Of a stretch of DNA of 64,000 nt, positions 1 to 64,000 are shown one piece after another (the first letter of the stretch is position 1; the number at the start of each line of letters is the position of its first letter). This DNA is from Paecilomyces variotii (Eukaryota). Below the pieces are notes generated by a model. The model was not told the DNA's origin. It searched no databases and saw only the letters and a program-made list of their open reading frames with translations. A program made the position numbers and the translations under genes. Where the stretch lies: the NCBI GenBank assembly GCA_004022145.1, contig RCNU01000012.1, one strand, 5' to 3'.

Positions 1-679
1 ATAATACTTAAAGAGAAAAAGTATTAGCATATATAATAAATATTAAGTATATTAATATATTCTTACTTAAGGTAATAAATTTTAAATAAAGCTTAAGAAA
101 TAATTTCTTTAAGCTACTTAATTTTACTAAAGTAAAATTATTTCTAAAGATTTCCTTAAAGTAAAATCTTTATTATACTAGAACTTACTAGTCTTAACTA
201 TTATTTTATAATATAAAGCCTTAAATTTAAATATAATATTAAGGTAATTAATTAAAATCTTATACTTTTTACTTTTAGAATTTATATAATATTAAAGCTA
301 AGAAATACTTAAAGATTATAATATAAATAAGCCTTAAATTATTACTTAATTAAAAGCTAATAATTTATTTTAATATAATTTATATTTTATTATTCTCTTA
401 CTTCTATAAATATTTTATTATTAAAATTTCTTAGTATAAACTTTTCTTTAAGTATATAGTATTATTATTTCTTTTACTATAATTACTAGAGAAGTAATTT
501 ATTAATAACTTTTAAAAACTTATATTCCTTATATATATAGTTAAATATCTTAAATTTAGCTATAGTATAAATTATATAAATTTTTATAAAACCTTTACTT
601 ATAAGTTATTATAAAATAATATTAAAGTTACTATAGTTTAAAACTAGTAAAAAGTAGTAAAGTATATAATCTTAACTTA
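1..679. repeat. AT-rich, RIP-like degraded repeat DNA
   Basis: Extremely AT-rich and dominated by TpA, with CpA/TpG nearly absent and no ORF. This is the signature of repeat-induced point mutation. The element family cannot be identified. Confidence 0.8.
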
Positions 680-684
680 TTCTG

Positions 685-1055
685 TATTACGAACTAGGGC
701 TATAATACTTAATCCGGACCTGCTAAGACCTAGAATAAATAACCTAGGATAGATAATAAAGGATAACGAGATAACTAGATCTATATATAATAGTTAGATT
801 AGCTAGTTATAGATAGAGCCGTTAAGACTAGGTCATCTAGATAATCTAGTAGAACAGACAGACAGATAAATAACCCCCGAAGAAATAGAAGTTAGACGGA
901 TCAGCGATTTGTTCTGATTACTACTGAACCTGACCTTTAACTCTGCTACGCATAGACTGCTACTCGCCTGCGTCTTTACCTCTTATCTCACATTCTGTTT
1001 GACTAGTCCGACTAGTCACCTCCGAGAAAGAGCTTCCTCACCCTAGCTCTTTACA
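685..1055. mobile_element. Solo LTR (371 bp) with 5-bp target-site duplication
   Basis: TTCTG at 680-684 and at 1056-1060 flank a higher-GC segment. It starts TATTAC (TGTTAC after a RIP-type TG>TA change) and ends TTTACA, i.e. TG...CA termini. A second CA+TTCTG at 991-997 is an alternative right end. Confidence 0.6.
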
Positions 1056-1557
1056 TTCTGTTAAAATAAACTTCTATAGTTTATACTACTACTATATATT
1101 ATAAGTAGGCTAAATGCAGAATTTAATTTACTCTTCTTAGAGAATATTCTCATTTATACTCTTAAAGTCTCTGCTAAGCGTTGCTTGCATGCTAGCACTA
1201 TAAAGTAGATTAATTAAAATCGCCGGGATAGGTAAATATTGCCGGTTAATCCATTAACTACCTTTTTACTTTTACTTAGCCTTGTGCTTTGTTCAGCACT
1301 CTCTTGTTCTCTCTCCACTTCGTACCAGGGGGATTGTAGATGTACCTCAAGCTAGACCACATAGCTACCAAATTCTACCTATGTCCTAGCTCCATTTCCA
1401 TATGCGGTTCAAAGGAGAGTAGTTAACGGGGGAGCAGTATAATAACAAGGCTCTACCCTCCAGGCAAGGTCGTAGAAACATAGTCTATTTCGCCTATGTT
1501 TTATGCTGCTGGTTGCTCCTTCACTCTTAATCCATTCCTGACTTTACCACAGCCGAT

Positions 1558-2355
1558 ATGAAGTTCACTGCCACGATACTACTCATGTCTGCTATATGGA
1601 CAAGTAATACCCTCGCGGCTCCGCATGGGGATTTCGTCGAACACCTCAAGGTCCGCGGCAATGACAATGGTGCACTCGCCGGAGCGCAATCGATCTCTGC
1701 TGACACAAAGTACGGGTATAACTGGGCTGGCGTTATCCACACGACGCCCCCTGCAACGGGCACCTACACTGCAGCCTCTGCAACCTTTACTGTTCCGAAG
1801 CCAACAGCGACCGATGACTCTGGAAACACACAGGGTGCGTCCGCCTGGGTCGGAATCGACGGTGGGACGTACCGCAACGCTATCCTACACGCCGGGGTTG
1901 ACTTTTATGTCGAGGACAGCACCGAGAAATATGACGCTTGGTACGAATGGTATCCTAGTCTCAGCAATGACTTCAACCTGTCTGTGACTGCGGGAGATGT
2001 TATTGTTGTCAAGGTGGTCTCGTCTTCACCTAGCCACAGCGTTGCTATTTTAGAGAACAAGTCTTCTGGCCAGAGTGCTACGCAGACCTTATCGGCAGAC
2101 CCCTCGACTGCTACCCTTGGCGGCCAGAATGTCTAATGGATTGTCGAGGACTACCAGTCTGGTGCTTCCGACGTGGCACTTGTTAACTTCGGCAAGGTCA
2201 AGTTCAGTGGTGCCCAGGCTGGGACCAGCCATGGTGAAAAGATCGGCTTAGACAACGCTACTATCTTTGAAATCCAACAGAACGGCGAAGTGTTGACCAA
2301 TGTCGATATTCTCAGTGATACAGAGTTCGACGTGACATATGAATCAGACCAGTGA
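1558..2355 (+). pseudogene. Secreted glutamic peptidase (family G1, aspergillopepsin II-like), inactivated
   Basis: Signal peptide and NWAG, SAWVGIDG and AWYEWYP motifs. An in-frame TAA at 2134-2136 falls in the NAEWIVED motif (QNV*WIVEDY), and the same frame continues to 2355. The catalytic Gln of ILQTG reads His (CAC at 1888-1890). Confidence 0.85.
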
Positions 2356-2955
2356 TGCATGACCTCTATTTTAGTTTTGACTCAAACGTTGGATATCGGA
2401 TTTATTGATCATGACCGGTTTATCTATTCCCATGTGTCATGTGTCGAATCCTGAATGGCACAGAAGCAACGATGATTCGCACCTCCTAGCTAGTAGCTAG
2501 GTTGTTTCTTGCTTAACTCTAGTCTAGAGAGAAGGTTGATCCCATACTCCTCTCCTACGGCATACAAAGATCTAGATCCTAGTGATCGAGTATGTTCGAT
2601 CCTATAATCAGGATATCAAAGAACCCGCTGCAAACAGATGATACGACAGATCACCTCATCTGCGCACGCCTTTGTGCACCGACATTATAGTCCGTTGGCT
2701 GCTGTGGGAAAGACTTTCAGACTCGACGGTAATCCTTTTAAGGCCTGTATATATACTTTGTGCCATGCAAATAATGTACCTACGCTCAAGTTAGGAGCGT
2801 CAGGTTCCTTCCTTTCAGGAAGAACGAGGACAATCTGTTGCCAGCGACTTCGATGCAGTCATTATTTCCTACTAGGACTTCTCTACAATTTTCTTGTATC
2901 TCTTTTTCTCTCCCCCAGGCACCATCATGACGTCGACGAAGTGAGAAAATCTGCA

Positions 2956-2991
2956 AAAAAAAAAAAAAAAAACAAAAAAAACAAAAAAAAA
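2956..2991 (+). repeat. Poly(A)-rich tract
   Basis: Long A run interrupted by two Cs. Confidence 0.9.
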
Positions 2992-3498
2992 GCTGCTGCA
3001 TAGCCCTATTATATTAATACTTTTTCATTGACTGAATATAATAATAGGATATGATTCATCCTCAATACTAATAGGAACTATCGAGTCAACCGAGATATAT
3101 ATACGACCAAACAGGCATTGTCACAGTCAGTACTATCAACACCCTCATATCGCTCTTCGGGGCCTCCATCCACCACATCTACTTCATCTGCGTCACCGAT
3201 TCCCTCCTGTCGGCGCTCACAGCTTACTGGGAGACGAGCTGCAAACGGCTTGTACGACTCTGCTGAAAGAGAAGTAGGATAAGCAACGTGAAGCCACCTA
3301 CTGTAAAGCCACCAATATAGGACCAAAGGAGATACGCCGGAATGAGTAATTGCTCATAATCAGCGGCGGAGGCAGTGCTTAAACCAGCGGGTAATCAAGA
3401 TGAAGTCCATAGGCATAAATAGCTGATAGATTCCGGTATCCTTTAGTTCTCTAAGCAATATGCTTTTTCTGAGTCTTTGCTTCCGTGATCCTAGATCT

Positions 3499-4310
3499 CT
3501 ACACCTCCAATGATGGACAGAGCCCTCACCTATCACATCCTTCTTGTCCAGTGACCTCGCAAAACAGCGTTATGGGGACCGCTCTGTCTGACATGAACCA
3601 GACAATCATTACAGGATAATTAAACGAAACAACCTTTCAGATCTCATCTGCAGCGTTAGTTATTCCCCGTACTTACGACTAAGTCGCGATTCAGAGATCA
3701 GTCAACCACTGTCACTTTCGAGCTTTTATAACGCAAAACGTACGTATTCTCGCCTATACAGAATAAAACAGAGCCATATCGGAAAGGGATAAGAATCAGA
3801 AAGGCCTCGCCGTCCTTTCATTTCATGTCCTGACTTTTTACATATCGATGCAAGCTTATCCGCTCAATTAAGCTGGTCAATTCTAAACGTCGATCAGGAT
3901 GCTATTTTGGAAGAAAGAGTTTAACAAAGTCAATTGGTATATGGGGCTAATATATTTCGAGATCTGGAAACCGTCGAGTATTGAGATCCTCCGAGGGTTG
4001 ATCGGATGCAAAAATCACCGGAGAATACACGATATGTTTGTTCTCAGTAGCTCATCCCGAGAGATCCTTTCCAACGTCCCACTACGACGATAGATATACC
4101 GGACGTACCTGAATTTACCGATGCCGACGGATGGCAGCACTTTGAGATAAGGCGACTCATCAACCGATGCCGCACACGGTACTCCCATTCTCGAATACCT
4201 GGTCCGCTGGCAAAATAGTAGTCCCGAGTACGACGTTTGGTACCCTCATCACGAGTTATTACAGGGAAGGGAGCTGCAGAACGGGTTGCGGAGTACGACG
4301 CTGAGCATCC
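3499..4310 (+). mobile_element. Eroded Ty3/gypsy (chromovirus-type) integrase C-terminus with chromodomain
   Basis: Fragments across frameshifts, in the expected order: LHLQ/DGQS (~3499-3523, cf. YHPQTDGQSE), TFELL* (~3714), IHD..FSVAH (~4025), FEIRRLINR (4141), EYLVRWQNSSPEYDVW (4193) and AAERVAEYD (~4273). Confidence 0.7.
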
Positions 4311-5410
4311 ACTCCAACCAGAAGATCCTATCGAGTCGCAGCCCAGGCGGAAGCCCGGTCGCAATTTAAGATCTGTTACAGATTATCGCCAATTATATTC
4401 AATAGGAGACGGGAAAGAAAATTGGATATACTGTAGTTGGATTCTCTTTTAGCTTTAAGAAAGATTCGAAATATCTTCATGTGAAGAATAAAGCGAGACT
4501 ATTATACCCAAAAGTGAAGATAGCCATAGCCGAAAAGTGCCTGGCAAAAATCTACTCACTCACCGAAGCGATGCTTAAGTATTCGATGGGGCCCCTCTGC
4601 GTGACCTGTGGAGTAGAAAGGCATATTTCTCGTTCCGGATCTAAAAAAAGACCATATACCCCAAATCTGATTCGTGCCGTAATTACGCCAAGTCAACTTA
4701 AGACTTAAAGAAAGTGATTATGGGCTGATTTGGTTTCGGGGTCCTCGCTTGTTTCTTTGTCTTTTCCTTCGAAATCCCAATGGCTGCGGAGTTCCGTCTG
4801 TATAGGTCTTCTCTCTTCAGATTAAGGGATATGGCTGGATGGAACTCGTTTGTTGGACATATAGTTATTCTAGGGTGTGTGCGAATTGCAAGATACTCCC
4901 TCGAGGACATCTAAGGATTTCCGGCTGATAATAATGATGATGATACTTGGTTAGTATACGTGGAAGTTGCCGACGTCGACCACAGCATTCCACTATAGCT
5001 CCAAAGGAGGAGGCATGGCCAATAGAGGTGTCAGGTTATATCTTAATCTACAGTAAACAACTTAATCCACTTTTACAAAGACTACAGAGCAAGTGATTCA
5101 TGTACAAACATCTCACATAATGATAGACAAAGGAAACAATACATTGCCTCGCCTAGTGGGTATCTACTAGGCCAGTGGTCGTTTTTCTAGTTACTTACAG
5201 AAACACATGTTGTCACAGGGCATGAGATGACAAGTCCCACACCGACCAGAGCAGGTTAGATTGAGCACCTTCCTCTTCAATGGTAGAGCGCCTTTTTTCT
5301 GAAATCCCTTTTCTTTTATGAGTACTGTACACGCACTAAAAAGAAAACGGAGCAAACATAAAAAGGCCAAGCCAAAGTAAAAGAAAGAGCGCTGAAGATG
5401 GATATTAAAT

Positions 5411-7467
<2,057 letters not shown>

Positions 7468-7634
7468 GGTGATGGTGTTGAAGAGCGAGGGTGGGGAGAG
7501 GGAGTAGAGAGGATGGGGATACAGGAGCAGGGGAGAAGAGAGAGGGAAGAAAGGGAAGAGGTTGACTTGAGGTTTGAGGTGGACACGGAGGCCAGAAAGC
7601 GCCTTGCCTGTCCAGGGCGGTTTTGCCGACGATC

Positions 7635-7647
7635 CCGTGATCGGCCG
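7635..7647. promoter_or_regulatory. CCG-N7-CCG site upstream of ATP2 (AcuK/AcuM or AOD2/AOD5-type)
   Basis: CCGTGATCGGCCG, about 170 bp upstream of the ATG. Motif match only. Confidence 0.4.
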
Positions 7648-8753
7648 AGCAACCAGCGCCCACAGCAACCGTTTTCCTGTCTTCCGGGCAGGACAAAAAA
7701 GCAGGGCCGCTGGTAGTAGATAGTAGTAGTATCTATCTAGAATCAATTCGGTGGGAATTGCACAAAATATTATTCTTAGTTATCCGTAGGGCTTGTTTTT
7801 TGTACCGTATATTCGCCCATCCCCGACTCCCCCGTTGTGTCGCACCCGACCCCATCCCCAGCCCGTTCCGGGAAGCCGGATGGAAGGAACCCGCTCCCAT
7901 AACATAGCATAACATCGCCCACTCCAAAGCTCTGAGCTGGCAGACCTGGCTGGCAATAATGCGTTGGCAGCGGTCAGAACACAGTAAACAATCAGTTCAT
8001 ACTCTCAGTCAGCTCTGAGCTATCTTTCCATCTGTTCCGGCGCGTTCCTTAAGCTTCCGCGGAGCTCTGTTAGTTAACTGCACACCGTCATAATTTTTTT
8101 TTTTTTTATATATAATTCCAGCTACCCGTGCTTAGGGCCAGCCACAACTCCATCATCTTGGAGATCATCAGTACAGTAGGAGATATAACTGACACCAGAG
8201 AAGAATATAGACTACTTAAAAAAGACTTTGAAGTCACAAAGAGCGCTCAATGGCGTAGTATAGTACGAGTCCTATCTTCCCCGTCCATTACCCTTTTCGG
8301 ATGACAGGGAATTCTGATATCAGACAATGGTCCATGCGTACGCCATCCCCAGATATTCTCGTATCCTAACTAGTCTATACGGCACTACGATCAAATCGAT
8401 CATGGACTGAGATCGGACGAAGCTTGGACTACCGATATACAGAAGAGGCAAAAAGAAGGAAAAGAAAAGAACATTATCAAAGCTACCGGCAACACCCGGA
8501 TCAACCCGATCAAGCTACAAAGGAAATTCTACATTGATTATAGCGCAGTACAGGGTACATTTCTTTTCGGAATTGATGGGCATACAGTAAGACACAGAGA
8601 GAAAGGATGCCCCAGGACACGGGCGACAAGGCTCGACTCTTCATCGGAAGCGATATGCGACACGGTGGCCGACGATGCAGACCGTCTGCGCTATACATCC
8701 GCCGTGCCGGAGGCGGGCTGCTCCCGACCCTCCAGGCGCTTTCCATCTGCACT

Positions 8754-9507
8754 CTACGACTTGTTGGCAGGAGCGCTCTGGACGTGTCCCTTGCCGGTGT
8801 AGCCCTCGGAGGCCGGACCGGTAATGGGCTCGATCTTCTCGCGCTGTACAAGAGACCTGTTAGCCCCGTTCCCCATAGTATCGCGGACAACCCATATAAC
8901 ATTTGACGTACCTTGACGTATTCGTTGGCGGCCTCCTGCCACTCTTTGGACATGGTCTTGGGCTGCGGGCGAGCGAACAGGTGAATAACGTAGAAGATAC
9001 TGAAGGACAGAGCAAGCAGCTGGGAGACTCTGATGAAAACTCTCCAGCCCTCACCCTTGGGAGGCTCAGCACGGGGGCCGTGAGGACCAAAAGCGATCCA
9101 GTAGGCTAAAAGCGGTCAGTAAATATATATATAATTTCTCATCCTCAACGTCACCGACGGCGCCGGCATTTCGCGGAATTTTTTTTGAGGTCGTGAGCAC
9201 ACATACCGGCCTTCTTCTCCTGCAGGGTCAGGTCGTGCCAGTTAACCTTCATGCGGTCACGGAGCTGCATCCACAGCTCAGCCTGCTCCTGAGGAGGCAT
9301 GGCCTCCCAACGCTTCTCGATACCAGCCAGGGTAGGGTTGGAGATGGCATGCTCGCTGGAGGCAGCACGGGTCTGCTGGGACGCAATGGCGGTCTTCTGA
9401 GCGCTCAGGGAGGCCATTGGGCTGGCGGCAGGACGGTACGAACGGATGATCGTCGATGGGAGAGCAGAGCTGCGAGCAGCTGCTCGAGAGACGGATCTGG
9501 CGAACAT
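8754..9507 (-). CDS. COX5: Cytochrome c oxidase subunit V (COX IV family)
   Basis: Exons 9507-9207, 9105-8912 and 8843-8754. Presequence followed by IEKRWEAM, LTLQEKKAAYWIAFGPHGPR, one TM helix and KEWQEAANEY. Confidence 0.95.
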
Positions 9508-10354
9508 TGTGTGGGTGACGGTGCAGGACTCAAAACGGGACAATTGAGTTGAAACAACACTCCGGAACACAAGGGAGCAGGGTCCTGGAACGACGGAGGA
9601 TAATCTGCAGCGAGGCGGAAGGAGGGGAGGAGGCGGAGGGGGGTGATTCAAGGCGTCGCGATGGAGAGCGAAGAGGTTGATCGATCGTGGTTTGAGGGTG
9701 GAAGTCCAGTATCCGGACGAGACTAGCTTAGCCCGCCCGGCCGTTTTACGCGCCCTCTGATTGGCTCCGCGTGTCCGCGTTGCTTTTGCCGGCATTTGCT
9801 TCCTGTCATACGATATTGTATAGCTATTTGTGTTTTACACTCGATACTGTCTACTGCTGAGGAATAGAACCTGCGACGAAAAGAGACACAAAAGTCCAAT
9901 GTCACAGTGATGCGCACGTCTCATGGGTTAGGGCACAGTTGTGACCCCGTCGGGTGCGACCGGAGAGAAATCAACCAACAGACAGCAGCCCGATGACAGG
10001 TGAGCGTGGTCGGCATAAGAGTACACGATATACAAGAATAACAATGGAAAGGATACTGCTTCCATTGGATACGATAGGACGCCGCCAGCTGCGGCTACAA
10101 AAAAAGGCAGCAGAGGGTCCTCCAGGTGACTGTGAAACACGCCCGCGAGGGTCGCTGGGTTGGCGACTTCGTACATCGATGCATTTCGAGCAGGACTCCA
10201 TATACAGGGCAATCGTAATGTTCTCAGATTGAAGCTATGTATGGAGAGAAGTCATTGGTCTGGTCGTGCGCGGGCAGCCGTGCCATCTCTGCCGTACGAA
10301 TGTAGTTCCCAGCCTTTCTTTTCACCTTTCCCGAACTCGAGTCGGTCAAGTCAT

Positions 10355-11075
10355 CTATTTTCCAGCCTTACCGCCGCTGGCCTCACCCAGGATCGTCTTC
10401 CATTCAATGTCGGCCTTGTCGTCGGCGTGGATGGAGGTGTGGATGTTGAGAGCGTTCTTCAGGTTCTCACGGGTACTGGCGTACAGCATGGACCACTGCG
10501 CAACCACTAGTTAGTTCGTGACCTAGTTGAAGAGGGACAGATGGCACCTACGAAGGTGGGAGTGTCGCTAGGAACCCAGGAGATGAAGATGATCTTGTTC
10601 CTGCACACCGGTTCAGTTAATGTCCGATCTCGTCCAATCTCGATCGTGCCACGGTGTACCTCTTGCCCTCACCACCACCAAGCTCGTACTCGACGTCGTA
10701 GACAGCGTATCTGGGGGCAGGCTTGCCCTTGTCGTCCTTGGCGTTCTCGAGCTTGCTGCGGAAGACCTCGTAGTCGGCGTCCTGAGAAACCTCGTCGATG
10801 ACGATCTCCTTGCGGTTGTCCGCGATCTTGAAGATGATGAACTTGGTCTTTCCCCGGCTCATGCGGAAGTCGTTGAATGCAGTGATGCACTCATCGTTGA
10901 TGCTAACTCTGTTGGACGGTAAATGGTGTCAGTGTCGCATACTCTCGGCGCAGCTGCAGCCCCTATTCGCCGGGGGAGCCTCCAGGTGTCCTCAACGTAC
11001 CCTGATGCGAGCTGTTGTTGTCCGGTTAGCTCGGAGAGAAAATATATCCACCGGGAAGACAATACGTACAGACAT
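10355..11075 (-). CDS. COF1: Cofilin / actin-depolymerizing factor
   Basis: Exons 11075-11070, 11011-11001, 10908-10660, 10600-10552 and 10495-10355. Translation gives MSLASGVSINDEC..KFIIFKI..PRYAVYD..KIIFISWVP..MLYAS. Confidence 0.95.
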
Positions 11076-11983
11076 GATGGTCTAATATGACCGCTATCTG
11101 ACGGGAAACGGAAACTGTTGATGCAGCACGCGAGGTTAGCGACTTTAAGTACTCGGGGGTGCACGCGGGGTTGCGTGCGCCTAGCCGTCATACGGTTCCG
11201 CAACGGAAACGTCGCACGGGGAGCATACCAGGTGAGAGAGATCAGGAGGCTCCAGACAGGACGTCAATGGAGACAGCAAGGCTAGAAGGTCTACAAGAGG
11301 AACGATGGAAAAGGAGATGGTGGAGAGCGGAAGATGGAGATGGAGGGGCTCTTGTTGTGCTTGGGAATCGTTGTTGACTTGACCGCCGACCGCTGGTGGG
11401 GGGCGCTGCGTCAGCCACAGCACGTGATGCAGCGGCGGTGCGAGTTGCTGCGGCCTCAGGTCGATTCGTTATCACTACTGCTCGGTCTTGTATACGCATT
11501 GCACTCTCGCAAAAAGCTGTTGAAATATCGCTTCCGGCTTATACTAAACGCTTGCTCTGGTTCACACACTGGATGGACCCAACTGATGCAGCTGTGGTGT
11601 CAGCATGAAGCCCTCCAAGGGACCGGGTTTGCTCTACCATACGGCATCGTCATGGCTGTGGTACCTGCTGACTGATAGAATATGTCTATTGGATCATTCC
11701 GAGACATACCAGATATCATTCAAAAGATCTGGAGAAGCCATTGGTACATTATTATTGTTTGCCACGGATTTGCTATAAGACTACTGTCCCGGGGACCCGT
11801 CAATCCCCGTTGGGAGTGCGGGGATAGGTATCGGCACCGGAAACCTTACTAATGTGCTCTAAGCGCGAAACGCAGAGAAAACAGTGGGTGTATCAATTCG
11901 AGTCTCGCTGGCCGTTGTCTTCATCTTCTCGAGATATATAAGCCATACGTCGTCCTTTTTGCCCGCGCATACCCCGCACCACC

Positions 11984-12794
11984 ATGGCTGCCCCTAAGAT
12001 TATTCTGTATACCAACCATGGATGCCCGTGGGCTCATCGGGCACATATCGTACTCAAGGAGCTGGGTCTCCAGTACGAGGAGATCATTATCGACCTGAAC
12101 AAGCCGCGAGAGCCTTGGTACCTTGAAGTCAACCCGGTATGGACTGTGACTGCCAGCTTGGGTTTGCAACCTTCTTACTGACTGACGTACTTCTGCAGCG
12201 TGGTCTCGTTCCTAGTATCTCGTACAACGGCAACATCATCACCGAATCCGGAATCGTCGCTCAGTTTTTGGCTGATGCTCACCCCTCGCACCTCCTCCCG
12301 CAATCTACCCCCGTTGAGAACGCCCTCTACCGTGCCCGTCTGGCCTTTTTCGTCGATGCCGTTATGAGCAAGGTGGTGCCGCACATGTGGACTGCGATCC
12401 GTTCGGCGTCAACCGAGGAGAAGGATGCTGCAGCAGAGGCATTGGTTGACGCAGCGGTCAAGGAGGTCGAGCCTCTTCTGGTGGACGGAAAGGGCCCCTT
12501 CTTTGGTGACAGTGACCGTCTGACGTTGGCAGAGGTAAGGCAAATTCGCTAGCTATTGCTCCAGTCCGATGTTGACACAATCAGGTTCAAACTGGCTCTT
12601 TCCTGCTTCGCATCCTAGCCTTTGCTAAGCCCGAGCACGGCCTTCTCAGCCCCAAGCTCTTCAGTCTGCTGGACAAAGCTCCCAAGTTCAAGCGTTGGGC
12701 CGAGGCCACCGTGCAGCATGAGAGCGTCAACTTCATCTTTAACGAGAAGGCAGTCGCGGACAGGACCCGCGCCAAGTTTGCCCCTAAGGTTTAA
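11984..12794 (+). CDS. Glutathione S-transferase (CPW-motif, omega-like)
   Basis: Exons 11984-12136, 12199-12534 and 12585-12794. GCPWAHRA, NPRGLVP, ITES and GPFFG motifs. Confidence 0.9.
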
Positions 12795-13338
12795 CTGATG
12801 TCCAATTTCAAGATTCAGCGGAGAAGCATTGATTCCCTGTAGCGGTTTGGTTTTGCGGTATGTGGTGATGACGGGATACGATCCACTCGTATGATCCCAG
12901 GACTTGCTCAGAAGAGACGTATGTTGTAAAGCCAGGATATTGGCAACGGGTCCAATACAAGCGTATTATATTTCCCCAATAAATCTGCAGGATGATCCAA
13001 CGGGACTTCCAGGAGAGATAGATCGAAGCGCCAGTCTCATCTTCAAGATCATAGATATTATTTTGATAGAAACACAGGATCTTCTAGTATTGCTGTCTCC
13101 AGTGTCAGCTCTCATCTTGCATAGATACTCCGCCTTCCCAAGTAAGCAAGTCTCCGCCACTCGGCAACCTCAAAATGTGCCGAACTTTATCGCCGATCTC
13201 AATTGTCTTGTCCGTACCAGATTACCGCCATGTGTGAGAGAGTCTGAACTGCTCTGGTCAATGTTAATCATCCGTTATTGAAGGACTGAGCATCCCAGAT
13301 ACCCTACATTTATGCATGGATCTATGCGATCCTTCTCA

Positions 13339-15703
13339 ATGTCGGCCCCAAGACGCCATATCACGGCCGACGATGCTGCGGAGGGGCCACCGCTAAAGAG
13401 GGCAAGAAAGAAACCTGTCGCGTGCGTATTCCTGCCATTACTTTCTTACCCCAGTTGAGAATCCCTTTTTCTAAGTAGTCAAGATACAGTTGCCAGAGGT
13501 GCCACACGCACAAGGTCAAATGTTCCGGCGAACAACCTTGTTCCCGATGCCGGCTGGCCGGTCATGCCGATACTTGCGAGTACGTTTCGCGCGATCGTAA
13601 ACTGCGAGTAGATGAAAGGTATGTTTAGACATTGTATGAATTGAATGACATACTATCTCCGGACGCGAAGTTAGAGCTTGTGTTGATGCCGGTATTCCAT
13701 CGTCGTGGGTCTATAGTTACATAGATCGACTACTTTCTGAGAACCGTCACCTTAAACGGGAGCTGGAGCACTCTAGAGAGGCGTCTCCCGCATCCAGAGC
13801 TGGCGCGTCCAGACCAGCCATTTCATCACAGGATGATGTCGATCCCAGCATCCAGAATCCGCTTCTGAGCGAGCGGGCGTGGTTCCAGCAGTATGATCCC
13901 TCCGCGCCTCCAATTTACATTGCGGAAGCAGCCTGCACAGCGTTTGCGACTCGATTGCGGCAGTTCCTGACGAAGCAGCCCACGACAGCTCATCTGGCTC
14001 GGACCCAATATGTTAAAGAATCAAGTATGTTGAATTTACAGGATACCGGTGTTCAGTGGCCTAGCCTCACGCAAGCTCGACTGCTGGTCAAAATAGCGTT
14101 CAATCAGTCAGACGAGCTTTATCACCTGATGTTGAGAAAGTCAACGCTGGAGAAGCTTGAAGAAATCTACCAGACTGGACATTTCAACGACGAAGCACTG
14201 ACCTGCAAGTATTTTGCTCTTTTTGCTTTTGGTCAGGTCTACTCTTCGAGGCTGGAGGCATCCGCCGATTGTAGGGTACCTGGGACTGCCTACTATGCTC
14301 GGGCTATGAGTCTCATCCCAATATTACCAGAGAGACCGAGTATAACTCATCTCGAATGCCTTGTATTGCTGGTACGTATCTCGAGTCCTTTGGAGAAGCA
14401 GCGGATTGCTCACGGACAGATAGTCCCTATTCTCATACTTCCTGAATAGACGCCATTCAGGCTATATATTAATTGGCAATGCGATGCGCTTCGCCCTCAT
14501 CATTGGATTGACCCACAACATACCAGAGCGCCAATGCATGGGACCCGTGGAGCGTGAGCACCGCGTTAGAATCTGGTGGGTCATCTACATGTATGACCGC
14601 ATCCTGGGCTCAAAGACTGGATTCCCTCTCCAGATTCAGGATGCAGATATACACGTGGACATGCCGTCCGATGTGGCCGGTGGCGTGGAAAGCGGGCAGT
14701 TTTCTGATATAGAAGACCTGACGGCAAGCATCCAGCTCGCACGAGTCACGGGACAGATTATAGAAAAGGTATATACAAGGAAGAAGCATACCGAGACCTT
14801 CCTACAGAGGGAACAACGGCTGTTGCTCTCCTTGAAGCAGTGGATGCAAGCTCTTCCTAAACATCTTAGGCTCAGACCCGATGGCGTTACACCTAAGCAC
14901 ATCATTTCCCTTCATCTTCAGTTCAACCAGGTTAGTCCCATATCCATTCATCGGTTCTCACAATTTTGCTCATCACTGACACTTAACAGTGCGTAATGCT
15001 AGCTACCAGACCAGTCCTTCTGCACGCCCTCATAGAACTCCAAGACATTCGAGACCCGGCCGCCGGCTGGAAGAACCACGACAACGTCCCCCAGGCCGTT
15101 GTGACCCTAAGCGAGGCCTGCATCCAAGCAGGACGACATTCCCATTCTCTGATCGTCAAAGAATGGATCGACGGATCGCTCCCAATGTTCGGATACTTTC
15201 ATTCTCAATACCTCTTCTCATCAGCTCTAGTGCTGATCATTTCGAGCCTTCTCCCATTCGGAAATCTCAGCGACCTAGGCCTCTTCGAAACGGCCGTCGA
15301 GATCCTCCGTTCCATGAGCGCTCATGGAAATCTCGCCGCTGCTGAATTCTACGCAAACCTAGAACGAATCAAACAATGTCTAGGGGAGAAATGTAACCGC
15401 AGCACGACCAGCGACGTCCACAACTCCACAGAGCAAATGATTCCACGGAACACAGTCTCAGCCGTGGGTACTGCCCCATTCGGACCTGACATCCCAGGAG
15501 GAACTGCATATAGTAGTACAGCGGACTATCCCTTCCCCAGCACCGCTATGGCTACTGGCTTCACTACAGAAATGGCCTTTCAAAAGCCCACTATGCAGGA
15601 GTTTCTGGCCTTGTCGGATATTGATCTTGGTCCATTGGACCCGACGGGCATTGCGGTCGGTGATGCAGATGCGATAAATGCGTACTCGTTATGGACCGAG
15701 TGA
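13339..15703 (+). CDS. Zn(II)2Cys6 transcription factor with fungal-specific TF domain
   Basis: CQRCHTHKVKCSGEQPCSRC..C cluster after the first intron, and middle-homology region EREHRVRIWWVIYMYDR. Multi-exon. In-frame ATGs at 13312 and 13324 are alternative starts. Confidence 0.9.
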
Positions 15704-16703
15704 GAAAGCAATTATTCGTTATGCGCTGTCATGTCACCTCTAAGCATAGCAGCTCGCGCTGCACTTACACCAAACTACTTAGAGGCCATAACTAATAGCG
15801 GTGGACTTCGCGTCGAGGTCCTTAGCGTGACTCTACAACTCAGCCTCCAGCTGGGCCCTGTTGTACCTCTTTACGTCCGCATATCGGACTAATAATCCAA
15901 CAGTTATCGGCAAAGCAGCAGCAGCTTGCTGTCCGTCGCGCATTGGCTCTAACTTAAGTAGGAAGAATAATTTAATTACCTCGGCCAAGAGGGCGCTTGC
16001 CGAAAGAACCGGGGATTGGCTTCGGGTCCGGATTTATGGCTTTGGCAACCGAGGCTTATTCTCATTTTGCGCTGGTCTCAATAATGTAGTACGTAGTAAT
16101 AATAAAGCCATTAGAGGAAAACACTGGCCTTCAGCATCATGAAAACAGATCATGTCTAATGAGCGTTGATACATATAGCACATTCGTCTTCATTTACGCT
16201 ACTTCTTGGTGTACGCATGCTCTTAGAATCATACTATAGAGGAACTTCAGTGCATGAGAACATCACCTTCGTCACTATATTGATCTAACTTCGTGACTGC
16301 GTGGCAGTCATGGCAAGCTCATAAGATGACCTTTACGAGCTGCCGCGGAGCAGGACTAAAGTACATAGATATGGTACACGGGACCCCTATGCCCCTGTAT
16401 TATGCCTTTTCAAGACGCCTTTTGAGTGGAGAGTGGATATGAAAACGGCCCAGAAGGGCCGTTTTCGAGGAGACAAGGATAGGAGGAAGGTTCGGGTAGG
16501 AGGTAGAAAGGTAGATTCAGAGAGATAGGATTAAGGGGGAGGGAAGCAGGTGACAACGTGAGTAGAAGACAGTGAGGTGAATAGAAATCGGAAATCGGAA
16601 CATAAATGCTCGTACTATGCAACACAACGCTCGAAGGGCAATATCCTCCAAAAAAAGGAGAACGTGATCACGAAACAGAAAGGGAACGGAGGGTGTCAGC
16701 TGC

Positions 16704-18616
16704 TTAGAACATGCCGCCGCCCATGCCGCCCATACCGCCCATACCCCCAGCGGGCATGGCAGGTCCCTTCTCCTCGGGAGCCTCAACGATGGCAACTTCA
16801 GTAGTACCGAGCAGGGAGGCAACACCGCTGGCGTCAACCAGAGCGGTGCGGACAACCTTGAGAGGGTCGACGATACCAGCGGCAATCATGTCGGTGTACT
16901 CGCCCTTGGAGCTGTCGAAGCCCTTGTTGAAGTCACCGGCGAACTCATCAGTGAGCTTGCCAACAATAACGCTGCCCTCAAGACCGGCGTTCTCAACAAT
17001 GGTGCGAGCAGGACGGGTGATGGCGTTCTTGATGATGCTGACACCGAGCTGCTGGTCGAAGTTGGCACCCTTGACGTCCTTCAGACCGTTGGCGGAGGCC
17101 TTCAGGAGGGCAGTACCACCACCGGGCAGGATACCCTCCTCGACAGCAGCACGGGTGGCGTTGAGAGCGTCAACGACACGGTCCTTCTTCTCACCGACCT
17201 CAACCTCAGAGGCACCGCCAACCTTGATGACGGCAACACCGCCAGAGAGCTTGGCGAGACGCTCCTGGAGCTTCTCCTTCTCGTACTCGGAGGTGGTGGG
17301 GTCAGCAATGACACCACGGATCTGCTCGCAGCGCTGAGCAATGGCGTCCTTGCTGCCCTCACCGTTCAGGATGATAGTGTCCTCCTTGGTGATGGTGATG
17401 GCACCGGTGGAACCGAGCATGTCGGGAGTGAGCTTCTCGAGCTTGATCTCGAGCTCATCGGTGAAGACGGTGGCGTTGGTGAGGATACCAATGTCGCCCA
17501 GGATGCTCTTGCGGTTGTCACCGAAGCCAGGAGCCTTGACGGCGGCAACCTGGAGCTGACCACGGAGCTTGTTAAGAATGCAGACGGCGAGAGCCTCACC
17601 CTCAATGTCCTCAGCAATGATGACCAGAGGACGGCGCAGCTGGGTAGAGGCCTCTAGAGCAGGGATGATGTCCTGAACAGCGGAGATCTTCTTCTCGGAC
17701 AGAAGGATCAGAGGCTTCTCAAACTCGACCTTCTGGGCCTTGGCGTCGGTGATGAAGTAGGGCGAGGTGTATCCACGGTCGAAGCGCATACCCTCGGTGA
17801 CCTCGAGCTCATCATCAAGAGTCTTTCCTTCCTTGACGGTGATGACACCCTCCTTGCCAACCTTCTCCATGGCGTTGGAGATCAGCTTACCAACGTGGGT
17901 GTCGCCGTTGGCGGAGATGGTAGCAACCTGAGCAACCTCCTCGGAGGTGGTGATGTCGCGCTTGTTCTTCTGGAGGTAGTCGACAACCGCCTCGACGGCG
18001 GCCTGGGTACCACGGCGCAGGTCCATGGGGTTGCAGCCGGCGGCAACGTTCTTCACAGTCTCGGAGAAGATGGCACGGGCGAGAACGGTGGCAGTGGTGG
18101 TACCGTCACCGGCAATCTCGTTAGTCTTGGAGGCGACATCCTGGAGCAGACGAGCACCGAGATTCTCGAACTTGTCCTGGAGCTGGATGGACTTGGCCAC
18201 GGTAACACCATCTAAACCATGCAGTCAGCGCCCGCCCGACGGAACGACGAAATTATGACAACTATGCACGTACCCTTGGTGATCTTGGGAGAGCCATAGC
18301 TCTGTTCAATCAGAACATTGCGACCCTTGGGACCGAGAGTAGAAGAGACGGCCTTGGCGAGGGTGTCGACACCCTTGAGAAGCTGAGCACGACCCTCGAC
18401 ACCGAACTTGAGCTCCTAGAGAGCTGTCAGCATGTTTACCGAAACACCCGAGGGAAAGCGCCCGGGGGTCCGGGAAGAGCCACAGAGCGCAATTGCAATG
18501 TTACACACCTTGTGAGCGAATCTCTGCTGCTGCAGGTTCAGGCCGCTCGATCTGAAGAGAGGAGCGCGTCTGGCGGCAGATAGGACAGAAGTCCTGGAAG
18601 TGATAGCTCGCTGCAT
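16704..18616 (-). CDS. HSP60: Mitochondrial chaperonin Hsp60
   Basis: Exons 18616-18509, 18415-18274 and 18211-16704. Presequence ending QRFAHK, GDGTTT, KAPGFGD and a C-terminal GGM repeat. Confidence 0.98.
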
Positions 18617-20088
18617 GTTGACTGGGGACTGGTAAACACGGAAACAAACAAACAGAGGACACAGGAGAACAGAGATAGAAAAGGTTCTACCCGGACAGGA
18701 GCCCTAGAGCAGATACAGAGAAAGGATGGAGGGACGAAGGGAAGAAGGAAGGGAGAGAGAGAGAGGTCTGAAGAAAGGAAGATGAAGCCAAAGCTCGAAA
18801 ATTTTCCAGGCGATTCTGACATCCCCGGATGTCTTGGCAGCAGAACCGCCTAGAAGGTCACGTGGAGGTCCGTGATTGCCGGCGTGGAGAAAGTCGGCAA
18901 TCTTAGACAAAATGATTGTTTAGTATCTAGTTGGCTCGCTATTACTTCGGTCTATATAAGGATGATATTCCAGTTATTTTTCGCAATAATGGCAAGTGAT
19001 TGTGCTGTGGGTGAATTCCTGCACTGGGTTTGGCAATTGCCATACACCATTCTCCAGTTCAGCGATGAATAAACAGGCTCCTTCTTACACCATGAAAGTT
19101 ATACAGAGATGCATAGTTTGCTCTCAGCCAGATGAGAAAGTATTGATTGACCATTCAAAATCCTCATGGACCTCTCCGCTGTGTAGTATCATTCCCTATA
19201 GCCAATCACCATGTTATATTCATCCATCCCTTTACATTAGGTGAAAACACACATATTAACCTTTATCTTCATCTTAAGATTTCCTTTATTCACCTCCAGA
19301 GTACCACTCAAAGGAGGAAAGACCCATCTTCCTGAGCTTGCACAATTTCACTACTAGGGGCTCGACGTGTGATGCTGACACGTACCTGACAACTTTCGCT
19401 TACCCACAACCGGCATCTCTTTCTCCATGTTACCCCTTCAAACTTGTCATCTGAGAATGGAGAGAGATCAGATACAAATGGAAGAACGCTCTTATTCGAG
19501 TCTCCTGGCCTCAAAAGTCTTCTAGTTACAGTTGATGAAATTCGTGGTCAGAATGATAGATATTTTGTTCAAAGCACGAAAACCGAACCGCGTCCACCGA
19601 AGATTGACAATCCCGTGATGTGATGATAAGAGAAATGGACAGGTCGAACGACTGAACGAGAAATCCGAGAAGTCTGCTTATCACCCGCGAATAGGGAATG
19701 CTCCAGAAATTCACGTCGCTGGGGGAGGCTTGCAGCCACAAAAGGTGGACAACAGTCCGTCCACACGAACCAGGAATCCCGATGACAAGCGCTCCCAAAC
19801 CGGGGAAATGAGGTTCAAAGACAGAGTCATCAGCGCATGTGCAATGAAGGTAGCAGAAAAGACGGCCCCTGAAACGAAAGCCATCAGAAAAGCAGAAAAA
19901 GCCGCGAATATCAGGAGATCTCATGAAGGATCCACCGGTTCCTGAAAGAGAATGCAACAGAAAAAAGTGCCTAAGCCATATCCTACCAACGCCTCGAGAA
20001 GACCTGCATCGGCGAAGTCAGTATCTAACTGTGAACGATGGTTTCGAGATCCAAACGATTACCATGTAGGATACTGTACACTTCGACA

Positions 20089-21662
20089 TCAGTGACTTGC
20101 GTCGGGAGAGCCGATCAACGGGTATCCAATGAACTGGTTCAGGAGCTGGGCATGCATGGAGTGGACGTCGCCATAGCCCTCATCGTCGAAGCTTTCATAC
20201 TCTTTCGGAACCGATTCAAGAGCTCCAGATCCAGCTGAGTTCGCATTATCGCCGGAATCGCTCGCTGAGCTGCTGCGGTGCACCAAACCCAGTCCGCTGT
20301 TATTGTTGAGCGACAGACCTGTGCCTAACCATGGATCCAAGTTGGCGGACACAGACTCTGGAAGCATCCTGGGGTGTGCTGGACCATCCTGCATATCGGA
20401 ATATTGACTTATGAGGCTGTTGGGATATGGAAGGAAGGTCCCTTGATCCTGCTGGCTAGGAACGGAGCCCCCAATACTGCAATTATTCTGATAATCATGG
20501 TGGCCGGACGAGAAGCTTGCTGTGTGGCGCGAGTGATGATAATTGTTCTCGTTGAACAGAGTGCTAAACATGCTCTCATCTGGAAGACCACTCTGGATAG
20601 GATCACTGAGGGTCTGGAAACCAAGCATGCCATCATCTTGAAGCCCATTGGCCCCTGCATCAGATTCCTGATAGTGATCCTGGACGTAAGGATTACCTAG
20701 GACCAGTGCCTGACTTTGTTGAGCTCCTGAATCATTACCGCCTTCCACGAGTTCGATAAGTCTCTTGAATCCTGAGCGGCGCTCATTGAAACTGAAGACG
20801 ACGACTTTAGAGTTATTCGGCTTTGCGTCCTGACTATCCCCCACTGGGCTTGAGGGCAGCTCCCGGTTATTGGAAAAGTTCAGGAACTGCGCCCCAACCC
20901 CAACGACTCCATCGCTAAGATCGTCCATGTCCGTGTCCGCCTCTGTGTCTTCTATCTTGATGACAGTCCCAGCTGACTTGGCCTTTGCTTTCTTTCGCTG
21001 ACCGCACTTGTTTGTTTTGGACCGGCGTCTTTTACCATACTCCTCGTCAGATGATTCTTCCCATGTCTCCGGAAGGCCGGCGACTTCGTCTTCATCTGAG
21101 AGGCTTTCGCGATCCTTTCCTTTATTTTTACCGCTGCCTTTGGCATTGGAAGGGCCAATGCCAGTTTTCTGCTCAGATTTGGCTTTGACTATGGCCATGG
21201 TACCACTGCCACCCCGACGAAGAGGCGGAGGGACCTCTTTATTGGCAGCAATGCGGCGAGTTCGAAGCTTGGCGAGGTGTTGGACGATAGCACCTTCAGT
21301 GACATTGTTCCCCATTGTCTCTGCAACATTTGCCCATGGGATTTTGACTCCCAGCTGATTACACACAGACTGGACCGTGAGAAGAAGGAGCTCATTGAGA
21401 TTTTCTATCATGGTCAGTCTAATATCCATGGTCCCGTTGAAAGTGGCAGGTAGAATATCGAAATCTATCCTATTTCACTGCTACAGCAGCTGGGATGAAA
21501 GGGGAATAGATGCTTGAGAGACATCATTCAGAGACGCGAAAAGGGGCACCACAAGCTGTCGATGTGCAGGAACCAGAGAGTCATGTCAGAATGAGACTTA
21601 CCATCCCAGCGAACAAGAGTTCGCTTCTTAGGGCGATTCAGAACCTTTCTAGAGATCCCCAT
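20089..21662 (-). CDS. Uncharacterized protein with N-terminal Myb/SANT-like helical domain
   Basis: Exon 21662-21602 (GTAAGT donor) joins 21404-20089 to give LVRWDENLNELLLL..KIPWANVAETMG..TEGAIVQHLAKLR. A basic patch and a long low-complexity tail follow. Confidence 0.75.
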
Positions 21663-22980
21663 GGCTGTCTGGTGTTGCGGGATATCGCGAGATTAGGACA
21701 AGAATGTGTTTGTGAATAAAGACAGACTGCTGGCACACATCAGTTGAATGCACTTCTGGGTCCCAAGCAACGCGGCGGGCCCCGCTGGAGAGATTGTATA
21801 TACCAGGTGAACAAGTGCACGTGAAAGACGACGGAGTACACCGCCTTGGACAATTGGTGAATATGTGCTATAATGACCCCAGCCATAGCCACTCCGCATG
21901 CTGCTACTTCTGGAGGCGAAAAAGTGAGGTCAACGTACCTAGTAATGGTGCTATGGGATATAGCCAGAGAAGTGCTCCCAAGGAAGTTTCTGTCTCTTTA
22001 GTGGAGATGATTTCCTGAACTGGACGCTTGATTTCGCTCGATATTTGGAGGAGAAGATACTGCAATGAAGTGAGGCCTGTCGGAGAGTCCTGCTGGATCT
22101 GAGTTGCTCTAAGTGTCTAGGTTGGGACCAGCAACTCCCTGACATTGATAGTGAAGTATGGACCAGCATTCACTGCTGCCAGCCTGAGGGGAGGACTGTA
22201 TTGCTCGAGATAGCTTTCGGTGAAGGCATTGGAAGCCCTCAGGTGACAGCTAGTTACTAGCAGCTTAAGCACGGGGAGACCTGTCATCGTATCTAATAGT
22301 TGATACCGTCGGTGCTACTCGACTTCGTTGCTTAATCGGTACTCCTCACACAGTATTTTGCCGCTGGAGACAGTGTATCGGGTGATGCTAGGTGTCAATA
22401 TATAGCTGTATCCAAGTACATCGAGTATGGCCGTGGTCCTGCGCTAATGTGTTGGCAGATGTCTTGGGACCCTGTATATATAAAACTGCAAGCATTTTCA
22501 GTATACGTATTTGAGGCTGCGCCATGCGGGGATTCCTCGGACTTAGAAAGGCGTATATTAGATTGCAAGACCAGAGTCTACTTTACTGGTCTTTCCAGTG
22601 CGAAACAGTCTCGCAATTGCATTTCCCTATGCCAGTATGGGCTATCCGGGGTTCGTCCAGACTTGGCTATCGCACGTTCTTCAGCACGAAGTGGCATATA
22701 GACGACCTCCTGGAAGGTAATTGGAATTTAGAACTACTATTTCCTACAGGGATCAAGTGAGAAGTATCGATACCCTCCTTCTGTTGTACTGTAATTGTAA
22801 AAAGGAATGTAGCCGTGTATCTCTGTGATGGCCGTAGAAGCGGTGATCCGGTCACGTGCCTCACATGACCGAGAGCCGCAGAGCCTCCGAGTCCGACGTT
22901 TCCATCGCCGTGAAAAGCATCAACCGACATCGCTCTCTCCCCTACAGACACACCACATCCACCGCGATCAATCCTTCAAG

Positions 22981-23361
22981 ATGCCTTCCTTCTGGCAAGC
23001 TGCCGGTCTGACGTACGTTTACGTACCATCTACCCTCCGCTCCCGTGCTCTGGCTTCGTTCAATCGCTGACTTGTCTCGATTATACAGCTACAACCGCTA
23101 CCTGGCCGTCGCTGCTCGCGCGGTCCGTCGATCTCTCAAGGAGGGCCCTCGTCTGCAGGCTGAGCGCCGCGGCAACATGGATCTTCGATTCGCCAAGTGG
23201 GAGGTTCGTATAAATCCAATTCCATTGTTTTGTTCGGCGGAGGAAGATTCGCGGATAAACGGAGACTGACGGCATCCGTACAGAACGGCAGGCAGGGTGA
23301 AGTCAAGGCCCTTGACCAGGCCAACACCGAGGGCATGGCTGCCCAGTCTGAGTCGAAATAA
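22981..23361 (+). CDS. ATP15: Mitochondrial F1 ATP synthase epsilon subunit
   Basis: Three exons give MPSFWQAAGLTYNRYLAVAARAVRRSLK..RFAKWENG. Confidence 0.95.
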
Positions 23362-23774
23362 GCGATATCCCGAAGATAGCAGATTGCTGTTATGATGGAC
23401 CGGAGAATTCTTCCCACCACGGACTGCTGCGGTTGGCACACTAAGGCGAGGAGGATGGGGTTGTATATCTTGTAGCAATACTGGCTGGTCGAATCACGCA
23501 AAAATAGAAATACCTGTCCACCTCGTTCTATACATCCGAGTACGAAGGGAACCCTGTCTGTAGTTGCTTGTTGTAGATGTACTGTCTATATTCGGATTTC
23601 GTAGCGACCGCGGGACCGCCTTTGACGGTTGCGCTGTTCAGATTCTCTTAACCACCGACAGACAGCCCGCTCCGCCGTAAGACGCCCTGTATCCTCGCGC
23701 CCCCTCCTACGCCTTTGTTGAACCGAGGATCGATAGCAGCAGGCTGCCAGGACAACGAGTACTCCCTTCGTGTC

Positions 23775-26567
23775 ATGCTGCCGAATAACGAGGTTCGCGT
23801 CTCTCAAAAGACGCAGGTCGTCGGGCAGTCGATTATCCCACGCGACATCACCGACCAATTTACCAATGCCGCTGCGAGTATGTTTGACCCCGCCAGCGAT
23901 ATAGCTCTGTTGCGCACACGACTTACCTTTTTGGACTGGCTTTCCTAACAATATCTTTCTCCTCTTCCAGCGCTACGCACTGGCCAGCTTGTCAAAGATG
24001 AATATTTCACGCTGTTCGAGGCCGTGGGGGCGCTCGAGGTACGCTACAATGAACCAACCCCCTTGACGCAGTCATCATGAAAGTTCGCACCGGGCTAACA
24101 CGTACGTTGCTTAGATTATGGATGCGAAAATGGACAGCGGATATTTGGCTCCTGGGGAAGCGCTCGAGGATGACTACGACGTCATGCGTGAGCTCCAGCC
24201 GGAAGAGGCTCTAGGGATAATGGACGAGTTGCTTTGCCATGAGGTACGTTGGTCTCTTCGACGGCATATCTTTTGCTTTGAGAGGAACGTATGGGGCTGA
24301 GAAAGCGAATCATAGATGGCATGGCACATGGGACATCCGCTTTCACAGACCCTGTTCACGTCGATATATCTTGATAAGTTATTATGGCCGGTTCCGAAGG
24401 TATTTGAACAGGCGCAATTCTACCGTGGACAGGGAACAACGGAGGAGGACCTGCCACTTGTGAATCTGGTATTGAGAGCATATTGTCTCGCTCTAGTTAA
24501 GTGCTGTGACTTTGTCAATGCGCGAGTAACCTCCGAATACTTCTTTGAGGTTAGCATTCCAGCTTGCTCAGGATTTCATGGACTGATCAGGATATAGGAA
24601 GAGGACTTCGTGACCCAGCTATACAACCGCAGCCTTCTAACCGAGTTCGGCGTCGAACAATTTTACAATATTATTGATAAGGCGGTTTCTTGGATTGATG
24701 GCCAAGAGGGTAAAATCGATGACGAATTGAGAGCTGCACTCAAAGCTCGCTTGGACTTCAGAAAAGAATTCCTTGACGCCCTGGACCAAGACCTCGATGT
24801 CATGGAGAGCAGGTCGACAGAAAAGTTCGCATCCAGTTTATCAAAAGTGCCACTTATCGAAACGTCTATTTCCTTAGGCAAGCCTGTCCCGAATGCTTTC
24901 AGCCTCAAGATCCAGCGGAAACTGGCCAGCACCGTTCCTCCACGGCCCATGGTCAAAATCAGCCACGAAGATGCATTGGACCATGTCAAACGCTTCTGTC
25001 GTGATGCGATCGATATCCAGGAGATCCTCGATTACCGCGGTCCCGAAAATCTCAGGGTATGGGTGCTCCGAAGAACGTAATTAAGCGGATCCAAGCTAAT
25101 ACATCTAGGTGGCTCTCTGGACACTGGCATCTCGGAAACCACAACCGTCCGTGTATATTCGCTCCCTTCTTCAAACATTCATTGTCAACGACATGAAGGT
25201 TCTGGGCGCTGTTCCCGTTAAACAGTTCTTCTATGATGACCTCGCAGAGCTTACCATGCCTTTTAATCTGCTCTTGCAGCCTGAAAACGATGAGGTTGAG
25301 GTGCCTTCTGATCCTCGTTTCCAGATGGCTAAACATATGAACGCTTTCATAAAACGTGCTGCTCAGGTAAACTGCTCTCTTCGTCGAAAAGCCTGGAGAT
25401 CTGCGCTAATGAGAGCCTGTAGCCTCTAATGGATACTTTCCGTACCGCGTGTCTGAATCGGTGCCGTGTGCGCCGTACTCTGTGTCATCATGCTATTGAG
25501 TGGGATAACCTGCAAATAGAGGTTTGTCCATGGATACCCTACAATGTTTGGATTTTTTATTCTTATGTAGACTCTTGCTGACCACCAAGCAGGCGGAGGA
25601 CCTCGATGCTCAGCTTCGTACGTTGAACCTGGAGCCTCCGCTTGCGCTTCGCGGTTGTGAACCAACTTATTCATATCCCATCAGCAGCTGGGCATACCAC
25701 CAAAAGCTCGTCCAGCTGCGCCTGATTATCCAGCTTGGATTTGAACTTTCCATCTATGCCCCCGAGGAACTACCGGGGATGTACTGGTACCTTTCTCACC
25801 TGTGCTCTACCCATTTAGCTCACATCGACCGTATCCGCACCTTCACCGTTGCAGCTAGTCGAAGAAGCATCTCCCCGACATCAATACTGGGAAAGAAGGC
25901 CAACTCAGTCGCAGAGCGGAAACGGGCCTTTGAAAAGACACTGACCCTGTTGAACCGCCACACAACGACTCTCATCGCTATTGATGCCTTTGCGCTTGCG
26001 TTACATGCTCTATATGTGCTCCTTGCCCGTCATAACGTTCTGCCTAGGGCATCCTCCAAGGATGCTTATTCAAGCGCACGGCTCCGATATGAACTGCGTA
26101 TGAAACCATTCATCTCAATTTCGCTTCCGGAGATGGTTTCCTTCGAGGATTACGAGCGTGAAGCTGCCCTTGAAGGTGACAGTGATTCCGTCGTACTTGA
26201 TCGCGCCACACGTGCAATGACTGAAGCACGGAAACATTGGGAATCTGTGCTTTCCAACGGGCCGTTCTTGCCGGTTGGCGAGGATTGCTCGCAGGCTGAT
26301 GCTCGACATGGTGACGCAAAGGCGGTCCAGGACGAGTGGCAGCGCGACGTCAAGGATTCTTTGCGTGCCTGCATAGGTACCAGTCTCGCCATCGGAGCTG
26401 TCAAGAAGGCTCTTTCAGCGTCATCCGGAAAGGACGGCACGAAGCAAGCATCTTCAGATCCGCTTAACTTGAGCGTCGAACTACCGGAGGTAGGGTCCAA
26501 AGCTCGTTGGCATGACTGGTGGGTTGTACCAAAGATTTCGGAAAAGAGTACTGGACCCAAGTCGTGA
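23775..26567 (+). CDS. MAK10: NatC N-acetyltransferase auxiliary subunit (Mak10/Naa35)
   Basis: Multi-exon. FTLFEAVGALEIMDAKMDSG, EMAWHMGHPLSQTLFTS, EEDF and GFELSIY..YWYL motifs. Confidence 0.92.
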
Positions 26568-28780
26568 GACGGTATTTGTCCAATACCCCTTTGTTCCTAA
26601 CCGTCCATGGTACGCCCTAACCTCAGTATTTCTTGCGTGAGCGAAGCATGATAGGTCATCTATCCAGGAATGACCTTCCGGGAGCGGCAGGGGATGTGGC
26701 GACGAACTAGCTAAGGATGCACTGCAGACGTCCTTTTTCCCCGTCAATATAGTAGCAACTCACCTCATACCGACAACCCCTAGACTTGGACTTGGACCTA
26801 TCTGTTCTCTTGGCCAAGGCTTGGTTAATGTTGCCTTATGTTTATTCTGCAAAAGTTCGTTAGCACAAGGCCCCCTCAGGTACATTCATGAGAACTCCCA
26901 CAACGCTCTACCAAACTGAATGAGGGGCCAAGGGAAAATGCTAGCAACGCAGTAAGAACGGCCTCCGTTGTGATGGCACGTAGTTAGAAAATCAGTGCAG
27001 GTACGCTGACTATATTAAATCAAATATCATCCATTCTAATGGAGTCCTTAAATCATGCACGGACCTCATATTCTTCTAACTCGCACATGACATAGTTTGT
27101 AGATGCAGACTTGTTGCATTCGCGGGAGACGAGTGTATTCCTTCTTTCTATGGATAAACAGGCAGCTGATATGAAAAAGAAACGGCTTGTTGCCCACGAA
27201 CGGGAGGGCTGATCGGGATGTAGCTACGACCCTAAGCAACGGTCTCTACCCTTTGTTCAGCCAAATATTGTGCGAATGGGGGATCTGCTGCTCGGTTAGA
27301 TAGTCCTAAGTCAAATCTCACGGACTAGGTCAAAGGATGAGCTTACTCGACAAGCTGTGGGTACAAAGAAAGGAGAAGTTGCAGAACTACCAAGGCACAA
27401 AGGCGCTTTTATATGTTAGTCAGTGTAGTTCGAGCCCGGCTTCATTATTAGTGTCGCTTCTAAACGAAGATCTCGTTGGGTGTGTGGCTTTCTGGTCTTT
27501 TCCCGTGTCGGGACTCGAGTGAAGTTGAGGCTACCTTGGAAACCTGCTTCGTTGTCACAGACGGTGAAATGCTCGCGCTAGAGCCTGTCAAACACCGTTG
27601 GATGTCCAACTGGTCAATCGCTTTAACTACTTCGTTAGAGCCTTCCATCAGGACTAGTCCTGTCATATTACGCGGCGGAAAGTCAGAAACTCCAACAGCA
27701 CGGAGATGAATTTCCATACCCAGGTAAACAAACCATCGGTTTCCGCGGAATCATCTACGTGTAGGATTCGTTATCTTCCCACACAGAGCTAGGACAAGGC
27801 CTGAGAAACAGTCGCCTTATCTAACACGGGCTGGTGCTGAGGATTTTTGACGATCCTTGCTAGGTAAGTGAGCCTCACGCCATCAACCGAGATCACACTC
27901 GATCCAATCTGACTGAAGAGCAGAGATCAGGCCGATATGGATTGCAGGGCCTTCCTTGCATTGATCTGCAGATGATGTCCCACCCGACGTTGCGTTCGAA
28001 CCTCGCTTGTCCCAAGCAGGACGTTGAACTGAGCCGCGATGCACACAGCACATCCCGAAATAATAAAACGGGAGCTACCGAATAGGCGGCAAAGGATCGT
28101 CTTCTCCCGGCAATTGTTGTCGTTGTCTACTTCGGCACATGACTCTCTCGAGAAAGTATCTTTCTACAGCGATGATCAACAAAAATGCGGGGAAAGGACA
28201 AATGAAACGGCAGCACCGCAGTCGATCTCAGTGAAACGACCAGTGCATAGTTTCTACTGACCCGAGCTCTGCAAGAGATTAGAGGACCTTCGATTGTTAC
28301 ATCGTCCGTGCAGAAGTCATCTGTTCGTACGACCGGGCCTCGTCCATCCCACCCGCAAAGGATCGAATGGTTTCCCGACAAACAAGATGGTTACCGGAAC
28401 TGAAAGATGATTGACGAAGGCCTAATCTTACAGCTCCTTTCGATGCAAATCCGCATCGAAGATACAGCTCCATCAATGGACCTATGTAATCGGGCCCCCC
28501 ACCAGTTATCTCATGGTCTCGTCGTGTGATTAAAATCCTGACCCTGGCAAAGATGGAAAGAATGTTGGATATATGCCCACATGCGACGGTGCCTGCATGT
28601 AGAGATCAGAGTAGGTCAAGGGGGTAAGATCGTAGAACGATGCTTGCTGCATTCAATGAAAAGGCAGCCGTTTCCCCCCCAAGATGTTGAAGTGCCGTAG
28701 CTTGGTATCAAACTTCATTTCTTCTCTTTTTTTCTTTTTCACCTCTGAATAGTGACTTCGAAGGACGGACTGCCTTCGGC

Positions 28781-30214
28781 ATGCTGGTTTTGACCAAGCT
28801 CTACGCCCTTAGCGCATTTGCTGGGCTGACTGCCGCATGGCTTCCTGGAGTACACCGAGATATCTACTCCATCGACGGAAAGAACCTGTTCAACCGCTCA
28901 GTCCCCTTCAGGGGCTCTAGTAAACGATGGCTTCCATTATCTGGAAAGATCCGCGGTGTCAACCTCGGGTCACTTTTCGTATTTGAGCCATGGCTCGCAG
29001 AATCTGAATGGAGTGAGATGGGATGCGGTAATCAGAAAGCAGAGTTCGACTGCGTCTCGACCCTTGGTCAAGATGCCGCCAACTCTGCTTTCCAGAAGCA
29101 TTGGGGCTCGTGGATCACGAAGAGTGATATCTCCCAGATGCAAAGCTATGGACTGAATACGATCCGCATCCCGGTGGGCTATTGGCTATATGAAGACATT
29201 GTCTATACTAATAGCGAGCACTTCCCTCAAGGTGGTTTGTCGTACTTGGAACAAGTCTGTAGCTGGGCTAGCGACGCTGGACTCTATATAATTATTGATC
29301 TGCACGGTGCACCTGGTGCGCAGGTATCGGACAATTCGGATACTGGCCAGGTAAGTAGGGACGATATAGAAAGTCGTCCGGATAAAGCTGATGGATTTAA
29401 TTTAGTATGCATCGAGTGCCGGCTTCTACGTCGACTATCAGTATGATCGAGCACTCCAGTTCCTCGAGTGGATGACCACAAACATCCATCGAAATCCCGC
29501 CTTTCGGAACGTGGGGATGCTGCAGATCGTGAACGAGCCAGAACAGGACGCTGACGCTGTCTCGTCGATGCGCACAAGCTATTACCCAAATGCTGTTAAT
29601 GTGAGTTAGTTGTACCAGAGGCGTATCCAAGACTATAAGCGCGGATGGCTAACCGAGGTGGAGAAAATCCGTTTGACGGAATTGGGTCTAGGTATCATCC
29701 CGGTCGATTTCTTGCATATTCAGATGATGGACGAATTATGGGGTTCCGGGGATCCAAACCAGTGTCTAATAGACCGTTACTTTCTGGCCTATGATGACCA
29801 TCGCTACATGAAATACGATTCGAGCGTGAAAGTATCCAAGGATAGCTATATCAATGCCTCTTGCAGCGACAACCGGGATTCGAACACTCCCACCATCGTT
29901 GGGGAATTTAGTTTGAGCCCGCCAGACGATGTGCAGTGGGATCCGGAATGGAGTCCAGACTCCAATAAGGACTTCTACAAGAGGTGGTTCGCAGCTCAAG
30001 TGCAGGCATACGAAAAGCAGCAGGGCTGGATCTTCTGGACGTGGAAGGCCCAAGCGGGAGACTATCGCTGGTCATATTCCGGTATGTGCAGTAGGACCCG
30101 AAGAGTCCTAGCAATTTCCAGTGTTTGATACCGCTGACATTGAATCTAGAGGCTGTCAATGCGGGTGTTATTCCCACGAACCTCGACGACGTATACAACG
30201 AGGGAGTCTGTTAG
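28781..30214 (+). CDS. Secreted GH5 glucanase, probable endo-beta-1,6-glucanase (ExgB-like)
   Basis: Exons 28781-29350, 29406-29600, 29664-30081 and 30150-30214. Signal peptide, KR site, [26 protein letters not shown] (acid/base), IVGEF (nucleophile) and WTWK. Confidence 0.88.
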
Positions 30215-30672
30215 TTGTAAGATGCAGAGGTGTGTGGGACTGATCTTATTCTAATACCTTAATCCGGATCCCCTATTCTATTCTGTGCATGTGGTTGTAT
30301 AAAACGCTCTGTAACGACTTGTTTATATATCGCGTGGTACGATGCTAAACTGGCGGTGTTTTTTTGGGTCATTTCATATGCCTCTTTTTTAACGACAGAA
30401 CCTTATGATTGCTGTGTCCGTCATGATCTGCTATTATGCATGCTTGGGCGACATTTACTTCAAGTCTCCTGGCAATCCGCAACATCTGCTTCTAAGAAGA
30501 AGAAAAGTCCTGCAGAAACGCTCCTTCTCGGTCCCCCTCCTGTTTTAGTCGTTGTAGTTTCTTTACCCAAATGCCGCTCATGGGTTGCTCGTAAGCGCGT
30601 ATGATTAGTCGATACTCTAGGCCGACTGGACAGTATCTTTAAGTACACAATGTATTTTCCAACGATTTGCTC

Positions 30673-32426
30673 CTAGCCCCCGTGGTTCAATCCCCTTGCT
30701 ATCCACCTTCTCCTGACCCAGTAGAACACCAGACCGATCGCCCACAGACTGATCAAAATAGTGGCCTGCACCGGTGCGAATACAGCGCCTCTTACAACAA
30801 CGAAGCCGCTCACTACCGCGAAGACGATGGGAACGATCACCAACGGCTTGTATGGCCGATGCAAGTCACGTTGGCGGAACCTCAAAATAACCGCTCCAAG
30901 GACTGTAATGAAGAAGAATGAATACTCACCCAGGCCGTTGAAAGTGAGCAGAGCACGGAAGTTTCCAAGGAGGATATATAGGGCCGCGAGGCTGGTTTCG
31001 AGGATGATAGCATTGATAGGGGCATCAGACCCTGATTGCTTCGGGACGTCTGGTGAATCCCTAGAAGACTCCTCCGACGCTGTAATGGAATCAAAAACAA
31101 CGCCGATACGGCCGACGAATCCAAGGAAGCCTGGGAGCCAGTTCTTGTTGGAGGCTGAAACGACCATGCGGCCTGCAACGAATGAGTTTCCGAGAAGAGA
31201 ACCAGCAATAACAAGACAGATGAGGATTGCTGCTATAACGCCCGCAGCAGGTCCCAAGAGACGGGAGATGGCGGTCTATACGATTTCGCATTAATAAGGA
31301 CCGAGATACGCACTCGTGAATGTCAACAAAACTTACTACCGCAACACTGTTTGTTGAAGAAATCAGATTCCATGGCAGAAGGATATAGTAAATCGCATTT
31401 GCTGCAATAAAGCAGAGAATAATCGTCGGAATCGCGGTGTTGAGAGCTAGGGGCAGTTGGCGGGCCGGTGATGAGAGCTCAGCCGAAATATATATTGCCT
31501 GCATCGCATGAATACTCGGTTCGGTGTCTTGACCTGCACAATTCGTGTGTATGCTCGTACCTTATCCCAGCCAGAGTATGCCCACAATGCCCCGTACAAA
31601 GCTGCAGAGTAATGGCCTAGAATTTCCCATTCCTGTAATTTTGTCCAGTCGATGCGAGTTCCGTCCGGATTTACTGTCTCCCTATACCCAAACCAAGGTC
31701 TAGTAAACCAGTCCCGCCCACCGATGTTTCTGTTTGGATTTGAGGTTTGTATAATGATAACCACTATACCAGCTATTACAATTCCAGCGATACTCACAAA
31801 CTTGGTGACAACGAAGAAGTTATTGAGCCGCGTAGTTGCCTTTGTACTGATGGAGTTAGCCAGACTGATGACCACTAGGACAAGAATCGATAGGAGCTTT
31901 CGCTCTATGCTTGTAGCAGAATTCGTAAAGCCGGCGGCAGAATAGATACTGTCGATGAACGCAATGCTCAAAATCGCCAATGTGGCAGGCATGATGGCAA
32001 TGATCCATGTCCAGGCAGCCAAGAAACCAAAGACATCACCAAAGATGTACTGCAGATACGGCTGGACGCCTCCTAAAATGGAATTTAGCCTCTAAATATC
32101 CACTGGTATGGAAATATTGACATACCTTCACCGGGAATAGCCGTTCCAAGCTCCGCCATGGTCGTGGCTCCGGTCCAAGCAAGAATACCACCCACCAGCC
32201 ATATGATCAGCGCCACACCTGGCGAAGGAACATTGCTGTCAATGGCTCCCGGCGAGGTGAAGATGCCGCTGCCAATAACGATACTTATGACGATGGCAAA
32301 CGCTTCAGAAGCTCCCAGGTTCCGTTTGAACGTGCGTGATGAAGACTCAGCAGTTTCATCAGCATTTCTCTGGTCCGCCAAAAGAGGTCTGCGGACTCCA
32401 TCCTCTGAATGGACAGGAGCCGACAT
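30673..32426 (-). CDS. APC-superfamily amino acid permease (LAT/Mup1-like)
   Basis: IGSGIF, AELGTAIP..GG, LWAYSGWD and RPYK motifs with many TM segments over four exons. Confidence 0.9.
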
Positions 32427-33228
32427 TTTTTTTTTTTGTGTTGAATTTCTTATATCATAAAGAGTGAGAGGAGAGTCATCTTTATATGAGCAATCACGCC
32501 ATTTCCTGTTGCGGTGCGGAGGTCTCCGGGACCTGCACGTGATGCGGGGAGACGTGAAGTATGAGATGTCAACTTCATGATTCATGGAATATACTAAGGA
32601 GTTTGGCTTCTATATTAATGTGGGAGTGGTAATGATAGGGAAATCTTTGGAATTAGAATACTGGACTGTGACTTAATCTATTGTCGATTTCTGCCAATGT
32701 GCTGCTAGCATCAAGGTCGACAAACAAACATACCTACTAGCTGTTGTTGATGTCGACCGTTGAAGAACTGGTCCTCAACCTTTATGTATACCAATTGTTC
32801 TGTTCGACTGACATCATACTGTTCTTACTCAGCACCATAGTTAAGTTAATTAGCAGCCCCAAAGTTGCAAAGAGCATTATAGACGTGAAACGTCAATTTC
32901 TCGATGCGCAATCAAAAGCACGAGAGAAGATTCCTATTTTGTTTAAGTATAGCGTTGCCGTATCTACGTCAGCGGTCGGTTATCCGCGGCTTGCCGACGA
33001 CGATTCTCCATTCGCAGAGGTGCCGCCAAAAAGAATTACTGCTTGTAGTCAGGCAGAATGCTTACTGGTATAAGGCCAGCACTGCGCATGCTCATAAGTC
33101 CATATATTCCTGTGAGGAATCGAGTATACATTGCTTCATTCTCCATTACGAGGGCAAGATTGCCGACCGTGAGAGCCTGCAACCAGCAGAAACAACTATC
33201 ACCAATAGCCAAAGCTCATATACGTGCC

Positions 33229-33776
33229 ATGTCAAGTAATCCATCGTCTCCGCCCCCTCTCTCCCATATACTGGAGACATGTATCTATGCGCGAGATCTG
33301 TCGGCTTCAGTTGAATTTTACAAGGGCATCTTCAACATAAAGCCGTTTCTTGAAACGGTATGATCACACCTCTCTCCAGGTTCTCAATGACAGACGCTGA
33401 TAGCATATAGCCCCGGATGTCCGGATTCTCCCTGGGACAGACAACTCTGCTTCTCTTCCAGATCGGAAGTACGCATGAGGATGTTCATCTACAAAATGGC
33501 ACGATTCCCGGGCATGGTCCCACCGAAACAATCAGACACAGTCTCCTCACACCAAGCGACACTCCTACGGAAAAGAACCCTAAACTGAAGCAACATTTCT
33601 GCTTAGCGGTGAATAACCCTGAGGACGTGGATCGGTGGGATGAGCATTTGAGAAATAAAGGTGTCAATGTGACTGCCAGGATGAAGTGGGAGCGAGGAGG
33701 GAGGAGCATCTATTTTGAGGATCCGGATGGACATGTGGGCGAGATCGCATCGAGGGGTTTATGGGCACACTATTGA
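33229..33776 (+). CDS. VOC (glyoxalase/bleomycin-resistance/dioxygenase) family protein
   Basis: Exons 33229-33357 and 33411-33776. ILETCIYARDL..SVEFY, HFCLAV and RSIYFEDPDGHVGEI motifs. Confidence 0.9.
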
Positions 33777-34259
33777 GGAGATGCAGAAATTAGAAAGGGC
33801 ATTCAATAACTGAAGTCACCGTGGGTGAACGTTAACCAGCTCTTTGGTGCTCGCAGAGTCATGAATTTTGGTATTATGGCGGAAGCACCAAATGGCCGTG
33901 AAAATCATTATTCTGACGTGACTTTTACATTGCTAGTTTCGGAATTGATTGGATTGACTCAGAAGGGAATCCAAGCAGTAATGTTATTTACACCTATTCA
34001 GCATGACCTAGAATCATATAACAGGCGTGAGCTATAACTATATCGGTACATTTCCGCAAAATGTCGTGTCTTTGAGCTACAGTACTCGGCTCATCTGACA
34101 AGGAAACTCGACAGATCAACCCATGCGATCAAAGCACTTCTCCGAATACACCAACAGAATTAGGATTAGTCTTGATACACCCGTATACTGTGCCAGATGC
34201 AACGGCCGATACCTCGGGGAAAGGCGTGAAGCCTCCCCTCCTCCCCGATGTATCCCCAC

Positions 34260-34275
34260 CGGGTGCATGCTTCCG
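34260..34275. promoter_or_regulatory. CGG-N10-CCG Zn2Cys6-type site upstream of the ALDH
   Basis: CGG GTGCATGCTT CCG, about 325 bp upstream of the ATG at 34601. Confidence 0.7.
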
Positions 34276-34600
34276 TGAGAGTTGTTATGATCCACTGCCT
34301 TCGTACTTACAACCGGACTTCAGACCGGGAGATCAAACCACATAAAAAAAATGAGGAGTCACTAGAGTATGCAATTAGTAATTGAGGAGGTCATGCAATT
34401 GTAGCGAGTTTCAATTACTACTAGAAATACCAGTAGGAGAAATTACTAACCGGCTATGATGAGACACAATCTATGAGAGATCAATTGAACATTGTTGTAC
34501 TGAATAACATCAAACCATCTTCTTGATTGGATATTCAGCTGGCCATACTTCCTTCTTGCTACGTTGACAAGGAACCTTCGTGGTTCTCATCACGTCGCCC

Positions 34601-36342
34601 ATGAATGGCACCAACGGAAGCTCGATATCTTCCTTATCGAGCCCTTTAAACCTGCACATTAACGGCAAAGACGTACCATCAGACTCATTGAACACGTTTC
34701 CTGTTATAAATCCTCTCACTGGAGAAAGGATATATGACTGCTCCGCGGCGACGAAAGACGATTATGCATCAGCCATTGCTCACGCGTATGCCGCCTACCT
34801 GAGTTGGTCGAAGACGCCTCCATCAACCAGGCGAAACATTTTCCTCCGTGCAGCTGATATCATTGAGACATATCTCGAACAGGATGCACCCGAAATTCTA
34901 GCTGCGGAAGTGTCTGCGACAAAATCATGGGTAAAGCTTAATATCATGGCTGCTGCCGCATTTCTGAGGGAGAGCGCGGGGCTCGTTACACATATCAAAG
35001 GTGAAATTGTCCCGGCTGATAGACCAGGCACGTCGGTTTTGGTCGTCAGGGAAGCAGTTGGCGTGGTATTGGCCATCAGTCCTTGGAATGCTCCGGTAAG
35101 TTACAACCCTTGTCTATAGTCTCGATGCCTCACATCTACAAGTGGTAGTCGACAGTCAGACTCTGATCATAGTAGCTATATGGGCGGTAGCCTGCAGCCG
35201 CTTCTCATGAATGTGATTTCATATCTGACTCTCAGCAATGTAGGTAAACTTGACGGTTCGCGCTATTGCGACAGCGCTGGTATGCGGAAATACTGTGATC
35301 CTTAAACCGTCGGAATACAGCCCGAAGTCGCAGCATCTGGTCGTCCGTGCTTTGATCGCAGCTGGTCTACCGCCTGGGTGCTTGAATTTCTTACCTTCGG
35401 CTCGTGAGAATGCTCCCGAAGTGACTGAATTTGCTGTGAAGCATCCTCTAGTCCGCAGAGTCAATTTTACGGGGAGTGACCGCGTTGGCAAAGTCATTGC
35501 CGGATGGGCGGCTCAATGTCTGAAGCCATGTCTGCTGGAACTCGGAGGGAAAGCCCCAGCTGTGGTGTTGGCAGATGCAGATTTGGAAGATGCAGTAAAC
35601 GCAATTGTCTTCGGCGCATTGGCAAACAGTGGGCAAATATGCATGTGAGTATTGTCGTTGAAGTCTTTTCCCGTTCTATCTACACTATGCGAGGTAGATG
35701 GTGATCTTGCTGAGACTTAAAAATTACAGGTCCACTGAGCGTATCATATTACACTCTTCCATCGCTGCCCCTTTCACAGAGTTACTCATCGAGCGTGTCG
35801 CTAAAGTCAAAGTTGGCAATCACTTCGAAGATCCCTCTGTCTCTCTATCCGGTCTATATTGTGCTGCTGCACCGAAGCGCATTCTCTCTGCTATCGACTC
35901 GGCCATTGCCTCCGGGGCAACCCTACTTACTGGAGATCGTACCCCAGCAGGACCAAACAAGACGATCCTTCAACCGCACATACTCGACAATGTCTCTCCA
36001 GACATGGAAATTTTCCATGAAGAGATCTTTGGTCCGGTCATATGTATCACACGCGCAGATTCCGACGAACAAGCCATCGACCTGGCCAATACAAGCGAGT
36101 ATAGCCTGTGCGCGAGTGTCTTCACAAAGGACGTTCTGCGAGGAATGGAAGTTGCACAACAAATAAGAGCTGGCAGCTGCCATGTTAATGGGCCAACAGT
36201 ATACATCGAACCTCCACTACCAAATGGGGGTACTGGAGGACGCAGTGGATATGGGAGATTTGGAGGAATGGCAGGGGTAGAAGAGTTTACGGAACGAAAG
36301 ATAATCAGCCTAGTAAAGCCCGGGATGAAGTATCCGATCTGA
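34601..36342 (+). CDS. Aldehyde dehydrogenase, vanillin/salicylaldehyde-DH-like
   Basis: Exons 34601-35095, 35244-35644 and 35730-36342. PWNAP, LKPSE, FTGS, LELGGK, GQICMSTER (catalytic Cys) and EIFGP motifs. Confidence 0.9.
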
Positions 36343-36548
36343 GGTTGTGTGATGTGAGTGTTGGGATATATTGCGGAGACGGAACTAACGAAGATTGGAC
36401 CCGAACAAGAGGATCAGGAGACAGCAGCGCAGAATGCAGGCAAGAGAGAAAGTCGGGTAGAACTGTATATGGCACGTGTTTAAAGAGTATTAGGACATAC
36501 GTTAGACGATAAATTATGTATGTACCACGTCTACAGATCGAGGGCAAT

Positions 36549-39500
36549 TTAGACCCCCATAAACCGCTCAAAATCATTCCACCCCATTGTGAGCTGTTGG
36601 AGAGAATCTTGCCATAGCAAAAGCTGTGGTGAAACCCCCTCTTCTGTGAATGAAGGGTCCGCATTTATGATTTCTTGATGATATGGATTTGACAGGTCGT
36701 TGTACACAAGCGAAGCATCATGGCAAGCTGCAAGACCGTCGCTAAACGAGCTAGGTGGACGGGTAAAGATATTGCTGTTTCCATGATCCCGCGCGTGTTG
36801 GGTGGTACGGATTGCATGTGAAATTTGTGATGATTGCCGGCCATTCTCGTCAACACATATTCTATCTTCCTTGGACGATGGCGATCCTAGACCCCTACCG
36901 GATCCCTCGTAAGCAGCCTCTCTAGACGTATCCATGGTATCTCCGGAGATTCCCCTAGGTGGGCTAGCTGGATAGCTAGGTAGGGTCATGATGGCATCCA
37001 TGGCGTTAGAAGCCTCTGCGAGTGTATCCAAGGCCGAGCGAGCGGGGCGATCATGACCTGGGCCTTCGATGGAAGAAGGAGGCAAAGTATCATAGTATCT
37101 TCCCTCGCCAGCACTCATCCCTTTTCCAGACATGGAATGAGGTGTCATTCCTATACCTCCTTCATTTGGAGAGTATTTTCTGGTTGCCATATCCTTTTCT
37201 CTCGCTGCATCTCGAACCGTTCTTGATCGGCTTGGGGCATTTCCTTCATTGTCTGTCCTTGAAGTTCTTGTACCCGTATTGGATGACTGGACGACATCTG
37301 CGAAGTTCTCGGCTACAGATGCGAACCGCTGCATCGTAGAACATTTCGGTAGCAATTTGAGCACATTCTGTAGTTCTGTCACTAGAGAACCTATATAAGT
37401 CTTCGACTTCTTTTCCGCCTCTAGAACGTCCTTTGGAGAGGATGGGTCTGGAACCCAAAGTATTCGTAAAATCAGGACCATTGCAGCCGAATAAGCGTAA
37501 AACACATCGAGCCCTGTAAGGCCATCCAAAGTCTCTGCACTGTTTAGAAGGAGGATGAGATCTGCGATGCGGGATGCCGAAGAAACGCATGTTCGGGCTA
37601 GAAATGCAATCTTGTCAACGGGAGACTTCGCATTAGAAGATACATCCTCCCAAAGATATGGCACTGTTGCCGGGTCTCTCGAATTTGAGGAGATTAGAGT
37701 TAAAAGGCACGGCCGGGAAAGTTGTATTATCAGGTTATGATACTGTATGTGCAGTAGAACCATCCCACGGAGGTGATTCGAAGGATAGCGGGAGCAGAAC
37801 TCGCGTAACTGTGATTGAGATGGCACGGCAGCCTCCGCAGACGTTTTGAATTTCGGAAGTCTCAGGTATGCTGGCAGTCCGTCCTCCCATGCTTGTAACT
37901 CATCGAGGAATTCCCCGGGGGGTGGATTTGACGCCTTGGCCCATGATGAGCCGTTTCTCCAATTTGTTGATTGATACTGGACGCTCATCATCCACCGTAA
38001 ACGACTTGACAGGACCTGTAACTGGAAGCTACATTCTGTGTAGCCTGGAGGATTATATCCTGAGCCTATCATATCGTCAGACGGAAGGCTGGTGTTAACC
38101 TCCTGTTCGTCGATTGCACTTGGACGCCCCAAGGACATGCAAAGGAATTGCTCGAAGCTGTATAAGCTGCACCAGATACGTTTCCTAGTCTCGCGTTCGA
38201 TGGGGCGGAACGAATTATTGATATCATTCCGATGCATTCCAATGGCGATAGCCATACGAGCAGCACAGCCAACGAGTGTCCACGAAGCGTTGCGCTCGTT
38301 AATGCTGTGATAATAGAGTGCGAGCAATAGCAAAGCCTGAACATTAGAATGAGTGCACGTCGTCGATAGGCACGAAATAGCCGTCTGCGCTAGAACCCAG
38401 CAGTGCACACGTAAGTTTTCGTAGTCGAAGTGATCATTATCCGGGACAGCTGCTTTTCTCAGCTTCATAGATAGGACACATCCGAAGGCCAGCATCATAT
38501 GAAGGCAGACTAGCCATCCCTCGTCATGTTCAGTACTTTCCGCGGACTGGTGCAGAACTTGAGAAGAGCTATTCTCCAGTTGTGATGCAAAGAAGCGTTC
38601 CAACTCGTCCTGGAACGTTGGACGGTCAAACAAAGGGAAGGTTGAATGGACGCGCTCGAAGTAGAGACGCTGCAGATTCTCCAGGATCACTGGTGGCAGT
38701 TCCCTAAAACGCCATGCGGACTGAAGAAGATTCTGCAAAGGAGACGATGTCGTTGGATTAAACCCTGCCGGGGATCCAGGGGAGTTTGATCTTCCGTCAA
38801 TGCTTGCACGAGGACTATTTTGCCTATTCGTTCTCGCCTCAAGTGCTTCCGCTACATTGTCGGCTGCAAATCGAGACAATGGCTGTCGTGTCGATACCAG
38901 GTCGCGTAGTTCTCCGAAAAAAGCAAGAGTCCCTGATGGCCCAATATAATGTCGACGTCCAACTGAGTCACGTACCAGGCGTGGAGACTCTTGAATCTGA
39001 CTGATCCGCCGATCGTGCCATGGTTGAGGCTGGAAATCTTGATGGATAGTCCCGGCACCGGTCGATGAGTTTCCATCTTGGTCCTCGTCAGACAAAGACC
39101 TTTCCTGCGACACACCACGGTCCGCGCCTGGTGTTAAGAGACAATCTTCAGATGATGCCACATCACCTGTCTGAGGCATAGCAAAGCCATGTCTCTGCCC
39201 CAACGAGAGCAGATCCTCCACCGTCCGGGTAGGCTCATCGGGAAATGCACTATTGACGATCGCCTCCAAGCAACGATACCTGGAAAAATTAGAATGTCCT
39301 CGAGGTGCATTTATTTTGGCTGGACACGAGCTCACCTGTCTCTGACGGTTTCCAGACTCCCATACAACCTCGTCTTCCGACGAAAGGTCGACACGCATTC
39401 AACATTGTTCTGCTGGCAGGTTCGGCAGCTTTCATCAGCCTTCCGGCGAACGCATTTACATCGTCGCTGTCAAAGATATTCAGTTATGTTACAAGATTGG

Positions 39501-39614
39501 CCAAGTTCATAATTGGTCTCCTGTTCTTCTCACCTTCCGGCATAGATCGCAACTTAACTCAGTCCGTTTGCGCAGTTCCTCAGGAACCCGTCGTCTGCTC
39601 CTCCGCGGTTCCAT
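36549..39614 (-). CDS. Zn(II)2Cys6 transcription factor
   Basis: Two 5' introns give MEPRRSRRRVPEELRKRTELSCDLCRKRRCKC..SCRTC..C, followed by the fungal TF domain (ERETRKRIWCSLY..SLGRP). Confidence 0.92.
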
Positions 39615-39872
39615 CTCAGTATGGATTGAAAGGTTGCAGACTTTCGGAAGTACATGTCCATGTGGGGAAGCGTCTCCGAGGAGGAAGCATGGAATCGGCG
39701 ACAGAAAAGAGACGAAGATGAGGGGCTGCGGATGATGTATTTACTCAATGCCGAGAGACGTTACCGAGAGCTCTTATGACTGCAACAACTCCTTTGGTCC
39801 CTTGTACGAATCTGCTTTTATTTCTGTCAGAGCAAATATTACGTTGATTTCCCGTGCTCTCGTATCTTCGCT

Positions 39873-40748
39873 ATGGCTCCCAACCTGGTCACTCTGCTTG
39901 ATGGTCGCCAGTTGTCCTACGATCTCTCTGGTCCGACCGAGGGTCCTATTGTCCTGCTCTCCAACTCTCTGCTAGCCAACTATACGACCTGGGATCATTT
40001 CGTGAAAGACCTTCACGCGCAGGGGTTTCGCGCCCTGCGCTACGACCAGCCCGGCCACGGCGCGTCTTCCGCGCCCAGCGACCTGAACACAACGACCTTT
40101 CTCACCCTGACTGCTGATGTGAGTGCGCTGTTACAGGCGCTTAAGATCTCAAAGGTCTATGCCTGGATTGGCATCTCTATGGGTGCTGCGACCGGTGCCA
40201 TATTCGTGGTGCAGAACCCCGGTGTTGTCCAGAAGCTCATTCTCTCCGACACCATTACTTGCTCCCCGGGTAATGCTGGCATCGACGACCCTTTCGCTCC
40301 CCGCGTCCAGCTGGCAGAGACCAAGCCTAAGGCCGTCGAAGAGCTGACTGAGGGAACGTTGGCGCGTTGGTTCAGCGAGGAATGGCGGGCTGCTCATCCC
40401 GACGAGACGGACCGGATGAGGCAGTTGATGCGGACAACGAAGAGGGAAGGCTTTATCACCTGTTGTCACGCATTACGGCACGAATCATTTGATCTCAGGC
40501 CATACTTGAAGAACATCGGCCCAGCTGTGGAGGAGACCTTGCTCATCGTGGGTGAACAAGATGCGAATCTTCCAACGACCATGGCGCAGATGCGTGACGA
40601 GATCCAGTCCGCATCCAAATCCCCCGTCGGTTGGGTGATTATCAAGAAGGCTGGACACGTTCCAGTTATTGACAACCGCGACCAGTTTACTGAAGCCGTC
40701 TTTAAGTTCTTGAAAGGAGGTTCGGATAGCCCCCGATCCAAGGCTTGA
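39873..40748 (+). CDS. Alpha/beta hydrolase, 3-oxoadipate enol-lactonase (PcaD)-like
   Basis: Intronless. LSNSL, RYDQPGHG, GISMG nucleophile elbow, RWF, GEQD and AGH motifs. Divergent from the TF across about 260 bp. Confidence 0.85.
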   Translation: MAPNLVTLLDGRQLSYDLSGPTEGPIVLLSNSLLANYTTWDHFVKDLHAQGFRALRYDQPGHGASSAPSDLNTTTFLTLTADVSALLQALKISKVYAWIGISMGAATGAIFVVQNPGVVQKLILSDTITCSPGNAGIDDPFAPRVQLAETKPKAVEELTEGTLARWFSEEWRAAHPDETDRMRQLMRTTKREGFITCCHALRHESFDLRPYLKNIGPAVEETLLIVGEQDANLPTTMAQMRDEIQSASKSPVGWVIIKKAGHVPVIDNRDQFTEAVFKFLKGGSDSPRSKA

Positions 40749-41400
40749 TGGCCCATATGTAACTGATAGCACGCACGACACTTTATGAATATTGATCTTT
40801 TGTTCAATAAATAGAAATCGTCACTATTCTAGAAATTCTTCCTCTATAAAAGAAATATAGTGTGTTGAGTATTACCTGTACCCAGGTCTAAAGAAGCTTT
40901 TCGCGTTATGTAGACCTTTTCCACTGGCAGTCAGTAATATGATCCCATTGTCAAGAGATATCGATAATAATTATTAGCCTTTGAGACCTAGATAGCAAAT
41001 CTGTGCGATCCTTGAGTCGATTTCCCTTTCTGTTCTAGGCCAGATATAGTGCTGCTTTGTGCTCAGCGTTGCTCACGGATTGCTAGAGTGCTCGGGCATG
41101 TTTGCTCAGCGACTGCTCAGTGCGAAGGGGCCAATTTGCTCGGAGCGTCATCTGGCTTTTTTATCCAAGAACCATTAAGATCTCTCAGGTGCATCTACAC
41201 TCGACCAAGCACCAGTCGAATCCTCTTGTGGCAACGCGCCGGCGGAATCGGCCCCCGTTGCCCCTCAACGGAGTTTAACAGTCAACTATACTTACTAGAT
41301 AACTAAATAAGCACTACACGCGAAGACGATAAGTTCCTTCCCTTGTTCGCTTTTTGTTTTGCCCCTTTGTTGACAACGAGAAGGGTCCTTGACTCGCACA

Positions 41401-42657
41401 ATGAACAAGCTTATTCATTATCCAGACATCCTCCTCAAAATCTTGGAGCATGTCGACCTGAACACGTTCCTATCTCTTTATGGAACATGTGTAGCACTCC
41501 ACAATCTCATCATCACTTATCAAGCTACATTAACTGTTACTGTGGCCCAGAACACTTTTCCGGAGGAAATCCTGCGTATACTCGAAAGGATTCATGACGA
41601 ACAGCATAAAGATGGCTATATCCATAACGGCGATGACGATGGTGCAGGTCCCATGCGCAGATATAGTATCTGCTGGCTGCGTGATCTGGTCCCCAGATTC
41701 CTGGCTGTCGTGGCCGTGGATCGCTACCGGCACATGAACGATGGAGCATGCGGATCGAACTACTGGCGACAGGGCATCGCGGCTGCCGATCCGCTAGGAG
41801 ATCCCCTGAGGGCAAGGGTCGCGAATGGGTTTCGAATTATTGCCCGGCTAGGTTGCATTGCGCGAGAAGTGGATATTCAACAGAAGAAAAGTGATATTTC
41901 GACCGAGTCGCAGTTGATCCTGCCGAAGCGAACGAGAGCAGAACGCTTGAGAAGCATAATCCGTTCACGAGGGAAATGGGACGCTGCCCAGGAGATCACA
42001 GCAAGACGAGAAAAGGCGATTGAGAAGAAACAACTCACTTATATCGACACCTCGGTAACACCAAAACAGGCGGCGGATTACCAGCTGGTGGGTTTATATC
42101 TCGACGGCGTATTCTACCCTCTCACCCTTGAGAGCTGGCCCCAGGGCGAATTCAGTCGGAAAAAGAGGACCGGTCCGGGAGGGGTTTGTGCTTCTGGCTG
42201 GCTAACATGGCTCATGTTGCGAGAGGGGATATCGTTACTGTGGCAGCAATGGTGGGTGAAGAGGACGGACCCCGATGCCCCCTCTCTGAAGGAGAGAATC
42301 GAGAGAATATTTTTGCAGCGGAACAAGGAACAGGTGGAATGCGAACGGCAGACTGGGTTGTCGGTTTCTCAGTCGCTATACAGGCTATCCACCGACGACA
42401 GTGAGTGCTGGCGACAGTGGCTCTTTCAGCTCTGCGATGTTACTTATCCTGCGCAACGGCCGGAGCGGCGGTTTTCGCTTGCAGCGGAGACCGAGGAAGA
42501 GGAGGAGGGTTTGGAGTTGGAGAGTATCAGAGTGAATGAAATCATGGATCATGTTGCTTTTCATGTTGACAAGAAGCCCCATATGGCTACTGGTCAGAGA
42601 TACTATATTGATTATACACGGCTTTGCTCGGCCGCTCAACGTCTGGTGCTCCGTTGA
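41401..42657 (+). CDS. Uncharacterized protein with N-terminal F-box-like motif
   Basis: Intronless 418-codon ORF beginning LIHYPDILLKILEHVDLNTFLSLYGTCVALHNLI. The remainder is not recognised. Confidence 0.65.
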   Translation: MNKLIHYPDILLKILEHVDLNTFLSLYGTCVALHNLIITYQATLTVTVAQNTFPEEILRILERIHDEQHKDGYIHNGDDDGAGPMRRYSICWLRDLVPRFLAVVAVDRYRHMNDGACGSNYWRQGIAAADPLGDPLRARVANGFRIIARLGCIAREVDIQQKKSDISTESQLILPKRTRAERLRSIIRSRGKWDAAQEITARREKAIEKKQLTYIDTSVTPKQAADYQLVGLYLDGVFYPLTLESWPQGEFSRKKRTGPGGVCASGWLTWLMLREGISLLWQQWWVKRTDPDAPSLKERIERIFLQRNKEQVECERQTGLSVSQSLYRLSTDDSECWRQWLFQLCDVTYPAQRPERRFSLAAETEEEEEGLELESIRVNEIMDHVAFHVDKKPHMATGQRYYIDYTRLCSAAQRLVLR

Positions 42658-43408
42658 GCTCTATGTCACAGTGGTTGCATGATTGTTCAACAGTTGGTTC
42701 ATGCAGATACCAAATTGGGACAACCTAGGCACCAAGACAATGCTGGAGAAGGCCGCTCGTCATCCTCGTGCCTTTGATAGCCCTGAAGTGCCAAAGACAT
42801 TGACATCAACGATACACCGTCGACACAGAAGGATTTCTACTCGAATTTGAGATAAGTGATAGCGTTTCTAGGACAGGCTGTGTGCAAATAGTCAATGCTT
42901 GTATACTATCTACCTTGGTCTTTTTTCCGAATACACAATATCCTGCTGTCAATTAGTAGTTGCTCGAAATGCTAGGACGGCATTCCATGGCCTGCAATGG
43001 ACAACACCAGACATAGGTGGGTAAATGCAATATCCTCACAACTTCACTAAACAGAGCTGGCACCCCTTATAAGCCATTTAACCCTGGGGACTACTCCATT
43101 ACACTGTGCTTCTGTAAGCTAGTTACAAATGCTCAGCGAATGCTCAGCACTGCTCACGAACTGAGTCAGGCTACAGCCTCACAAAAGCAGCATAGGACAG
43201 AAGAGGAAGCTGAGAGGTCATCACACATATGTGCTACATATATGCTACCTAGGTATAATAGTTAATACACAGACAATGACATATAGCCAAACGCGGCTCG
43301 GTTAAACATCCCTCTGTGAGGCTACCTATGCGCTCTTGGCTTATCTCCTTATTTTCCGGTTTGTCCGTTGAGAGAAAAAGTTCTATCCTTCTCCCCGAGG
43401 ATATGATC

Positions 43409-43426
43409 CCGGATGCATGCATCCGG
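43409..43426. promoter_or_regulatory. Perfect 18-bp palindrome containing CGG-N10-CCG, upstream of the FAD monooxygenase
   Basis: CCGGATGCATGCATCCGG, about 240 bp upstream of the ATG at 43668. Confidence 0.75.
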
Positions 43427-43667
43427 CCTGTCACACTCATGAGAGACGGTAGAACTGGCGCCGTCACTTGCTATGTTCTAGGGATAGGTAATCACATGGT
43501 AGAATATATGGCAAATGGCTTTTACCTCCGGAGTTATGGTCGCAAGGTACTCCGATGATATTCCTTTAAAACGTCAGGGAATCCTGCCTTGAGAAAGGGT
43601 CTTGCAGCATTCAGAAGCATCGCGTCCTTCGACATCCTAGCCGTGTTCGCATAGAGACAGAATCACG

Positions 43668-45073
43668 ATGTCGAAAAGTGTCGTTCCAAGAAAGATCCTA
43701 ATCGTGGGCGCTGGCCTCGGTGGACTTTGCGCTTCCCTCGCATTGCGGCAGGACGGCCATTCAGTCACCATTATCGATGCCGCACCCGAATTTGCAGAGG
43801 TATAAACGTTGATTTATTGAAGCGTTCACTTGACGAGCTATGAACTAACCTTCCGTGTAAAGGCCGGGGCAGGTATCCGGATTCCGCCGAACAGTTCCCG
43901 TCTGCTTATGCGCTGGGGCGTCGATCTCGATAACATGAAGAAGTCGGTTTCAAAACGGTATCATTTTGTCCGTTGGAAGGATGGGACAACTATCACGAAG
44001 TTGCCTTTCGAAAGGGTTGTTGAAACACACAAGGCACCGTATTATCTGGCACACCGGGCAGACTTGCACGCAGCATTGCTGGATGCAGCAAGGAAAGCGG
44101 GAGTCGAGATATACACAAACCAGAAAGTGGACAAATACGATTTCAGCATTCCCTGTGCTATAACAGTTGAAGGAAAGACATGGACTAGTGACCTGATCAT
44201 CTGTGCAGATGGTAGGTAGCAGTGCTACATAAAGCCTGTCTAATAGTGTTCTTCGCGACGCCCGACTAACCCCTCTCTCTAGGGATCAAATCGACAGCTC
44301 GCCCACTGCTGACAGGGCAACCAGACGTTCCTCGCGACACCGGCGACGTGGCATACCGCATCCTCATCCCTGGCAAGGAGCTTCTGGCGGACCCTGACCT
44401 GAAAGAGCTTATCGCCGACCCAGCTACCACGTCCTGGTGCGGTCCTGACGCCCATTTGGTCGGATATCCAATCCGCGACGGCGAGCTATACAACATAGTT
44501 GTATGCGCGACATCTTACGGAGAGACAACCGACGAGGTCTGGGTTGTCAAGGGGTCAAACGAAGAGCTTAGCAAGCGGTTCGCCTCCTGGGAGCCGCGTA
44601 TCCAGAAATTGTGCAAACTTACGCGGGACTTCATGAAATGGCGTCTTTGCGACTTGCCTATTCTGTCTACCTGGGTCCATCCGTCAGGAAAAGCCTGTCT
44701 TTTGGGAGATGCATGTCATCCCATGTTACCGTACTTGGCGCAGGGTGCAGCTCAAGCAGCCGAAGACGCAGCTGTTTTGCGACAATGTCTTGCCAGATAT
44801 GCGGATACACATGAGGCTCTGAAGCAATACGAGAAGATTCGTCTGCCACGCGCATCTACCATCCAGGGTAAGACACGGGAGCATCAATATATTCTCCATA
44901 TTGATGATGGCGAGGAACAACGTGAGCGCGATGAGCGCATGCGCCAGAATTCAGAGATTAACCCAGTCTTCTGGGGCTATGATAAGCGAATGAAGTGGCT
45001 GTTCAGCCATGACGCTGATCTCCTTGAACAGAATGAAACTGTATGGCCACAGGCAGCAGCAGCATCGCTGTGA
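43668..45073 (+). CDS. Group A FAD-dependent monooxygenase (salicylate-hydroxylase-like)
   Basis: Three exons. GAGLGG, EAGAGI, HRADLH, ADG.KS and GDACHPMLPYLAQGA fingerprints. Confidence 0.92.
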
Positions 45074-45756
45074 GAACCATGTCATTCTAAATGGGTTCTA
45101 TCCTGACACACGCTATGGCTTCCAATGTTATCGATAGTTTCAGACCACAATGCTATCTCATATCATGTCTACTGTATTTCTTACAAAGATGTCCTAGCGG
45201 AGAATAAACATACGTGAAGTAACAAACGGATACTGTCCGCATATACTAAGTACCAGAACAGGGAATGTTTGGTTCGGGAAAATCCCGTTCGGATGCTGAC
45301 CGACTCGCCTCCTTTGAAGTAAAGCAAGGCAATACATAGTTAGCGCCTGTGAGTTTATCAAATAGACAAGGGTTTACTGCTTGAACATCCTGGAGAGAAC
45401 CTCCAGATGATGATCACCACTATTTTGAGCCGAGACGGTATTGTCAACCCTTGGGTGACTTTATCTGCGTGCCGCCGCCTGATTACACTTAGTCGTGAAT
45501 CATAGGAGGGTGTCGTTGTGTCATTCATATCTTCCAAAGCAAGAATTGCGACGGAAGTATGTAGTTATGTCGAGAAGAGCCAAGACTGGATAGGACACCT
45601 TGCCTAGGCCAGATATATCCATTAGCTAGTGGAAACAGATATCTCTTTCGTATTGTTTCCCCTTAATCTGAAATCTAGCAGTTCCCCCCGAAAGTAGACT
45701 AACACGGCGGTCTCAACCGCTGACGAACGAGATGATAATAGCTTCGGAGGGGGGAC

Positions 45757-45772
45757 CGGATTCATGTAGCCG
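45757..45772. promoter_or_regulatory. CGG-N10-CCG site upstream of the MFS transporter
   Basis: CGG ATTCATGTAG CCG within CCGG...CCGG, about 355 bp upstream of the ATG at 46128. Confidence 0.7.
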
Positions 45773-46127
45773 GGGGGCGTCGTGCAACAGCTCCTGTCAA
45801 CACCCTCCAACTAATGTCTAGGACGCTGCACAAGGACAAAAATGAAAAGCGGGGGAAAACATGGCTGCCGATACCATCTCGCCAAGGTGGTGGCGTCTTT
45901 ATCTGTAAACCCTACAGTTATCACTGGATAACTTCAATTTGGCCTTCCCCAGATTTTCGTCTTTGGAGAATCTTCACGCTACTTTTAACCCCGCAAACTC
46001 TCACCAGTTTAGAGTTGCGCCATTGAATATATAGATCTCGTATTTACTATAAATGCTCGTTGCATGATATCAAGTGCCATTAGAAGCTCCCAAGTCACTT
46101 GTTTCTACGCACAATTCCATAGCAACG

Positions 46128-47735
46128 ATGCGCGAACCTTGTTCTATCGAAGAGAACGAAGATGTGTCGGAGATGAAAGTCCCCCACAAAGATTGGGAAG
46201 TATCCGATGATGTTAGAGATTCCACAAGTGAAGATGATCTGCACATCGATCGAGCGGAGGAGAAGCGTCTGGTCCGAAAACTGGACATGCGTCTATTTCC
46301 TATTCTTATGCTTCTGTACGTAATGGCATTTCTGGATCGAGTGAATATAGGTGAGTTTGTCCGTTTCGATGATCTTATTATCATCTTGTAAGATCAGACC
46401 ACCATGCGGAAAATGCTCTAATACTTCGTCTCACCAGGGAATGCCCGATTGTTCCATCTGGAGGCAGATCTGGGCCTCAAAGGCGACGACTACCAACTCT
46501 GCGTATCCTTACTTTTCGTCACGTATATCATCATCGAGCTACCCGCGAATCTTTTCCTGAAGAAACTCGGCCCAAGAAACTTCATTCCCTTCGCAGCTAC
46601 TGCCTGGGGTCTTATCGGCATGTGTGCTGGATTCGTTCAAAACAAGGGGGGTTTAATCGCCGTCCGGCTGCTCCTCGGGGCGGCAGAGGCAGGATACTTC
46701 CCGAGTGTCTGTTTTTATCTGTCCTTCTGGTTCCGTCGGCGGGAATTGGGTGTGCGCATATTCTTCCTATTCATCGCGTCCGCAATCTCTGGATCGTGCG
46801 GTGGCCTCCTTGCATACGCGATTGGACATATGGATGGGATAGCGGGATATCATGCTTGGCGATGGTTGATGATTCTGGAAGGACTTCCTACCATCTTTCT
46901 GGGTGTGATAGCTTATTTCATTCTCGCGGATGATCCCATGTCAGCTAGCTGGCTGACAGATCGAGAGAAAGAACTAAGCCGTATTCGTCTACACAGAGAC
47001 AAGACGTTGTTGGGATCGGATGAGCAATCTGGGAGAATACAATGGGATGAGATCATGAAAGGGGTCAAGGACTGGAAGGTTTGGGTTTTCAGCATCGCCC
47101 AACTTGGCACGACGCTCATGCTCTATGGCTACTCGACTTTCCTGCCCACAATCATCAGTGGACTCGGATACTCTGCCATTGACGTCCAGCTTCTCACTAT
47201 TCCATGCTACGCTTGCGGAGCCATCGTCTACTGTATCGTGGCATACTTCTCTGACAAGATCGGTCAGCGTGGTATCTTTGCTGTTGGTGGATGTCTCGTC
47301 GCTTCGACGGGATATGCCATCCTTCTCGGGACAACCAAATACGGCGCTGGGGCACAGTATGCAGGATGTGTTGTTGTTGCCGCTGGACTGTACGTTTCCG
47401 TTGGTATCGGACTTACATGGATGCCGAACAATATCCCGTCGCATTACAAGCGCGCCTTCGCAAACGGTCTACTCTTCATGCTGAGCAATCTCGGAGGTGT
47501 TATCTCATCTTACATTTACAGGACTCAGGACGCCCCTGTATACACGCTGGGACATGCTGTGATGCTAGGATTCGTTACGTCTACGGCAATCATTCTAACC
47601 GCGATGTCGTTTGTACTCCGCAGGGAGAATCAGAAACGAGATCGTGGAGAAAGGGACTACTTGCTGGAGGGTAAGACAGAGGAGGAAGTGGCCAAATTGG
47701 GCGATAAACACCCCCATTATCGCTACATGTATTGA
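46128..47735 (+). CDS. MFS transporter, anion:cation symporter (Dal5/Tna1-like) family
   Basis: Exons 46128-46350 and 46438-47735. RKLDMRL, LDRVNIGNAR, RLLLGAAEAG, WRWLMILEG and a C-terminal YRYMY. Confidence 0.92.
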
Positions 47736-48003
47736 ACCTCTCATTAAATGATACTCTCATGAATATGACGAAGCAGTCTTTCGTTGATAGAGTCAAACTT
47801 TCCTTGTCGAGGACTGAAGGTAGACGCTCCAATTTCGACTTCGTGATGCAACCAAGTCAACATTGGTCGGTTTCTTCGTATACTTTCCACATACATGGAA
47901 TACTTAGCAGTATGTAAGTAAATAGTAACTACTAGTAGCAATTCCAACTTCTCCACAGCCCCACGAACAAAGTGCTATCCATCAACCCCGCATTTGCACC
48001 ACA

Positions 48004-48019
48004 CGGCTAGATGCTTCCG
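48004..48019. promoter_or_regulatory. CGG-N10-CCG site upstream of the ADH
   Basis: CGG CTAGATGCTT CCG, about 385 bp upstream of the ATG at 48403. Confidence 0.65.
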
Positions 48020-48402
48020 ATTACAAGGGAGAATAAACCCCTAGGGTATATGTCCGAAGCGTTGGATTTCGTGACGAATGATCTTTCTACCAAGGCATAG
48101 ATGCGCTGAAGCTACCATAACCCCCGCGCCGGGAGGGGTAGAAGGGAGTCTAGATGAACGGAATATTGGAGCCGAGCCAGCTGGCTTACATATTTACTTT
48201 TATCTAGAGTATAGAATCAGTTTCGTCTGGGGAATCAAATTACCTGAGATTAGGATCCTTGCTTTTCTTCAACTGATTGTATCAACAAGGGAGGGGAGAA
48301 CTCTTAGACGACGCTCATACTTTTTCTTCGATTGATACAATTTCCGGATGTATATTTTTTCAACACTAAATATCATCTAAACAAAAGTTCATCTTATTGA
48401 CA

Positions 48403-49772
48403 ATGGGCTCGACAATCCCTGCGACTCGCAAGGTAGCAGTGACAACCTCTCCAGCCACTGTCTCCGTAACATCGCTTCCTATTCCGCAACCTGCAGGGAC
48501 AGAAGTTCTTCTCCAGATCGAAGCTACCGGTATCTGCGCTACGGATCTGCATATCGTCCATCGTTCGCTGTCGTACTTTCAACCCAAAGTCGACATACAT
48601 GGACACGAAGGAATTGGACGAATTGTTGCGCTAGGGCCAGATGTTGATGCCTCAAAGTGGAAGATTGGGGATAGAGTCGCGCATCGGTGGATATATAGGT
48701 GGTGTAAGGAGTGTGAGCCATGTCGAGCTGGACTTGAGCAGTTCTGTGACAAGAGGCAGTTGAGCGGGTTGCATGTGGAGGGGTGTTGGGCTGGTGCGTA
48801 TCAGCCATTGTACTGTAGATTTATGATGGGCTCCAGGACTGGAGCTTCTATCTTGGAGCTGTGGACTAACTAAAGACATCTTATGTTGCAGAATACACCG
48901 TTGCAGACACGGAGTATATGCTGCGTATTCCGGAAGAGTTGAATGCAGCAGAAGCAGCTCCCATTCTCTGTGCAGGTGAGTCAAAAAGGAATTTGTATCC
49001 GATATAAACTCATCGCGGGCACTGATGTATTTTTAGGAACGACCGTATATCGCGCACTAAGGACTTCTGACCTCTCTCCGGGCCAGTGGATTGCAATCGT
49101 CGGTGCTGGAGGGGGACTAGGTCACTTGTAAGACCTCCCCCAGATCCTTATATGCGAAGCTAACACAAACCAGAGCGATTCAATACGCCAAAGTGCAGGG
49201 TCACAAGGTCCTTGCAATTGATGGCGGGAAAGAGAAAGGCACGCTCTGTACAGACCTAGGCGCAGATGTATACGTCGATTTTACCAGTACGAAAGTAAGT
49301 TTCTCACGAAATGAGACTGTCCGTTCATTATACTCATATATTTCAGGATATCACTGCAACCGTCATTGACATCACCTCTGGTGGTGCCCATGGGATTCTC
49401 GTGACCAGTTCGAGTCCCCGCGCCTACGAACAAGCTATTACATATGTGCGCAAACTGGGCATTATCGTTTGCATTGGAGCTAGTAAGTGCTTGATTGTGT
49501 TGTGATGGCGGAATGTCTGGACAAATACTGATTCGTAACCAGCATCGACGAAAATGACATTCCCCATTGGACCAGAGTACTTTGTCGGCAAAGGTGTGCG
49601 TCTAACAGGCACGAGTACAGGCACGCTGCGCGATACCGAGGAGGCATTGAAATTGGTGCAGGAGGGGAAAGTCAGGCCGATTATTGTCGAGAAGAAATTG
49701 GAAGATATTCAGGAATGCTTGGATCTGCTGGAGAAGGGCGATGGCGTGGGGAAATTCGTTGTCAAGCTATAG
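48403..49772 (+). CDS. Zinc-dependent medium-chain alcohol dehydrogenase
   Basis: Six exons splice in frame. GICATD, GHEG, CKECEPC..C, APILCAG and GAGGGLG motifs. Confidence 0.92.
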
Positions 49773-51553
49773 GTGCTGTATCCTCTGGAGCGAAGCTCGC
49801 TGAGCTTGAATTCTCTAGCAAGCAACTACTTAACTCGGCGTCTTTATCTCGGTGGTGGAGCTAAAGGGCGACCCGACAAAAGGTCTGCATGTAGGCAGGC
49901 TCGGACATATCCTATCCTGGTATATAGCTTGAAGGAGCAATTTGTGAATATAACCGCAAATATGAATGTTTATGTCTACTGTATGTTTTGATCAGATCTA
50001 CTGCTGGCCATTCAGAACGAAGAGACCAGTGTCTCGATCTTTACATAGATGGCCTTCACGAAGGTGGTAAACGCACACGCATTTGCACCCGAGATTCATC
50101 AACAGAGCTGTTTGAATCAGAGTCAATGAGGCACTCAAGGTACATACATACCATCGAAATGTTTCCCATGCAGCTTATCTAAAAGAAGATCCAGATAAGT
50201 CAGGACAAGTCTCTCCGTGGACAGGAATCAATTCCTCTATGGTCCTTCATTGAATCACAAACGCTTCCAGACTCCATCATGTCATAATTGCCCGCATGTA
50301 TAAACATAAAATCAAAAATCCCTCGATCACCAGGCTTCAATGGATCACAGGCCATGAACATAGAGCGAGCTTAGCAATACCGCTGATAGTTACCAGTCTC
50401 TACCATTCGAGAAAAAGCTAGCTCTTCCCCATTATATATCTCCAGTTAGATTAGTCAATTCACAGTAGATGGATTCGATTCCTCAACTAATCCCCAGCAA
50501 CAATTGCCCTTAGTCAATTAGAGCGGAATACTCGATAATTATAGACAACACCCTTCGCATGTAACCAAGTAAGGTAGGTAATACAAGGCTTATACGAAAC
50601 AGTCAGTATGCATTAGTCAATTATTAACTACAGTCAGTTGGTTTGCTAAGCGAGCGTCCAAGAAAGATAGTTAATCAACTTGTTAGACCAACAGATCGTT
50701 GGTTACAAGATTCGAATATTTCTCTCAATCCTTCTTTTCGTCATTCACTACGTATCGTATCGCATCCAATTCAACGGGTCGATTTGACAGTGATAAGCAA
50801 GCAATGGTTCTTTTCCCTAGTTACTCAAACGCACGGCCACCTAGCGCCTGAGGCAATCCACATAGCTGCATCAAGCCACCATCTCAACGCAGACGTATTC
50901 CATCATGAAATCTTCCAATATCATTCTCACCCCGTTTAGCTTTTGAATGAACCACCGCGTGGACCCAGCATTGATGGATCTAATGCAGTCAAGGACATTG
51001 TGGTGGTTTCCCTTCAGTGCGGGGACGCCCGGAAACGCTCGCTTAGCACCGTCGGAACCCCAGATGGAGACAGAGCGAGCTGGGTGAGCTCTCGTGGCCA
51101 GCTGGCACATTCATTCATTCCCCAGGGTCAGGGACAGATGGATGGAGCGAGTGCTAAGGAGCTGAGCTGGCAATAGCTTGCGATTCGAGGTTCCGGAGAT
51201 GGTGCTGTCGTACGTCATATTGCACTGCGAATCCTCGTGAAAAAAACCATTGGCAGCGCTACGACTACGCAGAGAAAAAAAGCAATCAAGAGAACCAACC
51301 AGCCCGGAAAATCCGGACGAGTTGAAAGGAGATGCATTATATGGGCCACCGGCCCCCGATTTCATGAGGAATTGGCAACGGGAAATGTGGGAGTAAGTGG
51401 CCATTTCAGACTCTATAGGTACATAAAAGTTTGGTAGAAGATGCTGACGAAAGTAGTACATGATTGATTGATTAAACCACGACCGATCCCTCCTCAACAC
51501 CCCGAGTATTGTTGCGTGTCAATTGTGAGGTGCATAATTGACCATAAAATTTT

Positions 51554-52036
51554 TTAGACGTACTTGCACATCATGGCAACCATCAGGTCGAACAGACCAA
51601 TGGCCTCGACGAAGGCGAAACCCAGAATGGCGTAGGAGAAGAGCTGACCACGGAGAGCCGGGTTGCGGGAGACGGAGAGCAGCAGGGCACCGAAGACGAG
51701 ACCGATACCGATACCGGCACCACCGAGACCGATGGCAGCAGAACCCATACCAACGTTCTTGGAGACCTCAACGAGGGCGGAGGCGAGCTCGGAGGAGTAC
51801 TGGCGGCGAGCCTGGGCGTTGGCGAAAGCCTGGCGGGCGTTGGCCTGGAGGAGAGTGGAAGGCTGGACGCGCTTCTGGGCCTGGAAGGCGGTGGTGAAGG
51901 GAGAGGCCTTCTTCTGGGAGGTGAAGGTGCGCTTGGAGGCCGTGTTCAGCGGCATGCGGATGGCCGGGCGGGCGACCTTGGGGGCGGCCGAGGCCATGGT
52001 GGCCAGGCGAGAAGCGACGAGGCGGGAGGAGGCCAT
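51554..52036 (-). CDS. ATP9: Nuclear-encoded ATP synthase subunit 9 (c) with mitochondrial presequence
   Basis: Intronless, 160 aa. A 79-aa Arg-rich presequence precedes an 81-aa mature protein with GAGIGIG, RNP and the proton-carrying Glu in FVEAIG. Confidence 0.97.
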   Translation of the reverse strand: MASSRLVASRLATMASAAPKVARPAIRMPLNTASKRTFTSQKKASPFTTAFQAQKRVQPSTLLQANARQAFANAQARRQYSSELASALVEVSKNVGMGSAAIGLGGAGIGIGLVFGALLLSVSRNPALRGQLFSYAILGFAFVEAIGLFDLMVAMMCKYV

Positions 52037-52329
52037 TGCGATGGAATTGAGGCTGAATTGGCTCGCCGGGAGAGGAGAGAGACGTCGGTTGTGGGAGGAG
52101 ATTGAGATGGGATGGGAAAGGGAACTTTTCTGGGAGGAAAAAGCTGGAGGGAGAGCAAGAGTTAACAGCTCCGGAGGCCTGCCAGGGGATAAATACTGTC
52201 CGGCCAAATTTTCACCTTTCCGAGGCCCAGTGCGTCCTAGTGCATTGTTGAGCGCCGACCCACTCGGTCGATTACACGTAAATCGGTTTCGCCGTAGGTT
52301 TGCGGGCTTTCTTTGTTCCTGGGCTGGGT

Positions 52330-52342
52330 CGGAAGTGGCCGG
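52330..52342. promoter_or_regulatory. CGG-N7-CGG site upstream of ATP9
   Basis: CGGAAGTGGCCGG, about 295 bp upstream of the ATG. Motif match only. Confidence 0.45.
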
Positions 52343-52392
52343 AATATATTATTTATATTATTTATGATCTTAAGATGGAGATCATTGAGATA

Positions 52393-52472
52393 GATAATAA
52401 TAATAATTATTCTAGTAGGAGTAAGAATCAGGAGTGTATATATATTACTATATATATATATATACATATACA
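52393..52472. repeat. (TAA)n and (TA)n microsatellites in the ATP9 upstream region
   Basis: Directly visible short tandem repeats. Confidence 0.85.
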
Positions 52473-54879
52473 TGGAGTATATAGAGTAATCGAGTATAGA
52501 CATATATGGTATGTATCACGGGTTGCTCAGGAAGGAAAGACCCAGTCGTTAGACAGATACGATACATAGCTCAATAATTGGAAGGAACAGCCTGCCTCTA
52601 AGTGATTTACTCTATCTAAGTAAGTGTCTGACTATCAATCTGTCTGTCTAACTATTATTACTACTGTCTGTCCATCATTCGTATCGTGTCTATCTATCTA
52701 ACCTCTCCTCTCCCAGCCTCCTGCCCGGTTTCCAGGACATCCGGAGCCACGGCAGGAGGCTGGGCAACAAAAGCAACAGACTGACTGCAAGAACCACGTC
52801 CCCTCGCTTCGCGCCAGGTTTCATCGTCCCGTCATGGACGGGAAAACGTCCGTTTCCGATCCGGTCTGTTCGTTTGAAGCGTTATATATGTACATATATC
52901 ATATATATACGATGGAATCCCCCAACATCTTACTAAGGATCTCGAGATGGGGTGTCTACAAGTGACTTGAAATCCACTGGCCCGTTCGCCCTGTCCCGGC
53001 GTCCGTGGTGTTATTATATGATGAGCGTATCTCGCTGTGTGGGCGCGCAGTGAGCGTTTTTCAGGCGGTGCGTGTGTATGACGATCGAGAAGATTACCGC
53101 GCGGTATGCGCACCTTTCCCGTTTTGTCTCTAGTGCATCTTGGCAGGCCCTCCCCGAGATCGGGTCACCAGCAGATCTGCCCAATCAGCCCGCGCAGTAG
53201 CCCGCCGGACCCGTAAAACGGGCACCGAATGCGGCTCGGTGCCCACATCGTCTCCTTTTTGCCTTGGACGGGCGGTCCTAGCGGCACCCACTGCCAGTCC
53301 CAACGGACCAGTCAGAGCGCCTGCTCAGCCTGGAGTTCTTTCGGATTCGAAAAACCGGCCCGAATCGGGCATCCCGCTCCACCGCCCGGAATCCACAGTG
53401 GAGAGTGAGTACCCGAGGGGAGAAAAGCACTGGCTCGGCTGGAAGGAAAAGGGGGGGGGTGGGAAGAAATGGCGGGCGTTCAGCTGTTGTTACCCTCGGG
53501 AATGCAACTCACCGATGCTGGGAAACTGGTCTGTTGGCCTGTTGGACGGGCGACTGCGTGCGTTGCCAGAGCGATGGCCAAAGGGACAGACATCAAGACC
53601 GGCGAGAAAGAAAGAAGAACAATTAAAGAGGACGCCTGCAAGTTGGCATTGGCAATAACCCAGCGGGCCGTGTGCCAATGGCTCCAAGCCTGGGCCAGGG
53701 CTGCCCCAAACCGGTGCGCCAAACGGGTGCTCCCACCCCCAACGCAGCTGCGGAGTGCACAGGCGGTCAGGCCTCATCGCGATGCTACCGCCCCTTCATC
53801 ATCGTGTTGGCAGCTGGATGCACCCAAGAATAAATAATAGCCCATCCACCACCATCCCAGTGCACTGTTTACCTCGAAAGAGCGCTGTTCCAAACATCTA
53901 TCCCAACAGCAGCTGGCGTTACCGGCATTTCGTCACCGCGATGCAGGTCTCCTGCCGGTCGGCACGGCGTCCACAGGATCCCTGAAGGGGCATTCCCGCC
54001 GCCGGCCTCCCTCGCAGAGTCGCAGTGGGCGTTCCTGCGTATGTGATCAGATATGCCTGCGAGAGCTGCATCGCGATGGCTTCTCCAGGCCGGTATCTAT
54101 GGCCTCATGGAGGGACGCTCCAGGCTATTTATACTATGGCCATTGCAGCCCTCGAAAGGCGTAGCATTGTGCTTGCCGATGCCTGCCTTTCGTCGTCCGT
54201 CAGAAACACGGGCTTGCGCTAGACTAGAAACAGTAGTCTTTTAACCTGAAGTAGTAAGGTATTGGCGCTGTCGGTGGAGTCGGCCCGGGGACACTTCTGG
54301 CTTGAAATCCAGGCTGCTGATTGGCTCTGGCGTCATGTGTATAAATAATCAAGTTGAACAGTCGAGTTATTTTTTTCATCACCCTCGTTTCTCTTCGTAT
54401 TGCTTTCATATTATTGCTAGGTATATGGCTGTAAAGTATCCTCCCACAGCGTCAGGCGAGGTAGATAAATATATATAAATGCAAAATCTATCTATAGTGA
54501 GTCCGGTGGACGACATCTCATACTGTCCCTGGCCAAGAATATAAACTGTAGTCTAGATCTGATGCAAGCGCGCAATAGCATAATCACCCAGCTTATTATT
54601 TGAGATCCTCGTTCTAGAAGCTGATATTTTGCGGTGTTAAGCCGCTTATGCTGCATCATGGGTGCGATGAAATAGACAGGATAGTGGACCAGTATCAGTG
54701 ACAGTATCCTTACATATGCTGTTATTACATCCAAGTGGATAATGTAGGCGAGAGTCGCTTCGAATGGTCTAGCTTTAGCAGCCTATCCTGGATACAGATC
54801 ACTGCTAAGAATTTCTATAAGTATTGTATATATTCAATGATATCCAATGCAACATCCCTCTTCCTCAGCTGCGTTATCC

Positions 54880-56319
54880 TCAGAGTCTCTCTGCGACCTC
54901 CTTGGTGTAATCGTCCGGATCCCAAGCCAATGGCCGAGTATTCATCTCTTCGAGCTTTATCGCCACCAACCTTTCGATATCCGCTCTCTCTTCAGGCTCC
55001 AAGAGATCAAGTCTCTGCTTCCAAACATCGTCGATGGAAGAAGAAGAAGTCGCCCCAAAGAATCGCTGATCAATCTTATGCCAATAGATCAAGTCAAAGG
55101 CAAAGTTATTCCTTGCCGCATATGCAATCCAGAAGTCTCCACTTTCCCAGCTATCTTGCATCGGGCCAGAGAGCCGCTGAGTACTCTTTAGCCAGCCCTG
55201 TTCGATTGCCTTGTCCTCTTGGTATCTCATTGCGGTGAGAAAGGTTTGAAGTCGTCGTTCATACTCGCTACACCAATCGTCAAGGCCTCGAGGCCAGTAT
55301 TCGGGCTTTTCAATCAGAAGCCACCAAGGTGGTGCAAAGGAGAATTCCACTGGGGCGGCATATGTGAATTCCCAGTCTACGACTACGACGATTTTCAGCT
55401 CATTCATAAGGATATTAGCTGGGCGGAAATCGTCACACCAAAGTTTGAACGGGCCTTTGTCAAAGGATGCCAACTGCTCTGTCAAACGATGTTCTCTAGC
55501 GAGTTTGCGGAAAAGATATCGAGCAACAAGCTTGCGCCGGCAGTCTTCAGTTGAGTCAATTGCATCATTGCGCTGGTTCGTAAAGTGAGCGATGTGTAGC
55601 TCCGCTAGAGCTTTGAAGTACGAGGACGTAGTGTTGAATGTCGTAGATGGTAGTTTCGATTGAGGTAAAGATCCCAGTTGAATCAGAGTATTCATAGGCA
55701 TTGATAAAGGTCTATGTGTAACTTTCCAGGTAAAATCGTCAATCTGGTCTAGGGACCCTATTTGGGGTAGAGATAGTCGAGAAAGCTGAAGCAAAATACT
55801 TGCGACCTCTCTATAAAGAGCCTCTAATTTTGCCTTACTGATATCCGGGTCAAGAATCCCACGATCTTCCTTTGGGCATCCAGGCGTGTTAAGAGCATCA
55901 TACAGGTTTGTATCATGCTCAATATACTCCATGATAATAAAAGGACCTAATTCCAGCGGACTCTCCTTCTTTGACCCCCAATGGTGGACAAAAGGAACCG
56001 GGATTGAAGTCTGATCGTAAATATATCGCATGGTAGCGACTTCATTACGGACTTTCTCTTCAGGAAACATGGTGGCACCCGGCTGGGGGAAACGGATTAT
56101 GGCAGTGTTTGCATTCTTGTATTTCATCTGGAAAGAGATATTGTATGCACCTTTCTCGAGAAAACTGAATTCGACAGCATCTCCCGGACCGTGGTGTCTG
56201 ACCAAGAATCTGCCAACCGTTTCTAGGATTTCGGGGTTTAAAAAATGACGAAGCCACGCATCGGCCACGGCTTCGCTTTTCTCCCAGGCGACATCGTCGT
56301 AGCGCAGGCGTGGTTGCAT
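54880..56319 (-). CDS. Aminoglycoside-phosphotransferase/choline-kinase-like protein
   Basis: Single long exon with GAYN, IIRFP, NEVATM, IMEYI, CDDFRPANIL and DWE motifs. The first ATG is at 56319. Confidence 0.85.
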   Translation of the reverse strand: MQPRLRYDDVAWEKSEAVADAWLRHFLNPEILETVGRFLVRHHGPGDAVEFSFLEKGAYNISFQMKYKNANTAIIRFPQPGATMFPEEKVRNEVATMRYIYDQTSIPVPFVHHWGSKKESPLELGPFIIMEYIEHDTNLYDALNTPGCPKEDRGILDPDISKAKLEALYREVASILLQLSRLSLPQIGSLDQIDDFTWKVTHRPLSMPMNTLIQLGSLPQSKLPSTTFNTTSSYFKALAELHIAHFTNQRNDAIDSTEDCRRKLVARYLFRKLAREHRLTEQLASFDKGPFKLWCDDFRPANILMNELKIVVVVDWEFTYAAPVEFSFAPPWWLLIEKPEYWPRGLDDWCSEYERRLQTFLTAMRYQEDKAIEQGWLKSTQRLSGPMQDSWESGDFWIAYAARNNFAFDLIYWHKIDQRFFGATSSSSIDDVWKQRLDLLEPEERADIERLVAIKLEEMNTRPLAWDPDDYTKEVAERL

Positions 56320-57852
56320 ACTTGGCACGGAGCCTGAGAGGGGTAAAATATCAGGTTAAGAATGCAAAATACTCGAAGCTACCAGGGATAGGATGGACTT
56401 GAATGTTGGAAAGCTCTTAACGCATGGGTGGTTAATATCGAGATTGTGGTGATTCAGGGAGGGTCTAGGTACAGTACTTACTGTACAGTGTTGATCACAT
56501 GACAGTCAACAAAGAAAAATACGCTGTTATCGCAAAGCACCCACGAGGTTAAAACCTAGCCTCTTTTCTATTTGAAACGGGCTCTTTAGCCTGTTCTGGA
56601 ATATTTGACCACGATCTGTCTGGCACCCCTTATATAGTTCTATTAACCCCCCCGGACCAGTATCCTTACAGCTTCATAAGCGAATTTAGTTTGTTAATCA
56701 TATCACACTATTCTTATTATATTCATCTCTCTATTCTATAACGAGGATATTGATATCTTTTAGAGGAATGAATTATCTTGAAGCTATTCATCTTTCTATC
56801 CTAGGGGGTTGCCTCGGAGGGAGACCGTCTACCAGGGGGGCTATTGCACCGTCCTAGGAGAGACTGCGCTGGAAGTAATCATCTACTTAGCTGTGACTCG
56901 CAAGAGACCTTGTTAGATTGAATAACCTCTCCAGAAGAACAAACCCTTGATTCTACGGGGGGGCCAATCACAGCTGCTAGACGTTGTCCTCCTGAGATTG
57001 AGGCCCTTCAGCCTCTGATTGTGTATTGTTGAAACGCGAGACCTCCATCTCTTACAAGAGCTCGGCCATGATATCCCAGTGCGACATTCAAGGGACGATA
57101 AATTCACCAATGCCACACTGAACCGAAATGCTTTGGGAAAAGAACGCCTGTGATCGATGGCATCTACAATCTGTGACGGGCCTTGCTGCCTGTTTGAACC
57201 CGACACTTCCACGAACATGTTGCTGAAAATAACTACATGAGCCCAGTTTCTTCAATATTACATATGGCAGCAAGCATGCTGGTGGGTATCAGTGCCAAGC
57301 AATAGCATCCTGTACGCCACGACAGATTCTGCCAAGCTATCTCGTCAATTATGACATAAACAGCCCAACAGCCATGTTTGCCATAATGCTTTGAGATGTG
57401 ATTGTGGTTATAATCGAAACAGTCGAATATGGTGATACTACACTCAAACTTTCACATGCATTCATGGACCCTTGAAGTGTATCTGTAAGTCGTATTTATA
57501 TCAACAGTAAAATGCAGCTAACGGCAGTACTTAGTACTTTGATATGGCCGAACTGTTGTACTCGAAAAACTGGTAGCCCACACTGTAATCGAAAACGAAC
57601 ATTTATAATCATGTTCGTCATACTATAGTCAAAATCTCTCTTTGCAATTACAGGATGACTTTGCACCTGGCGAGCAGGTTTTGTCTGCGCGATGCTGTGG
57701 TGAGTATGACATCATCTCTACCAGTACCACAGGAGATGTTCCCAAGGGATAAATGCTCTACTTCCAGAGGACATCTACGACGGCAAAAAAGAAGAAAGCA
57801 AACCTTGAATATTTACAAGTGAACAATATATCGCGTATCGACAGCTCAGAAG

Positions 57853-59046
57853 ATGCAGTCCATTCTGAAGCCGGTCATCGGGCCTAGAAAGGAAGTCCAC
57901 GACCTATCGGGTCGTGTAGCTTTGATAACGGGAGGAGCCCTTGGTATCGGGTAAGTCTTAACTTTCCTCAGAATACTTGTATAAATTGTATGCGGAATTA
58001 ATTCTGATGATCGTTTCTGTAGATATGAAATAGCCCGCGCGTTCGTGCTCAATGGCGCCCGAGTGATCATGGTCAACCGCAAGGAAGACCAGGGTCAGGA
58101 TGCCATTGATAAGATAAAAAAGGAAGCGGGTGCAGACGCCAAGATTGAATGGATGCCATGCGACATGGGAAACTTGAAGCAGATAAAGGAGGTCTTCACG
58201 GCTTTCCGTGAGCGGGAAGAGCGTCTTGATCTGGTATGTTGAGTTGTTCCAATGGCATCCTTAGCTTTTGCGTTGTTATGTTAACTCGCTCTCAAAAAAG
58301 CTTATTCTCTCTGCGGGTATCAATGTCAATCAGTACGGAGAGACTGTCGACCATATTGACCGGCATTTCGAAGTCAACTGGCTGGGCCAGTTCTACGTGG
58401 TCAACCTGCTCTACCCGCTGCTCCGCAAGACGTCAAAAATCCCCGACACCCCAGCTCCTCGCATTGTGTTCGAGAGCTCTGAGCAGCATCGCAATGCTCC
58501 ATCAACCGTGCACTTTGGTTCTTTGGATGAGATCAACAACCCCGAGATCGGCAGTACCGAAGTGTACGGACGAACGAAGCTGGCTATTATTTTAGGCGTC
58601 AAATACGGACTCCTGGATCGCGTCATCAAACCGAATAACGATAACATATACGCACTTTCCGTCCATCCTGGAACGGTAAGTTTGCAGTGGAATCGGCAAA
58701 CTTCGGGGATGAATCTCGCTGACATTACCTCCAGGTCAACACAGCCATGCAGCAACAGTGGAAGGATGCATATCCTGGTCTCCTTGGCAAGGTCTTGACG
58801 ACGGTAATGCTGGCAGTCGGTAGAGATGTCGAGCAGGGTTCCTTCTCTGCTCTATATGCGGCGACAAGCCCGGAAGTTGAAGAAAAAGGCTGGAACGGGT
58901 ATTACTTCTCAGACGTCGGCCAACCTGGAAAAGAATCAAGTCAAGCTTCCGACCCAACATTGGGAGCGGCACTGTGGGATCTCAGTCATCGCATCATTAA
59001 AGACAAAATAGGCGAGGATGCTTTTGTGGACTGGAACGCGGCCTAA
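57853..59046 (+). CDS. Short-chain dehydrogenase/reductase
   Basis: Four exons with TGGALGIG, SAG, VN, YGRTK and HPG motifs. Confidence 0.9.
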
Positions 59047-59241
59047 ATTTAAGGTCTTGAACTGGCTATTACTCTTGTCTATATAACCAGCGATAATGAG
59101 AACTGGTGCTATGTTTCCACTTGCAGCTGACATTGGAAGAGAAAAGGAAATATTGGTGCTTTAATTTAATTTCGGAAATATCGTATCCATCAGCTATGCG
59201 ATTAACTTCTGTACATAAGAGCTATACATTCCCTTCCGGCG

Positions 59242-61174
59242 TCATATCCTGCGAGATTCGAACTGTCTTGCTGCATAGTATCGATATACGTGTGCCGTCT
59301 TAACGCGAAACATCTTCCCGTAGAGTATAAAGATAAAGGTTCCAAGGAGTACCGCTGTGAGAAGAACACCTATTGTCACATAGACATTCTTCATGCCAAC
59401 TTTGGCTATCCAGGGCAAAAGGACAAACACGAAGATCGTCGATAGAAGGTTGCGTGTAAAGGTCACCGCAACGAGCGCATCTGCTACTATCTGGTAACAG
59501 GTTAGCTACCTACAGAGGTCTATTCGACTCGCTGTATGACAGACAGACAGAACTTACCTCTGTGTATGCATCTGTAATATATGTGAGAGCTATGCTGCTT
59601 GCCGGCGTCGTACCGAAATTACAGAGTGCATAGCCGACAGCCAACACAGGCCAAGGGGATCCGTTATTTAATCCAATACCAAACATGAAAAGGCCCGCTG
59701 GCACGAAAGGTATAAATGCGGCGATGACCCATAACCGCATCTCAGGCTCGTAGATTCCTTTATTGCGCTTGGCGAGGAACAGAATCAGCCAATCACTCAT
59801 TGGTCCGCACACAAGAGATCCCAGAGTCGTTCCTATCCATGGTGGCAGGCTCATCAGACCGATCTGGGCGGCATTGAAATTGTACGGTGGCGCGGCCATC
59901 CAAGATGACAGTGTCGTAACCATAACAGTAGACGCGGCTAACATGGCTCCGTAGAGGAGAGACATGTAGAACACAGCTGGGATCGAGATCAGAATCATGA
60001 ACGGTTGGTAGCTGTGACGAACAAAGCTGTGTAGAGACCCCGGGGACGAAGACCAGAGAGAAAGACGCTGCCAATACGTCTTCATCGGAATAGTTGTATC
60101 GACCGAAGCAGAATTAGACCGGGGTTGCAATTCCTGATTTGTTCCCGTCTCCGTTGCCTGCGTGGTTAACTGCGTCTTGAATGTCTGCTCTTTCTCTCTC
60201 GTCTCATTTCCATCGATCGGTCGATGAACCTCATCGACGGCGATACCATCGATGGCTCTCAGGGTATATTTGCTCTCTTCGTAGAGAAAGATGAAGCAAA
60301 TGAGACCAAGGCCGAAGAACAAAGCTATCCACCACCAAACCCAGCGCCATCCTTGCGATACTGTGATATATCCCGCAGCAAGTGGCGCCAGTGAACCGCC
60401 TATATTCTCGAACCAGACGTACAAACTGTTCATGAGCCCACGTTGATGCACGAAGAAAACATCGGCGACTGTCATCTGCACGATTACCTCGGCCAAAGCC
60501 CCAACCAAACAGCTGAAGACATTAACAAGCATCAGGTCGGTCACAGTCTGCAGTTTGGCGGACCAGATTGATATAGCAAACTGAACAGCCGTGCTCAGGA
60601 TATAGACCGGCCGGCGTCCAAATTTCAGTGCGAACGGAATCAGAAGGAAAGCACCGATGGCTAAAGTCCCACATCCAATGGCGTAACTGTCGTTGAGAAT
60701 ATCATAACTGAAACCAAGTTGCTCGTTCATGGGACTCCAAGTTGGTGTTGCAGCATCGATACTAGGGAGAGCGTCAGTAAGTATATACTCGATATGTATG
60801 TGACAGTGATAGACCTACAGGGCGTAGACCATAACAGCGTAGTACGACGAAAGACCGAAATTGAGATATTTCCTCCATTTTGGCCAGTTCTATCAATGTC
60901 AGTACCTGAGAAATGGGCCCCTAGAATATCCTACCAATGGATCATTAGGGTCACTGCTGGGCCGTGGTTGCAGTATAATTTCTCCATCAGTACCAGCTCT
61001 TAAGTCTATGGTGGAGGAAAAAAAGTAAGTACCGCGCCAAATCTCGAATAGTCCCATCGTAGCGATGAGAGTATTGATGTTGTTTATAGCTAAATAGCTT
61101 ATCGACACCATACCTTCGAGTTTGACTGTACCGGGAGGCCATATCGCATCCTGATCTTGTCGTTCAACATCCAT
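59242..61174 (-). CDS. MFS transporter (DHA1/Hol1-like)
   Basis: Multi-exon. LQPRPSSDPNDPL, KFGRRP, DVFFVHQRG, GWRW and EPEMRL motifs. Confidence 0.88.
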
Positions 61175-62107
61175 TTTTCCCTTATACAAACGCGTATGGA
61201 ATCACGGGTGAAATACGGACGAGGAAATATAGATACTATGGCTAGAGCCTGTTATTTTATAATTGGAAGGACCGCAGCATGTGAGACGTATTGGTATGGA
61301 TATAAGGTATTGAGCCATCTATATCAGGGATCATCAGGGATAAGACAAATATATTGGTGCATCTATGATATAGACTGTTCCTCCATTCGGAACAATTCGA
61401 GGGTGGTTACTGGCGCGCCTAGACCTTCCTCTGTTGGCAGGTGGCTATAATAGGGTAGGAAGTTACAGGACTTGTCTGCTGCAACAAGATAAGCAGGCAG
61501 AGATTCGTTGACGAGATCGGTCGAGAAAGTCGCTCTACCGTTCTCCCAGCTTCGAGCATCTGGGCAGTTTATCACTCAAAGATATAGCGGAGTTATCCAG
61601 CTATTTATGAACAAGGTTGAATGAGACGCTAATTCAGAATAGATTTCAAATGGAGTGGAATCCGCAGAATTAAATGTCTAAGTAGACCTAAGAAGAGAAT
61701 TCAAGATGATGCTTATCAACACAGAAATCTCGTGGGCGGGACGTCCGAAAAAAAGGGACCAACCAGAGATGTACAACACCTTATCGGACTACGATAGCAT
61801 GTGCAGCATAAAGAATGCTAACCTCCACGCAGTATATAGGCTAGCCATTCCAAATGCGGAGATGCGGCCGTATGGATAATTGAGGAGTCACAGTCGTCTC
61901 TCCGCGTCGTATCCATTCACTGCTACTTCCCAGCATCCTAGATACGGGTCACATAGTTGATTTGTCTGAGAAGCCACATAATATTGAACCTTATACACAT
62001 CTGCAAGACTAGGTATATAAGTAGAGTCTGCCCTACCGTCTGACTGGGAGCCGAATCTGAAAAGAACTTGCTAAACCTCATAACGCTTCGTACCTGGAAT
62101 AAATAAA

Positions 62108-63471
62108 ATGAAATTTCATCCACATATTTTTCTTCCTTTTCTTACCGCCGCAATCGCTAGGGAGATAACATTTCCTCCTGTCGCAGGAATCAAAAGATAC
62201 AACACCCAGTCCCCGTTGCAGCGTTACGGCTCAGCATCAGACGAGGATGTCTCGCTAGAGACTGATCCTATGGACGGGCTGACTTCATTCGCGCATCTCC
62301 CTCATGTTTCATGTTTTTCAGCTGCAGCAGACGTTGAAAGTTATGACATAGCTGTTATCGGAGCGCCTTTCGATACTGGCACGTCTTATCGACCAGGAGC
62401 GCGGTTTGGACCTCATGGTATACGCGACGGGTCTAGACGTATTCGTCCGCTGCATTCATGGAATATGTATACTGGCTATAATCCATTCCTACAATGGGCA
62501 AAGGCCGTCGACTGTGGAGATGCACCGTTGACATTTGTGGATAATACTGTGGCAATGAAGCAGTTGGAAAAAGCACATAAGGTAGGAACTTTTTCGCTAG
62601 AAACGAAACCTCTTCCGACAAAGACCCTAATATTTTTCTCCTGGCTAGATCATATCCAATCGCCTTGCGACAAATATTTCGGCTTCCGAAGTCCCTCGAA
62701 TCCTTATGCTCGGGGGCGATCATACAGTAACCCTTGCTGCCTTGCGTTCAACAATCAACCATTGGGGTATTGTAAACGTTATCCACTTCGATTCTCATAT
62801 TGACACCTGGGACCCACATGCAGTTGGTGAGTATTGATACGAGAAAAGGCATTATGAACGTTGTTTATAGACTAATATCTCGTTCTAGGGGGTGGAGTGT
62901 CGGACTATGCGTGAGTCCCCTGTTTCGAGTGACTATCAGCTCAAGTACGTATTGTCAGTGAGCTAACTGCCTCGTATGGTAATCCAGTGCTGTGAATCAT
63001 GGGACGTTCCTACATATCGCACACGAAGAGGGTCTTATCTCAAACGACAGTTCAATCCATGTTGGCATCCGCGCTCCACTGGGGACGCGCCACCGTGACC
63101 TAGACAACGATGCCCGGTGTGGGTTCGACATCATAAAAGCCCGTGATATTGACGAGCTTGGTGTCAAAGGTATCATTGAAAGGATAAGGGATAGAGCCGG
63201 GGATGGTAATGTTTATATTACCGTTGATATAGACGTGCTAGATCCGGCGTATGCTCCGGCAACAGGGACCGCTGAGCCAGGAGGTTGGAGCACCAGAGAG
63301 TTATTGTCAATCATTGATGGCTTATCCGGCCTAAAAGTTATTGGTGCAGATGTGGTTGAAGTTGCTCCTGCTTACGATAATACCGGAGAGACGACATGTA
63401 TCGCAGCAGGAGAGATTGCGAGAAGTTTGATCGGCCTAATGGTCGACGTCCCTGTCGTTGCATCAAGCTAA
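62108..63471 (+). CDS. Agmatinase-like ureohydrolase with predicted signal peptide
   Basis: Four exons including a 22-nt exon. GAPFD..RPGARFGP, GGDHT, HFDSHID and DIDVLDPAYAPATGT.EPGG metal-ligand motifs. Confidence 0.9.
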
Positions 63472-63702
63472 CAAAATCGTCGGTGGGGAGCGAAAGTACT
63501 ATACAATCGCGACAATTATTAACAACATTTCTCCGTCAAGAACATTCGAGATAAAGGACACCGAACTTTTCATATATATCCAATATAATTTCCATCCCAT
63601 TTCCACTTCCTGGTAAAGATGTATGCTGTGAATCCATACGCCCAGCCGATGCTACTGGAAGTAGAATAGCTACGCACCATACAGAACACCTCCAGAGATA
63701 GA

Positions 63703-64000
63703 TCATTCAGTGCCCTTCTCCATCCTCGGGTGGGCACCGCTGAGATTATCCAAGAACTTGTCCTTCCGAGAACAGTAGATCTCAGCTCCAACCTCGGTGA
63801 ATAAGTCACGATCATATAGTGTCCCCGATTTGATGACGATGAGGTCAGGGCTCTGGTTGGGCTCCGACGTTATAGGTGAACCGCAGTCACCACAGAACTG
63901 TCGACGCAACTTGGGCCCCGCGTCGGTGTCATCCATGAAGAGCTTGGGTTCCCCTGAGGTGAAAGTGAAAGCACTCTGGGGGACAATAATGTTTGAGGAG
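63703..64000 (-). CDS. GFA/Mss4-like zinc-binding protein, 3' part only (start lies beyond the window)
   Basis: Frame open to the window edge, with RQFCGDCGSP, IKSGT and EIYC motifs. Confidence 0.85.
   Translation of the reverse strand, partial: SSNIIVPQSAFTFTSGEPKLFMDDTDAGPKLRRQFCGDCGSPITSEPNQSPDLIVIKSGTLYDRDLFTEVGAEIYCSRKDKFLDNLSGAHPRMEKGTE

Follow-up and report, generated by a model that had tools for sequence, protein, structure and literature searches.

The stretch of DNA analyzed, here called the window, is 64,000 nt long and comes from Paecilomyces variotii (assembly GCA_004022145.1, contig RCNU01000012.1). Gene models were drawn from RNA joints and from inspection of the reading frames. 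An aldehyde dehydrogenase (ALDH, 34601..36342, + strand), whose N-terminal exon is nearest to salicylaldehyde and vanillin dehydrogenases, is followed by a Zn2Cys6/Fungal_trans transcription factor of 980 aa (TF, 36549..39614, - strand), recognized by Pfam and homologue search, and by an alpha/beta hydrolase (39873..40748, + strand; poly(A) end at 40835), whose nearest solved relative is a 3-oxoadipate enol-lactonase. Further along the + strand lie a protein without a Pfam family (41401..42657), for which F-box proteins are the protein-language-model neighbours, a FAD monooxygenase of the decarboxylating hydroxybenzoate 1-hydroxylase group (43668..45073; poly(A) end at 45230), an MFS transporter (46128..47735; poly(A) end at 47971) and a zinc-type alcohol dehydrogenase (ADH, 48403..49864). 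RNA joints confirm the introns of the monooxygenase (43798-43860 and 44211-44281), of the MFS transporter (46349-46435) and of the ADH (48974-49034 and 49483-49542); the first ALDH intron (35096-35243) was deduced from reading frames and GT..AG ends, without RNA joints. The pure-culture runs X22-X24 (organism A) account for about 0.01 of the sampled words, a figure with no bearing on silence of the cluster.

Four elements of the form CGG-N10-CCG are found in the 5' intergenic DNA of neighbouring, co-oriented genes, at 258-399 bp from the ATG; none of the elements is assigned a strand. Site 1, CGGGTGCATGCTTCCG (34260..34275), begins 222 bp after the poly(A) end of the preceding gene, as located by RNA, and has the ALDH ATG (34601) 341 bp downstream. 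Site 2, CCGGATGCATGCATCCGG (43409..43426), is a perfect 18-bp palindrome, as had been noticed from the letters alone: its CGG-N10-CCG frame starts at 43410, 258 bp before the monooxygenase ATG (43668). Site 3, CGGATTCATGTAGCCG (45757..45772), precedes the MFS ATG (46128) by 371 bp, and aligns best to the other three as its reverse complement. Site 4, CGGCTAGATGCTTCCG (48004..48019), starts 33 bp beyond the RNA-defined poly(A) end of the MFS transcript, with the ADH ATG (48403) 399 bp downstream. The sequence-only reading had reported such elements at 34260, 43410, 45757 and 48004, 240-400 bp upstream of the ATG: the exact sequences were recovered at all four places, and the measured distances fall within that range. 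The consensus of the four 16-bp elements is CGG-nTrCATGCwT-CCG, near to the palindrome CGGATGCATGCATCCG; the conserved spacer bases are T2, the CATG centre and T10.

The same reading had described these positions as four promoters. All four are indeed upstream of genes, but a monooxygenase RNA contig, spliced and polyadenylated (43245-45230), runs through site 2: in that RNA sample, some monooxygenase transcripts at least begin upstream of the site, while contigs cannot fix the transcription start. Across 33800-49800, four near-identical strains or samples differ by substitution at 36 places and in 8 indel rows, none within sites 1-4; since about 0.14 substitutions are expected in 64 bp, the unchanged sites across four runs show no constraint.

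The frame CGG-N10-CCG occurs 15 times in 64 kb, in keeping with the earlier estimate of about one per 4 kb for the triplets, versus 10.75 +/- 2.76 expected. As at least 15 were reached in 9 of 100 shuffles, the frame alone is not enriched. The core shared by sites 1-4, in contrast, is beyond chance, as had been claimed. In their best orientation, 5 of the 10 spacer columns are invariant. This number was compared with order-2 Markov null windows (n = 400), taking in each the best four sites within 15 kb, with orientation optimized: at N10, five invariant columns were never obtained and four were obtained twice, while across spacings 1-20 five were obtained in 7 of the 400 windows. No spacing from 1 to 20 other than N10 gave more than three in the real window. 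By column-sum score the sites reach 33; the 300 null simulations peaked at 32 (30 when limited to 15 kb). Matrices built from three sites rank the omitted one 4, 1, 4 and 4 among 63,985 positions, next-best each time. In matrix scoring, sites 1-4 obtain 22.9, 26.3, 21.8 and 19.9 bits, the next match 14.2 and the best outside the cluster 12.5: within the 64-kb window, these sites are confined to the cluster.

Other tests are less telling. The consensus first proposed, CGGnTn(C/G)ATG(C/T)(A/T)(T/G)CCG, matches sites 1-4 and nothing else in 64 kb, and is absent from 100 shuffles, a circular result because the pattern was derived from the same sites. Motif discovery, suggested by the sequence-only reading as a check, was run on 7 promoters as a 16-mer seed scan free of prior assumptions: the top seed corresponds to exactly sites 1-4, one per promoter, but its score of 39 is marginal, being reached in 5 of 60 shuffles. 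Palindromes of at least 18 bp are present in 46 of 200 null windows, so that the length of site 2 is by itself unremarkable. When up to two mismatches are allowed, CGGNNNCATGNNNCCG, a relaxed pattern, shows no enrichment in the 64-kb window (24 versus 23.8 expected). Adjacency, shared function and co-orientation of the genes behind the four sites are not counted by any of the chance tests.

A fifth, weaker CGG-N10-CCG with a related core, read on the reverse strand as CGGCTGCAGGCTACCG (35185..35200, no strand assigned), is the 14.2-bit match that comes next after the four; it falls within the deduced first ALDH intron. Three cluster genes are without the site, namely TF, hydrolase and F-box gene: relaxed and matrix searches of the divergent TF/hydrolase promoter and of the F-box gene promoter found no canonical site, the best match being 5.8 bits. 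This match, AGGAAGCATGGAATCG (39682..39697, no strand assigned), is a degenerate look-alike in the TF/hydrolase promoter, which has GGAAGCAT in common with sites 1 and 4, both end triplets being imperfect. To say that the site defines the regulon of the TF, as had been proposed, is thus an overstatement.

The presence of a Gal4-type regulator in mid-cluster (36549-39614) is corroborated by its cysteine pattern, by Pfam PF04082 and by alignment to Gal4. The regulator matches a P. variotii protein at 100% identity. Its residues 21-51 read C-DL-C-RKRRCK-C-VRRKADES-C-RT-C-QQNNVE-C, where six cysteines are arranged as CX2CX6CX8CX2CX6C, within the pattern that defines Zn2Cys6 proteins when found near the N-terminus (CX2CX6CX5-12CX2CX6-8C), and this region aligns with the zinc clusters of Gal4 and LAC9. 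The Pfam Zn_clus model (PF00172) scores 18.0 bits on the TF (E 0.0032), under the cut-off of 21, and the precomputed Pfam list features PF04082 only; this middle homology domain is found with an E value of 3.9e-30 (105 bits). Judging from the sequence, the zinc-cluster domain is present but divergent. Gal4 is the best solved relative (E 7.5e-5), with an alignment spanning zinc cluster, linker and dimerization helix, where 'crlkklkc' of Gal4 stands opposite 'crkrrckc' of the TF; given this difference and the sub-threshold Zn_clus score, reading of CGG by the TF is an assumption. The predicted complex of two copies of residues 12-100 with zinc scores 0.16, the mark being 0.32, and speaks neither for nor against dimerization. 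A metagenome scan with the TF alignment returned a single coding fragment of 1,414 bp, without flanks and hence without promoter. None of the 64 TF homologues carries a quinate-activator name.

The genes fit, by sequence similarity, a vanillin/vanillate-type catabolic cluster, made up of ALDH, hydroxylase, enol-lactonase-like hydrolase, MFS transporter and Zn-ADH. At the family level, matches to a vanillin-dehydrogenase-type ALDH and to a decarboxylating vanillate-hydroxylase-type monooxygenase are strong; the substrate is ambiguous, because the matches to salicylaldehyde dehydrogenase and 4-hydroxybenzoate 1-hydroxylase are of similar strength. The monooxygenase matches the solved chain 8gsm ('4-hydroxybenzoate decarboxylase') with an E value of 7.5e-49. 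Pfam did not find a methoxyhydroquinone 1,2-dioxygenase (homogentisate-dioxygenase-like) among the long reading frames submitted, which are part of those in the window: the sole match to the dioxygenase superfamily is a small glyoxalase/VOC protein (33230-33776). Conversion of vanillic acid to methoxyhydroquinone by P. variotii is reported in the available text of PMC12388069. The literature search found no paper that brings P. variotii and vanillin together with transcriptome data for this cluster, and none containing 'CGG-N10-CCG' or 'CGGN10CCG'.

Vanillin dehydrogenase-like ALDH, vanillate hydroxylase-like FAD monooxygenase and ester/lactone hydrolase recall vdhA, vhyA, mhdA and omeA of A. 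niger, as far as these are described in the accessible parts of PMC8336404 and PMC12388069. According to the same parts, only mhdA and omeA adjoin in A. niger, whereas in P. variotii three to four steps are clustered together with permease and TF. The A. niger set further differs in having an MhdA-type dioxygenase, absent from the frames searched in the P. variotii window, and in that OmeA is termed a carboxylesterase, the P. variotii hydrolase being enol-lactonase-like. As regulators of fungal aromatic catabolism, the portion available of the 2025 A. niger review (PMC12388069) lists only TanR/TanX, SdrA, WarA/B and Far proteins, and its regulation section names no pathway-specific vanillin/vanillate regulator.

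A related arrangement is found in Candida parapsilosis. There, according to the available text of PMC8929692, the cluster-encoded Zn2Cys6 protein Otf1p binds, as seen by EMSA, a 16-bp GGR-N10-WCC element before MNX1, a decarboxylating 4-hydroxybenzoate 1-hydroxylase, and its motif is also present upstream of the MFS gene HBT2; the Neurospora QA-1F 16-mer site is given as GGATAATCGATTATCC. To the extent covered by this text, both systems feature a Gal4-type regulator encoded inside a hydroxyaromatic catabolic cluster, and, before a decarboxylating hydroxybenzoate 1-hydroxylase as well as an MFS permease, an inverted element of 16 bp whose spacer measures 10 bp. Unlike the Otf1p and QA-1F sites, those of P. 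variotii have CGG/CCG triplets, rather than GGR/WCC, and a different core with a CATG centre; binding by the P. variotii TF is predicted, while that by Otf1p comes from EMSA.

With inverted CGG triplets at a fixed spacing (N10) that recur in four cluster promoters, sites 1-4 have the form expected of zinc-cluster dimer sites. A long-spaced inverted CGG pair is given as the site type of such dimers, with CGG-N11-CCG for Gal4, in the part available of PMC10954478, in agreement with what the sequence-only reading had taken as established. Inverted triplets and long spacer are shared with Gal4/UASG of Saccharomyces, but the P. variotii spacer is 10, not 11, and the pathway is unrelated; in the alignment, the TF has a linker two residues shorter than that of Gal4, and two extra residues in the loop that joins cysteines three and four. 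The Put3 site of Saccharomyces is CGG-N10-CCG, with the same frame and spacing, and three TF homologues are named 'proline utilization trans-activator' by JGI; since the 16 solved chains that match at E <= 10 do not include the Put3 DNA-binding domain, this link comes down to automatic names, and assignment of the TF to the Put3 family was rejected.

Taken together, sites 1-4 most probably, if with moderate confidence, serve as upstream activating elements for a homodimer of the 36549-39614 regulator, which would co-induce the four catabolic genes. Such a Zn2Cys6 homodimer would occupy each 16-bp element, with one CGG read by each zinc cluster; the 10-bp spacing would be dictated by linker and coiled coil, and further specificity would come from the inner bases (T2, CATG centre, T10). 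The regulator would thereby co-induce aryl-alcohol dehydrogenase, aryl-aldehyde dehydrogenase, decarboxylating hydroxylase and MFS permease, of vanillin/vanillate type. Binding of the TF to the sites is plausible and, like dimerization, activation and the inducer, an inference. Pairing of a motif with a cluster TF is familiar from fungal regulation and to be expected, and introduces no new principle. A broader reading, tentative and rather unlikely, would see here the first regulator-operator pair for fungal guaiacyl-lignin catabolism, on a route from vanillyl alcohol through vanillin and vanillate to methoxyhydroquinone: a divergent, sub-threshold Gal4-like TF would be paired with a CATG-centred CGG-N10-CCG, a bipartite 40-bp module would mark two core enzyme genes, and the F-box protein would control TF stability. 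Regulation by the cluster TF, if true, would offer an inducible promoter/TF pair for engineering the conversion of vanillin or lignin monomers, a 16-bp motif to find unlinked pathway genes, such as a ring-cleavage dioxygenase or a maleylacetate reductase, and another data point on linker versus spacer length in zinc-cluster proteins.

It is unlikely that the motif, while being a real cis-element, is read by another factor, either a Zn2Cys6 protein encoded elsewhere (e.g. a broader aromatic/fatty-acid regulator) or a heterodimer, the cluster TF acting via another sequence. The sub-threshold zinc cluster of the TF would fit this, as would the lack of the site in its divergent promoter and in that of the F-box gene; the growth of A. 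niger on vanillic acid, moreover, is influenced by an unlinked regulator, FarB (PMC12388069, available text), and zinc-cluster proteins can depend on each other for DNA binding (PMC10954478, likewise). Within the 64-kb window, however, the motif does not occur outside the cluster of the TF, whose Gal4-like linker and coiled coil suit a long-spaced inverted repeat, and binding to shared palindromes of their own cluster is usual for cluster Zn2Cys6 proteins, as demonstrated for Otf1p and Gtf1p by EMSA in the accessible part of PMC8929692. That four of the 15 frames, picked by pattern-seeking, just happen to share bases is quite improbable. The chance-level frame count, the post hoc consensus, the marginal seed scan, the frequency of palindromes in null windows and the 7 of 400 windows over spacings 1-20 all point that way; against it stand the absence of equals for the invariant columns at N10 (0/400) and for the column-sum score (0/300), the leave-one-out ranks of 1-4, and the location of all four sites before adjacent, functionally related, co-oriented genes, which the tests ignore.

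Binding of the 16-bp element by the cluster TF would also have to be revised if the functional unit were a different one: a composite of about 40 bp, formed by a CTCCCCGA box and the palindrome at two core enzyme promoters, or a monomer half-site CGG(A/G)(A/T)GCAT, with the full frame partly incidental. Sites 1 and 2 do align over 40 bp with a score of 31, where 100 shuffles gave 23 at most; the z of 6.7 compares to z <= 2.8 for the remaining 11 pairwise promoter comparisons. This block contains CTCCCCGA, exactly 19 bp upstream of both sites (34241..34248 and 43391..43398, + strand), and GGAAGCAT, as mentioned, is common to sites 1 and 4 and the TF/hydrolase promoter. Yet box and block are missing at sites 3 and 4, which keep full frame and core; the 4 copies of CTCCCCGA in the window are not an enrichment (2.15 expected; 4 reached in 14 of 100 shuffles), and the half-site CGGN[AT]GCA is common, with 28 matches in the window, mostly outside promoters. 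Such a unit is accordingly more doubtful still. As the block is limited to sites 1 and 2, some of the resemblance may stem from a second factor or from common ancestry of the promoters. Other k-mers shared among the promoters are TTGACAA and ACAAGGG: 3 of the 5 copies of TTGACAA are found directly before an ATG, which looks like leader context.

By pattern search, 15 CGG-N10-CCG elements are found in the 64-kb window, including those at 34260, 43410, 45757 and 48004 (sites 1 to 4), located before the ALDH, monooxygenase, MFS and ADH genes, respectively. The sequences quoted for them in the sequence-only reading are all present at these positions. The start codons, located by sequence reading, are at 34601, 43668, 46128 and 48403: relative to these, the sites begin at -341, -258, -371 and -399 bp, within the claimed range of 240 to 400 bp upstream of the ATG. 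The consensus proposed for them matches these four sites only in the window, and the perfect 18-bp palindrome described for site 2 is found at 43409-43426. The ADH promoter contains a second CGG-N10-CCG (CGGAATATTGGAGCCG, 48159-48174), with a core unrelated to the motif (7.2 bits). A fifth element, featuring a related core, is located at 35185-35200, within the ALDH gene (inferred intron 1), and has the next-best matrix score after the four sites (14.2 bits).

The bare frame is not enriched in the window (15 elements vs. 10.75 ± 2.76 expected; at least 15 in 9 of 100 shuffles), nor is the palindrome unusual: simulations contain one at least that long in 46 of 200 windows. When up to two mismatches are tolerated, matches to the relaxed pattern are likewise as frequent in the window as chance predicts (24 vs. 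23.8 expected). The consensus is found in none of 100 shuffles, a test which is circular. A further null test re-enacts the picking of the sites: in order-2 Markov windows, all sets of four CGG-Nn-CCG elements within 15 kb are considered, in every orientation, and invariant spacer columns are counted. For the real sites, with site 3 flipped, five of the ten columns are invariant (T2, A5, T6, G7, T10). Among N10 simulations, five invariant columns were obtained in 0 of 400 and four in 2 of 400; when any spacing from 1 to 20 is allowed, five are reached in 7 of 400, the maximum at other spacings in the real window being three. The observed column-sum score is 33, the null maximum being 32 in 300 simulations (30 if restricted to 15 kb); the top-scoring set includes the 35185 element in place of site 3. 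When a symmetric matrix is built from any three sites, the omitted one ranks 4, 1, 4 and 4 of 63,985 positions, immediately after its own training sites. Matrix scores are 26.3, 22.9, 21.8 and 19.9 bits for sites 2, 1, 3 and 4, respectively, with 12.5 bits for the best match outside the cluster in the window scan. An assumption-free 16-mer seed scan of seven promoters recovers exactly the four sites, each as the highest-ranked seed of its promoter (ALDH, monooxygenase, MFS and ADH), but the score is marginal, being equalled in 5 of 60 shuffles. The claim that the shared core is improbable by chance is upheld: randomness is unlikely, with p roughly 0.002 to 0.02, an estimate which leaves out the fact that all four sites precede neighbouring genes of one orientation and related function.

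The likeliest interpretation, modestly probable, is that the four sites are bound, as predicted, by the regulator encoded within the cluster (TF, 36549-39614, minus strand). Its long exon matches a 980-aa Paecilomyces variotii protein (P0003) with 100% identity; the homologues of P. lecythidis and "P. variotii No. 5" are 71% identical, those of Thermoascus (T. crustaceus) and Rasamsonia (R. emersonii, R. byssochlamydoides) 50-54%. The TF contains a Fungal_trans domain, and P0003 features six cysteines with canonical spacing, scoring 18.0 bits against Pfam Zn_clus, under the cut-off of 21. The best solved-structure match is Gal4 (E 7.5e-5), followed by LAC9, Leu3 and Hap1; Put3, considered as a relative, is absent from the 16 solved chains matched at E <= 10. 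The alignment with Gal4 spans the zinc cluster, linker and coiled coil, up to a common "FP" motif; compared to Gal4, the P0003 linker is two residues shorter, while the stretch between the third and fourth cysteines is two residues longer. According to PMC10954478, Gal4 binds CGG-N11-CCG, and it is the linker together with the dimerisation region that determines spacing: by analogy, the 10-bp spacer would be compatible with the Gal4-like architecture of P0003. Binding of the sites by another factor, in favour of which is the zinc cluster below the Pfam cut-off, is rather unlikely, the resemblance to Gal4 being against it. Chance resemblance of the four sites, in favour of which are the unenriched frame and marginal seed score, is distinctly unlikely in view of the invariant columns and matrix ranks. 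Least probable is a functional unit different from the 16-bp element. Pairing of this sort between fungal regulators and sites is already well known, and not surprising in principle. The closest analogue is the Otf1p system of C. parapsilosis, described in PMC8929692. Otf1p is a cluster-encoded Zn2Cys6 protein, homologous to QA-1F, which recognises the 16-mer GGATAATCGATTATCC; Otf1p binds GGR-N10-WCC before MNX1, the gene for a decarboxylating 4-hydroxybenzoate 1-hydroxylase, as shown in EMSA experiments that included mutant extracts and mutated competitors. The permease gene HBT2 also has this motif in its upstream region. Geometry, gene types and logic are the same as in the P. variotii cluster; the end triplets and core are different. 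If confirmed, the predicted pairing would be of use in engineering the pathway and in discovering the regulon.

An alignment of sites 1 and 2 extends across 40 bp, with a score of 31 against a null maximum of 23 (z 6.7); in the remaining 11 pairwise comparisons, z is at most 2.8. CTCCCCGA, present in four copies in the whole window, lies exactly 19 bp upstream of both. This points to a possible bipartite element in the promoters of the two core enzymes, ALDH and monooxygenase. Sites 1 and 4 have GGAAGCAT in common, and it recurs at 39682, in a degenerate look-alike within the divergent promoter of TF and hydrolase. From RNA contigs, poly(A) ends are placed at 34038 (upstream gene), 40835 (hydrolase), 45230 (monooxygenase) and 47971 (MFS), so that sites 1 and 4 each fall in the gap separating one gene's 3' end from the gene that follows. 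Introns in the monooxygenase, MFS and ADH genes are also confirmed by these contigs, which are unable to define transcription start. The monooxygenase contig, spliced and polyadenylated, begins 165 bp ahead of site 2, at 43245, so that at least part of the RNA in this sample includes the site. A regulatory leader, or else an alternative start further upstream, is suggested by the 423 nt (43245-43667) that precede the ATG in this contig, where site 2 is accompanied by several upstream ATGs (the first near 43276); an alternative upstream start in non-inducing conditions would explain site 2 within RNA. Given this contig, site 2 is a putative, not proven, promoter element.

Gene identities were assigned by Pfam and solved-structure searches. 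The ALDH (34601-36342) is closest to salicylaldehyde and vanillin dehydrogenases, the alpha/beta hydrolase (39873-40748) to 3-oxoadipate enol-lactonase; the MFS transporter (46128-47735) matches MFS_1, and the ADH (48403-49864) zinc-type alcohol dehydrogenases. The FAD monooxygenase (43668-45073) matches 8r2t, an unnamed FAD protein (1.2e-56), decarboxylative vanillate 1-hydroxylase (2.4e-53) and 4-hydroxybenzoate 1-hydroxylase (7.5e-49). The protein at 41401-42657 (plus strand), adjoining the TF gene, belongs to no Pfam family; a protein language model places it near F-box proteins of fungi (score 0.96), and an F-box protein in a catabolic cluster could control regulator turnover. The cluster is compatible with a pathway in which some aryl alcohol is converted to the aldehyde and then to the acid, followed by decarboxylative hydroxylation. 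The A. niger vanillin route, as outlined in PMC8336404 and PMC12388069, comprises VdhA, VhyA, MhdA, maleylacetate reductase and the esterase OmeA; conversion of vanillate to methoxyhydroquinone in P. variotii is mentioned in the latter, a 2025 A. niger review, whose regulation section names no regulator specific for the vanillin route. Among the long reading frames of the window submitted to Pfam, none is a MhdA-type dioxygenase. Directly upstream of ALDH, a small two-exon VOC gene (33230-33776, plus strand; poly(A) end 34038) matches the glyoxalase/bleomycin-resistance/dioxygenase superfamily (Pfam E 2.6e-8). Among solved structures, those closest to its product are lactoylglutathione lyase and FosB rather than dioxygenases that cleave rings. 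The gene is covered by RNA in sample X17, no motif site precedes it, and it may be a cluster member.

The stretch is near-unchanged in cultures labelled organism A and in food-fermentation and grain metagenomes. In four sequencing runs aligned to 33800-49800, 36 substitution places are found in 16 kb, none of them in the four sites, differences too few to carry meaning. After 40788, within the 3' UTR of the hydrolase gene, an extra ATATC is present in all four runs: at this position the window is thus unlike every strain sampled. Elsewhere in the window, the longest perfect palindrome, of 20 bp (TTCCATGAGCGCTCATGGAA, 15310-15329), is located among open reading frames without a Pfam match, and the left edge (1-2000), adjoining a peptidase A4 gene, has a GC content of 0.34, compared to about 0.5 elsewhere.
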